DNA from: Chlamydiales bacterium
Lineage (GTDB): Bacteria > Chlamydiota > Chlamydiia > Chlamydiales > JBDQID01
Assembly: GCA_047611865.1 (NCBI GenBank)
Contig: JBLFWS010000007.1
Coordinates: 1 to 39,806 of the forward strand
Direction: 5' to 3'
Length of the DNA: 39,806 nt
The notes under the pieces were generated by a model that worked only from the letters and a program-made list of their open reading frames with translations, made no database searches and had not been told where the DNA came from. Within the stretch, counting starts at the first letter, position 1. Every line of letters starts with the position of its first letter. Made by a program: the position numbers and the translations under genes. Positions 1-39,806 of this stretch are shown in pieces.

Positions 1-75
1 TTTCGCGAAATTAAGCGAACGCAAGTTTTGCGATCTTTTGTTCTATTCTGAATGTATCTTGAAAGTATTTATAAG

Positions 76-127
76 AAAAAGTAGCGGCAGTCGGATTTGA
101 ACCAACGACACCCGGATTATGATTCCG
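76..127 (-). repeat. Displaced 3' half of tRNA-Met; att-like direct repeat at the island end distal to the tRNA
   Basis: 52 bp identical to 6066-6117 (aaaaagtagcggcagtcggatttgaaccaacgacacccggattatgattccg). Identity stops inside the anticodon stem. Confidence 0.95.
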
Positions 128-242
128 AGGCATTCAGCTTGATTCATCACGATAGCACACATTCCAACACTTGCCTTAGAGAGGTTTAGGTCTTTTTCAT
201 ATCGACATCTGTCGATTCATAATCGTTGGTATTATAACGAAG

Positions 243-260
243 TGCACCAAAATTGCACCA
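243..260 (+). promoter_or_regulatory. TGCACCA-N4-TGCACCA tandem repeat, putative integrase arm-type binding site
   Basis: tgcaccaaaattgcacca, about 115 bp inside the left att. The same motif recurs at 2193-2210 and 5982-5999. Confidence 0.6.
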
Positions 261-377
261 AAAAAAATAAGCGAAAAGGTCAGGGAGTGTGTTACTTTTT
301 CAGAAGAGAGAGTTCTTTGCCAGTACATAGTTACTGGAAGACCTAACTGAAAAAAATCTGAAACTGGAGCTTGAAAA

Positions 378-545
378 ATGATGAATGGCGGAATCGAATT
401 GTGAAGTAAAAGTTCTATTGAAGCCTATATTTTTGCTTGTAAATGTAAGAAAGCTTTTTCTCACCCATTACCGATAGCATTTTTTAAAGACGGTGTTTTT
501 AAATGCCCATGTTGTGCGATAGACATCACATTTTTTATGAAGTAG
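378..545 (+). pseudogene. Possible small zinc-ribbon protein interrupted by an in-frame TGA
   Basis: My translation: MMNGGIEL*SKSSIEAYIFACKCKKAFSHPLPIAFFKDGVFKCPCCAIDITFFMK*. CxC...CPCC pattern; GGAG lies upstream. Confidence 0.3.
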
Positions 546-588
546 GGTTCCAAAAATGTGGCTCTAAGCATTTGAAGATCTTTCTGTT

Positions 589-1454
589 TTAGTTTAGGAA
601 TATTGTTTCTTTTAGAAACTCATTGATTACTTTGATAAGGTCTTCGATGTTAACAGGGAGACTTTTCTCATCAATTAGTGTGGGGTGAAGTTTTGAGAGA
701 AAGGGTTTCCAGTATTCTTGTAAGGTATTGGTTTCTTCCTCATTAAAATTGATAGGGAGTTCTAGCGGGATTTCTCGATGAGAAAAGACTGTTTCGATAA
801 CCTGTTTCGTTTTGTTAGCCTCTAATAGACCGGTTTCTTTTGTCATTAAAAACAGATCGAAAAAATCTTTCATTCGACTGTTGCTGCCTCCTCTTGACAC
901 TACCGTTTCAAGTTTTTCAGCAAATATGAATTCTGGAGGGTAGCAACTAAGTTCAATTTTGAGATCCGGAAAGACATCATTATTGAGATGAGTTAGTTCT
1001 ATTTCTCTTTCTATGGGATCTACAAGGTCTCCAAAGCCAAGGTCGATGGTAATTTTGAATCGAGTATTACCGAAATTTCCTTTTAAGCTGACTTGGGTTC
1101 CTGGGTAAAGCATGTGGAAATGGGTCAGAGGGTCTATTTCAACGTCAGAAAAGGAAAAGTGATCTTGAAGGTCAATTGTAGCAATTTCATTGAAAACTTT
1201 TTGAAGTGTTTCCGATTCATTTTTCAGTTTTCGAACTAAAAAGTCCAAGTCACGGGTTTCACGTCCAAGTTCCATATATGTGGTGAGAAGTATGCCGCTC
1301 TTTAGGATGAAATGTTAAGAATGGGGCGATAGAGAAATTCTAGCTAATATGCGTTCCAAGGCTATGAGCTGCCATAGTTCTGCGGTATTGATGCCTCTTT
1401 GTTTTGCTGCGTTACGTACTTTTGCTTTAAAGGATTTTCTAGTGATGTGGTCAT
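589..1454 (-). pseudogene. abiEii: AbiEii-family nucleotidyltransferase toxin (type IV TA), inactivated
   Basis: The 589-1275 ORF has R-x-T-x-D-x-D (RETRDLDF), AEKL and NSRMKDFFDL motifs. The natural start ATG at 1454 overlaps the abiEi stop. The N-terminus is broken by a frameshift (about 1435-1438) and a TAA (1315-1317). Confidence 0.9.
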
Positions 1455-2047
1455 GTGGTTATAGCTTCGATATAGGGTTTTAGGTCAACTCTGAGTATCT
1501 TGGCGTATTTAGAAAGTTTGGGTAAATTAGGTTTGTGGTTCTTACTTTTTTTTAGGTAATTTTGAAGAGCTTTTACGGCTGTTTCTTTATCTAAATATCG
1601 GAAACAGTCAATGACTGTTCGTTCCCTATCGAAAATTCTAACCTCGTACTCTCCAATGAGTAACTTAAGAGTCCCAAGGCTTGTATTACGCATGCGAATT
1701 ATTCTGGTATTTTCTCGTTTTGGAGCGCGGGCTCTGTGGGGGACTGCTATCCAATAATCGCGCATGAATTCGTCAGTAAGGTCGTAATAACATAATGCTG
1801 AGACAAGGCAGATTATGGCTTCTGGTATACTTGATGAGATTAAGGCTAAATCTTCCCACTGGGGATCAGCAACGGATTCAAATTCAGCTGAGCGGTATAC
1901 GCCTCGGCTAACACGTTTTAAGTAACCCTTTTCATAGAAGTAAATTAACATTCTAGGGGGAATTCCAGCCTTCTTCGCTTCCGAGCTTGTGAAAGAAGGT
2001 TTCTTGAAAAGGGGCTTGATGTATTGCCAATACTTTGATCTATCCAT
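1451..2047 (-). CDS. abiEi: AbiEi-family antitoxin / transcriptional regulator (type IV TA)
   Basis: N-terminal wHTH (LKRVSRGVY), ICLVSALCYYDLTD and FDRERTVIDCFRY motifs; translationally coupled to abiEii. Confidence 0.93.
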   Translation of the reverse strand: MDRSKYWQYIKPLFKKPSFTSSEAKKAGIPPRMLIYFYEKGYLKRVSRGVYRSAEFESVADPQWEDLALISSSIPEAIICLVSALCYYDLTDEFMRDYWIAVPHRARAPKRENTRIIRMRNTSLGTLKLLIGEYEVRIFDRERTVIDCFRYLDKETAVKALQNYLKKSKNHKPNLPKLSKYAKILRVDLKPYIEAITT

Positions 2048-2052
2048 GTAAT

Positions 2053-2103
2053 AAATGTAACAGACGCACCCAAAGTGGTCAATTGGGTGCGTCTGTTACA
2101 TTT
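2053..2103 (-). promoter_or_regulatory. abiE operator/promoter: perfect 21-bp inverted repeat overlapping a sigma70-type promoter
   Basis: aaatgtaacagacgcacccaa-N9-ttgggtgcgtctgttacattt. On the minus strand TTGACC-N17-TACATT ends 7 bp before the ATG. Confidence 0.88.
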
Positions 2104-2170
2104 TTATAGGCTGAAATCCCCATAATTTAGAGCATAGCTATAATAGGTATTAGTTAGAGATGGGGTGTTT

Positions 2171-2210
2171 GACTTGCTTATTTGAAAGCAACTGCACCAA
2201 ATTTGCACCA
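2171..2210 (+). repeat. 40-bp direct repeat, copy 1 (identical to 5960-5999)
   Basis: gacttgcttatttgaaagcaactgcaccaaatttgcacca; contains a TTGCTT-N6-AAGCAA palindrome plus TGCACCA twice. Confidence 0.95.
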
Positions 2211-2407
2211 AAAATTTTTAGAAGGTACGCGGATACATGTACACAGGTTTATTCGTACATTGCCCACTTTTTCCACCTAAAAATCTTTGAAAGAAAGAGG
2301 TGTAATATTATACGTATTGTCTCAGAAGGACTTGGAAGAGTCTTTTTCTGAATAACCTGAGGGGATGTATAACATGTACTGTAAAATATGGGGAGCATAG
2401 ATAGGGA

Positions 2408-2626
2408 ATGAGCTGGAATTTTGATGTAATCAGAGGACAACTCACCAATGGGATTGATGTATCCGTGGAAGGGTTTCGAGGGGGAAAAGTACCTGTTGAG
2501 GATCCCTCTGATGAAAATAGCAAAGAAGAGTTAATTATTGATCCTGAAGTTAACACGAACTTGCAAAGTATTTTTAGTATTAATGCGGAAATGGCAGCTA
2601 GCGTTCAGAAAAGGAGCCTGGTGTAG
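2408..2626 (+). CDS. Hypothetical acidic 72-aa ORF; probably the N-terminal fragment of a frameshifted larger gene
   Basis: AGGGA lies upstream. The frame of the next ORF is already open from 2602, overlapping its end. Confidence 0.5.
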   Translation: MSWNFDVIRGQLTNGIDVSVEGFRGGKVPVEDPSDENSKEELIIDPEVNTNLQSIFSINAEMAASVQKRSLV

Positions 2627-2670
2627 TTAAGGAAAAAACTTTAGGAGAGGCGATTGTTTCTAGAGTTTCA

Positions 2671-3591
2671 ATGCTGCAAATTAAGCTGCTTGAGTATTAT
2701 CAGGGACTGGGGGCGCAGTTTCGAGAGGCCGTTCAAGGTGGCCATTGTGATTTTCTTTTAGTTCTAGCAACTGTATTTAATTCAATTCAACGTAGAGATT
2801 TACCTTCCTTATTTCCGGGAATATTCAGTAATGAAGATTTATATGACAATTTGCTAGGTAGTTGGGAACGGTATGAAGTTAATGCAATGAATTATCTGGA
2901 GCTTGCAGAAAACTGTCTTCAGGCATCTAAAATATGTGAATCAGGTACTTATATTCATGATGATGACGTTTCCAGGCAAGAAAAGGAACTTTGTAAGAAT
3001 CATAATATTCAGAGTAATAAAAAATCAGATGCTCAAGTGGAAAGGAGGGAGGAAGCAGAAAGGGCTTTTTCAGAACTTCGTGAGTTAGAACGTAATATTA
3101 ATGCAAAAACTGGAGATACGCAAAAAGAAGAAAGTAAGCAGCTAGGTAGTTTTGTAGATGAGTGGATAGAGGTGGTTTGCAAACCTATAGATGAGTTAAC
3201 TGGGGAGCTTGAAGAGGACTTAAACAGTATTTCTTTGGTAGTAACGACCTTGGAAAAAGAGTATCAAGTGATAAAAGGTGAGTACAATGAAAAGATTGAC
3301 GATTTGCATTTGCAGCAAAGAGAAAAGAATGAGCGAATGCAGGAGGAATTGGCTGCTCTCCGAATAGCCTGGGAAGTAATAAGGGAGGGAGCTAAAAGAG
3401 AAAGAGATAGCATAAAAATGGGATATGAGGATGAGATAAATACTCTTACAAAAGAGCTGGACAATCTTCGTGAAGCTTATTGGGATCCCTCAGATGATGA
3501 GGAGTTGAAAGTTTTAAACCTTCAGAAAGCTGCTCTTTCATACAAGATTATGTATTTGACAATGAAGACGATGATGCATGGATTATGGTAA
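2671..3591 (+). CDS. Hypothetical E/K-rich coiled-coil protein; probably the middle fragment of a larger gene
   Basis: 306 aa with a heptad-rich C-terminal half. The last residues (MYLTMKTMMHGLW) look out of frame. Confidence 0.7.
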   Translation: MLQIKLLEYYQGLGAQFREAVQGGHCDFLLVLATVFNSIQRRDLPSLFPGIFSNEDLYDNLLGSWERYEVNAMNYLELAENCLQASKICESGTYIHDDDVSRQEKELCKNHNIQSNKKSDAQVERREEAERAFSELRELERNINAKTGDTQKEESKQLGSFVDEWIEVVCKPIDELTGELEEDLNSISLVVTTLEKEYQVIKGEYNEKIDDLHLQQREKNERMQEELAALRIAWEVIREGAKRERDSIKMGYEDEINTLTKELDNLREAYWDPSDDEELKVLNLQKAALSYKIMYLTMKTMMHGLW

Positions 3592-4823
3592 ATCAATATT
3601 TCATCAGTAATCCTAAAGCTAGTGTGGTGTTAACAAAGCTGGGGCAAGTTAGTTTATACTATGGGAAGCTGAATGAGGCATACAAATTGTTTTACGATGC
3701 GATTCACTGTGATGAGAATAGCGAACTCCCAAGAATCTTCCGGGCATCTGTGCTTAGAGAAAAGGGAAGGTTTAAAAGAGCTCTAAAAGAACTAAAAAAC
3801 ACTGTATGGGGGGATTATGATGAATCGAAAAATATTGGTTTGTATTTAGAACTTGCTTGTATTCATATTGAACTTAAGCAATTTGATAAAGCAATTAAGG
3901 AAATAAACAATGCTATTGAGAAGGATCCTAATAATATTTCTTTGTATTTAGATCGGGCTGCAATTTACGATTTTAACAATGAACCAGAGAAGGCGGCACA
4001 AGATATTGCGCAAGTAAGTAAAATGGAGAAAAAAGATTTCTTTAAACCCGATTATGCTACCTGCCTACTGAACAGGATAGGATCAAGGGTTGCTAGCTGC
4101 CCTCAAGATTTGTTAGCGAAAAAGATTTACGAACAAATTCAGGAAGAAAGAAAGAGGGATCCTTTTTATTCCGGAGAGTTCGAACAATTTTCTTTAGAGA
4201 AATCTGAACGCTTTGATTTGGAGATTATTGATATTTCAGGATTGGGAATAGGTTGGGTCAATGGGATTAAAAATTCGGAGAGCGGTTCGAAAGCAAATGC
4301 AAAAATGTTGTCCGAAATGGCTGGAGGTTTGAATATACACGGTGTCTACAATGCCAGCCATGGTTTTAGGTTAGATTTAATAGAGTGTTTATTAGGCTTG
4401 TCAAATGTTTCTACAGAACCAGTCAAAAATCTGCATGGCACTTGGAATGACTTTTTCAAAAATAATCCTGATGATGCTGTTTTTTTACAAGTTTGTCATA
4501 GTCAAGGAGCTATACATGTAAGGAATGCTTTGGAGAAATATCCAGAGGAGCTTCGCAAAAGAATACAGGTAGTTGCTGTTGCTCCTGCAGCTTATATTTC
4601 GGCAGATCTCTGTTTAAAGGTAGACCATTATACATCCTCGAGAGATTTCATTCCGTGGATTGATTATGAAGGTAGAGATGAGTGTCAAGAGACAATTCAT
4701 GTACTTTCTGGAAATGGATTTTGGGATCATAGTTTTGATAGTATTACCTATAGGGATGTTCTTGAGGGTCATATTCAGGATTATATCGAACAATACGGAA
4801 ATAAAATAAAAGGAGTCGCATAA
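3585..4823 (+). CDS. TPR protein with C-terminal alpha/beta-hydrolase domain (chlamydial DUF687-like, lipase-type)
   Basis: TPR helices in the first approx. 150 aa, then WVNGIKN, nucleophile elbow CHSQGA (HSQGA at 4497-4511), RDFIP and DHSF, a candidate Ser-Asp-His triad. Confidence 0.8.
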   Translation: MVNQYFISNPKASVVLTKLGQVSLYYGKLNEAYKLFYDAIHCDENSELPRIFRASVLREKGRFKRALKELKNTVWGDYDESKNIGLYLELACIHIELKQFDKAIKEINNAIEKDPNNISLYLDRAAIYDFNNEPEKAAQDIAQVSKMEKKDFFKPDYATCLLNRIGSRVASCPQDLLAKKIYEQIQEERKRDPFYSGEFEQFSLEKSERFDLEIIDISGLGIGWVNGIKNSESGSKANAKMLSEMAGGLNIHGVYNASHGFRLDLIECLLGLSNVSTEPVKNLHGTWNDFFKNNPDDAVFLQVCHSQGAIHVRNALEKYPEELRKRIQVVAVAPAAYISADLCLKVDHYTSSRDFIPWIDYEGRDECQETIHVLSGNGFWDHSFDSITYRDVLEGHIQDYIEQYGNKIKGVA

Positions 4824-5362
4824 TGCGAGCTATTCTTGGATTTATTTTCGCAGTGATCTTGGTTTTCATTATTCCTTCTTGTTCAGGAGATAGTCATCAA
4901 CTTTCCGAAAAAGAGAGCTTTGGCTACAAAATTATTGGTACTACCGCAAAGGTTCTGGAGAAAAGATACAAACTTCAGGTTATTGGATCGGGGGCAAGTA
5001 TGCCTGATATGGTCAGATCACTAAATATTCATTTTAGAATTGATCGGCCTATAGAGAAGTTGGAGGCCCGAAAGATTATCGTAGATTGTGCATCCGAATT
5101 GATAAAAAACATGAACAATTCGGAGGTTATTAGGCCATATTTGCAAAACTACCCAGTAACAAGTCAAAATATCGAAGTAACACTATTTAGTTATTATCCT
5201 GATGGAAGCAGGGTATACTTTCCCCTTGTACACTCGGTTGCTGTTAGGCGAGGGGGAATTGCCTTTTTTACAAAAGATCCAGAACATGAGTTTGGCTATA
5301 AAACAGAAGAGTATGAAACATTTGAAGAGGCTCTGGAAATCTTAAAACAGGACAAAAAATGA
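4823..5362 (+). CDS. Putative lipoprotein, candidate immunity protein
   Basis: Signal peptide with lipobox-like IIPSC (Cys20); TAATG stop/start overlap with the hydrolase gene. Confidence 0.75.
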   Translation: MRAILGFIFAVILVFIIPSCSGDSHQLSEKESFGYKIIGTTAKVLEKRYKLQVIGSGASMPDMVRSLNIHFRIDRPIEKLEARKIIVDCASELIKNMNNSEVIRPYLQNYPVTSQNIEVTLFSYYPDGSRVYFPLVHSVAVRRGGIAFFTKDPEHEFGYKTEEYETFEEALEILKQDKK

Positions 5363-5850
5363 GTCGCAGTCTCGATAGAGAAGAAGTTAGTGACTTTTGT
5401 GCAAAAAAAGATAAGGTTATAGGGCATCTTCAAATAGTGTTATGGGGCATCTTGTCAGTTCTAACATTGACGGTAGCCTTTTGCTTCCTTAATCTATTCT
5501 ATTTGAGTTATTCCAACGGACTTTCTATGAGCGTGATGGCGGATGGGATTGTCATTTTATGTTTATTTACCTGTATGAGGTTTATAAATCCTGGAGTGAT
5601 AAGGTTTTTTTGCGATCTTGTTTATAAGTATCCATCTTCCAAAAGAATGAGGTTGTTAAAAACTTTTTCAGTTCTGTTATTTTGTCCCTTGGTTTGGATT
5701 TTTCTTGTTTCATTATCCAGTATTTTTTGTGCTCTTTATGTTGAAGCTGTGGGGTTGAGTGTTTCTTCAGAGATGATGTACACGTTGTTATCTCCGATTT
5801 CGATGTTTTTCTTACTTTTCTTAAGAATAAGGCTTTGGTGGTTTTTTTGA
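5359..5850 (+). CDS. Hypothetical membrane protein (about 4 TM)
   Basis: Four hydrophobic segments; ATGA overlap with the upstream gene. Confidence 0.65.
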   Translation: MSRSLDREEVSDFCAKKDKVIGHLQIVLWGILSVLTLTVAFCFLNLFYLSYSNGLSMSVMADGIVILCLFTCMRFINPGVIRFFCDLVYKYPSSKRMRLLKTFSVLLFCPLVWIFLVSLSSIFCALYVEAVGLSVSSEMMYTLLSPISMFFLLFLRIRLWWFF

Positions 5851-5959
5851 AGTCAACGTTCGACAACGAAATGTTGTTCTATGACCATGAATTGTTGTCG
5901 AAAAGGGAGAGGCAAGTTTTGTTTTGGGGATGGGGTGGCTCTCAATCCACGGGCTTTTA

Positions 5960-5999
5960 GACTTGCTTATTTGAAAGCAACTGCACCAAATTTGCACCA
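5960..5999 (+). repeat. 40-bp direct repeat, copy 2; arm-like region next to the tRNA-proximal att
   Basis: Identical to 2171-2210; ends 66 bp before the att repeat. Confidence 0.95.
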
Positions 6000-6071
6000 T
6001 TTTACAAGTGGCTGTGGCTTGTTGACGCTGAATTGGAACTATAAGTTATTGGAGATAAGAAAGATAAAAAG

Positions 6072-6145
6072 TAGCGGCAGTCGGATTTGAACCAACGACA
6101 CCCGGATTATGATTCCGGTGCTCTAACCAACTGAGCTATGCCGCC
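6072..6145 (-). tRNA. tRNA-Met(CAT), elongator-type; island integration site
   Basis: GGCGGCATAGCTCAGTTGGTTAGAGCACCGGAATCATAATCCGGGTGTCGTTGGTTCAAATCCGACTGCCGCTA folds as a cloverleaf; CCA not encoded. Confidence 0.95.
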
Positions 6146-6154
6146 AAGAAAAAA

Positions 6155-6227
6155 TAGCGGGGAGAGGATTCGAACCTCCGACCTTTGGGTTATGAGCCCA
6201 ACGAGCTAACCCCTGCTCCACCCCGCG
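6155..6227 (-). tRNA. Initiator tRNA-fMet(CAT)
   Basis: CGCGGGG 5' end with C1:72 mismatch, three G-C pairs in the anticodon stem (TTGGG CTCATAA CCCAA), GGTTCGAATCC T-arm. Confidence 0.95.
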
Positions 6228-6287
6228 ATAAGGCTTTCTTCTATCGGGTTTCGTAAAGAAGAAGGTGTGAATATAGCAAGGGTGGGG

Positions 6288-6326
6288 ATTTTTTAACAAG
6301 ACAAAAAGATTTTTTTGTTAAAAAAT
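6288..6326. promoter_or_regulatory. 12-bp inverted repeat in the divergent tRNA/thrA promoter region
   Basis: attttttaacaa-N15-ttgttaaaaaat; each arm supplies a TTGTTA -35-like hexamer pointing outward. Confidence 0.35.
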
Positions 6327-6370
6327 ATGCTTTCTCGTGCTACTCTCCGAGGATTAGGAGGAAATACTAT

Positions 6371-8848
6371 ATGAAAATATTGAAGTTTGGTGGGACCTCT
6401 GTTGGAAGTCCCGCGAATATAAAGTCAGTCATGCAGATTGTAGAAGACGCTCAGGAAGATGGTGAGCGTGTGGTGGTGGTGGTTTCCGCCTTTGGAGGCG
6501 TAACGGACCGTCTGATTGAAATGGGTAAACTGGCAGCTACTGGTGACAATCGTTATCATGAATTATTGGACTCTTTAGAGCAGAGGCACCTTGAAGCGGT
6601 GAAGGCTCTGGTAGAAGAGGGTGAGCTGCGAACTTGCATCATTAGTAATGTAAAGGAAAGTCTCAAAAAACTTTTTGACGTTTTTCATGGAATATACCTT
6701 CTTAAAGAGTTGTCCCTTAAGACAATGGATTTACTTGTAAGCTTTGGTGAGTTGTTGTCAGCATACATCATAGCTGAGGCGTTCAAGGATAGTGGTGTTG
6801 ATGCGGAATTTTTGGATACGAGGGATCTGCTGAAAACGGATGAGTCTTTTGGCTGTGGTAAAGTGTACTTTGAAAGAAGCTACCAGAATATCCAGGAGTT
6901 TTTCACAGAGAACAAGAGACTACAGATAGCTACAGGTTTTATTGCTTCTACTTTCAACAATGAGACAACGACATTTGGAAGGGGCGGCTCAGATTTTACG
7001 GCAGCTTTGTTTGGTAGAGCTTTAGAAGTTAGCGCCATTGAGATCTGGACGGATGTAGACGGAGTGATGACGGCGGATCCAAGAAAGGTGGGTAGGGCTT
7101 TTCCTATTAATGCGATGACATATGAAGAAGCTATGGAGATGTCCCACTTTGGAGCAAAGGTCTTGCATCCTCCAACGATGCATCCCGCGGTAGAGAAGAA
7201 CATCCCCATAATCATAAAAAATACTTTCAATCCTCTTGCCAACGGAACAGTGATTAGTAGGCAGGCCTTAATGAATGGGCACCCTATACGTGGAGTATCT
7301 TCAATTGATGAGGTGACCTTACTACGTATCCAGGGACCAGGAATGCTAGGTATTGCAGGGGTGTCGATGCGGATATTCGGAGCTTTGGCAAGGAGGGGAA
7401 TCAGCATAATCTTGATTACACAGGCATCTTCTGAACATTCTATCTGTATCGCTGTAGAACCTACATCAGCACGGGATGCGCAAAGGGAAATAGAGGACGA
7501 GTTTTCTCTGGAAATTTACGCCCATCAGGTGGATGAAGTTATTGTGGAGAAAGACTTGTCCATTATTGCTGTAGTAGGGGAAAGGATGCGCCATTCTCCT
7601 GGGATAGCAGGCCGAATTTTTTCGGCGTTGGGAAGGAACCTGATCAATGTAATTGCTATAGCGCAGGGGTCGTCAGAGTTAAACGTTTCTTTTATTACAA
7701 AGAAATCGGAAGAGGTAAAGGCGCTCAATGTTATTCACGATGCCTTTTTTGAGCCCGACTTAAGACCTGTGAATATCTTTCTTACAGGAACGGGCTTAAT
7801 AGGTTCTACACTGCTTGAGCAAATTAAAGATCAGTCAGAGTCTTTAAAAGAAAATCATCAGGTAGACATGCGTATTGTTGGATTGGCTGACAGCAAAAGG
7901 ATGGCTTTCGATGATACGGGGATAGATTTGATTGGCTGGCGAGAGCGACTAAATTATTCTCCCCAGAGAATGGACATCGATAAGTTTATAAGACGGATGA
8001 AAGACTTGAACTTGCGTAACAGTATCTTTGTGGACTGTACTGCGAGTGCCTCTATATCAGAGCAGTATGTAAGAATTATGCAGACAGGATTTTCTATTGT
8101 AACGCCGAATAAGATGGCAAACACTTCTAACTATTCTACGTGGCTTGAGTTGAAAAAAGCTGCAATAAGCTGTTCGGTTCGCTACCTCTATGAAACGAAT
8201 GTTGGTGCAGCATTGCCTATAATCAATACTTTGCATGGGCTCTTGTATAGTGGTGATGAGATATTGAGAATTGAGTCTATATTGTCGGGCTCCTTGAGCT
8301 ATGTGTTCAACTCGATTAGTGAAAGCCGTTCTTTTAGTGAAGTCTTTAGTGAAGCAATAGATAAGGGTTTTACTGAACCCGACCCCCGCATTGATGTGAA
8401 TGGCGTGGATGTGGCGAGGAAAATTCTTATTCTGGCTAGAGAGTGCGGATGTAAAATGGAGCTTGGCGATGTGAAACTCGAAAAGATCGTTGACGAAAGC
8501 GTTTTGATGTCACCAGAGATACCGGAGTTTCTGGAAAAATTGACGACTCTAGATGCCGCTTTTGAAGAAAAGCGTAAGAAAGCAGAGTCGAATGGCAAGG
8601 TCTTACGTTATGTGTCTACTTACGAGGATGGAAAAGCCGAGGTGTCTATTATGGAGGTGGGAGAGGAGCATCCCTTTTACTCCCTTTCGTTCACTGACAA
8701 TATCGTCGCATTTAAAACAAAGCGCTACTTTGAACGGCCTTTAGTAATACGCGGGCCAGGAGCCGGTGGTGATGTGACCGCAGGTGGGGTTTTTGCAGAT
8801 ATTATGTCTCTTTGCAACGAGGGACGGGAGTCTAAGCCATGTCTGTAG
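6371..8848 (+). CDS. thrA: Bifunctional aspartokinase / homoserine dehydrogenase I
   Basis: KFGGTSV, GRGGSDFTA, WTDVDG, two ACT domains, GTGLIG, YETNVGAALP, GPGAG; AGGAGG RBS. Confidence 0.98.
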   Translation: MKILKFGGTSVGSPANIKSVMQIVEDAQEDGERVVVVVSAFGGVTDRLIEMGKLAATGDNRYHELLDSLEQRHLEAVKALVEEGELRTCIISNVKESLKKLFDVFHGIYLLKELSLKTMDLLVSFGELLSAYIIAEAFKDSGVDAEFLDTRDLLKTDESFGCGKVYFERSYQNIQEFFTENKRLQIATGFIASTFNNETTTFGRGGSDFTAALFGRALEVSAIEIWTDVDGVMTADPRKVGRAFPINAMTYEEAMEMSHFGAKVLHPPTMHPAVEKNIPIIIKNTFNPLANGTVISRQALMNGHPIRGVSSIDEVTLLRIQGPGMLGIAGVSMRIFGALARRGISIILITQASSEHSICIAVEPTSARDAQREIEDEFSLEIYAHQVDEVIVEKDLSIIAVVGERMRHSPGIAGRIFSALGRNLINVIAIAQGSSELNVSFITKKSEEVKALNVIHDAFFEPDLRPVNIFLTGTGLIGSTLLEQIKDQSESLKENHQVDMRIVGLADSKRMAFDDTGIDLIGWRERLNYSPQRMDIDKFIRRMKDLNLRNSIFVDCTASASISEQYVRIMQTGFSIVTPNKMANTSNYSTWLELKKAAISCSVRYLYETNVGAALPIINTLHGLLYSGDEILRIESILSGSLSYVFNSISESRSFSEVFSEAIDKGFTEPDPRIDVNGVDVARKILILARECGCKMELGDVKLEKIVDESVLMSPEIPEFLEKLTTLDAAFEEKRKKAESNGKVLRYVSTYEDGKAEVSIMEVGEEHPFYSLSFTDNIVAFKTKRYFERPLVIRGPGAGGDVTAGGVFADIMSLCNEGRESKPCL

Positions 8849-9777
8849 ATCGTGAAGTTCGTGCTTTTGCTCCGGCATCAGTTTCCAACGTTTCTTGTGG
8901 TTATGATATTTTTGGGTTTGCAGTTGATGCACCTGGAGATGAAGTAGTGGTCCGCTTTACTGATGACCATGAGGGGGCCAAAATTGTTTCCATAACGGGT
9001 GATGGAGGGAAGCTCCCGAAAGATGCGGAAAAGAATACAGCGTCTGTTGCCGCCAATGCTTTGCTTAAGCACATAGGGAGAAAAAAGGGAGTGGCGATTG
9101 TGCTGCATAAGAAAATGCCCTTGGGCAGTGGGCTGGGTTCTAGTGCCGCAAGTGCAGTAGCAAGCGTTGTGGCCGTTAATGAGTTGTTGGGAAATCCTCT
9201 GAAAAAAATAGAGTTATTGCCTTTTGTTTTAGAAGGGGAAAGGGTCGCCTGCGGAAGTGCTCATGCTGACAATGCGGCACCATCATTATTGGGAGGCTTT
9301 GTTCTCGTTCGAAGTTACGATCCTCTTGATGTAGTGCAGATCTCGGTACCGGAAAATCTCTTTTGTGCTGTTGTACATCCTCATATGGAGATACCTACTG
9401 AAAAGGCTAGGGGGATTCTCCGTAAAGAACTTTCTATTAAAGATATGGTGACACAGTGTGGAAATGTTGCGGGCTTAACTGTAGGGTTGATGACAGGGGA
9501 TTTTGCTTTGATAGGTCGCTCTCTTTACGATGCTGTTGTGGAACCTCAGCGGTCGGTTCTTATTCCGGGTTTTGAAGAGGTCAGGGCATCGGCAATGAAT
9601 GCTGGAGCGTTAGGTTGCGGGATATCCGGAGCTGGGCCTTCTCTTTATGCCCTGACGACTTCTTTGGAGAAGTCTAATAGGATAGTTGAAGCTATGCGAC
9701 AGTGTTGGGAAGCAATGGATGTGCGAAGTGATGGCTATTCTTCTGTGATTAATCATAAGGGTGCGCATTGTATTTAA
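8839..9777 (+). CDS. thrB: Homoserine kinase
   Basis: GHMP motif PLGSGLGSSAAS, HADNAAP, ISGAGPS. Confidence 0.97.
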   Translation: MSVDREVRAFAPASVSNVSCGYDIFGFAVDAPGDEVVVRFTDDHEGAKIVSITGDGGKLPKDAEKNTASVAANALLKHIGRKKGVAIVLHKKMPLGSGLGSSAASAVASVVAVNELLGNPLKKIELLPFVLEGERVACGSAHADNAAPSLLGGFVLVRSYDPLDVVQISVPENLFCAVVHPHMEIPTEKARGILRKELSIKDMVTQCGNVAGLTVGLMTGDFALIGRSLYDAVVEPQRSVLIPGFEEVRASAMNAGALGCGISGAGPSLYALTTSLEKSNRIVEAMRQCWEAMDVRSDGYSSVINHKGAHCI

Positions 9778-9798
9778 TTTTTCAGGAGGGATCTTAGC

Positions 9799-11115
9799 AT
9801 GAAGTTTACGAGTACTAACAAAATTAGCCCTGAGGTTTCTTTAAAAGATGCTATCATGCAAGGAATGCCAGAGGATAAGGGTCTATATATGCCCAAGTCC
9901 ATACCTGTGATTCAAGAATCTTTTTTTCAGGAAATCAGGTCTGATTCCTGGGAAAGAATTTGTGAAACCGTAGCGGGGGCTTTTTTTTCTGGTGATGTTT
10001 CCAGAGATGTTTTGAAAGAACTTATTCATGAAGCATTGAATTTTGAAGCTCCTCTCGTAAAGATTTCTGAAGGTATTCATTGCCTCGAACTTTTTCATGG
10101 TCCTACTCAAGCCTTCAAGGATTTCGGTGCCCGCTTTATGGCGAGACTCATGGGATATTATCGTAAAGACGATGATGAAGATCTTCATATTCTTGTGGCG
10201 ACTTCAGGGGATACGGGTAGTGCTGTGGGTCATGGTTTTCTTGGGGTGAAAGGAATTAAGGTGTGGATCTTGTACCCGAAGGGAAAGGTTTCTTTAATTC
10301 AGGAGAAGCAGCTGACAACTCTGGGGCAGAATATTACCGCTTTGGAAATAGAGGGTACTTTCGACGATTGCCAAAATCTGGTGAAAGAGGCTTTTACTGA
10401 CAGTGAGCTTCGGAAGCAGGTTTTGATGACTTCGGCAAACTCTATAAATTTCGCACGCCTGTTGCCTCAAGTATTCTATTATATACACGCTTTTACTCAA
10501 TTGGAGGACCGAGGAATCCCTATGGTCTTCTCGGTGCCTAGTGGTAACTTTGGAAATCTCGTTGCGGGCTTATTTGCGGAAAGGTTAGGTCTACCGGTGG
10601 AACATTTTGTTGCCGCGACTAATATTAACGACGCGGTGCCTGAATATTTCAAAACGGGATTGTTTCGACCGCGCCCTTCTGTGCAGACGATTTCGAATTC
10701 TATGGATGTGGGAAATCCGAGTAATTTCGGGAGGATGTTGGCACTTTTTGATAATGATTTAGGAGCTATGCAACGAGAAATTTACGGCTGTAGCTTTACC
10801 GATGAGGAGACCAGGGCTGCCATTGTGGAGGTCTACCAAAATAATGGATATATTATGGACACTCATGGAGCGGTGGGATATCTAGGCTTAAAAGAATATA
10901 CGAAAACCTTGTCTCATCCAGTAAATGGGATTTTTTTGGGGACGGCTCATCCAGCTAAGTTTCTTGACGAAGTACAGCCTCTTATTCAAGAGCCTATAGA
11001 GATGCCAAAAAGTCTTCAGGAGTCTATGGGGAAACCTAAAAAATCAGAAGTTCTTCCAGCGGATTACAAATCTTTTAGGGCTTTTTTATTAGAAAGGTCC
11101 AAGTCCAAAGTATAG
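9799..11115 (+). CDS. thrC: Threonine synthase
   Basis: ELFHGPTQAFKDFG (PLP lysine), ATSGDTG, VPSGNFGN, TAHPAKF. Confidence 0.98.
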   Translation: MKFTSTNKISPEVSLKDAIMQGMPEDKGLYMPKSIPVIQESFFQEIRSDSWERICETVAGAFFSGDVSRDVLKELIHEALNFEAPLVKISEGIHCLELFHGPTQAFKDFGARFMARLMGYYRKDDDEDLHILVATSGDTGSAVGHGFLGVKGIKVWILYPKGKVSLIQEKQLTTLGQNITALEIEGTFDDCQNLVKEAFTDSELRKQVLMTSANSINFARLLPQVFYYIHAFTQLEDRGIPMVFSVPSGNFGNLVAGLFAERLGLPVEHFVAATNINDAVPEYFKTGLFRPRPSVQTISNSMDVGNPSNFGRMLALFDNDLGAMQREIYGCSFTDEETRAAIVEVYQNNGYIMDTHGAVGYLGLKEYTKTLSHPVNGIFLGTAHPAKFLDEVQPLIQEPIEMPKSLQESMGKPKKSEVLPADYKSFRAFLLERSKSKV

Positions 11116-11317
11116 TCCAAGTTTGGTGGGGAGGGGGCTTAAGTCCTTTTGCCTCGCCAAATCAATTATTCTATCTCTTTAAGATGCCAATTTAAACTTA
11201 ACAGAACACTAGTCCGGCATATAAAAACCTCTTCAGTCTCAAAAAAAGACTCAAGAAGAGCGAGTCTACTACCGATACCTCTCTAGTTGTAATCAGGTAA
11301 TGGATACGGAGGTGAAT

Positions 11318-11476
11318 ATGACTGCCAAAGAAAAAGAAGCTCCTGCGAAGGAGCAAAAGAAACCGGAAAAGCATAAGAGAGTTCAAACGGCTGAGGGGTG
11401 GAGAAGGAGTGTTCAAAGAAAATTTGAAAAAATGAACGGTAAGAAGAAGTTCCCGCCTAAAAATGTAAGTAATTAA
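11318..11476 (+). CDS. Small basic protein (52 aa), below the ORF-track cutoff
   Basis: GGAGG RBS at 11308-11312; MTAKEKEAPAKEQKKPEKHKRVQTAEGWRRSVQRKFEKMNGKKKFPPKNVSN. Confidence 0.8.
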   Translation: MTAKEKEAPAKEQKKPEKHKRVQTAEGWRRSVQRKFEKMNGKKKFPPKNVSN

Positions 11477-11496
11477 TTTTAATTTCTTCTTTCATC

Positions 11497-11698
11497 GGCG
11501 TTGTTGCATAACTTAATACGTTTACAATCATTTATTTAACCACCGAGAACACAGAGAGAAAGAAAAATGCATAAAGTCTCTCAGAATATGTTATTAACTG
11601 ATCTGTGATTTTTTTATTTTCTCTGTGCCCTCTGTGATCTCGGTGGCAAAATGTTAATCATAAGCCTCTTGTAGACGAATGTTTTATGCAACAACGCC
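11497..11698. mobile_element. 202-bp MITE with 15-bp terminal inverted repeats and 9-bp target-site duplication
   Basis: TIR ggcgttgttgcataa / ttatgcaacaacgcc, flanked by tctttcatc at 11488-11496 and 11699-11707; nested internal inverted repeat. Confidence 0.9.
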
Positions 11699-11788
11699 TC
11701 TTTCATCTGTAATTTGAGTGTTATTACTGGAACTTATAGGTACGAATAAAGTAAAATATCCTATTTAGTTTACTAATTAGCTCGATAG

Positions 11789-12892
11789 ATGAAAGAAGAA
11801 AATTCCCAAAAAACAGTTGTAGTTGGAATGTCCGGAGGGGTGGATTCTTCGGTGGCTGCGCTTTTGCTGAAAGAGCAGGGGTACAGGGTCATCGGTGTTT
11901 TCATGAAGAACTGGGAAGAGGACGATGAAGACGGCTCCTGTCAGGCAGTATCAGATTATGATGATGTCGTACAGGTCTGTAGTCACATTGGAATCCCACA
12001 TTATTCGGTAAACTTCTCTAAAGAATACTGGGATCAGGTTTTCAGTCAGTGTTTGAAAGAATATGCTGCGGGCCACACCCCAAATCCAGACATTCTCTGT
12101 AACAGAGAAATCAAATTCAAAGTTTTTCTTGAGAAAGTCCTTGAGCTGAATGCTGACTACCTTGCAACAGGGCACTACTGTCGGAATCTCCTTATTGATG
12201 GAGAACACAAGCTTGCAAAAGGTATTGATCCCAACAAAGACCAAAGCTATTTCCTCTATACAATGAAAAAAGAGATTCTGGAGAAGGTACTCTTTCCTTT
12301 GGGAGGCCTATGTAAAGACGAGATCCGAAGAATAGCGTTAGAAAATGGCCTTGTTACAGCTGCTAAAAAAGACAGTATGGGAATTTGCTTTATCGGCAAG
12401 CGCAACTTCAAAGACTTTCTTAATCGCTATATCCCCTCCAATCCGGGAAATTTTGAAACTCCAGACGGAAAAATAGTCGGAAGACACGATGGATTTCCCT
12501 ATTATACCATAGGTCAAAGAAAGGGCCTGGGTATTGGCGGTCCGGGAGAAGCATGGTTTGTTGCGGGTAAAGATGTTAAGCGTAACGTAGTCATTTTAGT
12601 CCAAGGAGAGGGGGACCCTATTCTTCATAACACGGCATTAGTAGCGACCGATATCACATGGGTTGGAAGTCCTCCAGCGCGACTCCCTCATAAATGCATG
12701 GCAAAAATCCGCTATCGGCAGAGCGATTCTCCTTGCACAATCACTCGCATCGAAGGCGACAAGGTGTATGTCGAATTTGATAGTCCCCAGAAAGCCATTA
12801 CGCCCAGGCAGTCCATCGTATTTTATGATGATGATATTTGCCTCGGAGGTGCAATGATTCAAAAGGCCCTTGTTGAGAGCCCTGTAGCTTAG
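11789..12892 (+). CDS. mnmA: tRNA 2-thiouridine(34) synthase
   Basis: SGGVDSS PP-loop, TPNPDILCN, ATGHY, KDQSYFL, YTIGQRKGLG. Confidence 0.98.
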   Translation: MKEENSQKTVVVGMSGGVDSSVAALLLKEQGYRVIGVFMKNWEEDDEDGSCQAVSDYDDVVQVCSHIGIPHYSVNFSKEYWDQVFSQCLKEYAAGHTPNPDILCNREIKFKVFLEKVLELNADYLATGHYCRNLLIDGEHKLAKGIDPNKDQSYFLYTMKKEILEKVLFPLGGLCKDEIRRIALENGLVTAAKKDSMGICFIGKRNFKDFLNRYIPSNPGNFETPDGKIVGRHDGFPYYTIGQRKGLGIGGPGEAWFVAGKDVKRNVVILVQGEGDPILHNTALVATDITWVGSPPARLPHKCMAKIRYRQSDSPCTITRIEGDKVYVEFDSPQKAITPRQSIVFYDDDICLGGAMIQKALVESPVA

Positions 12893-13055
12893 GCCATGTA
12901 TTAAAATTACGAAACGCTGCTTTTAGAGCCTTTTTGCACACTTTTGGATCTCACCCAACCCACCTACTTGTCTAAGTATGGAGAGTTGTGAGCGATCCAA
13001 AATTATAAAAAATGCCCTCAAAATCAGACATTCCCTAATTTGAAAACACGACCTA
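12890..13055. repeat. About 166-bp TA-flanked imperfect palindromic element (MITE/RPE-like)
   Basis: Ends taggccatgtattaaaatta / taatttgaaaacacgaccta; inner pairs ttttggatc/gatccaaaa and tactt/aagta. Confidence 0.75.
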
Positions 13056-13062
13056 TGTTTAG

Positions 13063-14574
13063 CTAGTCTTCTGCCCCATTAAAACTTTCTATGGACTTTA
13101 ATTTTGAAGGCTTTATGGCCATTCCAGCAGCAATAAGCAGGGGGATGACAACGACAGCCCAGCCAATGTTAATTGCCCAGTTCGGGAAGTCACCGTAATT
13201 GCTATCGAATTCTCGACAAACTTGAACAAGAAGAAGAGTGAGCAGGATTAACGGAATGACGTATTTTACGACGTGGTTCCAATTTTTGTGAAGCTGGTAA
13301 TCACTGACACGGTTAATGTACTTTCGTACTTTTTCAGCACCCAATATCCAACCGATAGCCACACATTCCAAGAGGCCTGTGACCACAAGCAGTATATTGG
13401 TGGTAAAGTGATCAATGAGGTCAAGGTAGTATAAACCAGCGTCAGTAGTGAAGACAAATCCCAATGCAAAACAGAGAAAGCATACCCAAAAGGAGATTTG
13501 TTCTTTTCTTACTTCTTGAAGATTATCACAGATGACAACAACAATAGACTCTACCAGAGAAAAGGCACTGTCAATACCGAGTGTCAGCAGGGTGAGGAAA
13601 AAGAGTATGGAGAAGAATCCAGGCCACAAGGGCATTAGGGAGAGGGCTTTTGGGAAGACGACAAATGCCAGACCCGGGCCAGATGCTGCGACTTCTTCAA
13701 TGGGCTGACCCGTTTCTTTAGCCATATATCCCAGAACAGAGAACACCACGAAACCGGCAAAAATACTGATGGCAGCATCGGCAAGGGCAATGTATATGCC
13801 ATCTCTCAGGAGATTGTTGGATGGTTTATTGAAGCTGGCATACGCGATCATGATCCCCATGGAAACACTGAAGGTGAAGAATATTTGACCGGCAGCAGCA
13901 AGCCAGATTTCCGAACTTAAAAGAGCAGAAAAATTGGGTTTTATGTAGTGGTATATACCATCCATTGCTCCGTCAAGGGTGATGCCGCGGAAAAACAAAA
14001 TAACGAGAAGGATGATAGGTAAGGGGACTGTGACCTTAACGACAGAGCCAACACTATGAACACCTTTTCGAATACAGAAGTATATGGCGGTCCACACTGC
14101 AGCTAGTGCAAGGAGTAGGTTCCAGTCGACAGCACCCATGGTGGAGATGCTCGTTGATATGCCCAAAACTTCATCGAAGAAGTACTCTCTTGGTGACGCA
14201 GCCCAGGGTAGTATATCTGAAAAAGACTCTATGAGATAAAAGCACGACCATGCCATCACCACTGCATAGTAAGTCACGACAATAAATGAGGCGCAGACCC
14301 CAAGGAAACCAACACCAGCTAGGCGGGGATGTACTGCTCTAAAGGCACCAATAGCCCCCTTTTGTAACTTTTGACCTAAGGCTAATTCGATGACGAGTAA
14401 GGGGATGCCCAGGACAAATAGAGCTATTAGGTAAGGAAGTAGAAACGAGCCTCCCCCGTATTTGTATGCTAGATAGGGAAAGCGCCAAAGGTTTCCTAAC
14501 CCAACAGCAGAACCGACAGCTGCCAATAGAAATGCCCAGTTAGAATCCCAACGCTCACGCTCAGTACCCGCCAT
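13063..14574 (-). CDS. Sodium-dependent transporter, NSS/SNF family (amino acid symporter)
   Basis: RERW..FLLAAVGSAVGLGNLWRFPY..GGGSFLLPY. The ATG at 14574 is preferred to the TTG at 14625. Confidence 0.95.
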   Translation of the reverse strand: MAGTERERWDSNWAFLLAAVGSAVGLGNLWRFPYLAYKYGGGSFLLPYLIALFVLGIPLLVIELALGQKLQKGAIGAFRAVHPRLAGVGFLGVCASFIVVTYYAVVMAWSCFYLIESFSDILPWAASPREYFFDEVLGISTSISTMGAVDWNLLLALAAVWTAIYFCIRKGVHSVGSVVKVTVPLPIILLVILFFRGITLDGAMDGIYHYIKPNFSALLSSEIWLAAAGQIFFTFSVSMGIMIAYASFNKPSNNLLRDGIYIALADAAISIFAGFVVFSVLGYMAKETGQPIEEVAASGPGLAFVVFPKALSLMPLWPGFFSILFFLTLLTLGIDSAFSLVESIVVVICDNLQEVRKEQISFWVCFLCFALGFVFTTDAGLYYLDLIDHFTTNILLVVTGLLECVAIGWILGAEKVRKYINRVSDYQLHKNWNHVVKYVIPLILLTLLLVQVCREFDSNYGDFPNWAINIGWAVVVIPLLIAAGMAIKPSKLKSIESFNGAED

Positions 14575-14777
14575 TTGTCTTACCCCTGTTTGATGAATAT
14601 CGTGAAACCCCCTTAGGACGCCCAATCCTTATGTAGGGTTTAAGCCAGGTTGTTAGACCTCTTTTATCATATATCCAGGATACAACAGTAGGCTAAACAA
14701 CGTGGGTTAATTGCCAATGCTATTCTCAAAGGGTATTTATATCAAAATGTAATCAAAAAAAAACGAAGATAAAGAAA

Positions 14778-14804
14778 TGTAAGGGGGAAGCCCTCCCCCT
14801 TACA
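14778..14804 (-). terminator. Intrinsic terminator after the thiolase gene
   Basis: tgtaaggggga-N5-tcccccttaca, followed by a T-rich run on the minus strand. Confidence 0.8.
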
Positions 14805-14811
14805 GATAAAG

Positions 14812-16047
14812 CTATGAGGCTTTTTTGACGACGACAGAAGTCACAGTGATATCATTACCACCCATACTTACCAACATACCGTAGGGTTTTTCGATCAAAG
14901 CAGGGTTTTCTGCTTTACCCGTAAATTGATGGAGTAAGTCTACGAGCTGTCGAACTCCACTGACTCCTACAGGATGACCGAAACCACAGAGACCGCCGGA
15001 GAGGTTTGTGGGAATTGTGCTGTCAATGGCCGTGCCACCGTCAAGGAGAAAGTGGGCACCCTTTCCTCTTTCAGCGAAGCCGAGGGATTCTAAGACTAAT
15101 AAAGCTGTTATAGTGAAACAGTCATGGAGCTCCAAGAGGGCTAGGTCTTCTTTTTTTATGCCCGCCTGCTCAAGAGCTTTACTAGCAGCAGCGGCATTGT
15201 TTTCCATATAGGTTAAGTCACCAGGCTTTTGTGTGATGTCACCTTGTGAGGCGCCGATACCGACGATCTCGACGCAGTCCTCTTTTTTTACCCCAAATTT
15301 TGCCAGGCCTTCTTCGGAGAAGAGGGCGATGGATGATGCTCCGTCAGAAACTTTAGAGCAGTCAAAAACATTCAGGTGGGGAACGAATCTCTCGGCAGAA
15401 GGAGGGGTCATCCCCAAGGCAAAGAGATCTTCTGTGCTGTTGTGGTATTCTTGAGCTTTAGAGTTTTTACGAGCATTTAAAATTGAGAGTTCATACCACT
15501 TGGCCATGCCGCGACGTGCGTCTTCTGCACCGTACTTTTCGTAGTATGCTCCGGCTCTTTCAGCAAAGACTCCGGGAAAGAAATGGGCATAACCATCTTT
15601 TCTTTCTTTGCAGTAATAGCCGGCAGAAGAAAGGATGTCGGCGCCGTAAACGGCTTTCAAATTATTTTGTATTTCGAATCCTGTTACATATACGGCATTG
15701 GCCTCGTCAGAGAGGATAGACCGTGCAGCAGCAGCCAGACCACGACCGCCTGATCCACAAGCTCCTTCCGTCGCTGTACAGGGTTTTCCCTTCAGAGTCG
15801 GAACAGCAAAGGGGAGAAATCCAGGTATGTTTGCTTGTTTGAGGAAGCGAGGGGCCATTGTGTTGCTTATGACGCCTTCATCGAAATCACGGCTTTGTAG
15901 CTGTGCGCATGTCCCCTCAGCGGCTTCTTTCAAATACATTTCAAAAGTCGGCATGGGTTTTTTCGGGTTGAACTCTTTGCGTCCCGTTCCGAAGAAAATA
16001 CTATTGTAGCCTGCGGCGGCATAGATTTTTTTTCTTAGGGGTTTCAT
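14812..16047 (-). CDS. Thiolase, SCP2-type (acetyl-CoA C-acyltransferase)
   Basis: EGACGSG, ELHDCF and GHPVGVSG motifs. Confidence 0.9.
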   Translation of the reverse strand: MKPLRKKIYAAAGYNSIFFGTGRKEFNPKKPMPTFEMYLKEAAEGTCAQLQSRDFDEGVISNTMAPRFLKQANIPGFLPFAVPTLKGKPCTATEGACGSGGRGLAAAARSILSDEANAVYVTGFEIQNNLKAVYGADILSSAGYYCKERKDGYAHFFPGVFAERAGAYYEKYGAEDARRGMAKWYELSILNARKNSKAQEYHNSTEDLFALGMTPPSAERFVPHLNVFDCSKVSDGASSIALFSEEGLAKFGVKKEDCVEIVGIGASQGDITQKPGDLTYMENNAAAASKALEQAGIKKEDLALLELHDCFTITALLVLESLGFAERGKGAHFLLDGGTAIDSTIPTNLSGGLCGFGHPVGVSGVRQLVDLLHQFTGKAENPALIEKPYGMLVSMGGNDITVTSVVVKKAS

Positions 16048-17402
16048 AGTTTTACCTCCTCACGGAAAGCGTTGTTGGCGTCATAAAGATGACCGAAACC
16101 ATTTTTGAGTATTGTGTTGATGTCATCGAAGTTCTTTGCGACACCATCACTTACAAGCTTTGTGGCGATCTCTTCAGATTTAGCCAGGAAACTTTTTGCA
16201 AGTTCCGCTCCAAAGTTATTGGACTGGGACAAATTCTGGAAATATATACTGAGCTTTCCCCCTTTTTGGCGATCTTTCAGCAGGGTTTTCCAGGGAAAAT
16301 GACCGTCGGGAAGGTCACCTAATTTTTTCTTAGTGAGTTCTTGCCAGTTGTCATCAGTAAGGGTTTGGTATTCATTAGATTTGATCTTAAAGATTCCTGT
16401 CATACGACCATTGTCGTAGCTGAAGAAGCCATTTTTTTGGGAACCGTCGGCATTTTGTCCGCCTTTGATTCCTGACTCAATCATTTCTTTGATAAGGCTA
16501 CAATCGAAATCTATATCATCGAGGTGTTTGCCCATGACGTCGTAGATTTTCAGGAAGACTTCAAGGCCTACGTAATCCACAAGTTGAAAGGTTCCCATAG
16601 GGCGTATCATAAAGTCTTGCGTCACTTGGTTGACGATGTAAATGGCCTCTTCTTGAGAGTAGTCTAGTGAAAGTTCCCGGACTTTTTCGCAAGCGAAGAT
16701 GATTTCTCGTAGAAAATGTCCATTGCCGATGAAGCCTGCGATATCTTTAGAAGGGACAAGGGTTTTACCTAAGCGCTTGCCAAGCTCCATGGCGATGTCA
16801 TGTAAGTCGCTATTGACGTTTTCTGGTGAGATAACTTCTACGAGTTTTTGTATAGCTGGAGGGTTGTAGAAGTGGTAACCGATAATGCGGTTATTGAGGT
16901 CAGCACTTTTGTTTATTTCTCTGATAGGTATAGAGGAGGTGTTGGTGAAGAAAAAGGTGTCTTCATTGCATATTTCTTTGAGTGTGCGAAACACTTCTGT
17001 TTTCACATCGAAATCTTCGACGATAGCTTCGAAAACCATGGAAGCGTCGTTTGCATTGTGGACGTTCGTATGGATATGGGCAATGTCCATAGCACCACTG
17101 ACGAAATCCCTGATGATATCAACGTTGTCAATGAGGCTGCGGTTATGAGAGTAATACTTTCTTAAGGGGTTGATCATTTTTTCAGCATACCGGGTAAGCT
17201 GTGCTTCCAGGTAGTGCTTCAAGCCGTTTAAAGCATCTCTATGACTGTCAATCAAATAGAGCTGATAATAGCCGTTGCCTAAAGAGCCTGTGGTTTCGAG
17301 CTCTGTGCGTGCCATCTCCTGTAGTAGGAGTAAGGAAATACCCCTTCCCATTTTCCCCGCCGCACCAAGAACCGCGACATTTTTTAGTCTTTCGTTCAGC
17401 AT
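16044..17402 (-). CDS. 3-hydroxyacyl-CoA dehydrogenase family protein
   Basis: VAVLGAAGKMG, FEAIVED, TNTSS, HFYNP, GFIGN. The start at 17402 has an AAGGAG RBS. Confidence 0.92.
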   Translation of the reverse strand: MLNERLKNVAVLGAAGKMGRGISLLLLQEMARTELETTGSLGNGYYQLYLIDSHRDALNGLKHYLEAQLTRYAEKMINPLRKYYSHNRSLIDNVDIIRDFVSGAMDIAHIHTNVHNANDASMVFEAIVEDFDVKTEVFRTLKEICNEDTFFFTNTSSIPIREINKSADLNNRIIGYHFYNPPAIQKLVEVISPENVNSDLHDIAMELGKRLGKTLVPSKDIAGFIGNGHFLREIIFACEKVRELSLDYSQEEAIYIVNQVTQDFMIRPMGTFQLVDYVGLEVFLKIYDVMGKHLDDIDFDCSLIKEMIESGIKGGQNADGSQKNGFFSYDNGRMTGIFKIKSNEYQTLTDDNWQELTKKKLGDLPDGHFPWKTLLKDRQKGGKLSIYFQNLSQSNNFGAELAKSFLAKSEEIATKLVSDGVAKNFDDINTILKNGFGHLYDANNAFREEVKL

Positions 17403-17639
17403 CTGTTCTCCTTTGAGAAAAGCGATAAAAAGTATCGGTATACAGGAAGTTGATTGTGAATTCAATTTTAAAAACTAAACTCGAAGGAGGGGGAGAAGAG
17501 AGAGGGATATAGTGAAAGGAGTTAAGAAAATTTTTCTTCTGGGATAGTGTAGTAAGCAAAGTAATGAAAAAGAGTTCTTGAATGAAATAGGCAAATTTTG
17601 AATACATAAGCTCCAAAAAACTAAACGAGAGCTATAAGG

Positions 17640-18509
17640 ATGACTCCAGGTAAAAGATTTAGAGAGGCTCTAAGACAAGAGAAACCATTGCAAGTCGTAG
17701 GGACAATAAATGCCTATGCTGCAATTCTTGCAAGAGACAGTGGCTTTAAAGCTATATACCTTTCAGGTGCAGGAGTTGCTAACTCATCCTATGGAATCCC
17801 AGACCTTGGCTTAACAACACTTGACAATGTCATAGAGGATGCCGGAAGGATAACGGCAGCAGTGGATTTACCCTTACTGGTAGATATTGATACGGGATGG
17901 GGTGGCGCTCTTATGATTGCTCGTGCGATCAAATCAATGATTCGGGCAGGTGTCGCAGCGGTTCATATAGAGGATCAAATGTTTCACAAACGCTGTGGGC
18001 ATCGTCCAGGGAAAGCAATTGTTTCACAGCAAGAGATGTGCGACAGAATAAAGGCTGCAGTGGATTCCCGGACAAACGCTGATTTTGTGGTGATGGCGAG
18101 AACCGACGCCTTAGCTTCTGAGGGTTTGGAGGCAGCCATTGAGCGTTCTCTGGCTTACAAAGAAGCTGGCGCCGATATGTTGTTTCCTGAAGCTTGTACG
18201 GAATTAGAGCATTATCAGGCTTTTCATGAAGCAGTAGGAATCCCGATCCTTGCTAATATTACCGAGTTTGGCAAAACCCCTTTGTTTACTACGGAGCAAC
18301 TTGATGGGGTAGGGGTAGATATTGCCCTGTATCCCTTATCCGCAAACAGGGCGATGAGCAAAGCTGCACTGGGAGTGTATAACGATATTCGAGTGAACGG
18401 CTCGCAAAAAGATTCTATCCAGAATATGCAGACACGAGAAGAACTGTATTCTTGTTTGGATTACCACTCCTACGAAGAAAAAATAGATCGCTTATTCACA
18501 ATAAAATGA
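17640..18509 (+). CDS. prpB: 2-methylisocitrate lyase
   Basis: KRCGH catalytic motif, [18 protein letters not shown]. Confidence 0.97.
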
Positions 18510-18518
18510 GAGGAAATC

Positions 18519-19664
18519 ATGGTTGAAACAGCCGTACCAAAGAAGAAGAAAACAGGTGGACTAGCCGGAATCGTTGCAGGAGACTCTGCAATTTGTACTT
18601 GTGGCATAGAAGACCAAACTTTAAGTTATCGCGGGTATTCCATTGATGACCTCGCAGCGAATGCAACTTTTGAAGAAGTTTGCTGGTTGTTGTTACGTGG
18701 TGAGCTGCCTAATAAAGAAGAGCTGGATGGGTATAAGGAAAAGCTTAAAGCTTTGCGCGATTTGCCAAAGGCTTTGAAAATTATTCTCGAACACATTCCT
18801 GAAACAGCAAACATGATGGATGTTCTGCGTACAGGTGTTTCTGCTTTGGGAAATATAGAAGCAGAAACTCCAGATCAGGACATCTTTGATATTCCAGACC
18901 GCTTGATAGCTTGCCAGAGTTCTATACTGTTGTATTGGTATCAATACCACAAAACAGGGAAGCGCATAGATCTCAATACCGATGAAGACTCTCTTGCAGG
19001 ACATATTTTCCGTTTGCTTTTAGAAGCTCCAGGAAGAAAATCACATGTTCGTTGTCTCGATGTTTCCTTGATTCTTTATGCAGAGCATGAGTTTAATGCG
19101 TCGACTTTTACAGCAAGAACTATTGCCAGCACCTTACCTGATTTTTATTCTTCAATTGTTGGAGCTATCGGAGCACTACGTGGACCTCTTCATGGTGGAG
19201 CGAATGAAGCTGCTCTGGAGTTGATTCAGAAGTTTGATAGCCCAGATGCTGCGGAAGAGGGAATAAAAGAGATGCTGCACAACAAAGATCTCATTATGGG
19301 CTTTGGGCATCGTGTTTACACAACAAGTGATCCTCGATCAGCGATCATAAAAGAATGGGCGCAGCAGCTTGGACAGGAAAGAGGGGACAATGTCCTCTAT
19401 CCTGTATCCGAAAGAATAGAACAGGTGATGTGGAAAGAAAAGAAGATCTTCCCAAACCTGGATTTTTATAGTGCTGACAGTTACTACTTCATGGGTTTCC
19501 CAACAGAGATGTTTACTCCCATGTTCGTCTTCTCCAGAATTTCAGGCTGGGCAGCTCATGTTCTTGAACAGCGTGGCAACAACAAACTGATCAGACCGGG
19601 TAGTAACTATACGGGACCGTCTCGGAAAGAGTGGTTGCCGATTAGTAAAAGGAAGGATAGTTAA
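18519..19664 (+). CDS. prpC: 2-methylcitrate synthase
   Basis: YAEHEFNASTF, GPLHGGANE, MGFGHRVY; directly follows prpB. Confidence 0.93.
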   Translation: MVETAVPKKKKTGGLAGIVAGDSAICTCGIEDQTLSYRGYSIDDLAANATFEEVCWLLLRGELPNKEELDGYKEKLKALRDLPKALKIILEHIPETANMMDVLRTGVSALGNIEAETPDQDIFDIPDRLIACQSSILLYWYQYHKTGKRIDLNTDEDSLAGHIFRLLLEAPGRKSHVRCLDVSLILYAEHEFNASTFTARTIASTLPDFYSSIVGAIGALRGPLHGGANEAALELIQKFDSPDAAEEGIKEMLHNKDLIMGFGHRVYTTSDPRSAIIKEWAQQLGQERGDNVLYPVSERIEQVMWKEKKIFPNLDFYSADSYYFMGFPTEMFTPMFVFSRISGWAAHVLEQRGNNKLIRPGSNYTGPSRKEWLPISKRKDS

Positions 19665-19711
19665 GTCTAGATCAAAAGTATTGCTCTTTTGATTCCAAAA
19701 AATCTTAATTA

Positions 19712-19755
19712 AAATAAAAATACCTGCAAAATTAAACTTGCGGGTATTTTTATTT
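19712..19755. terminator. Intrinsic terminator after prpBC
   Basis: aaataaaaatacctgcaa ... ttgcgggtatttttattt hairpin. Confidence 0.8.
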
Positions 19756-20128
19756 CTACTGGCTTATCTTAATCAGTTTTAAATAATATCACTTATCTTT
19801 TTCATTTCTTCACAGTTATTGCTTAATAATTACTATATAAAACACCTGAATGTGTAATTTTATTTATTAATTATGTCAATTCTGTTGTTCTCTACTTGAA
19901 GTAAAAGGCAGTAGACATCTTCTTTTATTTAACTATAAGCGTCTTGTGGCAACGACTTAAATTAATTTAATAAAGTCAATTTACTACTACATAAACATAA
20001 TTATATTATTATATAATAGAGGCTGGCTACTAGTGTTAATATATTTTTTTATTACATCCCTTATAGGAACTCATTTCTTCGTCAGGTGGGTTTTTTGGGG
20101 CTCTGATAATTGATAAAGGTCTGTATCA

Positions 20129-23100
20129 ATGGGTGACTTTGCTTCCGGTTTTCACAATCCTGCTTTTACACCAGCGCATCATACATCTGGTGCCAGCCCT
20201 CTTGAGGGACTGGGTAAGCATGCTGGAATCACAGAACAAGGTCATTTAAAATTACCCAATGGAAAAGTACATAAAATAGAAATTGCTTTGGCTGGAGGAA
20301 AAGGCGGTGTCAAAACCTTGGCTGAGGTCAAACAGCTTTTGATGAACGGTGGCCGAGATAGGGAATGGGCAGAAATCAGTGATAAGCTCAATTCTATGAT
20401 GCAAGAAGTCTTTGATCAAATGGAGGCTGGTGACTGTGACAATGCGGAAGGCACGGTAATTGGAGTGAGTACGAGTAAGCTTAAAGGGAGAGCAGGAGAG
20501 CTTTCTAATTCACGAAATTTTCAAAAGAAGTTCGCGCGTGTTATTGAATTGATTGACGGGGTTGTCACTCGTAGCCTTGCTTCTCTCCCTACAAGTCTTG
20601 ATGTGCATGATCCCTCCAAGCTTCCTCTTTCAAGTCTTGTAGATACAAGGAGGCAGGAGGGCGTTATTCAAAGACTGGCTAGTGATAGTGATGTCTCAAC
20701 AGTGGATTCAGGAACTTCTGATGGCGAGGCAGCAGATGCTAAAGCGGCGCTTCTTTTGGAAGACGAAGAGCGTTTGGCAGAAGCTAATCGCCAAAAAAAG
20801 AATGAAGCAGCGCAACGAGCAGCTAGAGCTAACGCATTGATGAAGAAAACAATATCGGCAAGGGCTGATAAGCTTATTGCTGAAAGAGCTAAAGCTGATG
20901 CGTCAGTTAAAACTTTGGATGCTTATTTTGATAGAAAAATTAAGGTATTACGGACGAAGTCAAGCAAACCAGGCATAACGGATTTCAAGAGAAGGAGCAA
21001 TCAAGCAACAATACAGAGGTTAGGAGATAAGAGGGCGGAATTTGCTTCAGTTCGAGGTAAAGAGATGGGGACAAAGTCCCTCGAATATTTTGTAGAAGCA
21101 TGGATGGATAAAGAAACATGGTCATTGGTTTCTGAAGAGACGGGGGAGATCGGGTGGGATAAGGAGATGAGTCAAATTGTTGACGATTCCAATGTTAGGG
21201 ATGGCGAGACGATGAATGAACGTTTTCTGGACTTTATCTACACGGAACTCGGAGGGTCTGAAAACTTTGAGAGTTGCGTATTGGGCAAAGAGATTCTGGC
21301 GCAGTTTGATAAGACAGATGGTACAGCAGAATCAGTGCTTGGTGATAAATGGGGGGGAGCCAAGTCAGAGGTCAATGATGCAAAAACTAAGATTGGGCAC
21401 GCAGCTACTCGATTTACTGAAAAGAGGAGGCGTGCAGAGAATAGAGTAAAAGTTAATTTGGCAAATGCCGGTAGTGCTGATGAGCTTCTACCTAGGCATG
21501 CTTCGAAAGAGAAGTTAAATGGACTAATTCAAAGTTTCAATGCAATAGGGACGGCAGGGGGAGATCTCGCTTCTTTGGAGGGAGATATCCAATCTTTGGA
21601 GAGGACAGCACGTAGTCTTAAAAAAGAAATCAAGGGAGATGAACGAGTCAGAACTGGTGGAAAATACAACGAAACGATTGCTGTTCTGAATCATATCATA
21701 GCTTTTTCTAAAGCTGGCCAGTCTGGAAAGGAACAGGTAAAGGAGGGCTTTAGAGCTAGTAGCTTTGAAGCCGTGTTAAGTTCATCTTTTCATAAAATGA
21801 TTGGGCCTTCAGAGGCATATGAAAACCTCAAAAGCTTTGCAAAAATTCTCGACGGTGAACAATCCCTTCTTAAAGGGGAAACAAAAAGTTCTATATCAGC
21901 AAAGTTTGTGGAGGGACTTAAAACTGCTGTGGCCGCCGATTCTCTGGATGATGTAAATGACCCTAAGGGCGCGATTAGAACTTTCAATAATATACAGGTG
22001 GAGGCTTTAGAAGAGATCCTTGTTGGGGAGGTTGTTGCAGCAGGTGGCACTAAAGTTGAGTTTAGCGGGGTTTCTCAGGAGTCACATTTACCTCCAGCAG
22101 CTTTGCATCAGGATGCAAATTGGAAAACTGACAATATTGTTCTTCGCGGGCATCTGCGACTTACAACTGACGCAGAGGTTACTGAGTTCAAAGACTTATC
22201 AGGAGTCAATTCACCCTTTGGACGTGAAGGGAGAGTCAGTGTTTCCAGGCTTACAGAAATCCTTACAGATAAAGGGATTCATCAAGATAGGAAGATGTCA
22301 ATGCTTCACGCAGCAGCAGCAAATATTGCAGTGGCGGGGCTATCTGATGTTGGGGGTTCTGTTGAGGACTTAAAAACAGCCATAGAGGATTTGAGTCGCT
22401 TTGACAGGTCTCCTGTTGATACAGAAAAGAGGCAGGACAGTCTGATAGCTCTCTTTTTTGAAGGGAGTAAGGAGGATGTAAGTAAGCAGGCAGCTTATCC
22501 CATGCTGCAAAAGCACTTGGAAGGCAAGAAGAGCCTCTCTTCTGCAGAACGAGCAATGTATGATCACATCAAGACAGCTGTAAGCAATTCTAATCCGGGA
22601 ACGGATGCGTTCATTCAAATAGTTGGCAGAGATCCTTTGTTGCAGTCGATTCTTTTTACAGAGTGTCAAAAGAAATACCCCGATGCCTTGAGAGGCGGAG
22701 ATGTTCCACAAATGGAGGTGATCCGCTCACCAGAGTCAACGAAGTTTCATCTTAAATTTACTGACGGAAACCTTTCAAAGAAAGACTTCACTCTTAATTA
22801 TTCGAATTCAGGATCTATGGCGATTTTTGATAGAGATGACTCAGACAAACTGAGGAAGAAGGGGTCTTGGTCGACAAGTGATATTAAGTCACTTCTTTTG
22901 GAGCATGAGCCGCACCAGGCAATGGCTATAGCCAATGCCTTGGGAGACGAGAGCGCAACTCTTAGGTCTTTGGCAGAAAGTATGACGTCGGCAGACCTTA
23001 GAGTAGAGAGCCTACTGGGTTTTATCACGGATATAGAAAGAAGCCCTGACGATGCTGGATTTTACAACAGCGATCAGATGGAACTGCTTGAAACTCTCGT

Positions 23101-26100
23101 TTTCCAAGACAGTGTTTTAGAGAAGGAGTTAGATAGAAATCCAGGTAACGTCAAAGCCTTGGTTGATAAGTTTACCAAGAAGGCATTGGAATCAGATCCT
23201 TCGAGGAAAGACTGTATGGGTAATGGGAAGAACCGCATGCTCTACATGTTCTTTGCGCGTATGAGCATGCAGCTGAAAGACCGTACAGGTATGGAATCAA
23301 GATCGACAGCGCAGGTTGAAAGTGGCTGGCAAGATTTTACTCCAAATCTAAAAGCAGCAGACGTGGACAGAAAGCATCCATCAAATGGGGCAGTTCTGGA
23401 GTACAAGACAAAAGCTCAGCTTGTTTTGGTACAGGCACATAGATTAAGCGAAAGCGATCATGTTGATGCAGGACAGTATCTGGACTTGGTAGATAATATG
23501 CGCAAACTTAATGAGATGCCCGAAGGACAGGGGGGATTGGTCCACAGTTATTTTTCCAAAATGATCGATGATGCAGTAAGAGATCTTGAAGCTCTTGTGG
23601 AAAGACCAAATTCGGACGTATTAGAAGATATTTTTTCTGGAGGAGCCAGAGAAAAGGATCGATTGCTTGCTCCTCTACTAGAATTAGCGGGTTCGGATTC
23701 TAACGATATCAGAAATTCAAATTCCTCTGATTGGAAATCCTTAGGTATGGGGGTTTTTGAATTTAAAACGGGAGGAAGGAATTATCAAATTAACGTGACT
23801 ACTGGTGAGACGATGGTCGACGGGAAAAAATATTCCGTCACAGAAAGAAAAATGTTGGAAAACGAAACTTACCTTGAATGTTTTGGTCGTCAGAAGTTGA
23901 CCTATCAGGAATGTAACTATCAACCTCAGATTCGAGAGAAAGAGGTTCTTGAAGGAAATTTAGCATTCTATGCCGAAGAAATCCAAAGTACATACGATGC
24001 GATTGTGCAAGAAGAGGTAACTCAAGTTATAGATGTCATTCACGAATTCATAAATGATGAGATAGCACGTGGCCAAGAGATAGGACAGCCTCTTGGTCGA
24101 GATGAGTTAAAGGGAAAGGCTCTACAAGAGTTGGATAGAGCAAAGTTATTTATTGTAGGTAGAGATGCAGGAGATGATAGGGGGAGTTCAGAAAACATAG
24201 TAAGAGACTTGTTAGCCTCCATAGATCGTGCAAGTGGAAGTTTGAGTTTAACGGGCATAACAGAAAAATATGTAGCAGCGCTTAAGACGAAGACTTTAGC
24301 AGTGAATATGTCAGAAATTGATGAAATCACAAAATTTGATGCGCAAGCGAGAATGGGGGAAAGCAAAGAAAGTAGAACTCTTGACAAGAGGGATTTTACT
24401 GCAAGAAATAGCATGGAAAAACGTCTTGCCAACATAAAAAATAGACAGAAATCCTTTCATCGTCTCAAAGAAGCAAGATACAATATGGAGAAAAAGTCTC
24501 TGCTTACGGAGTTTCGTTTGGATAAGGGTGGTATGACTTCAGAGGATTTTAAGGGGGAAATGGAGTCCATAATGAGAGAGTATGGGCATGACACTGGAGA
24601 CTATGCAGATGAACTGACCACTCTTCTTACGAATCATTGTCCAGGAAAGACTTTGGAGGACTGTAAGCTTGTAGAGTCCAAGTTCTTCAAAAATGGGGAT
24701 TATATTATCAAAGTTACCCCCAAGAGTGTTGGTTCTGATCAAGTCGACGTAGAAATCTTTAACAACTCGACCCTCAAGGAAGAAAGCTTGGGAGCCATGA
24801 GGGAATCCACCACTACAAAGCTATCTCACGCAGCTCAGGAAAAGTTTAGTTTAATGGGGATGGTGTGGGAAAAGTTACTGGCTGATGAAACTAAAGCAGG
24901 AGAAGAGACTCATGGAGAAAGGGCCTTAAGAAGAGGGGGAGCAATAAATGAAGGAGGGAAAATATTTGCTGCTGGCTCATCGAGTTTTACTAGTGGATCT
25001 GTTGATACAATGGGGACGGGATGGGAGGTTGTTAAGCGGGGCTTTAGGCGGGAATTTAACTTTGGAGGTGTATTGTTGGGGACAGGGGAAGTTATTGGTG
25101 GGGCTCTTTTGGGAACAGCTGGTGCCGTAGGGGCTGCACTGGGAGTTGTCGGATTTGGAGCAGGAAAAATTACTGAGGCAAGTGGAGATTTGTTGCAGGC
25201 TTCTTCGAATACAGTAGAGAATCTTGCACAGACCTTTGACGTCTTTGCTCGCACAAAGCATGTAGAGGCAGAAGACTCAAGGGATGAAGCAGAAGTGGCT
25301 AGGAATTTCCAGGTGATTACTTCCCTATCGGGTGATAAGTTTGAGGCATTCTCTGGAGTAAGGCCTAATGAAGATCATAAGAAGCAGACCTATCAATTTA
25401 TTTCCCGTTCGAAGTGTATGGATTCTGTAGCGGAAGGATCTGAGAAAGAACTCTTGAAAGGTTTATTTGATCAGCATGACCCACCTTTGAAAGCTTGGGT
25501 TAGGGAAAAGCCAGAGACGGGATTAATGTTTAAAGACAAGCATTTTGAGATCGTATTACGTGATAAGGCAGGTAACAGTAAATACACTATTGCTGATGGA
25601 AGAGTTTACAAAGGGGATGCTTCATCGACTACGGAGGCAAAACCCTTGTTATCAGCTTACGAGGACAGTTCTGTTGGAGGCGCGCTTACAAGTGAGCTTG
25701 GGGAATTTCTTGGAGACGCAGCTGAAAATGTCGCTACGAAAGTGGAAGCCTGGAAGACCGAAGGGTATGGCGGTAAGGTCAGCATGGAAATGCAGGTGAA
25801 CTGTAGCGATACGAGTCATGTTTCACTGATAGCCACGGGTGTCGATCGTACTTGGCGGTGTAAAGGAGAGGAAGATTACCAACTTGTGCTTACCCAAGAT
25901 CCTGATGACCCTATTCACAAATTCATTGATAAATTTGGATTGTCAAATGACCAGTCGTTGCTAATCTTCCAAAGTAAAAATAATCCTGAGCAGAAGCTTT
26001 TTTATCTTCAGATAGGTGGGGAAGCTCATAAGTTTTATGCTAGCCCAGATGGAGGTGTTCAGGCAGCAAATCGAGAAGGACGTTTTGTTCTGGCTCAGGA

Positions 26101-29100
26101 ATATATGAAAACTGGAGACTTTCAAAAAGCATCAGCGATGTTGGAAGAACCCTGGATTGATCATGAAACGAAGAATCAGACAGAGCTATCAGAAAGAGAA
26201 AATCAAATTCTCCAAGAATTAATTGATAAGCCTGGGGCTGGTGAAGAGGGACGCACGTCAACAATGCGAAGAAATTTATTTCAGGCCCAGCTTGCCCAGA
26301 GAAAGTACCAAGCTACTTTTCTCATGAAAGACGCCATAGTGCCGGATAATAGAGAGTTGCACAGCATGGTGAGTGCTCTTGCAAAAGAGTTAGAAGGGAA
26401 TAAAAGGAGTGCAAAACCTGTTAAAATCCCTAAGAACTTCCGCAACCAGCTCGCGGATTTATCAGACTATTTTGCTAGAACCTGTTCCGACATACCTGAT
26501 TCAAGGGCAATCGCTGAAAAGCTTGTTCCTTCAAATGACTCAATGTGGGCGAGCGTAAGTGTTTCGGGTGATGCCGATATCAGAGAAGCCTATCAAAAGG
26601 AATTTAGTGCGACATCCTTGCTTGAGACCCTGCTACTGAATCCTGAAACGACAATCAAAAAAGGTGAGGAAAGAGGGCTTAATGCTGATGAAAAAGAGGC
26701 ACGCATGGCTGAAGTGCGGCCCGATAGGTTAAACGATGCAGAGTGGGTGCGTAGTTCACAAGAGTTAATGAAAAGCAATCAAGGAGAGCTTAATGCTGGT
26801 CAAAGAGATCAGGTACAATTGTATACAGCTCTTAAAAAACGGGAAGCAGAGTTAGAACGTGCTATCGACGCTGAAAGAGTGTCAGAATATGAGACTCCTG
26901 GAGGTGAAGAGGCTCTTGGAGCTGTTGGCGATAGGATGAAAGTGAGATTGGAGCAACAGCTCTCAGCCAACAAATCTTTGAGCATAAATTTACAAGGCCA
27001 ACTGTCTGCTCTGGCCAGTCAGGTAAGTATGGCTACGGGCGTAGAAACAGATGCAGACGATCTCATTGTTATGATTATGCATTCGTCTCCACATTTGAAA
27101 AAATTGTCAGCTGATGATCAGCTGAAGATACAAAATCTGGCTTTGCGCTACCTTTTTGTTCGAACGGAGATGCAGCAACTTCGCTTGATGTCTGGAGAGC
27201 TTAAAACGAATGGGCTCACAGCAGATAATCGCGATAAAATAGGGGAGATCCTTCATAGCAAGCGTGAATACGATGTAGATAAAATTCTGAATAGTCCTGC
27301 CGGAGAAATTGGAGACAGAAAGCGTTTAGATACTCTTGCTTGCTTGTTTTGTGAATTCAATCAAGGTTTTCGCTTGCGTAAAGATCAGATGGGGTATCTG
27401 AAGGGCATGTTGAATGCTTCTTCTTTCGATAGAGAGGTGGGGCGGAACCTTGACCTTGACTTGGAGAAAAGAGGAGGGACTCATGAAGAGCGCTTAATCG
27501 TCCTTCGAGAGACTCTTTCTTCAGTGGGGCGCAAAGAAGATACTGCAAAATTTGAAGCACTTTTGCTGGAAAATAGTGAGAAGGTTCCCCCTCTTTCGGA
27601 AGGGGCTTTGCGGGAAATATTTCTGAAGGGGGAGATACGCAAAGGGTGGTTGGAGAGAGAGGGGGAAGATGAAACAGATTTTGCCCAGCTAGCTCAGATG
27701 CCCACAGGATTTGGTAAAACAGATGTGTTCTTTATTACCCTTGCCTTAAGAAATGCCGATGGAAATACTCTTGTTAAGTTGACAGCGCCAGATGCTTTGA
27801 AGTCGATTAACTTGGGTGATATGAACAAAAAGCTTCGACGTTTGTTCCAGAATAGGGTGAAAGAATTTACTTTTGAGGCAGGCATCTCAAAGGAACAGAG
27901 AGTTCCCTATTTGAAGGAGAAGCTGGCTCTATTGCAAAGCGCGATAAAAAATGGGCACGCCCTCATTACTTCACCAGACTCAGCTGACCGACCAATTTTT
28001 GCATTGATGAAACAGATGGAAGACGAGGGAAATAATATAGGGGAAGCTTATGGCCTCTTAAAGAAAATTGTTAAGCTATTTCATGAGCAATCCATTGATA
28101 TCATTGACGAAGCAGACAAGTGTAGCGACATTCATCAAAAAACGAACCTGGTTGGAACGACAGAGGTTAATGTCTCCAAAGAGCAAATGCAGATTATGGG
28201 AGATGTGTTCACGGCAGCCAGCAAAATAGATGGCGCTATTTCAGATAAGCTGGGCTACAACTTGGAGACGAGCTACCACAATGCGGGTGGTTTCAAAGAT
28301 AGAATATTGGATTCTTATCTTAGCGAGACAAAAGATGGTATCGAGATGCTAAGACAGGCCGGAGAAGCAGGAATCGAAACAGAGGATTTGAAAAGGTATC
28401 TGACTAGTCGGAGGCAGGAGGATTTTGGAGATGCAGCAAGTTTTAGTAGTTTTAAAACAAAACTAAAAAGCTGCTCATCTTTTGGGAAGGCGGCTTATCT
28501 TAAAAGTTCTCTCAACAACTATTTCCCGAACTCACAATCTAACACTAATCGTTTAGGATCTAGTTTTGATGTAGTTCATGGGGCTAATCGTTTTGCTACT
28601 CCATTCCACAATGGAGAACCTGATATCGGAAGCAAATTTGAAGATCCCGGAGAAACAGCAGCCTATACTTTCCAGGCATATATGCAATCACAAGGTCTAT
28701 TCTCCAGAGAAGATAACAAAACTGCTGTGACGGACTATTTCGTTGATGCAATCGTGAACAGGAAAGCCGGAGAAAAGCTCTCTTTTCTACCTTTTCAAAA
28801 GCAGGCAGGAGGTACTTGGACAGAAGCTTTAAGAGGAAAGGGAGATGCCTGGCAATCGCTCGGACAGTTGGCAGACTTGATCGAAAAGAAGGTTAAGGAC
28901 GGGTGTGAAGATGCAGATTTAATTCGGGCTCAGCTGGGTAGTTCTATGTCTGAAGATCCTTTGAAGAGTTTGTTTAACCGTGCGAATACATCTAAGGATG
29001 TAGTTCTTAAGTTGGTAGAACATGTGATCTTGAATGAAGACTTAAAGACAGCTCCGAAATCCTACGAAGGAAACCGAGATCATCGCTTGAGTAGGAATGG

Positions 29101-31309
29101 GGCTACTTTGGCATTTTCTGCGACCCTTGTAAAACCTACATTGTCTGAAAGCTGGAATCAGATGGATAGCAAAATGCGGCCAGACCTCGTTTTGGCGCAA
29201 CAAAAGCAGATAAAAAGAATTGGAGCGGAGCCTTGTCATGCGTTGAGTAAAGCTGCGGACAAAAGCCAGATGGCTATCCAATACTTTAGGCAGGATCTGA
29301 AGATGGCAGCAAGGAATTTGAAGAGTGGGGATCCAAATTTACGTACACAAATGCTTGTGGATTCAGCAGGATTATGGGCTGGGGGAGAAGAGAGCTTTAA
29401 CCTGACTATGGCGCAAGAGGCATATACTGAGCTCTGTAATCCAGCAAGTGGAGCACAGCTTAAAAAGTTCATTGTGTACTATGATACAGAGGCAAAATCT
29501 TTGATGATGTTAAAACACAAAACAGGCTTAAGTGCCGATGAGATTACTCCAGTTCCCTTTGAGAAGCATATTGACACGGGTCCTGATGATTATTTTATCA
29601 TCCTGGATCAAGGCCGATCCACAGGAACTGATACCAAAGCTGTTCAATTTGAAGGGCATCACGAAATACTCACACTGGGACCGGGTGTTACAGAAAGTGA
29701 TTTTCTTCAAGCTAAAGGGCGCAGCCGAATGAAAGATCACTCCTGGTCATTTTCTTGTCCTGCGAGTTTTGCGGAGCGTGCAGCTACAATGAGTAACAAA
29801 AGAGGAGGTGTCGCAACAAATGAAGACCTCTTGAACCTTGTGTTTTTGGAAACGGATCGTCAAAACAACACAGATGATTTCCAAAGTTTTTCTGATGAAT
29901 TGAACAGCCATGTTAGTGCCAAGGCGAGGGAAGTACTGGAAAAGGCTAGCGGGACAATTTCTGAGGATGATCAAGGATTTTTAAAAGGATTCCTTGGAAA
30001 TCAAGGGCCTTCTTCTGAATTGGCAAGTTACTTTGATCTCCCGAGGGAGTATGTTACCACTGAGGAAAAAAAGGATTATTTGCTGAAAAAGTATGATGAG
30101 ATGATAGGGAAGCTGGTACGGATGCAGGAGATGCTCCCCAGCGACTTGCGAGGTAGTGACACTGAAATGGAAGTGAAGAGCTCTCAAATTGGACAATTGA
30201 TGACAACACTTCTTCAGAGAAAGATTCAGAGTATAGCTGTGGAGGGAGGGACCTTTATTGCGGGCAGTATGGGTGTCGGGGCAACTGTGAAACAGCAGCA
30301 GCAACAACAGGTGCAACAGCAGGTGACGGCTCAAGTACAAGTGCAAGCTCAGGTTCAGCTCACCAATCAAGTGATGACTCAGCAAGAAGTGGAAATGATG
30401 AGAAAGTTGACCAAGCCAGCAAGTACGCACATCCTTGCTTCTGATTCAGATCCTGAAGCTATGAGAGCATTAAGAGAGGAAAAATTTGATGAATTTGCCA
30501 CCAGGTATTCAGTTGGATCAACCTATTCTGATGATTACAAAGCTGTGGATATGTCCAGGGTAATTGCGCCGACGTCCTTTGTTTATGATCATGTAGATTT
30601 CGAAGGGGTCGATGAAGCATCACCTCTGATGAAACAAACGTTTGATTTGATATCCAGAGACTTTATGGATCAAGCGACAAGTCGTAGCTTTACGGGATTA
30701 AGAACTGCTAATGACTTTAGCGCAAATCGAATAAATACGGTGATGGGCAGCTCAGGCAATAAGAATTCGGCTGTCGCTGTAGAGATACTTAGCGGTCAGT
30801 CTATTGGAGAGTCAATTAGAAATGCTCTGAGGGTAAAAGGGGTTGTAGATGAGGATGTATTGACAGCTTTACGCGAGGGTGTTGAGCAGCACTTTGAAAG
30901 GATCAATGGAAGTATGCAGATGAACCGCTTAGGTCAAGTCATTAGCCCGGCCGACTATAAAATTGTTCTCCTTAATCCCTATGTAAACATGCCCAAAAAT
31001 CTTGATAAGTTTGGCTTGCCTAAGGGAGCTCAGATTGCAGTATCTCACGCTTATAAGAGAGCGCTGACAGAGGGGAGACTGGGATTAAAATTTGCTACTA
31101 CCTGTCTAACTTGTGGCCGTGTGGCTTGTGGTTGTAACCCCACATTAATGGCCGAACTAGAGGATACAAGTCGGCAGATAGATCCCATAGTTGTTAAAAT
31201 TGGGCAGAAATATAATATTATGACCCGAGAAGAGTTTGAAAATTTGCCTGAGGATTTGAAGAGAGACTCTCCCGATGGTGGGCGTATTCGTCCGATTACC
31301 GGAGGGTAA
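20129..31309 (+). CDS. Giant 3726-aa protein with SF2-helicase-like P-loop NTPase module (DUF3638-like); putative secreted effector
   Basis: Uninterrupted 11.2-kb ORF with QMPTGFGKT, IIDEAD, FSAT, STGTD and QAKGRSR, plus a glycine zipper, a Q-rich tract and CxxC-x4-CxC. Confidence 0.85.
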   Translation: MGDFASGFHNPAFTPAHHTSGASPLEGLGKHAGITEQGHLKLPNGKVHKIEIALAGGKGGVKTLAEVKQLLMNGGRDREWAEISDKLNSMMQEVFDQMEAGDCDNAEGTVIGVSTSKLKGRAGELSNSRNFQKKFARVIELIDGVVTRSLASLPTSLDVHDPSKLPLSSLVDTRRQEGVIQRLASDSDVSTVDSGTSDGEAADAKAALLLEDEERLAEANRQKKNEAAQRAARANALMKKTISARADKLIAERAKADASVKTLDAYFDRKIKVLRTKSSKPGITDFKRRSNQATIQRLGDKRAEFASVRGKEMGTKSLEYFVEAWMDKETWSLVSEETGEIGWDKEMSQIVDDSNVRDGETMNERFLDFIYTELGGSENFESCVLGKEILAQFDKTDGTAESVLGDKWGGAKSEVNDAKTKIGHAATRFTEKRRRAENRVKVNLANAGSADELLPRHASKEKLNGLIQSFNAIGTAGGDLASLEGDIQSLERTARSLKKEIKGDERVRTGGKYNETIAVLNHIIAFSKAGQSGKEQVKEGFRASSFEAVLSSSFHKMIGPSEAYENLKSFAKILDGEQSLLKGETKSSISAKFVEGLKTAVAADSLDDVNDPKGAIRTFNNIQVEALEEILVGEVVAAGGTKVEFSGVSQESHLPPAALHQDANWKTDNIVLRGHLRLTTDAEVTEFKDLSGVNSPFGREGRVSVSRLTEILTDKGIHQDRKMSMLHAAAANIAVAGLSDVGGSVEDLKTAIEDLSRFDRSPVDTEKRQDSLIALFFEGSKEDVSKQAAYPMLQKHLEGKKSLSSAERAMYDHIKTAVSNSNPGTDAFIQIVGRDPLLQSILFTECQKKYPDALRGGDVPQMEVIRSPESTKFHLKFTDGNLSKKDFTLNYSNSGSMAIFDRDDSDKLRKKGSWSTSDIKSLLLEHEPHQAMAIANALGDESATLRSLAESMTSADLRVESLLGFITDIERSPDDAGFYNSDQMELLETLVFQDSVLEKELDRNPGNVKALVDKFTKKALESDPSRKDCMGNGKNRMLYMFFARMSMQLKDRTGMESRSTAQVESGWQDFTPNLKAADVDRKHPSNGAVLEYKTKAQLVLVQAHRLSESDHVDAGQYLDLVDNMRKLNEMPEGQGGLVHSYFSKMIDDAVRDLEALVERPNSDVLEDIFSGGAREKDRLLAPLLELAGSDSNDIRNSNSSDWKSLGMGVFEFKTGGRNYQINVTTGETMVDGKKYSVTERKMLENETYLECFGRQKLTYQECNYQPQIREKEVLEGNLAFYAEEIQSTYDAIVQEEVTQVIDVIHEFINDEIARGQEIGQPLGRDELKGKALQELDRAKLFIVGRDAGDDRGSSENIVRDLLASIDRASGSLSLTGITEKYVAALKTKTLAVNMSEIDEITKFDAQARMGESKESRTLDKRDFTARNSMEKRLANIKNRQKSFHRLKEARYNMEKKSLLTEFRLDKGGMTSEDFKGEMESIMREYGHDTGDYADELTTLLTNHCPGKTLEDCKLVESKFFKNGDYIIKVTPKSVGSDQVDVEIFNNSTLKEESLGAMRESTTTKLSHAAQEKFSLMGMVWEKLLADETKAGEETHGERALRRGGAINEGGKIFAAGSSSFTSGSVDTMGTGWEVVKRGFRREFNFGGVLLGTGEVIGGALLGTAGAVGAALGVVGFGAGKITEASGDLLQASSNTVENLAQTFDVFARTKHVEAEDSRDEAEVARNFQVITSLSGDKFEAFSGVRPNEDHKKQTYQFISRSKCMDSVAEGSEKELLKGLFDQHDPPLKAWVREKPETGLMFKDKHFEIVLRDKAGNSKYTIADGRVYKGDASSTTEAKPLLSAYEDSSVGGALTSELGEFLGDAAENVATKVEAWKTEGYGGKVSMEMQVNCSDTSHVSLIATGVDRTWRCKGEEDYQLVLTQDPDDPIHKFIDKFGLSNDQSLLIFQSKNNPEQKLFYLQIGGEAHKFYASPDGGVQAANREGRFVLAQEYMKTGDFQKASAMLEEPWIDHETKNQTELSERENQILQELIDKPGAGEEGRTSTMRRNLFQAQLAQRKYQATFLMKDAIVPDNRELHSMVSALAKELEGNKRSAKPVKIPKNFRNQLADLSDYFARTCSDIPDSRAIAEKLVPSNDSMWASVSVSGDADIREAYQKEFSATSLLETLLLNPETTIKKGEERGLNADEKEARMAEVRPDRLNDAEWVRSSQELMKSNQGELNAGQRDQVQLYTALKKREAELERAIDAERVSEYETPGGEEALGAVGDRMKVRLEQQLSANKSLSINLQGQLSALASQVSMATGVETDADDLIVMIMHSSPHLKKLSADDQLKIQNLALRYLFVRTEMQQLRLMSGELKTNGLTADNRDKIGEILHSKREYDVDKILNSPAGEIGDRKRLDTLACLFCEFNQGFRLRKDQMGYLKGMLNASSFDREVGRNLDLDLEKRGGTHEERLIVLRETLSSVGRKEDTAKFEALLLENSEKVPPLSEGALREIFLKGEIRKGWLEREGEDETDFAQLAQMPTGFGKTDVFFITLALRNADGNTLVKLTAPDALKSINLGDMNKKLRRLFQNRVKEFTFEAGISKEQRVPYLKEKLALLQSAIKNGHALITSPDSADRPIFALMKQMEDEGNNIGEAYGLLKKIVKLFHEQSIDIIDEADKCSDIHQKTNLVGTTEVNVSKEQMQIMGDVFTAASKIDGAISDKLGYNLETSYHNAGGFKDRILDSYLSETKDGIEMLRQAGEAGIETEDLKRYLTSRRQEDFGDAASFSSFKTKLKSCSSFGKAAYLKSSLNNYFPNSQSNTNRLGSSFDVVHGANRFATPFHNGEPDIGSKFEDPGETAAYTFQAYMQSQGLFSREDNKTAVTDYFVDAIVNRKAGEKLSFLPFQKQAGGTWTEALRGKGDAWQSLGQLADLIEKKVKDGCEDADLIRAQLGSSMSEDPLKSLFNRANTSKDVVLKLVEHVILNEDLKTAPKSYEGNRDHRLSRNGATLAFSATLVKPTLSESWNQMDSKMRPDLVLAQQKQIKRIGAEPCHALSKAADKSQMAIQYFRQDLKMAARNLKSGDPNLRTQMLVDSAGLWAGGEESFNLTMAQEAYTELCNPASGAQLKKFIVYYDTEAKSLMMLKHKTGLSADEITPVPFEKHIDTGPDDYFIILDQGRSTGTDTKAVQFEGHHEILTLGPGVTESDFLQAKGRSRMKDHSWSFSCPASFAERAATMSNKRGGVATNEDLLNLVFLETDRQNNTDDFQSFSDELNSHVSAKAREVLEKASGTISEDDQGFLKGFLGNQGPSSELASYFDLPREYVTTEEKKDYLLKKYDEMIGKLVRMQEMLPSDLRGSDTEMEVKSSQIGQLMTTLLQRKIQSIAVEGGTFIAGSMGVGATVKQQQQQQVQQQVTAQVQVQAQVQLTNQVMTQQEVEMMRKLTKPASTHILASDSDPEAMRALREEKFDEFATRYSVGSTYSDDYKAVDMSRVIAPTSFVYDHVDFEGVDEASPLMKQTFDLISRDFMDQATSRSFTGLRTANDFSANRINTVMGSSGNKNSAVAVEILSGQSIGESIRNALRVKGVVDEDVLTALREGVEQHFERINGSMQMNRLGQVISPADYKIVLLNPYVNMPKNLDKFGLPKGAQIAVSHAYKRALTEGRLGLKFATTCLTCGRVACGCNPTLMAELEDTSRQIDPIVVKIGQKYNIMTREEFENLPEDLKRDSPDGGRIRPITGG

Positions 31310-31482
31310 ACTGCTCCAAGTACTTTAAGGTTGGGAGCTATGCTACCTGCTCCACCCCAAAAATTTGTAGGAATGCGACCGTTTCACCTGACTATGGGAT
31401 TTCCTACTATGAGGCGTGGCATACTTGCTTTTTGATTATATAATTATTGCGGCTCTCTAGTGCCCTCCGCTATAATTAATAT

Positions 31483-32928
31483 ATGGATACTTTTGAGATA
31501 ACGCGTCTTCTATTGCAGAAGTCTTTGGCCTTTATATACTTAATAGGCTTTCTAATTATATTAAATCAGTATCGCCCATTGTGTGGAGCAAATGGCTTGC
31601 TTCCTGCACGTCTTTTTGTTGAGCGAATTAAGTTTAAGCAGGCTCCCTCTATATTCTTCCTGAACTGTTCAGACAGATTTTTTATGATCATGGGCTGGTT
31701 TGGCCTTGCTCTTTCTGTATTCGCTCTTAGTGGTTTATCGGAAAATTACGGATGGGCCGTACATCTGGCGGTATGGATACTCCTCTGGGCTATATACATG
31801 TCCTTTATTAATGTGGGGCAGACCTTTTACGGCTTTGGATGGGAGAGTCTTTTGTTGGAAGCGGGATTTTTGGCTATTTTTTTAGGGCCAGCGAATGTTG
31901 AAGCTCCCGTTGTCGTAATGTGGATGTATAGGTGGCTGATATTCAGGGTGATGTTTGGTGCAGGTCTCATTAAGTTACGTGGAGATCAGTGCTGGAGAGA
32001 TCTCACTTGTATGGATTATCATTATTTAACCCAGCCTGTTCCAAACCCTTGGAGCTGGTATTGGCATCAGTTACCCTCCTGGTTTCAGAAGTGTAGCGTC
32101 TTTAGTACGCATATAGTAGAGCTGATAGTGCCGTTTTTCGTATTTCTCCCTGCACCCATTTGTTATGTAGGGGGTATCCTTATCATAGGATTTCAGGCGA
32201 TGTTGATTATCAGTGGTAACCTCTCCTGGCTTAACTGGATAACCATAGCGGTATGTATTCCATGTTTCGATGATGCCTTTTTCCAATATTTTATGTTCTT
32301 GCAAATGCCTGAAGTGGAGACATCTAGTCGTTTATTTATGGGAGTTCTCGTGGCCCTTTCCACAGTGGTGGCAGTCTTTAGTATTCGGCCTGTTCTGAAT
32401 CTTCTGACGCCTTCCCAGGCAATGAATACCAGTTACGATGTGCTGCGCATAGTGAACACATATGGGGCCTTCGGGAGCATTTCTAAACGGCGGATGGAGG
32501 TAGTAATTCAAGGCACAAGTGATGCACGACCCACGACAAAAACAGAATGGAAGGAATATGAGTTTAAAGTAAAACCGGGGGATGTCTCACGTCGGCCTGG
32601 ATGGATGTCACCGTATCATTATCGGATTGACTGGCAAATGTGGTTTGCGGCTATGGGGAGTTATCAGCAGCACCCATGGCTTCTTAACTTGATTGCAAAG
32701 TTTCTACAAGGTGACTCAGATGCACTGTCTCTTATAGCCAAGAACCCTTTTCCTGATGAACCACCCAAGTTTATCCAAGCGACACTATTCGAATATAAGT
32801 TCACAGAATACGGTGATGAAAGTGGTAATTGGTGGGTTCGTAAACCCATGGGCCAGTATATGGTGCCCCTTTCTTTGGACAACCCTTCTTTTAAAGATGT
32901 TCTCAAACGTCAAGGTTGGATAGATTAA
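31483..32928 (+). CDS. Lipase maturation factor (LMF1) family membrane protein
   Basis: FYGFGWESLLLEAGF, MFGAGLIKLRGD.CW, HYLTQPVPNP, SPYHYRIDWQMWFAAM. Confidence 0.95.
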   Translation: MDTFEITRLLLQKSLAFIYLIGFLIILNQYRPLCGANGLLPARLFVERIKFKQAPSIFFLNCSDRFFMIMGWFGLALSVFALSGLSENYGWAVHLAVWILLWAIYMSFINVGQTFYGFGWESLLLEAGFLAIFLGPANVEAPVVVMWMYRWLIFRVMFGAGLIKLRGDQCWRDLTCMDYHYLTQPVPNPWSWYWHQLPSWFQKCSVFSTHIVELIVPFFVFLPAPICYVGGILIIGFQAMLIISGNLSWLNWITIAVCIPCFDDAFFQYFMFLQMPEVETSSRLFMGVLVALSTVVAVFSIRPVLNLLTPSQAMNTSYDVLRIVNTYGAFGSISKRRMEVVIQGTSDARPTTKTEWKEYEFKVKPGDVSRRPGWMSPYHYRIDWQMWFAAMGSYQQHPWLLNLIAKFLQGDSDALSLIAKNPFPDEPPKFIQATLFEYKFTEYGDESGNWWVRKPMGQYMVPLSLDNPSFKDVLKRQGWID

Positions 32929-32959
32929 TCCAGCACCCTTGTTTAAGGGCGCTGGATTA
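32926..32959. terminator. Hairpin between convergent genes, likely a bidirectional terminator
   Basis: taatccagcacccttgtttaagggcgctggatta. Confidence 0.75.
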
Positions 32960-32964
32960 GATAA

Positions 32965-34077
32965 TTAGTTCGTGGAGATAGCTTCAGTCTGTTGGGAAAT
33001 ATCATCACCAGACCAGTCGGTATCTTTTTTGACTTCGTTGGCTTTGAATTTATTCTGCTTGAGTTCCACAAGGTGAGCATGTGTAGTGAAGTGCTGTAGG
33101 CTCATCCCCACAAAGTCAGACACTCTGTCAAAGTCATGAGCTATCATGAATTTTTCGAGTCCTTCGTTTAACTCATGGGCCATCTTAAAGCCTTGCAACA
33201 TAGGGCCAGTACAACTTTGTACGGTGTGGGCACCCAGCAGCAAGAATTCGATTGCGTCATGAGAGTTACATAATCCTCCCATACCACTAATGGAAATGTT
33301 CTTGTCCTTGAGATTCTCAAGGGCTTGAGCCATTCTCATGACGTGTCGTAAAGCAATAGGACGTATTGCCTGAGAGGAATACCCACCAGGGATAGAGTGG
33401 GCTTCAACTGTGGGCAGAGGCCTTAGAGTTTCGAGGTCTACGCCGATGACGGAGAGAATCGTGTTGATAAGGGAGATCCCTGTAGCTCCATTTTCAACAG
33501 CTTTCAAAGCAGGAATAGTGATATCGGTGATATTGGGAGTCATCTTGGCCCAAACAGGGATTTTTACGACATCGGTAACCCATTGTGTTACTTCTCCTAC
33601 TATGTCAGCATCTTGTCCCATAGCAGCACCCATATTTCTTTCTGGGAGGCCATGTGGGCAAGAGAAGTTTAGCTCAAAGGCATCGACACCAGTATCTTCA
33701 ATCATTTTGGCGAGTTTTTGCCAGGCATCTTTATTGTACTCATCCATAATAGAGGCTATGAGAATACCTTTAGGGCACTCTTTCTTTATTTCTTTGAAAT
33801 CTACCAGCCAATCATTGATTGGTCTGTCAGAAATCAGTTCGATATTTTCAAAACCGATAAGTTCGTTAGTTTGGCGGCTGTAGAGTTTTCCATAACGAGG
33901 TGTAACATTTTGTACTTTTTCAGCTTCGAGTGAAACCGTTTTTGCTACAACACCTCCCCAGCCTTCTTTAAATGCTTTGAGGATGGTTTTTTTATTTGTT
34001 CCTGGAGGCCCGGATGCGATTACGAAAGGGTTCTCAAATTTCAAACCATTTACTTCGATAGAAAGGTCTTTTCCCAT
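32965..34077 (-). CDS. preA: Dihydropyrimidine dehydrogenase FMN subunit (PreA / plant PYD1-like), without C-terminal ferredoxin domain
   Basis: NPFVIASGPP, NIELISDR, ELNFSCPHG, WAKMTPNITDI; no 4Fe-4S cysteine motifs. Confidence 0.92.
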   Translation of the reverse strand: MGKDLSIEVNGLKFENPFVIASGPPGTNKKTILKAFKEGWGGVVAKTVSLEAEKVQNVTPRYGKLYSRQTNELIGFENIELISDRPINDWLVDFKEIKKECPKGILIASIMDEYNKDAWQKLAKMIEDTGVDAFELNFSCPHGLPERNMGAAMGQDADIVGEVTQWVTDVVKIPVWAKMTPNITDITIPALKAVENGATGISLINTILSVIGVDLETLRPLPTVEAHSIPGGYSSQAIRPIALRHVMRMAQALENLKDKNISISGMGGLCNSHDAIEFLLLGAHTVQSCTGPMLQGFKMAHELNEGLEKFMIAHDFDRVSDFVGMSLQHFTTHAHLVELKQNKFKANEVKKDTDWSGDDISQQTEAISTN

Positions 34078-34293
34078 ATCTCAATCCTTATTGTTGTTTC
34101 GTGCGAGGTTTTCTCGGCCACTTGAATTAAAGTTCATACCTGGATTTTCTGAGGCAAAAAATTACAGGAATAATTTTGGGCTAGGGAGATTGCATACAAT
34201 ATTTTACTGTAAAAGGTAAACAATAAAAATAAAACTGTTTGCCTCTAGCGCGAAAAATGTTAGAAATACAAGTTGAAAATACAGGGGTATATT

Positions 34294-35490
34294 ATGGAAT
34301 CTATCAGTCTTGGAGCAGTGGCGTTACTCATTTTGAGCTTTGCCCTTGTATCTTTTCCCATACAGAGGAGTTATCTCACGCCACCGATGTTTTTTGTTTT
34401 ATTTGGAATGCTTGTGGGGCCACACGGTCTAGGAGTAATTGATCCGGATATTAGTTCATCCGTGACGAAATTTGTTGTCGAGGTAACCTTGATTTTGGTT
34501 TTGTTTTGCGATGGAACTAGAATACAAATTCCTGGGACTTCACGCCTCGATCTTACAAGTTTCAGACTTCTATTTGCGGGAATGGGGATATATATATTAC
34601 TAGGTGCCGTGGCTGCATATTTCCTTTTTGAAGGATTGGGGTTTTGGCAAGGAGCGCTGTTGGCTGCAGTGTTGGCTCCTACAGATGCGGGGTTAGGAGA
34701 GGCTTCAATAGCCGACGAAAGAGTGCCTCTCAATGTACGCAATAATATAAACCTCGAGAGCGGTCTTAATGATGGCCTTGCCGTTCCGGTGTTGATCTTT
34801 CTAATGGTCTGTGAGAGCCTTTATGCCGGAGCTAGTGAAGCTCAGTTTTGGTTGGGTTTTGCAGCTAGGGAGATTGGTGGAGGAGCCTTAGCGGGAGTCG
34901 CAGTGGGTTTATTGGGAGAATGGCTACTCACGAGTGCACAAAAGAATAAAACTATTATGCCTAGCTTTCAGCAGCTTGCAGGTATTGCTCTGGCTCTTTT
35001 AGCCTACTCTTCTGCGGATTTGTGTGGCGGGAATGGATTGATCGCTGCATATCTTGCGGGCTTTTCTCTGGGAAATGCAAGGCAGGGGCATCATTCGTCT
35101 CTCTTGCAATTTTCCCATCACCAGAAGGAACTATTTTCTCTGATTACTTTTATGTTTTTCGGAGCCTTGTGGGTGCTACCTGCTTTAAAAGGGGCTACAT
35201 GGAAGACATTCCTTTTTGCGATGCTATGTTTAACAGTAATCAGGATCGTTTCTGTATTATTGAGTATGCTGGGGAGTTCTATGCCCATGAAATCCAAATT
35301 CTATATAGCTTGGGTAGGTCCTAAAGGGATTGCTTCTTTACTTTTTGGGCTAATTGTATTGGAAAATTTTTCTGTACCTCATAGAGAAGAGATTTTTCTA
35401 ATCACCACGGTAACAGTTTTTCTCAGTATCTTCCTCCATGGACTTAGCGCTAAGTTTCTGGTGAAACTCTACGACCAGAAAGCTGATTAG
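34294..35490 (+). CDS. Cation:proton antiporter, CPA1 / NhaP-like
   Basis: LAPTDAGLG, ESGLNDG and WVGPKGIAS motifs; about 12 TM; ATG at 34294 preferred. Confidence 0.92.
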   Translation: MESISLGAVALLILSFALVSFPIQRSYLTPPMFFVLFGMLVGPHGLGVIDPDISSSVTKFVVEVTLILVLFCDGTRIQIPGTSRLDLTSFRLLFAGMGIYILLGAVAAYFLFEGLGFWQGALLAAVLAPTDAGLGEASIADERVPLNVRNNINLESGLNDGLAVPVLIFLMVCESLYAGASEAQFWLGFAAREIGGGALAGVAVGLLGEWLLTSAQKNKTIMPSFQQLAGIALALLAYSSADLCGGNGLIAAYLAGFSLGNARQGHHSSLLQFSHHQKELFSLITFMFFGALWVLPALKGATWKTFLFAMLCLTVIRIVSVLLSMLGSSMPMKSKFYIAWVGPKGIASLLFGLIVLENFSVPHREEIFLITTVTVFLSIFLHGLSAKFLVKLYDQKAD

Positions 35491-35523
35491 TAAGCATTAC
35501 GAGAAATACCAGTATTAGCAAAG

Positions 35524-35997
35524 TCAATCGTCGGAATGGGTATGATCTCTGATCATCATGATGTGGGGGATATTGTCTTCCAGGTATTCTTTTCCCATTA
35601 CCTTGAAGCCAAACTTGTTATAGAAGGAAGCCGCATAGACCTGAGCACTCATTTTTATGGTGATCTTGCCATACTGAGCCTCAATGTTTTCTATAGCCTT
35701 TTCCATGATCTGTCTTCCGCAGCCATAACCTCTAACTTTTGAGGAGGTGGCAATTCTTCCGAGTATGACTTCTTTTTTGTCCTGGCTAAGGATTACGCGT
35801 AGGTATGTGGCAAGGTGAATTTCGTCGTCAAGGTCTTTCCAGCCCAAAAGGTGGAAAGCATCGAAATCGGCTCCGTCAGCATCAAGATAAGGGCAACTTT
35901 GCTCTACAACAAAGACTTCTTGGCGTAGCTGGTGCATGCTATATTGTTCATTGGGCTTGAGACTCTGTAGTGAGCCCCATTGCCATCTTAGATTCAT
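35524..35997 (-). CDS. GNAT N-acetyltransferase, ElaA-like
   Basis: LRQEVFVVEQSCPYLDADG, RGYGCG, MSAQ, YLEDNIPHIMM. Confidence 0.93.
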   Translation of the reverse strand: MNLRWQWGSLQSLKPNEQYSMHQLRQEVFVVEQSCPYLDADGADFDAFHLLGWKDLDDEIHLATYLRVILSQDKKEVILGRIATSSKVRGYGCGRQIMEKAIENIEAQYGKITIKMSAQVYAASFYNKFGFKVMGKEYLEDNIPHIMMIRDHTHSDD

Positions 35998-37222
35998 CTG
36001 AGATCTCCGCTGAAAGGGTGGTGAGATTATGGTTGTTATTTTCTTCGCTGTTTTGCAAAGAAGCTATGACATTCCATCCCCGTTTAGCCAAGGATCTAAT
36101 ATGTAAATAATTTGAGGCAAAGCTTTTTCTTAATTTTGAGAGGGGGCGTAGTCCATTTTCTGTTCGTAAAGCGGGATTAATGCCCTCAAATTCCATGGGT
36201 ATATGTAAGTTAGCCTGTTCTTCACTGCTGACAGAGAAGAACTTGTAGACATTCTGTATCCGCATCATGCGATCCCTGATAAGGGGGTTTCTGGAAGCTT
36301 GTAGAGCTTCCCAAATTCTTTTGTCGCCACCGAAGCTTACTGCTGATAGGGGCAATTCCTGTAGAGATATTGCCTCAGATATCGCTTCGCTCAACCATTT
36401 ATTGCCTAAATAGTTTTCTATGGAGTTCCAGCTAAATTCTGTCATATGTAAAGAGAAAGTTGCGAGTTTTTCCGCTAGGTGTACATCACTTAGGCTCCAA
36501 TATTTTCCATCGAACTTTAGATCGTAAAAGATTTTCATCATTTCTTTTTTTGTCAGGAATCCACGGCGGTACGCACCTTGGAGGTTGTAGTCGAAGCGGT
36601 CAGCGGAGACATAAGGTTGTTTTTGTTTCAGAGAGTGAAATTTAGGGTTTTTGTAGAGAACCTGTGGGATGGTGATGCCATGATTCTTAAGTATTTCGCA
36701 GATATCACTTTTTTCCAGGTACCATCCGTGGATGGAGTCCTGGTAGGAAATATCAGAGTCCTTTTGCGCAAAGAAGAAGTCTCCCAAGTGCGAGAAGGCA
36801 GTGTGTGAAACGTTGTATAATAAACCGGCTATCTGTTCGTGAAGGGGGCGCCCTTGCCTTCTAAGCAGGTGTAAGACTCCAAGAGAGTGATCATAGCGAG
36901 AGAAGTCTTCTGTGCGTTCCATATAGCTGAGGACCCCGTATTGGTGGATTCCTTTCAGACGTTGCATGGCTTTACTATTGATCAGGTCCATTAAGACCTC
37001 TTCTTCAATTTCAATCTCACCATATATGGATTCGACGATATAGGGTTCTTCATCGTCTTTGGAGTGGTCTTCCGAAGAAAGGGGAGGGGGAGAAGGTGTG
37101 TGTTTGAATACTACAGGAAGAAATTGAGGGTCTTCTTTAATAGTCGGTACGCGATTGAGAGCAAAAATAAGCACAGCGAGTAATAGGATGATGGTGGTCC
37201 ATGAGAATTTGTTTTTCAACAT
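35948..37222 (-). CDS. HD-superfamily phosphohydrolase homolog with N-terminal membrane anchor; HD motif degenerate (YN)
   Basis: MQRLKGIHQYG, RYDHSLGV, AGLLYNVSHTAFSHLGD, SADRFDY. Confidence 0.88.
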   Translation of the reverse strand: MLKNKFSWTTIILLLAVLIFALNRVPTIKEDPQFLPVVFKHTPSPPPLSSEDHSKDDEEPYIVESIYGEIEIEEEVLMDLINSKAMQRLKGIHQYGVLSYMERTEDFSRYDHSLGVLHLLRRQGRPLHEQIAGLLYNVSHTAFSHLGDFFFAQKDSDISYQDSIHGWYLEKSDICEILKNHGITIPQVLYKNPKFHSLKQKQPYVSADRFDYNLQGAYRRGFLTKKEMMKIFYDLKFDGKYWSLSDVHLAEKLATFSLHMTEFSWNSIENYLGNKWLSEAISEAISLQELPLSAVSFGGDKRIWEALQASRNPLIRDRMMRIQNVYKFFSVSSEEQANLHIPMEFEGINPALRTENGLRPLSKLRKSFASNYLHIRSLAKRGWNVIASLQNSEENNNHNLTTLSAEISDESKMAMGLTTESQAQ

Positions 37223-37311
37223 CAGGCCCCCTTATAGCGTTCTGATTATGACAAGGATAACATGTTCTGGTAAGCGGGGGATTATTATCAACTATCTATT
37301 GTTCTAAGAGA

Positions 37312-37368
37312 GAAAAACAGGACGGAAAGTAAAAACTTATTTTACATGTCGATCCATCCTGTTTTTTC
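37312..37368 (-). terminator. Stem-loop after the NCS1 gene, possible terminator
   Basis: aaaaacaggacgga ... tccatcctgttttt with an inner gtaaaa/ttttac pair. Confidence 0.55.
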
Positions 37369-37369
37369 G

Positions 37370-38911
37370 TTAGGGTCTTCTTTGCATTGTCGTGGGTTTG
37401 TCAGAAGTGAGCTGAACAGGGACTTCTTCTATTTCCGCTTCTTTAGAACTAACAAAAATCCAGTGAAGAAGTAGGTGAATTGACCCAGAAAGAGTGAAGC
37501 TGACAAACCAGGCATAAGTATAGAGTTCCTGGAAAAAGGGGGAGGCAGCAATGGCACCGTCGCTTGCTGCGTGGAGAAAGCCAGGGATGTTGGGCAAAAT
37601 GCCTGCAAAAACAGCTGATAGTGCACGCCAGTTTATTCCATGAGCATTGTAGGAATATTCTCCGTTGATTTTATAGAGCTCCTCAACATGGAGTACTCTA
37701 CGACGGATGAAGAAATAATCGGCAATCATTGTGCCGCCAATAGCTCCGAGCAATGCACTGTACCCGATTAGCCAGGTGAAGATAAAGGCACCCAAGTCAC
37801 TCATTAACCTCCATGGCATGATGACGATTCCAAGAATACCTGTTAGCAATCCGCCCATCTTAAAGGATATTTTATCGGGTTTGAGGTTTGAGAAGTCGTT
37901 GGCAGGAGATACGACGTTTGCGGCAATGTTTGTCGACAGGGTTGCAAGAAGAAGACCTATGAGGGCTATACCCACAACTACAGGGGATTCAAATTTGTCC
38001 AGTAAGGCCACGGGGTCCCAAATGGCTTCGCCAAAAATTACTACGGTAGATGCTGTAACAGCTATGCCAATGAAGCTAAAGAGGGTCATCGTGGCGGGCA
38101 AGCTGATTGCTTGTCCAATAATCTGGTCTTTTTGTGAGCGTGCAAAACGCGTGAAATCAGGAATATTGAGAGATACCGTAGACCAGAATCCGACCATTCC
38201 GGTGAGGGAAGGAAAGAAGATTTTCCAAAAATTAAAGTCTTTGCTATTGCCTCTCACAGCATTTACGGCTTCTTCGGAGAAAATAACCCCAAATCCCCCT
38301 GCAGTGCTTACTCCCCATACCAAGAGGGCAAGACCCATGATAAGAAGCAGAGGTGCCGCCCAGATTTCCAGCCATTTAATGCTATCCATTCCTTTGAGAA
38401 TAACATAGATGTTCATGGCCCAAAAAAGCATGAAAGAAAAGAACTCGAATCCGGTGATTCCTAAAATGGGTAAGGCAGATTGGTTAAAGGGGACGGCGAT
38501 ATTAAAGCTTTCTAGGATTATGCTAAGGAGTTTGTTGATAGCTTGTCCACCGATCCATGTCTGGATACCAAACCATCCACACGCAACGAGTCCACGCATT
38601 ACAGCAGGTATGTTGGCTCCGTATATTCCAAAGGTGCTACGTAGAAATACGGGAAACGGAATACCGTATTTTGTTCCCACATGAGCATTTAAAAGCATAG
38701 GGATGAGTACGATACAATTTCCTAGAGCTATTGTTAAAAGGGCTTGCCACCAGTGCATACCACTTTCCATCAGGGAGGCGGCTAGCATATATGAGGGAAT
38801 ACATACCGCCATTCCGACCCATAAGGCTGCGTAATTCCACATATTCCATGTTCGTTTTTCGGGAGGTACTGGGGCTAGATCTTCATTGTACAAACTTGAG
38901 TCGACATTCAT
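37370..38911 (-). CDS. NCS1 nucleobase:cation symporter (uracil/allantoin/hydantoin-type)
   Basis: NEDLAP..RTW, GTKYGIPFPV, ACGWFGIQTWIG, LNIPDFTRF, NIAANVVSPANDFSN. Confidence 0.96.
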   Translation of the reverse strand: MNVDSSLYNEDLAPVPPEKRTWNMWNYAALWVGMAVCIPSYMLAASLMESGMHWWQALLTIALGNCIVLIPMLLNAHVGTKYGIPFPVFLRSTFGIYGANIPAVMRGLVACGWFGIQTWIGGQAINKLLSIILESFNIAVPFNQSALPILGITGFEFFSFMLFWAMNIYVILKGMDSIKWLEIWAAPLLLIMGLALLVWGVSTAGGFGVIFSEEAVNAVRGNSKDFNFWKIFFPSLTGMVGFWSTVSLNIPDFTRFARSQKDQIIGQAISLPATMTLFSFIGIAVTASTVVIFGEAIWDPVALLDKFESPVVVGIALIGLLLATLSTNIAANVVSPANDFSNLKPDKISFKMGGLLTGILGIVIMPWRLMSDLGAFIFTWLIGYSALLGAIGGTMIADYFFIRRRVLHVEELYKINGEYSYNAHGINWRALSAVFAGILPNIPGFLHAASDGAIAASPFFQELYTYAWFVSFTLSGSIHLLLHWIFVSSKEAEIEEVPVQLTSDKPTTMQRRP

Positions 38912-39320
38912 TTTTTGCTCCTATTCAATTTGCAGACGAGGATAAAAGACTTAACAAATTCTGTAAAATATAAGTAGAAATTTTAAGAGAGTTAACAGAT
39001 AGGCTTTTGCTGGCGTAGGAGAATAGGTTGTATGCTGTCAGTGTCAAAAGAGTGTCTATATAGGCAGGGCAATCGAATTACAATAATTTCTTGACCTTCT
39101 CACGACAGTAAGCTGCGGGATTCAGAAAAAACATCCCAAATTTAATAGTGTTTCGGTGGTGACGCAGCTGCCGCAGCTCTATTTTTTAATTTACTTGCTA
39201 TACCGGGTCGTAGCGAGCTTGCGAGCAAGGCCCGGTATAATGGTAAGAAAAAAATGTGAGCACCAGCAGGTGCGGCACTCACTCAGGATTTATAATGGCA
39301 GACAGATATTCCAAGTTATA

Positions 39321-39701
39321 CTATCGCTTAAAATATTTAGCTTCTAAGAAATATCGAAAAACTCTTTTAAAATATTGCCTATAATTTGATTGCCATACTA
39401 TATAGGTAATAAGTGGATTGTAAAGATTACTATCCTCTATATTAGATAGAATTTTAGTATGTTTAGTTATTAATTTACTTACTGTGTGTAAACCTTGGGT
39501 GGCAGCCATATGTAAAGGATTCATATAGCCGCAAGCGTGGGTTCTCGGAGTGGCTCCCTTATCCAGTAATTTCAGGGCAGATTTTTCCATTCCGTATTGA
39601 CAGGCTATTAGGAGTTGGGTGGCTCCGTCCTCATCCTCCTTGTCGAAGGAGCATCTTTTGTCGATTATTTTTGGCTCTTTCCAAGTTAAGTATGCAGGCA
39701 T
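39321..39701 (-). pseudogene. Ankyrin-repeat fragment, probably degenerate
   Basis: DEDGATQLLIACQYG...LLDKGA and GYMNPLHMAATQG, followed by a poor third repeat; no convincing RBS. Confidence 0.55.
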
Positions 39702-39806
39702 ATAGCCGATAACTTAGAAGAAGTACTGAAGAAAACTTTGATCTGGGGGATGCTATGCAAGATATTGATTTTCAATGCTGGTTAGCTAAAACAGAAGGAC
39801 TGTCGG

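Follow-up and report, generated by a model that had tools for sequence, protein, structure and literature searches.

The window is a stretch of 39,806 nucleotides from an environmental chlamydia, near the start of which a 5.9-kb insert of low GC content (128–6065) lies between two copies of a direct repeat. The copies at 76–127 and 6066–6117 are identical at 52 of 52 positions and diverge at the next base, which is A at 128 and G at 6118. The right copy lies inside a tRNA-Met(cat) gene, and the repeat corresponds to this tRNA from position 29 to the 3′ end together with 5 nucleotides downstream. A preliminary description of this DNA had reported a perfect 52-bp duplication of the tRNA-Met 3′ half starting in the anticodon stem, and the start is indeed situated in the 5′ strand of the stem. 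The repeat is perfect and the tRNA-Met gene intact, and the data support an insertion that is flanked on both sides by a repeat derived from the tRNA. The GC content is 36–40% in the island, compared with 42–47% in the flank and 41.5% genome-wide, in keeping with foreign DNA. The chlamydial source of the sequence proposed in the preliminary description fits. The direct repeats provide attL and attR flanks in the target gene, as in a cis-mobilizable element (CIME), and their span from the anticodon stem to the 3′ end is that of the TGCACCA-type elements considered below. The same pair of tRNA genes also flanks islands at loci L025 and L035.

The island contains six main and 11 small ORFs. The open part of abiEii aligns with positions 31–229 of the Pfam AbiEii profile, and when the in-frame stop is read as X the alignment covers positions 1–229 (110 bits), with 43% identity to the AbiEii of locus L036 from residue 7 onward. 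PADLOC assigns the gene to AbiEii with an E value of 7.8e-70. The stop codon precedes the conserved N-terminal motif, and the adjacent abiEi and abiEii genes do not form an intact AbiE type IV toxin-antitoxin pair, because abiEii is broken. The inverted repeat upstream of abiEi may be an operator or a terminator. The 306-residue ORF matched no family of Pfam, NCBIfam, PADLOC or PHROGs with a score that passed the cut-off, and there was no usable Atlas match. Homologues of the 412-residue protein match only its C-terminal half, at 33–50% identity, and two of them are named DUF687 family protein by their sources. The 179- and 163-residue ORFs have no family in Pfam, NCBIfam, PADLOC or PHROGs; judged by eye, the former would be lipoprotein-like and the latter appears to be a membrane protein. 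The earlier statement that the island carries only conflict genes does not hold, because defence models match abiEi and the interrupted abiEii alone and none of the other four ORFs.

Table 1. Features of the island and its tRNA-Met target (window coordinates)
Feature	Position	Strand	Basis
Distal direct repeat, partial tRNA-Met copy, attR-type junction	76..127	-	52/52 match to 6066-6117
Distal arm spacer, 115 nt, from repeat to distal heptamer pair	128..242	.	Similar spacing in compared elements
Distal heptamer pair TGCACCAaaatTGCACCA, presumed arm-type integrase site	243..260	+	Motif position, family layout
abiEii, type IV TA nucleotidyltransferase toxin, interrupted by in-frame TAA at 1315-1317; open part 589-1275	589..1458	-	Pfam, PADLOC
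abiEi, antitoxin/regulator, intact, 198 aa	1451..2047	-	Pfam AbiEi_4; PADLOC AbiEi E = 2.3e-76, full length
Inverted repeat, perfect over 21 nt with a 9-nt loop, immediately upstream of abiEi start	2053..2103	.	Repeat search
Internal copy of proximal arm, including heptamer pair 2193-2210	2162..2224	+	94% identity of 2162-2210 to 5951-5999
306-aa ORF, no family assigned	2671..3591	+	ORF call
412-aa protein, N-terminal TPR repeats and C-terminal DUF687-family domain	3585..4823	+	Pfam DUF687 E = 2.6e-10, TPR families
179-aa ORF, hydrophobic N terminus ending in Cys	4823..5362	+	ORF call
163-aa hydrophobic ORF	5359..5850	+	ORF call
Proximal arm, heptamer pair 5982-5999, 72 nt from tRNA 3′ end	5951..6008	+	Repeat search, layout comparison
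Proximal direct repeat within intact tRNA gene, attL-type junction	6066..6117	-	Repeat match
Target gene tRNA-Met(cat), intact	6071..6145	-	ARAGORN
Second tRNA-Met(cat), adjoining target, outside island	6154..6228	-	ARAGORN

Heptamer pairs and the integrase family of the order

The motif TGCACCA-N4-TGCACCA occurs at 243–260, 2193–2210 and 5982–5999, in each case on the plus strand. Only 0.03 copies are expected by chance in the window, and none of 100 shuffles reached three matches. A search of the genome (272 contigs, 3,592,277 bp) revealed no exact copies besides these three. The pairs previously noted just inside both ends are present at 243 and 5982, but the count is three rather than two. 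The third pair, at 2193, is part of a 49-nucleotide stretch (2162–2210) that is 94% identical to 5951–5999, and the alignment extends to 2224/6008. No tRNA fragment follows this internal arm copy, and neither a tRNA fragment nor a distal pair was found near 2225–2670.

With an integrase fragment encoded on contig C209 of the same genome as query, 63 of the 151 genomes searched in the order, among them G000, gave matches at E ≤ 1e-10, and these matches represent a tyrosine-integrase family that is situated beside tRNA genes. Of 29 integrase loci fetched, 22 contain a tRNA gene (tRNA-Met in seven of these), and in 20 of the 29 an exact heptamer with an 11-nucleotide period is situated no more than 460 nucleotides upstream of the integrase. 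The heptamer is TGCACCA, TGGACCA, TGGGGAA, TGCGTAA or TGGCACA according to the integrase subfamily, as expected if it co-varies with the integrase. The family layout consists of the tRNA, inverted pairs of the 11-nucleotide-spaced heptamer, the integrase, the cargo, one distal pair, a gap of 115–117 nucleotides and a partial tRNA copy. The gap between distal pair and repeat measures 115 nucleotides in the window, 115 in L035, 115 in L044, 116 in L076, 107 and 116 at the two ends of L077, and 117 in L032, so that six of the seven comparable ends fall within 115–117 nucleotides, around the spacing of about 116 typical of TGCACCA-type elements, and one has 107. In these five loci the repeat starts at tRNA position 28–31 and the pairs run opposite to the tRNA, an orientation that the distal pair of the window shares with all compared elements. 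In intact relatives, the first proximal pair is found between +52 and +85 relative to the tRNA. The pairs of the window, likened in the preliminary description to tandem arm-type sites, thus occupy the places of the presumed arm-type sites of a tyrosine-integrase family. They are presumably bound by the N-terminal domain of the integrase, and an excision factor could be the binder instead.

An intact counterpart is found at L035, in a Parachlamydiaceae MAG, where a 5.4-kb element occupies the same tRNA-Met pair. It has a 57-nucleotide perfect repeat, TGCACCA pairs at +85 (minus) and +276 (plus), one distal pair and a 355-residue integrase with a full catalytic domain. Among TGCACCA-type loci, the family integrase is present in L035, L048, L050 and L055, with broken copies in L060 and L075. 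The TGCACCA-pair elements of the order, exemplified by L035 and, at tRNA-Asn, by the 13.8-kb element of L076, share the repeat start, pair spacing and pair orientation with the window, but they contain an integrase of 352–369 residues and a second, inverted proximal pair, both of which the window lacks, and their arm sequences outside the motif are unlike those of the window. The second pair, expected at +175 to +293, is absent from the window even when one mismatch per heptamer is allowed, in contrast to its presence in all six integrase-bearing TGCACCA-type loci. The attP-like architecture attributed to the island is therefore kept only in part, as the first proximal pair and the distal pair. 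No integrase-bearing relative of this island was found at the sequence level, and the link to the family is one of layout and a short motif, not of homologous arms. Neither a name nor a description of the TGCACCA-pair element family was found in the open-access papers and preprints searched.

The motif marks element ends of this kind widely. A scan of 185,579 species genomes with a 21-nucleotide consensus revealed 23 stretches, of which 13 come from chlamydial MAGs. In four cases a tRNA gene lies no more than 200 nucleotides away, and in six a conserved 115-nucleotide arm comes after a tRNA-Met fragment. The motif coincides with the end of an integrase gene at two loci in Chloroflexota. Across six chlamydial species, a 133-nucleotide arm has a mean identity of 94%, as against 68% for the adjoining tRNA fragments, which points to recent transfer between species. 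Repeat-bounded units without an integrase occur in L044 (two), L027 (at least one, 4.8 kb) and L077 (2.2 kb), and in G017 a 1.2-kb unit containing only hicAB, also without an integrase, is situated in the same tRNA-Met as the island of the window.

Search for recombinases on the island and elsewhere in the genome

As stated in the preliminary description, no recombinase, relaxase or replication gene lies between the repeats: none of these families was found with Pfam among the 17 ORFs, and a tblastn search of window positions 1–7000 with 28 full-length family integrases gave a best E value of only 0.24. Genome scans with PF00589 and PF00239 gave no match on C7:1–6200 or on C112. The absence of integration and transfer genes of its own is a further character that the island shares with CIMEs, and it lacks the integrase next to the tRNA that is characteristic of TGCACCA-type elements. 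The 10.8 kb to the left of the island revealed no recombinase, so that the finding named in the preliminary description as refuting the non-autonomous reading, an integrase just left of the window, did not appear, and no further tRNA-Met fragments indicating a tandem array were found in that direction.

Genes of the same integrase family are present elsewhere in the genome, on C209 and C12. The C209 integrase is 56% identical to the L035 integrase over 225 residues; its gene runs off the contig and has both a TGGACCA pair and a tRNA-Tyr-like fragment in its vicinity. On C72, too, a partial tRNA-Tyr copy is followed by a TGGACCA triple. In this context the likely sites of the C209 integrase differ from those of the island in both arm and core. 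The C12 copy lacks the end of the catalytic domain. The resident family integrases thus seem to be tied to tRNA-Tyr and TGGACCA sites. Since the genome is 95.5% complete and in 272 contigs, a cognate integrase may be unassembled.

Origin of the island

The island probably represents a decayed att-flanked integrative element, in the terms of the literature a CIME, because its layout is shared with the integrase family, the integrase and the second proximal pair are missing, and abiEii is broken. An element with a family tyrosine integrase would have inserted by site-specific recombination in the tRNA-Met anticodon stem-loop, restoring the tRNA gene and leaving the 52-nucleotide partial copy at the far end. 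The integrase gene and the second proximal pair would later have been deleted, and the repeats at the two junctions would have been spared, as would the distal pair and the first of the proximal pairs. The internal proximal-arm copy may reflect a former tandem of two related elements, whose joint would since have been lost, leaving an abiE unit (128–2224) and a four-gene unit (2225–6065). The order of these events is our reconstruction. Derivation by decay is consistent with the layout of the relatives, although none of them is a close integrase-bearing relative in sequence. Because the repeat matches at 52 of 52 positions and both outer pairs are exact, the decay would be recent or incomplete, and the island could conceivably still be mobilisable. 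It would be immobile alone and could be excised only by the cognate integrase of a related element, acting in trans or after insertion of that element beside it, which is how a CIME is defined. Loss of the integrase is an ordinary fate for such elements, and the island is then an ordinary decayed integrative element.

CIMEs are defined, in the relevant part of PMC5704250, for relatives of streptococcal ICEs and IMEs, where Pavlovic 2004 and Bellanger 2011 are cited. The island shares with them the two junction repeats and the absence of an integrase, and the internal arm copy hints at a former tandem. However, the definition given there goes back to conjugative elements in Firmicutes, the chlamydial family has no known genes for conjugation or mobilisation, and the proximal arm of the window is incomplete; cis-mobilisation of the island would be an analogy. 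The tycheposons of Prochlorococcus are alike in that, as described in bioRxiv 10.1101/2020.12.28.424599, elements are inserted successively at a tRNA gene with partial tRNA copies between them; they belong to another phylum and integrase lineage, and their excision was seen by PCR, whereas the present island is known from sequence alone. Pam100G of Protochlamydia amoebophila UWE25 is also repeat-flanked and horizontally acquired in an environmental chlamydia, but PMC548262 describes it as 100 kb in size, with 17-bp repeats and an F-like conjugative transfer system, and it is not comparable to the island in size or content.

The preliminary description had left two alternatives, a cassette mobilised in trans and the remnant of a reduced island, and the remnant fits better. 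Mobilisation in trans is possible, but the apparent ties of the resident integrases to tRNA-Tyr and TGGACCA argue against it. We regard it as unlikely that the island is an active non-autonomous cassette, integrase-free by design and moved regularly, like a satellite or an integron cassette, by an integrase elsewhere in the cell or an incoming one. In favour of such a cassette are the perfect repeats and exact outer pairs, the same-family integrase encoded in the genome, the contig break right at the inner repeat edge, and the recurrence in other genomes, at tRNA-Met and tRNA-Asn, of integrase-less units that carry TA genes. It does not sit well with the missing second proximal pair, the broken abiEii, the different arm and core sites of the C209 integrase and the truncated C12 copy.

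A broader proposal, which we hold to be similarly doubtful, is that the tRNA-Met and tRNA-Asn genes of environmental chlamydiae are cassette platforms, where short integrase-less units consisting of tRNA repeats, one heptamer pair and a TA pair or host-interaction-like genes are arrayed and shuffled between species by one widespread integrase family in trans. If this were true, these loci would be integron-like rather than a graveyard of dead islands, and the traffic would have left its traces in the island, in the contig break at the repeat edge and, in six species, in the near-identical 115-nucleotide arm that adjoins divergent tRNA fragments.

It is improbable that the heptamer pairs are operator or promoter sites of the cargo, for example of the abiE operon, or sites of a host or excision factor, with their placement at the ends incidental. 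The middle pair does lie 146 nucleotides upstream of the abiEi start, the abiE pair of L036 also adjoins a copy of the motif, and arm-type sites and TGCACCA appear together in none of the open-access papers and preprints searched. However, the spacing of the pairs from the tRNA-derived repeat is fixed and does not depend on the cargo. Between integrase subfamilies the heptamer differs in sequence, but its 11-nucleotide period and its location between tRNA and integrase are preserved. The L036 motif belongs to the next unit, because a tRNA-Met fragment separates it from the abiE genes.

The island is of use as a way in to its family: the heptamer-N4-heptamer pairs with their fixed 115–117-nucleotide spacing provide a simple end marker for a common element family of environmental chlamydiae. 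The island also bears on the gene exchange that still occurs in obligate intracellular bacteria.

Assembly and occupancy of the tRNA-Met site

It is highly improbable that the repeat arose as an artefact of assembly or by duplication in place, with nothing inserted. The window does begin at a contig end, 75 nucleotides before the left repeat, in a fragmented assembly where 85 contig-end pairs share a 127-mer, but the 52-nucleotide repeat is shorter than k = 127, so that assembled 127-mers run across each junction. Two other sequencing runs gave contigs over the island ends (98–666, and 4678–6095 or 5970–6117) with 0 or 1 differences, the GC content of the island is below that of its flank, and the same layout occurs in many unrelated assemblies. 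No attB or attP junction was seen in the k = 31 contigs of the runs, in which a 52-nucleotide repeat is not resolved.

The DNA to the left of the window is on C112, which overlaps the first 127 nucleotides of the window; the third repeat copy, at the end of C112, is the same locus. C112 and C7 part precisely where the repeat meets the island. In an assembly graph with k = 127, such a break implies that the left flank plus repeat has a second continuation. This continuation may be an empty site or another occupant, in which case the locus would be polymorphic in the sampled population.

An empty site in relatives, suggested earlier as a check, appears to be present in G001, the only genome of the same family. 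The 80 nucleotides beside its tRNA-Met align with the left flank of the window with a score of 13, which is reached by 1 of 1000 shuffles (mean 3.5, S.D. 2.0), but show no alignment to the island end (score 8, reached by 37 of 1000 shuffles). From these alignments, the comparison points to an empty tRNA-Met site in G001.

Ends and gene content of the island

The two ends of the island (window positions 128–6065) are marked by a 52-nt direct repeat, in which 76–127 and 6066–6117 are identical without a mismatch. The repeat spans the tRNA-Met from position 29 to the 3' end and 5 nt further, and the start in the anticodon stem named in the preliminary description is found in the 5' strand of that stem. 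The motif TGCACCA-N4-TGCACCA occurs three times in the window, and no other exact copy is present in the genome (3,592,277 bp in 272 contigs). Shuffled versions of the window contain a mean of 0.03 copies, and none of 100 shuffles reached three. Around the middle pair, a stretch of 49 nt matches the surroundings of the right pair at 94% identity; neither a tRNA fragment nor a distal pair was found after this internal arm copy (searched at 2211–2500). The internal copy hints that two units once stood in tandem, a step that we infer. As a separate observation, the 86 nt around the second tRNA-Met (6146–6231) recur with 100% identity on contig C97 of the same genome (5216–5301).

Features of the window, and general layout of integrase-bearing TGCACCA-type elements (tRNA on the + strand, elements numbered in order)
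Feature	Position	Strand or orientation	Basis
abiEii	589–1275	-	ORF + Pfam
abiEi	1451–2047	-	ORF + Pfam
tRNA-Met(cat), target gene	6071–6145	-	ARAGORN
tRNA-Met(cat), second	6154–6228	-	ARAGORN
TGCACCA-N4-TGCACCA	243, 2193, 5982	all +	motif search of window
Layout 1: tRNA		+
Layout 2: first pair	+52 to +85	minus
Layout 3: second pair	+175 to +293	plus
Layout 4: integrase, 352–369 aa
Layout 5: cargo
Layout 6: distal pair		minus
Layout 7: gap, 115–117 nt
Layout 8: partial tRNA copy, start at tRNA position 28–31

Of the island's six main ORFs, the two abiE genes alone have matches among defence models. An in-frame TAA at 1315–1317 breaks the abiEii gene. When the stop is read as X, the whole Pfam profile is matched again, and the part upstream of the stop has 43% identity to an intact AbiEii of another chlamydial MAG. 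At 2053–2103, 6 nt ahead of the abiEi start, a perfect inverted repeat of 21 nt encloses a 9-nt loop; it could be the operator of the abiE operon or a terminator. A 412-residue protein combines TPR repeats with a C-terminal half of the DUF687 family, and its homologues span that half only. Two further ORFs are small and hydrophobic, and neither Atlas nor family searches explained the 306-residue ORF at 2671–3591. The GC content is 36–40% in the island, 42–47% in the flank and 41.5% in the genome.

None of the six main and 11 smaller ORFs matched a recombinase, relaxase or replication family. A search of the window for integrase remnants gave short matches only (E ≥ 0.24). A recurrent match of 9–23 residues within the TPR gene (3655–3723, minus strand) was rejected as one chance match, which recurs because the integrase queries are mutually homologous.

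Comparison with integrase-bearing elements of the order

When an integrase fragment from contig C209 of the same genome was used as a query, matches were found in 63 of 151 genomes of the order, this genome included. A tRNA gene (Asn, Leu, Met, Thr or Tyr) is present in 22 of 29 fetched loci, and 20 of the 29 contain an exact heptamer at an 11-nt period no more than 460 nt upstream of the integrase. The heptamer varies by locus (TGCACCA, TGGACCA, TGGGGAA, TGCGTAA, TGGCACA and others), whereas its period and position are constant. This pattern would be expected of putative arm-type sites that change with the N-terminal domain of the integrase. The layout, together with the heptamer period and position in relatives, lends strong comparative support to the earlier proposal that the TGCACCA pairs are probably arm-type sites.

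Of this layout, the window retains the distal pair and, at +72, the first proximal pair. The distal gap is 115 nt in the window, as it is in loci L035 and L044, and measures 116 nt in L076, 107 and 116 nt in L077, and 117 nt in L032. No second proximal pair is present in the window, nor is an integrase. All six integrase-bearing TGCACCA-type loci that were examined (L035, L048, L050, L055, L060 and L075) possess both proximal pairs, and in L060 and L075 the integrase is interrupted or shortened. An intact counterpart is found in L035, from a Parachlamydiaceae MAG, where a 5.4-kb element at the same tRNA-Met pair has a perfect 57-nt repeat and a 355-residue integrase with a complete catalytic domain.

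The island is best read as the att-flanked product of decay of an integrative element that is common among chlamydiae. The preliminary description had left the choice between a remnant of a reduced island and a cassette mobilized in trans; the remnant is the part that fits best, and mobilization in trans is less likely. A preprint on tycheposons (bioRxiv 10.1101/2020.12.28.424599) reports comparable remnants, as well as tandem insertions, at tRNA genes. A search covering open-access papers and preprints found no description of the chlamydial family or the motif.

Left flank, possible empty site and resident integrases

The start of the window is a contig end, and the 127 nt that open it also close contig C112 (10,920 bp). 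Searches of this contig found no tRNA, no further copy of the direct repeat and no recombinase of the tyrosine or serine type. Within 10.8 kb there is therefore no neighbouring integrase on the left side, which would have refuted a non-autonomous island, and the further tRNA-Met fragments that had been looked for there are likewise absent from C112. At a distance of about 3 kb, the contig does encode a homologue of IS200-like Y1 transposases (7006–7971 of C112), an enzyme of a different kind from the integrases; this homologue is fused to a DnaA-C-like helix-turn-helix. Also on this contig are a 1592-residue protein whose N-terminal domain is FecR-like and which has a very long acidic, Glu-rich tract (520–5298), and a threefold GACATTTG repeat with an 8-nt period (10729–10752). 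The threefold repeat lies to the left of the island, with 116 nt between its end and the left copy of the direct repeat; the distal heptamer pair is equally far from that copy on its right side.

Exactly 127 nt are shared by 85 pairs of contig ends in the assembly, which puts the final k at 127 and the contig ends at branches of the graph. The final base of the direct repeat is also the final base of the node shared by C112 and the window. The simplest reading, which is a hint, is that some reads run from the left flank and the repeat into non-island sequence, either an empty site or another occupant.

The only other genome of the family, G001 (68% complete), has the same gene order here, with both tRNAs and then the thrA-like gene downstream. 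The 80 nt beside its tRNA-Met align to the left flank of the window with a score of 13, which was reached by 1 of 1000 shuffles (mean 3.5, S.D. 2.0). Compared with the island end, the same 80 nt gave no alignment (score 8, reached by 37 of 1000). This lends modest support to an insertion in the lineage of the window and to a presumably empty site in G001, the compared stretch being short and AT-rich. At positions 1–200 of this locus (L009, on contig C12 of G001, which represents the sister genus), four short GC-rich hairpins were seen by eye in a row upstream of the tRNA-Met pair.

Four of five public sequencing runs (X2–X5), available as k = 31 contigs, were compared with window positions 1–9000; the fifth, X1, is the likely source. 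The island was found in two of the four (X2 and X3) and pieces of it in the other two (X4 and X5). Their contigs end within the 52-nt repeat, and empty-site and circle junctions are invisible in such data. Depth was recorded per contig (5–10 in the island, 7–13 in the right flank) and carries no weight as evidence here. Scans of metagenome contigs with a 36-nt stretch across left flank and repeat, and with the 40-nt proximal arm, gave no match.

An active shuffling of integrase-less units at chlamydial tRNA genes is less likely than decay. The genome has five matches to the tyrosine recombinase family. The full-length recombinases on C65 and C54 are read as probably Xer-like, from length and score only; one match is an 88-residue fragment, and two, on C12 and C209, belong to the island family. 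The C12 integrase lacks the end of its catalytic domain, and the C209 gene leaves its contig after 225 residues. The resident integrase seems to be matched to arm and core sites other than those of the island, because a TGGACCA pair and a tRNA-Tyr-like fragment are present on C209, and a partial tRNA-Tyr copy followed by three TGGACCA heptamers on C72.

The genome holds several such islands. Further partial tRNA copies are seen on C1/C253, C130, C72, C209, C118 and C113, with the tRNA-Tyr-like fragments adjoining TGGACCA repeats. A partial tRNA-Thr(cgt) copy (44 nt, 100% identical) is on a different contig from its gene, and one of tRNA-Leu(tag) (51 nt, 90% identical) is about 815 bp from its gene. 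The partial integrase on C209 lies directly downstream of another abiEii/abiEi pair (1–2174). The C209 element has no similarity to the window at E ≤ 0.01 (blastn) or 1e-3 (tblastx), and therefore its abiE genes are not close to those of the island. Genes of abiE also stand beside such elements in L032 and L036.

The motif in other genomes

A 21-nt consensus of the three copies was scanned against one genome per species (185,579 species). It returned 23 stretches, where about one would be expected by chance (hand arithmetic, even base use). Chlamydial MAGs account for 13, and the remainder come from Chloroflexota, a Verrucomicrobia-labelled MAG, Solimonas, Paracoccaceae, Saprospiraceae, a Eubacterium MAG and an unnamed bacterium. 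In two Chloroflexota loci an integrase gene terminates at the motif, beyond which lies a tRNA gene. Six chlamydial loci have a 3' fragment of tRNA-Met and then a 115-nt arm ahead of the motif. Integrase fragments adjoining the motif in two chlamydial loci have 51 and 40% identity to the C209 fragment.

Integrase-less units occur elsewhere. At the same tRNA-Met in G017, a complete genome of another family, a 48–49-nt repeat bounds a 1.2-kb unit (5208–6500 of L020, on contig C1) without integrase or heptamer pair, apparently containing only HicA-like and HicB-like ORFs (named by eye from translations). In the Verrucomicrobia-labelled MAG (L027, 7839–15989), units of about 4.8 kb are bounded by three tRNA-Met fragments and by two TGCACCA pairs, both of which lie at a distance of 114 nt from a fragment. 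Their cargo includes a RES-domain gene and leucine-rich-repeat and ankyrin-repeat proteins, with no integrase among the ORFs scanned.

The tRNA-Met islands of L036 (2674–5690) and L044 (2992–4967) have LD-carboxypeptidase and AadA-like nucleotidyltransferase cargo domains in common, and L036 additionally carries a chloramphenicol-phosphotransferase-like/GNAT fusion. Chlamydial MAGs of six species (L024, L034, L036, L041, L044 and L045) have a common 133-nt distal arm upstream of the motif. The arm is 89–98% identical among them (mean 94%), and the adjoining 44-nt tRNA-Met fragments are 55–84% identical (mean 68%). This looks like one element lineage that has spread recently between species of obligate intracellular bacteria.

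Follow-up and report, generated by a model that had tools for sequence, protein, structure and literature searches.

Organization of the island

The window analysed here is a stretch of 39,806 nt from a Chlamydiales bacterium (assembly GCA_047611865.1, contig JBLFWS010000007.1, positions 1 to 39,806), whose left end carries an island lying against a tandem pair of tRNA-Met genes. The following features were recognized, from left to right:

1-75, no strand: chromosomal flank past the island, on the downstream side of the original tRNA-Met site (1-127 are identical to the end of contig C112)
76-127, minus: displaced 3' fragment of tRNA-Met plus 5 nt, putative crossover core, distal copy (all 52 nt directly repeated at 6066-6117)
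128-242, no strand: 115-nt spacer of the predicted P arm, from core to distal doublet (spacing as in relatives)
243-260, plus: predicted distal arm-type doublet TGCACCA-AAAT-TGCACCA, then an A run (pattern match; layout in relatives)
589-1460, minus: AbiEii toxin gene, broken (PF08843 on ORF 589-1275)
1451-2047, minus: AbiEi antitoxin/regulator gene (PF13338)
2053-2103, no strand: inverted repeat immediately ahead of abiEi, its 21-bp arms perfect and its loop 9 nt long (repeat search)
2159-2170, plus: diverged inner continuation of the repeat, GATGGGGTG and then 6 of 9 matches (sequence comparison)
2171-2210, plus: internal 40-mer, with a dyad at 2174-2191 and a predicted arm-type doublet at 2193-2210 (exact copy of 5960-5999)
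2211 onwards: sequence to the right of the internal doublet, beginning AAAAATTTTTAG
2408-5850, plus: second cargo block (ORFs 2408-2626, 2671-3591, 3585-4823, 4823-5362 and 5359-5850)
5951-5999, plus: predicted tRNA-proximal (P') outer arm, comprising dyad and doublet (5982-5999), then TTTT (placed with respect to the tRNA like 25 proximal sites in relatives)
6000-6065, no strand: 66-nt spacer from proximal doublet to core
6066-6145, minus: tRNA-Met (6071-6145); its 3'-terminal 47 nt, with the next 5 nt downstream, make up the putative proximal core copy (6066-6117)
6154-6228, minus: second tRNA-Met

Contig C112 of this genome ends in the same 127 bases with which the window starts; the assembly graph therefore branches exactly at base 127. 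The inner end of the fragment at 76-127 falls in the anticodon-loop region, as it does in relatives, and tRNA-related sequence is found only at 76-127, 6071-6145 and 6154-6228.

The Pfam matches bear out the AbiE label that the first-pass annotation had given to the left-hand block. Upstream of ORF 589-1275 the same frame remains AbiEii-like, with an in-frame TAA near position 1317 and no in-frame start codon. The inverted repeat at 2053-2103 may be the abiE operator; an Rfam search of this segment returned nothing beyond sub-threshold hairpin noise. The right-hand block had been labelled a toxin-immunity module, for which neither library gives any backing: within 2408-5850 Pfam recognized only TPR and DUF687, and NCBIfam only TPR. 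The product of ORF 3585-4823 combines TPR with a DUF687-like domain, and matches to its C-terminal domain occur in 213 of 400 Chlamydiales genomes, for the most part within ORFs of 1800-2800 aa.

The two blocks lie on opposite strands, with several genes and an upstream region of its own in each. No integrase gene was found in or beside the island (128-6065), nor any ORF matching PF00589 in 1-6600, and tblastn matches to the integrase family described below are confined to other contigs of the genome. From left to right, the island comprises a core with its P arm (76-260), the AbiE block, a first arm copy (2162-2210), the second block, and a further arm copy (5951-5999) followed by the other core. 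Both cargo blocks sit at a single integration site and have att-derived sequence at either end, as in a composite island.

The exact repeat and its doublets

The segments 2171-2210 and 5960-5999 are identical at all 40 positions, as is evident from direct reading and from a repeat search, in which they form part of a longer pair (family D2, 2162-2210 against 5951-5999, 94% identity). Each copy consists of TTGCTT, six nucleotides, AAGCAA, one base, and then TGCACCA-AATT-TGCACCA; in the internal copy these elements lie at 2174-2179, 2186-2191 and 2193-2210. The 37-mer from the dyad through the second TGCACCA has two matches, against 0.00 expected from 100 shuffles. The motif GATGGGGTG precedes both copies at different distances, occupying 2159-2167, where it ends 3 nt left of the internal 40-mer, and 5929-5937, where it ends 22 nt left of the second. 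Homology of the copies stops sharply at the last base of the second heptamer. The ORFs that run across the copies, 2160-2351 and 5881-6090, read them in different frames, a point missed in the first-pass annotation, so the repeat is not conserved coding sequence.

The pattern TGCACCA-N4-TGCACCA occurs three times in the window (0.00 expected). The third doublet, TGCACCAAAATTGCACCA at 243-260, which the first-pass annotation had also missed, lies 115 nt inward of the tRNA fragment at 76-127, and the proximal doublet likewise stands near tRNA sequence; at the internal copy no tRNA fragment or T-arm was found within 260 nt on either side. The first-pass annotation had noted that no tRNA fragment adjoins this copy.

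A conserved doublet layout at tRNA-targeting islands of Chlamydiota

No further copy of the 40-mer was found in the genome. The doublet, by itself, is not peculiar to this island and has 120 matches in 57 of 401 Chlamydiota genomes, compared with none for a reversed control. The loci that were fetched contain 70 distinct doublets. A tRNA T-arm lies within 260 nt of 46 of them, at discrete distances (26 are proximal, 19 distal and one both), compared with 168 of 2000 random positions in the same loci; 15 of the other 24 are an inverted inner partner. At the proximal sites of relatives the T-arm begins 63-101 nt past the doublet, the value for the window being 84 nt. At distal sites it begins ahead of the doublet, by 148-150 nt in the majority of those listed and by 149 nt in the window.

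Starting from the tRNA gene, a doublet follows after 65-100 nt, an inverted doublet after a further 60-170 nt and a tyrosine integrase gene after another 100-210 nt, with the cargo beyond it. At the far end stands a distal doublet, which a spacer of about 115 nt separates from a tRNA 3' fragment. The integrase gene (PF00589), reading away, starts within 102-211 nt of 11 of the 16 inverted doublets, so that in relatives the doublets are physically linked to a tyrosine integrase of one family; the island in the window is devoid of it. The full version is represented by locus L037, where doublet, inverted doublet, integrase, cargo, distal doublet and tRNA-Met fragment follow one another at the same tandem tRNA-Met pair as in the window. 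As expected of arm sites, the motif is distinct from the core, is present in both arms and keeps fixed distances from the core.

The same geometry extends beyond TGCACCA. Related integrases are accompanied by other 7-mers (TGGGACA, TGGCGCA and others) in the same layout. In the wider family, 35 of 80 loci (one of them with a 3-nt spacer) have a direct pair of 7-mers separated by 4 nt, plus an inverted pair upstream of int; the 7-mer varies with the integrase subfamily, and the exact TGCACCA doublet is present in only 5 of 79 loci. Among 21 classed loci there are five 7-mer classes with one geometry, each with a characteristic residue at position 19 of the integrase, in strand 2 of its N-terminal domain: Q in all TGGTGCA (5/5) and TGGCACA (2/2) loci, K in all TGGGACA (8/8) and TGGGGCA (1/1) loci, and D or E in all five TGGCGCA loci, a co-variation that is confounded by relatedness. 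Against this rule stand four of the 12 chlamydial integrases whose sites are of the TGCACCA type, with L in place of Q at this position. Motif specificity appears to follow the integrase and not the host, with TGCACCA standing beside TGTACCG at a single locus (L042).

The closest solved sequence relative of the integrase is that of HP1 (1aih), and a full-length model could be aligned over 354 columns with lambda Int (1z1b_A); the identity of phage integrases is only about 32%. In the model (pLDDT about 80-90) the N-terminus forms strands 2-8, 14-20 and 28-32 and a helix at 35-50. No Pfam family covers residues 1-60, and Foldseek with this domain alone yielded nothing at E <= 0.001. A fold search with the same domain gave tied weak matches (best Z 5.9), and the weak match to the AP2/GCC-box domain 2gcc had Z 4.9 and rmsd 2.5 over 48 residues. 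Record titles of family integrases name Legionella, Coxiella, Rickettsiales, methanotrophs, nitrifiers and Verrucomicrobiota.

Because the same layout recurs with other 7-mers, and the 7-mer tracks an integrase residue, we take the doublets to be, most probably, binding sites of the arm type for the integrase. The 40-mer would then be part of the tRNA-proximal attachment-site arm for integrases of the lambda/HP1 type that target tRNA 3' halves, and its heptamers, which lie 11 bp apart and hence on the same helix face, are predicted to be bound by the small N-terminal domain. Strand exchange would take place in the 52-nt tRNA-Met core (76-127 and 6066-6117) and not in the 40-mer.

Origin of the internal copy

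We consider it probable that the island in the window is a fused stack of two integrase-less islands, and that the internal 40-mer is the arm-site scar of a lost middle junction. An AbiE island and a TPR/DUF687 island would have been stacked at one tRNA-Met, with a middle junction composed of doublet, 66 nt, core, 115 nt and doublet. About 251 bp of this junction may have been lost by recombination or slippage between its direct 18-bp doublets, with a single hybrid doublet (2193-2210) as remnant, its left flank being of the proximal type and its A-rich right flank of the distal type; it is because only this hybrid doublet is left that the internal copy would be a scar. AAAAA follows the internal copy, as at the distal site 243-260, and TTTT follows the proximal one. 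In relatives, T comes directly after 22 of 26 proximal sites, and A or AA after about half of the distal sites and 4 of 26 proximal sites; the hybrid interpretation depends on a short A-run and carries a likelihood ratio of about 3.

Tandem accretion, as suggested in the first-pass annotation, is seen at tRNA sites of relatives. In L042 the middle attachment site is intact (doublet, about 100 nt, tRNA-Met fragment, about 118 nt, TGTACCG doublet, AbiE module), so stacking with AbiE cargo does occur, and the AbiEi of that stacked island is 43% identical to AbiEi of the window. No relative was found with two doublets of identical motif around an intact middle core. The missing integrase and the broken AbiEii gene also count in favour of a decaying composite. 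Against the stacking model stand the inner limit (GATGGGGTG) common to both 40-mer copies and the absence of inverted doublet and integrase at both, two independent decays being awkward; the 6-bp dyad, uncommon by chance, has no explanation in it.

The first-pass annotation had regarded the 40-mer itself as a cassette site, with the dyad as recombinase core and 2211-5999 as an independently excisable unit. A composite island with an internal seam, built by accretion, stood up to analysis; the 40-mer as the site of recombination did not, and we regard this version as very improbable. One cargo block does lie between two exact copies whose homology ends so abruptly, no tRNA fragment adjoins the internal one, and such a dyad is expected in only about 1% of 22-nt windows. 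However, island ends of relatives share the tRNA 3' fragment and not the flanks of the doublets; the doublets are located beyond that fragment, at distances that are fixed but differ between the two sides, in the manner of arm-type sites. A perfect dyad of at least 6 bp was seen at only 2 of the 25 proximal sites compared in relatives, the rate in random windows being 226 of 3000, and it is missing from eight metagenome loci found with a pattern that holds its right half. The 40-mer being restricted to these two copies in the genome and the island lacking a recombinase also speak against a cassette site, as does the failure to find a contig joining 2210 to 6000 in four sequencing runs, although contigs drop rare forms. 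A tandem island with a deleted middle att, which the annotation had set against its own proposal, is close to what the evidence favours.

Three further explanations were weighed. It is rather unlikely that the internal copy is the intact proximal arm of the AbiE island, with an unrelated non-homologous deletion having removed the middle core and all of the second island's distal arm: the left flank and spacer do equal those of the proximal copy, and the A-run is the sole hint of distal origin, but the deletion would have to end, by coincidence, exactly at the last base of the doublet, and the distal-type A-run would have to be due to chance. Secondary copying of the 40-49-bp block, by gene conversion or recombination between older diverged arms, would make the identity uninformative on island assembly; the mosaic of 40/40 identity beside 6 of 9 matches and an apparent 19-nt indel is suggestive of it, but two arm copies are still needed first, so this idea, to which we give little credence, modifies the stacking model and does not replace it. 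Finally, the doublets might be operators through which an island-borne or host regulator acts on adjoining genes. In intact relatives the two inverted doublets fall within the region of the integrase promoter, at 100-210 nt from the start of int, and the internal copy is 120 nt upstream of the abiE operon. Nevertheless, the distal doublet keeps its 115 nt from the tRNA fragment beside unrelated cargo, the 7-mer changes with the integrase subfamily within one phylum and even within L042, and the integrase is the only gene that constantly adjoins the sites, which makes a purely regulatory role highly unlikely; autoregulation of the integrase through the doublets is compatible with the main explanation.

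As for mobility, the stacked composite would be excised only as a whole, via its outer cores and with integrase supplied in trans, and for 2211-5999 the only route of loss would be homologous recombination between the 40-49-bp repeats, a rare event. We think it doubtful that the arm doublets are still working handles, by which an integrase from elsewhere in the cell could move the fused 6-kb composite in trans, while the internal doublet might serve as an architectural or decoy site. Were this true, environmental chlamydiae would hold a pool of satellite islands mobilized in trans, a decoy internal doublet might bias which block is lost or kept, and such turnover would have left a trace in run X1, where the AbiE block has the lower depth. 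In that run the unitig 98-2200 has a depth of 36.9, compared with 55.5 for 2181-5989 and 55.2 for the flank, a difference that the stacking model does not predict. One family integrase gene, an example of a possible trans source, runs off contig C209.

For the window itself these results carry little weight, the repeat being, on the favoured interpretation, a scar of ordinary mobile-element decay. Of wider significance is the signature of the island ends, a pair of TGGNNCA 7-mers spaced 11 bp apart that recurs in three clusters, whose distances from a tRNA fragment are fixed. It marks a very widespread family of tRNA-targeting islands, in Chlamydiota and, judging by the integrase, beyond, and permits the islands of draft genomes to be delimited and integrase-less remnants to be recognized. 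The tracking of the 7-mer by residue 19 constitutes a testable recognition rule.

Comparison with known systems

Lambda Int binds arm-type sites (P1, P2 and P'1-3) in addition to the core, and the integrases of P2 and HP1 are likewise heterobivalent. Like these arm sites, the doublets are direct repeats of short length that differ from the core, occur in both arms and keep fixed distances. The integrase may, to judge from its model, share with those of lambda and HP1 a small separate N-terminal domain, followed by core-binding and catalytic domains, and as in HP1 insertion is directed at the 3' half of tRNA genes, from the anticodon loop onwards. Unlike the phage arm sites, TGCACCA occurs twice, 11 bp apart, in a three-cluster layout, and the window retains its sites without an integrase. 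A literature search on the motif and the term revealed no description of TGCACCA as an arm-type site with this layout.

The integrase IntS of prophage KplE1 reportedly has arm-type sites between the tRNA-side junction and its own gene, over the promoter region. Its autoregulation provides a parallel (PMC2951348). This likeness holds for the intact relatives only, since the window has no integrase gene to regulate.

Some likeness to integrons also exists, in that cargo units are separated by a repeated short site with an inverted repeat, as with attI and attC. The integron-like accretion once proposed is at odds with the remaining features: there is no intI, and the dyad is only 6 bp long, in place of the long imperfect palindrome of attC. 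In contrast to promoterless co-oriented cassettes, the units are multi-gene blocks on opposite strands with their own upstream regions, and the site family is tied to tRNA cores.

The CIMEs of the ICESt1/ICESt3 group are integrase-less remnants of tandemly accreted elements, whose decay, as in the window, leaves att-bounded cargo blocks without a recombinase. The tandem ssrA islands of Dehalococcoides offer another parallel for accretion (PMC3146451). In both cases, as proposed here, successive integrations at one tRNA or tmRNA gene give rise to rows of islands. These systems keep a core repeat at every seam, whereas the internal seam of the window, with no tRNA fragment within 260 nt, keeps an arm site only and its blocks are fused. 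Therefore we describe the island as a fused composite and not as a row of CIMEs.

Repeats and layout of the island

The window spans the opening 39.8 kb of contig C7, in a Chlamydiota genome of 3.59 Mb and 272 contigs. An island near its start is bounded by direct repeats identical over 52 nt (76-127 and 6066-6117), comprising the 3' 47 nt of a tRNA-Met gene (6071-6145, minus strand) and 5 further nt. The first-pass annotation had described an exact 40-bp copy inside this island, and the two sequences (2171-2210 and 5960-5999) are indeed identical, with weaker homology back to positions 2162 and 5951 (49 nt, 94%); the 37-mer running from the TTGCTT-N6-AAGCAA dyad through the second TGCACCA heptamer is present in exactly two copies, against an expectation of none. 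The annotated upstream 9-mer, GATGGGGTG, was likewise found at differing distances before the copies (3 nt and 22 nt). A third TGCACCA-N4-TGCACCA doublet, at 243-260 (pattern search: 3 matches, 0.00 expected), had been missed. All three doublets have the same orientation. On the island side, 115 nt separate the distal one from the displaced tRNA fragment and 66 nt separate the proximal one from the tRNA gene; the middle one has no tRNA sequence nearby. No match to Rfam was obtained at the repeats; apart from the tRNAs, the search gave just hairpin noise below threshold at 2051-2107.

The dyad, to which the annotation had ascribed the geometry of a recombinase core or dimer binding site, is mildly unusual by chance, perfect dyads of at least 6 bp occurring in about 1% of 22-nt windows; common descent of the two identical copies reduces it to a single observation. 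It was rejected as a feature of the family, being no more frequent at proximal sites of relatives (2/25) than in random windows (226/3000). A metagenome scan with AAGCAANTGCACCANNNNTGCACCA yielded 8 loci by tRNA or tmRNA ends, and the TTGCTT half was present in none of them.

Cargo genes

The following features were recognized between the doublets:

Features of the island cargo
589-1275, minus strand: AbiEii (family match)
1451-2047, minus strand: AbiEi (family match)
2053-2103: perfect inverted repeat, 21 bp with a 9-nt loop, 6 nt upstream of the abiEi start
2408-5850, plus strand: block encoding a coiled-coil-like protein, a TPR + DUF687-like protein and two proteins without a family

The AbiEii frame extends upstream into family-like sequence, and because this contains an in-frame TAA near 1317 and lacks an in-frame start, the toxin gene (589-1460, minus strand) is broken; AbiEi is apparently intact. 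The toxin half of the AbiE module is decaying. The 21-bp inverted repeat is a candidate AbiEi operator or bidirectional terminator.

The plus-strand block had been labelled a toxin-immunity module, which is unproven given its products: neither NCBIfam nor Pfam detected a toxin or immunity family in 2408-5850. The DUF687-like C-terminal domain of the protein encoded by 3585-4823 (plus strand; residues about 218-408) holds an HSQG motif. Matches to this domain were found in 213/400 Chlamydiales genomes, mostly within ORFs of 1800-2800 aa; that of the window is joined to TPR repeats in a 412-aa protein carried by a mobile island. No integrase was found within the window island among its ORFs and family matches.

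The doublet in other Chlamydiota

The annotation had suggested a search for the site in this genome and other Chlamydiota. The doublet is found nowhere else in the window's own genome, but the pattern TGCACCANNNNTGCACCA gave 120 matches in 57/401 Chlamydiota genomes, compared with 0 matches in the same 401 genomes for the pattern read backwards. The TGCACCA doublet is a family signature rather than a private site. It recurs as an inverted pair, 60-170 nt apart, by a tRNA gene (Met, Tyr, Asn or Thr in 20 fetched regions), together with a lone doublet kilobases off. At the proximal end, the tRNA 3' end is followed by 65-100 nt, the doublet, 60-170 nt, the inverted doublet, 100-210 nt, an integrase gene reading away, and the cargo (Fic, HipA, AbiE, ABC, primase/helicase and unknowns); beyond the cargo come the distal doublet, a partly conserved spacer of about 115 nt and the tRNA 3' fragment. 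Among 70 distinct doublets in the fetched loci, a T-arm lies to the right of 26, to the left of 19 (mostly 148-150 nt away) and on both sides of 1, and 15 of the 24 without a nearby T-arm are inner inverted partners; random positions in the same loci had a T-arm nearby in 168/2000 cases. The integrase N-terminus begins 102-211 nt past the inverted doublet at 11/16 sites and is lost at the other 5.

A complete version of the element occupies the same tandem tRNA-Met locus in L037, a locus from another family. In the sister-genus genome G001 (68% complete), no doublet accompanies the tandem tRNA-Met genes within the 446 nt that could be inspected; an apparent resemblance of the flank there to window positions 1-75 was dropped (alignment score 26 vs 21.7 +/- 2.9 for shuffles). 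Mini-islands of about 1-1.4 kb, with both arms and a tRNA gene and without an integrase, were observed at two loci, L036 (G257:C1, about 901000-902600) and L028 (G227:C93). At L036 a group II intron reverse transcriptase gene occupies the expected position of the distal tRNA fragment.

The integrase family and its specificity

In the relatives the integrase belongs to PF00589 and is about 355 aa long. The HP1 integrase is its closest solved sequence relative, and lambda Int aligns from residue 62 on. In an AlphaFold model (pLDDT 86), residues 2-50 form three strands and a helix preceding the core-binding and catalytic domains, and an alignment of the model to full-length lambda Int spans 354 columns. 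When the query was restricted to the N-terminal domain, Foldseek returned no match at E <= 0.001, and a broad structure search gave tied weak matches only. The family is very large (6374 proteins at E <= 1e-20 among 8000 scored), and at 50-59% identity it includes records titled Legionella, Coxiella, Rickettsiales, methanotrophs, nitrifiers, Desulfuromonadales and Verrucomicrobiota.

Exact TGCACCA doublets were present upstream of wider-family integrases at only 5/79 loci, and other 7-mers were therefore searched for. Some 7-mer forms a direct pair plus an inverted pair in the same place at 35/80 loci, with a spacer of 4 nt except in one case (3 nt); the alternatives include TGGGACA, TGGCGCA, TGGCACA and TGGGGCA. 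Across 21 classable loci, residue 19, located in strand 2, is Q with TGGTGCA (5/5) and TGGCACA (2/2), K with TGGGACA (8/8) and TGGGGCA (1/1), and D/E with TGGCGCA (5/5). It would thus behave as expected of a base-reading residue, in counts that ignore relatedness; in 4/12 chlamydial integrases of the TGCACCA type the residue is L. At another relative's locus, L042, one tRNA-Met fragment is flanked by a TGCACCA doublet and a TGTACCG doublet, and specificity therefore belongs to the element and not to the host. A literature search combining TGCACCA with 'arm-type' found no paper.

In the leader of the integrase gene, about 75 nt ahead of the start, a small hairpin was observed (for example L037:8830-8860 and L035:11230-11260; loci L075-L154). 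Its 5-bp stem is that of the anticodon stem of the targeted tRNA, and the 7-nt loop differs. Agreement with the arm of the own tRNA reached at least 13/17 in 7/43 loci, compared with 21/1640 for arms of other tRNAs. The hairpin might serve as a pseudo-core site through which the integrase regulates itself, or might act as an RNA element.

Mobility and population evidence

The window's genome carries a family integrase gene that runs off its contig (C209:1-675, residues 1-225) and a second copy present as an internal fragment (C12:34927-35700); there are no TGCACCA doublets beside either. The end of contig C112 (10794-10920) equals the first 127 bases of the window, so that the assembly graph forks precisely where the tRNA fragment ends. 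This is a hint of another allele at the junction, where polymorphism in the metagenome population is probable.

The same composite, with a single substitution, recurs in runs from three studies; only small shares come from X4 and X5, and X4 yielded just short pieces at 90-95% likeness. In run X1, unitig depth is 36.9 over the AbiE block (98-2200), 55.5 over the second block (2181-5989), and 55.2 and 62.6 in the flanks, and we found no structural variant that fits the contig graph and explains these depths. Joints across any block, including 2210 to 6000 and 127 to 6118, were absent from the contigs of four public runs, an absence that shows little, as these contigs (k=31) break at repeats and drop rare forms.

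Origin of the internal copy

In relatives, a T follows the proximal doublet in 22/26 cases, whereas Met/Tyr-class distal doublets are mostly followed by an A run. The proximal copy of the window continues with TTTTAC and the distal one with AAAAAAAA. The internal copy has the left flank and spacer of the proximal copy, but then continues with AAAAATTTTT. Such hybrid flanks would be expected had two islands sharing an arm motif been stacked at one site, giving a middle junction of doublet, 66 nt, the 52-nt core, 115 nt and doublet, and had a 251-bp loss between these direct doublets then left a single one. An intact middle junction is seen at L042, adjoining an AbiE module that shares 43% and 36% identity with that of the window; its doublets cannot recombine because the two differ. 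The preferred reading of the internal copy is a scar, left where a middle attachment site lost its core. The A run favours a distal origin by a likelihood ratio of only about 3, and right-flank homology between the internal copy and 243-260 is not above that of shuffles (18 vs 19.1 +/- 2.4). Both 40-bp copies share the same inward end at the 9-mer and lack the inverted doublet and the integrase, a pattern that points to a common ancestor without integrase or to copying at a later stage.

The annotation had viewed the 40-bp sequence as a short site at which cassettes are added, in an integron-like manner or by tandem accretion, with 2211-5999 able to excise on its own. Stepwise accretion holds in a general sense, but neither the integron-like mechanism nor independent site-specific excision is supported. 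The sequence common to both island ends in relatives is the tRNA fragment, not the doublet; the doublets are external to it, at distances that differ. The doublet is most probably an arm-type integrase site and not a cassette crossover site. In lambda-type attachment sites, arm-type sites lie outside the core at unequal distances, and it is in this placement of the doublets around a shared core that the islands resemble them.
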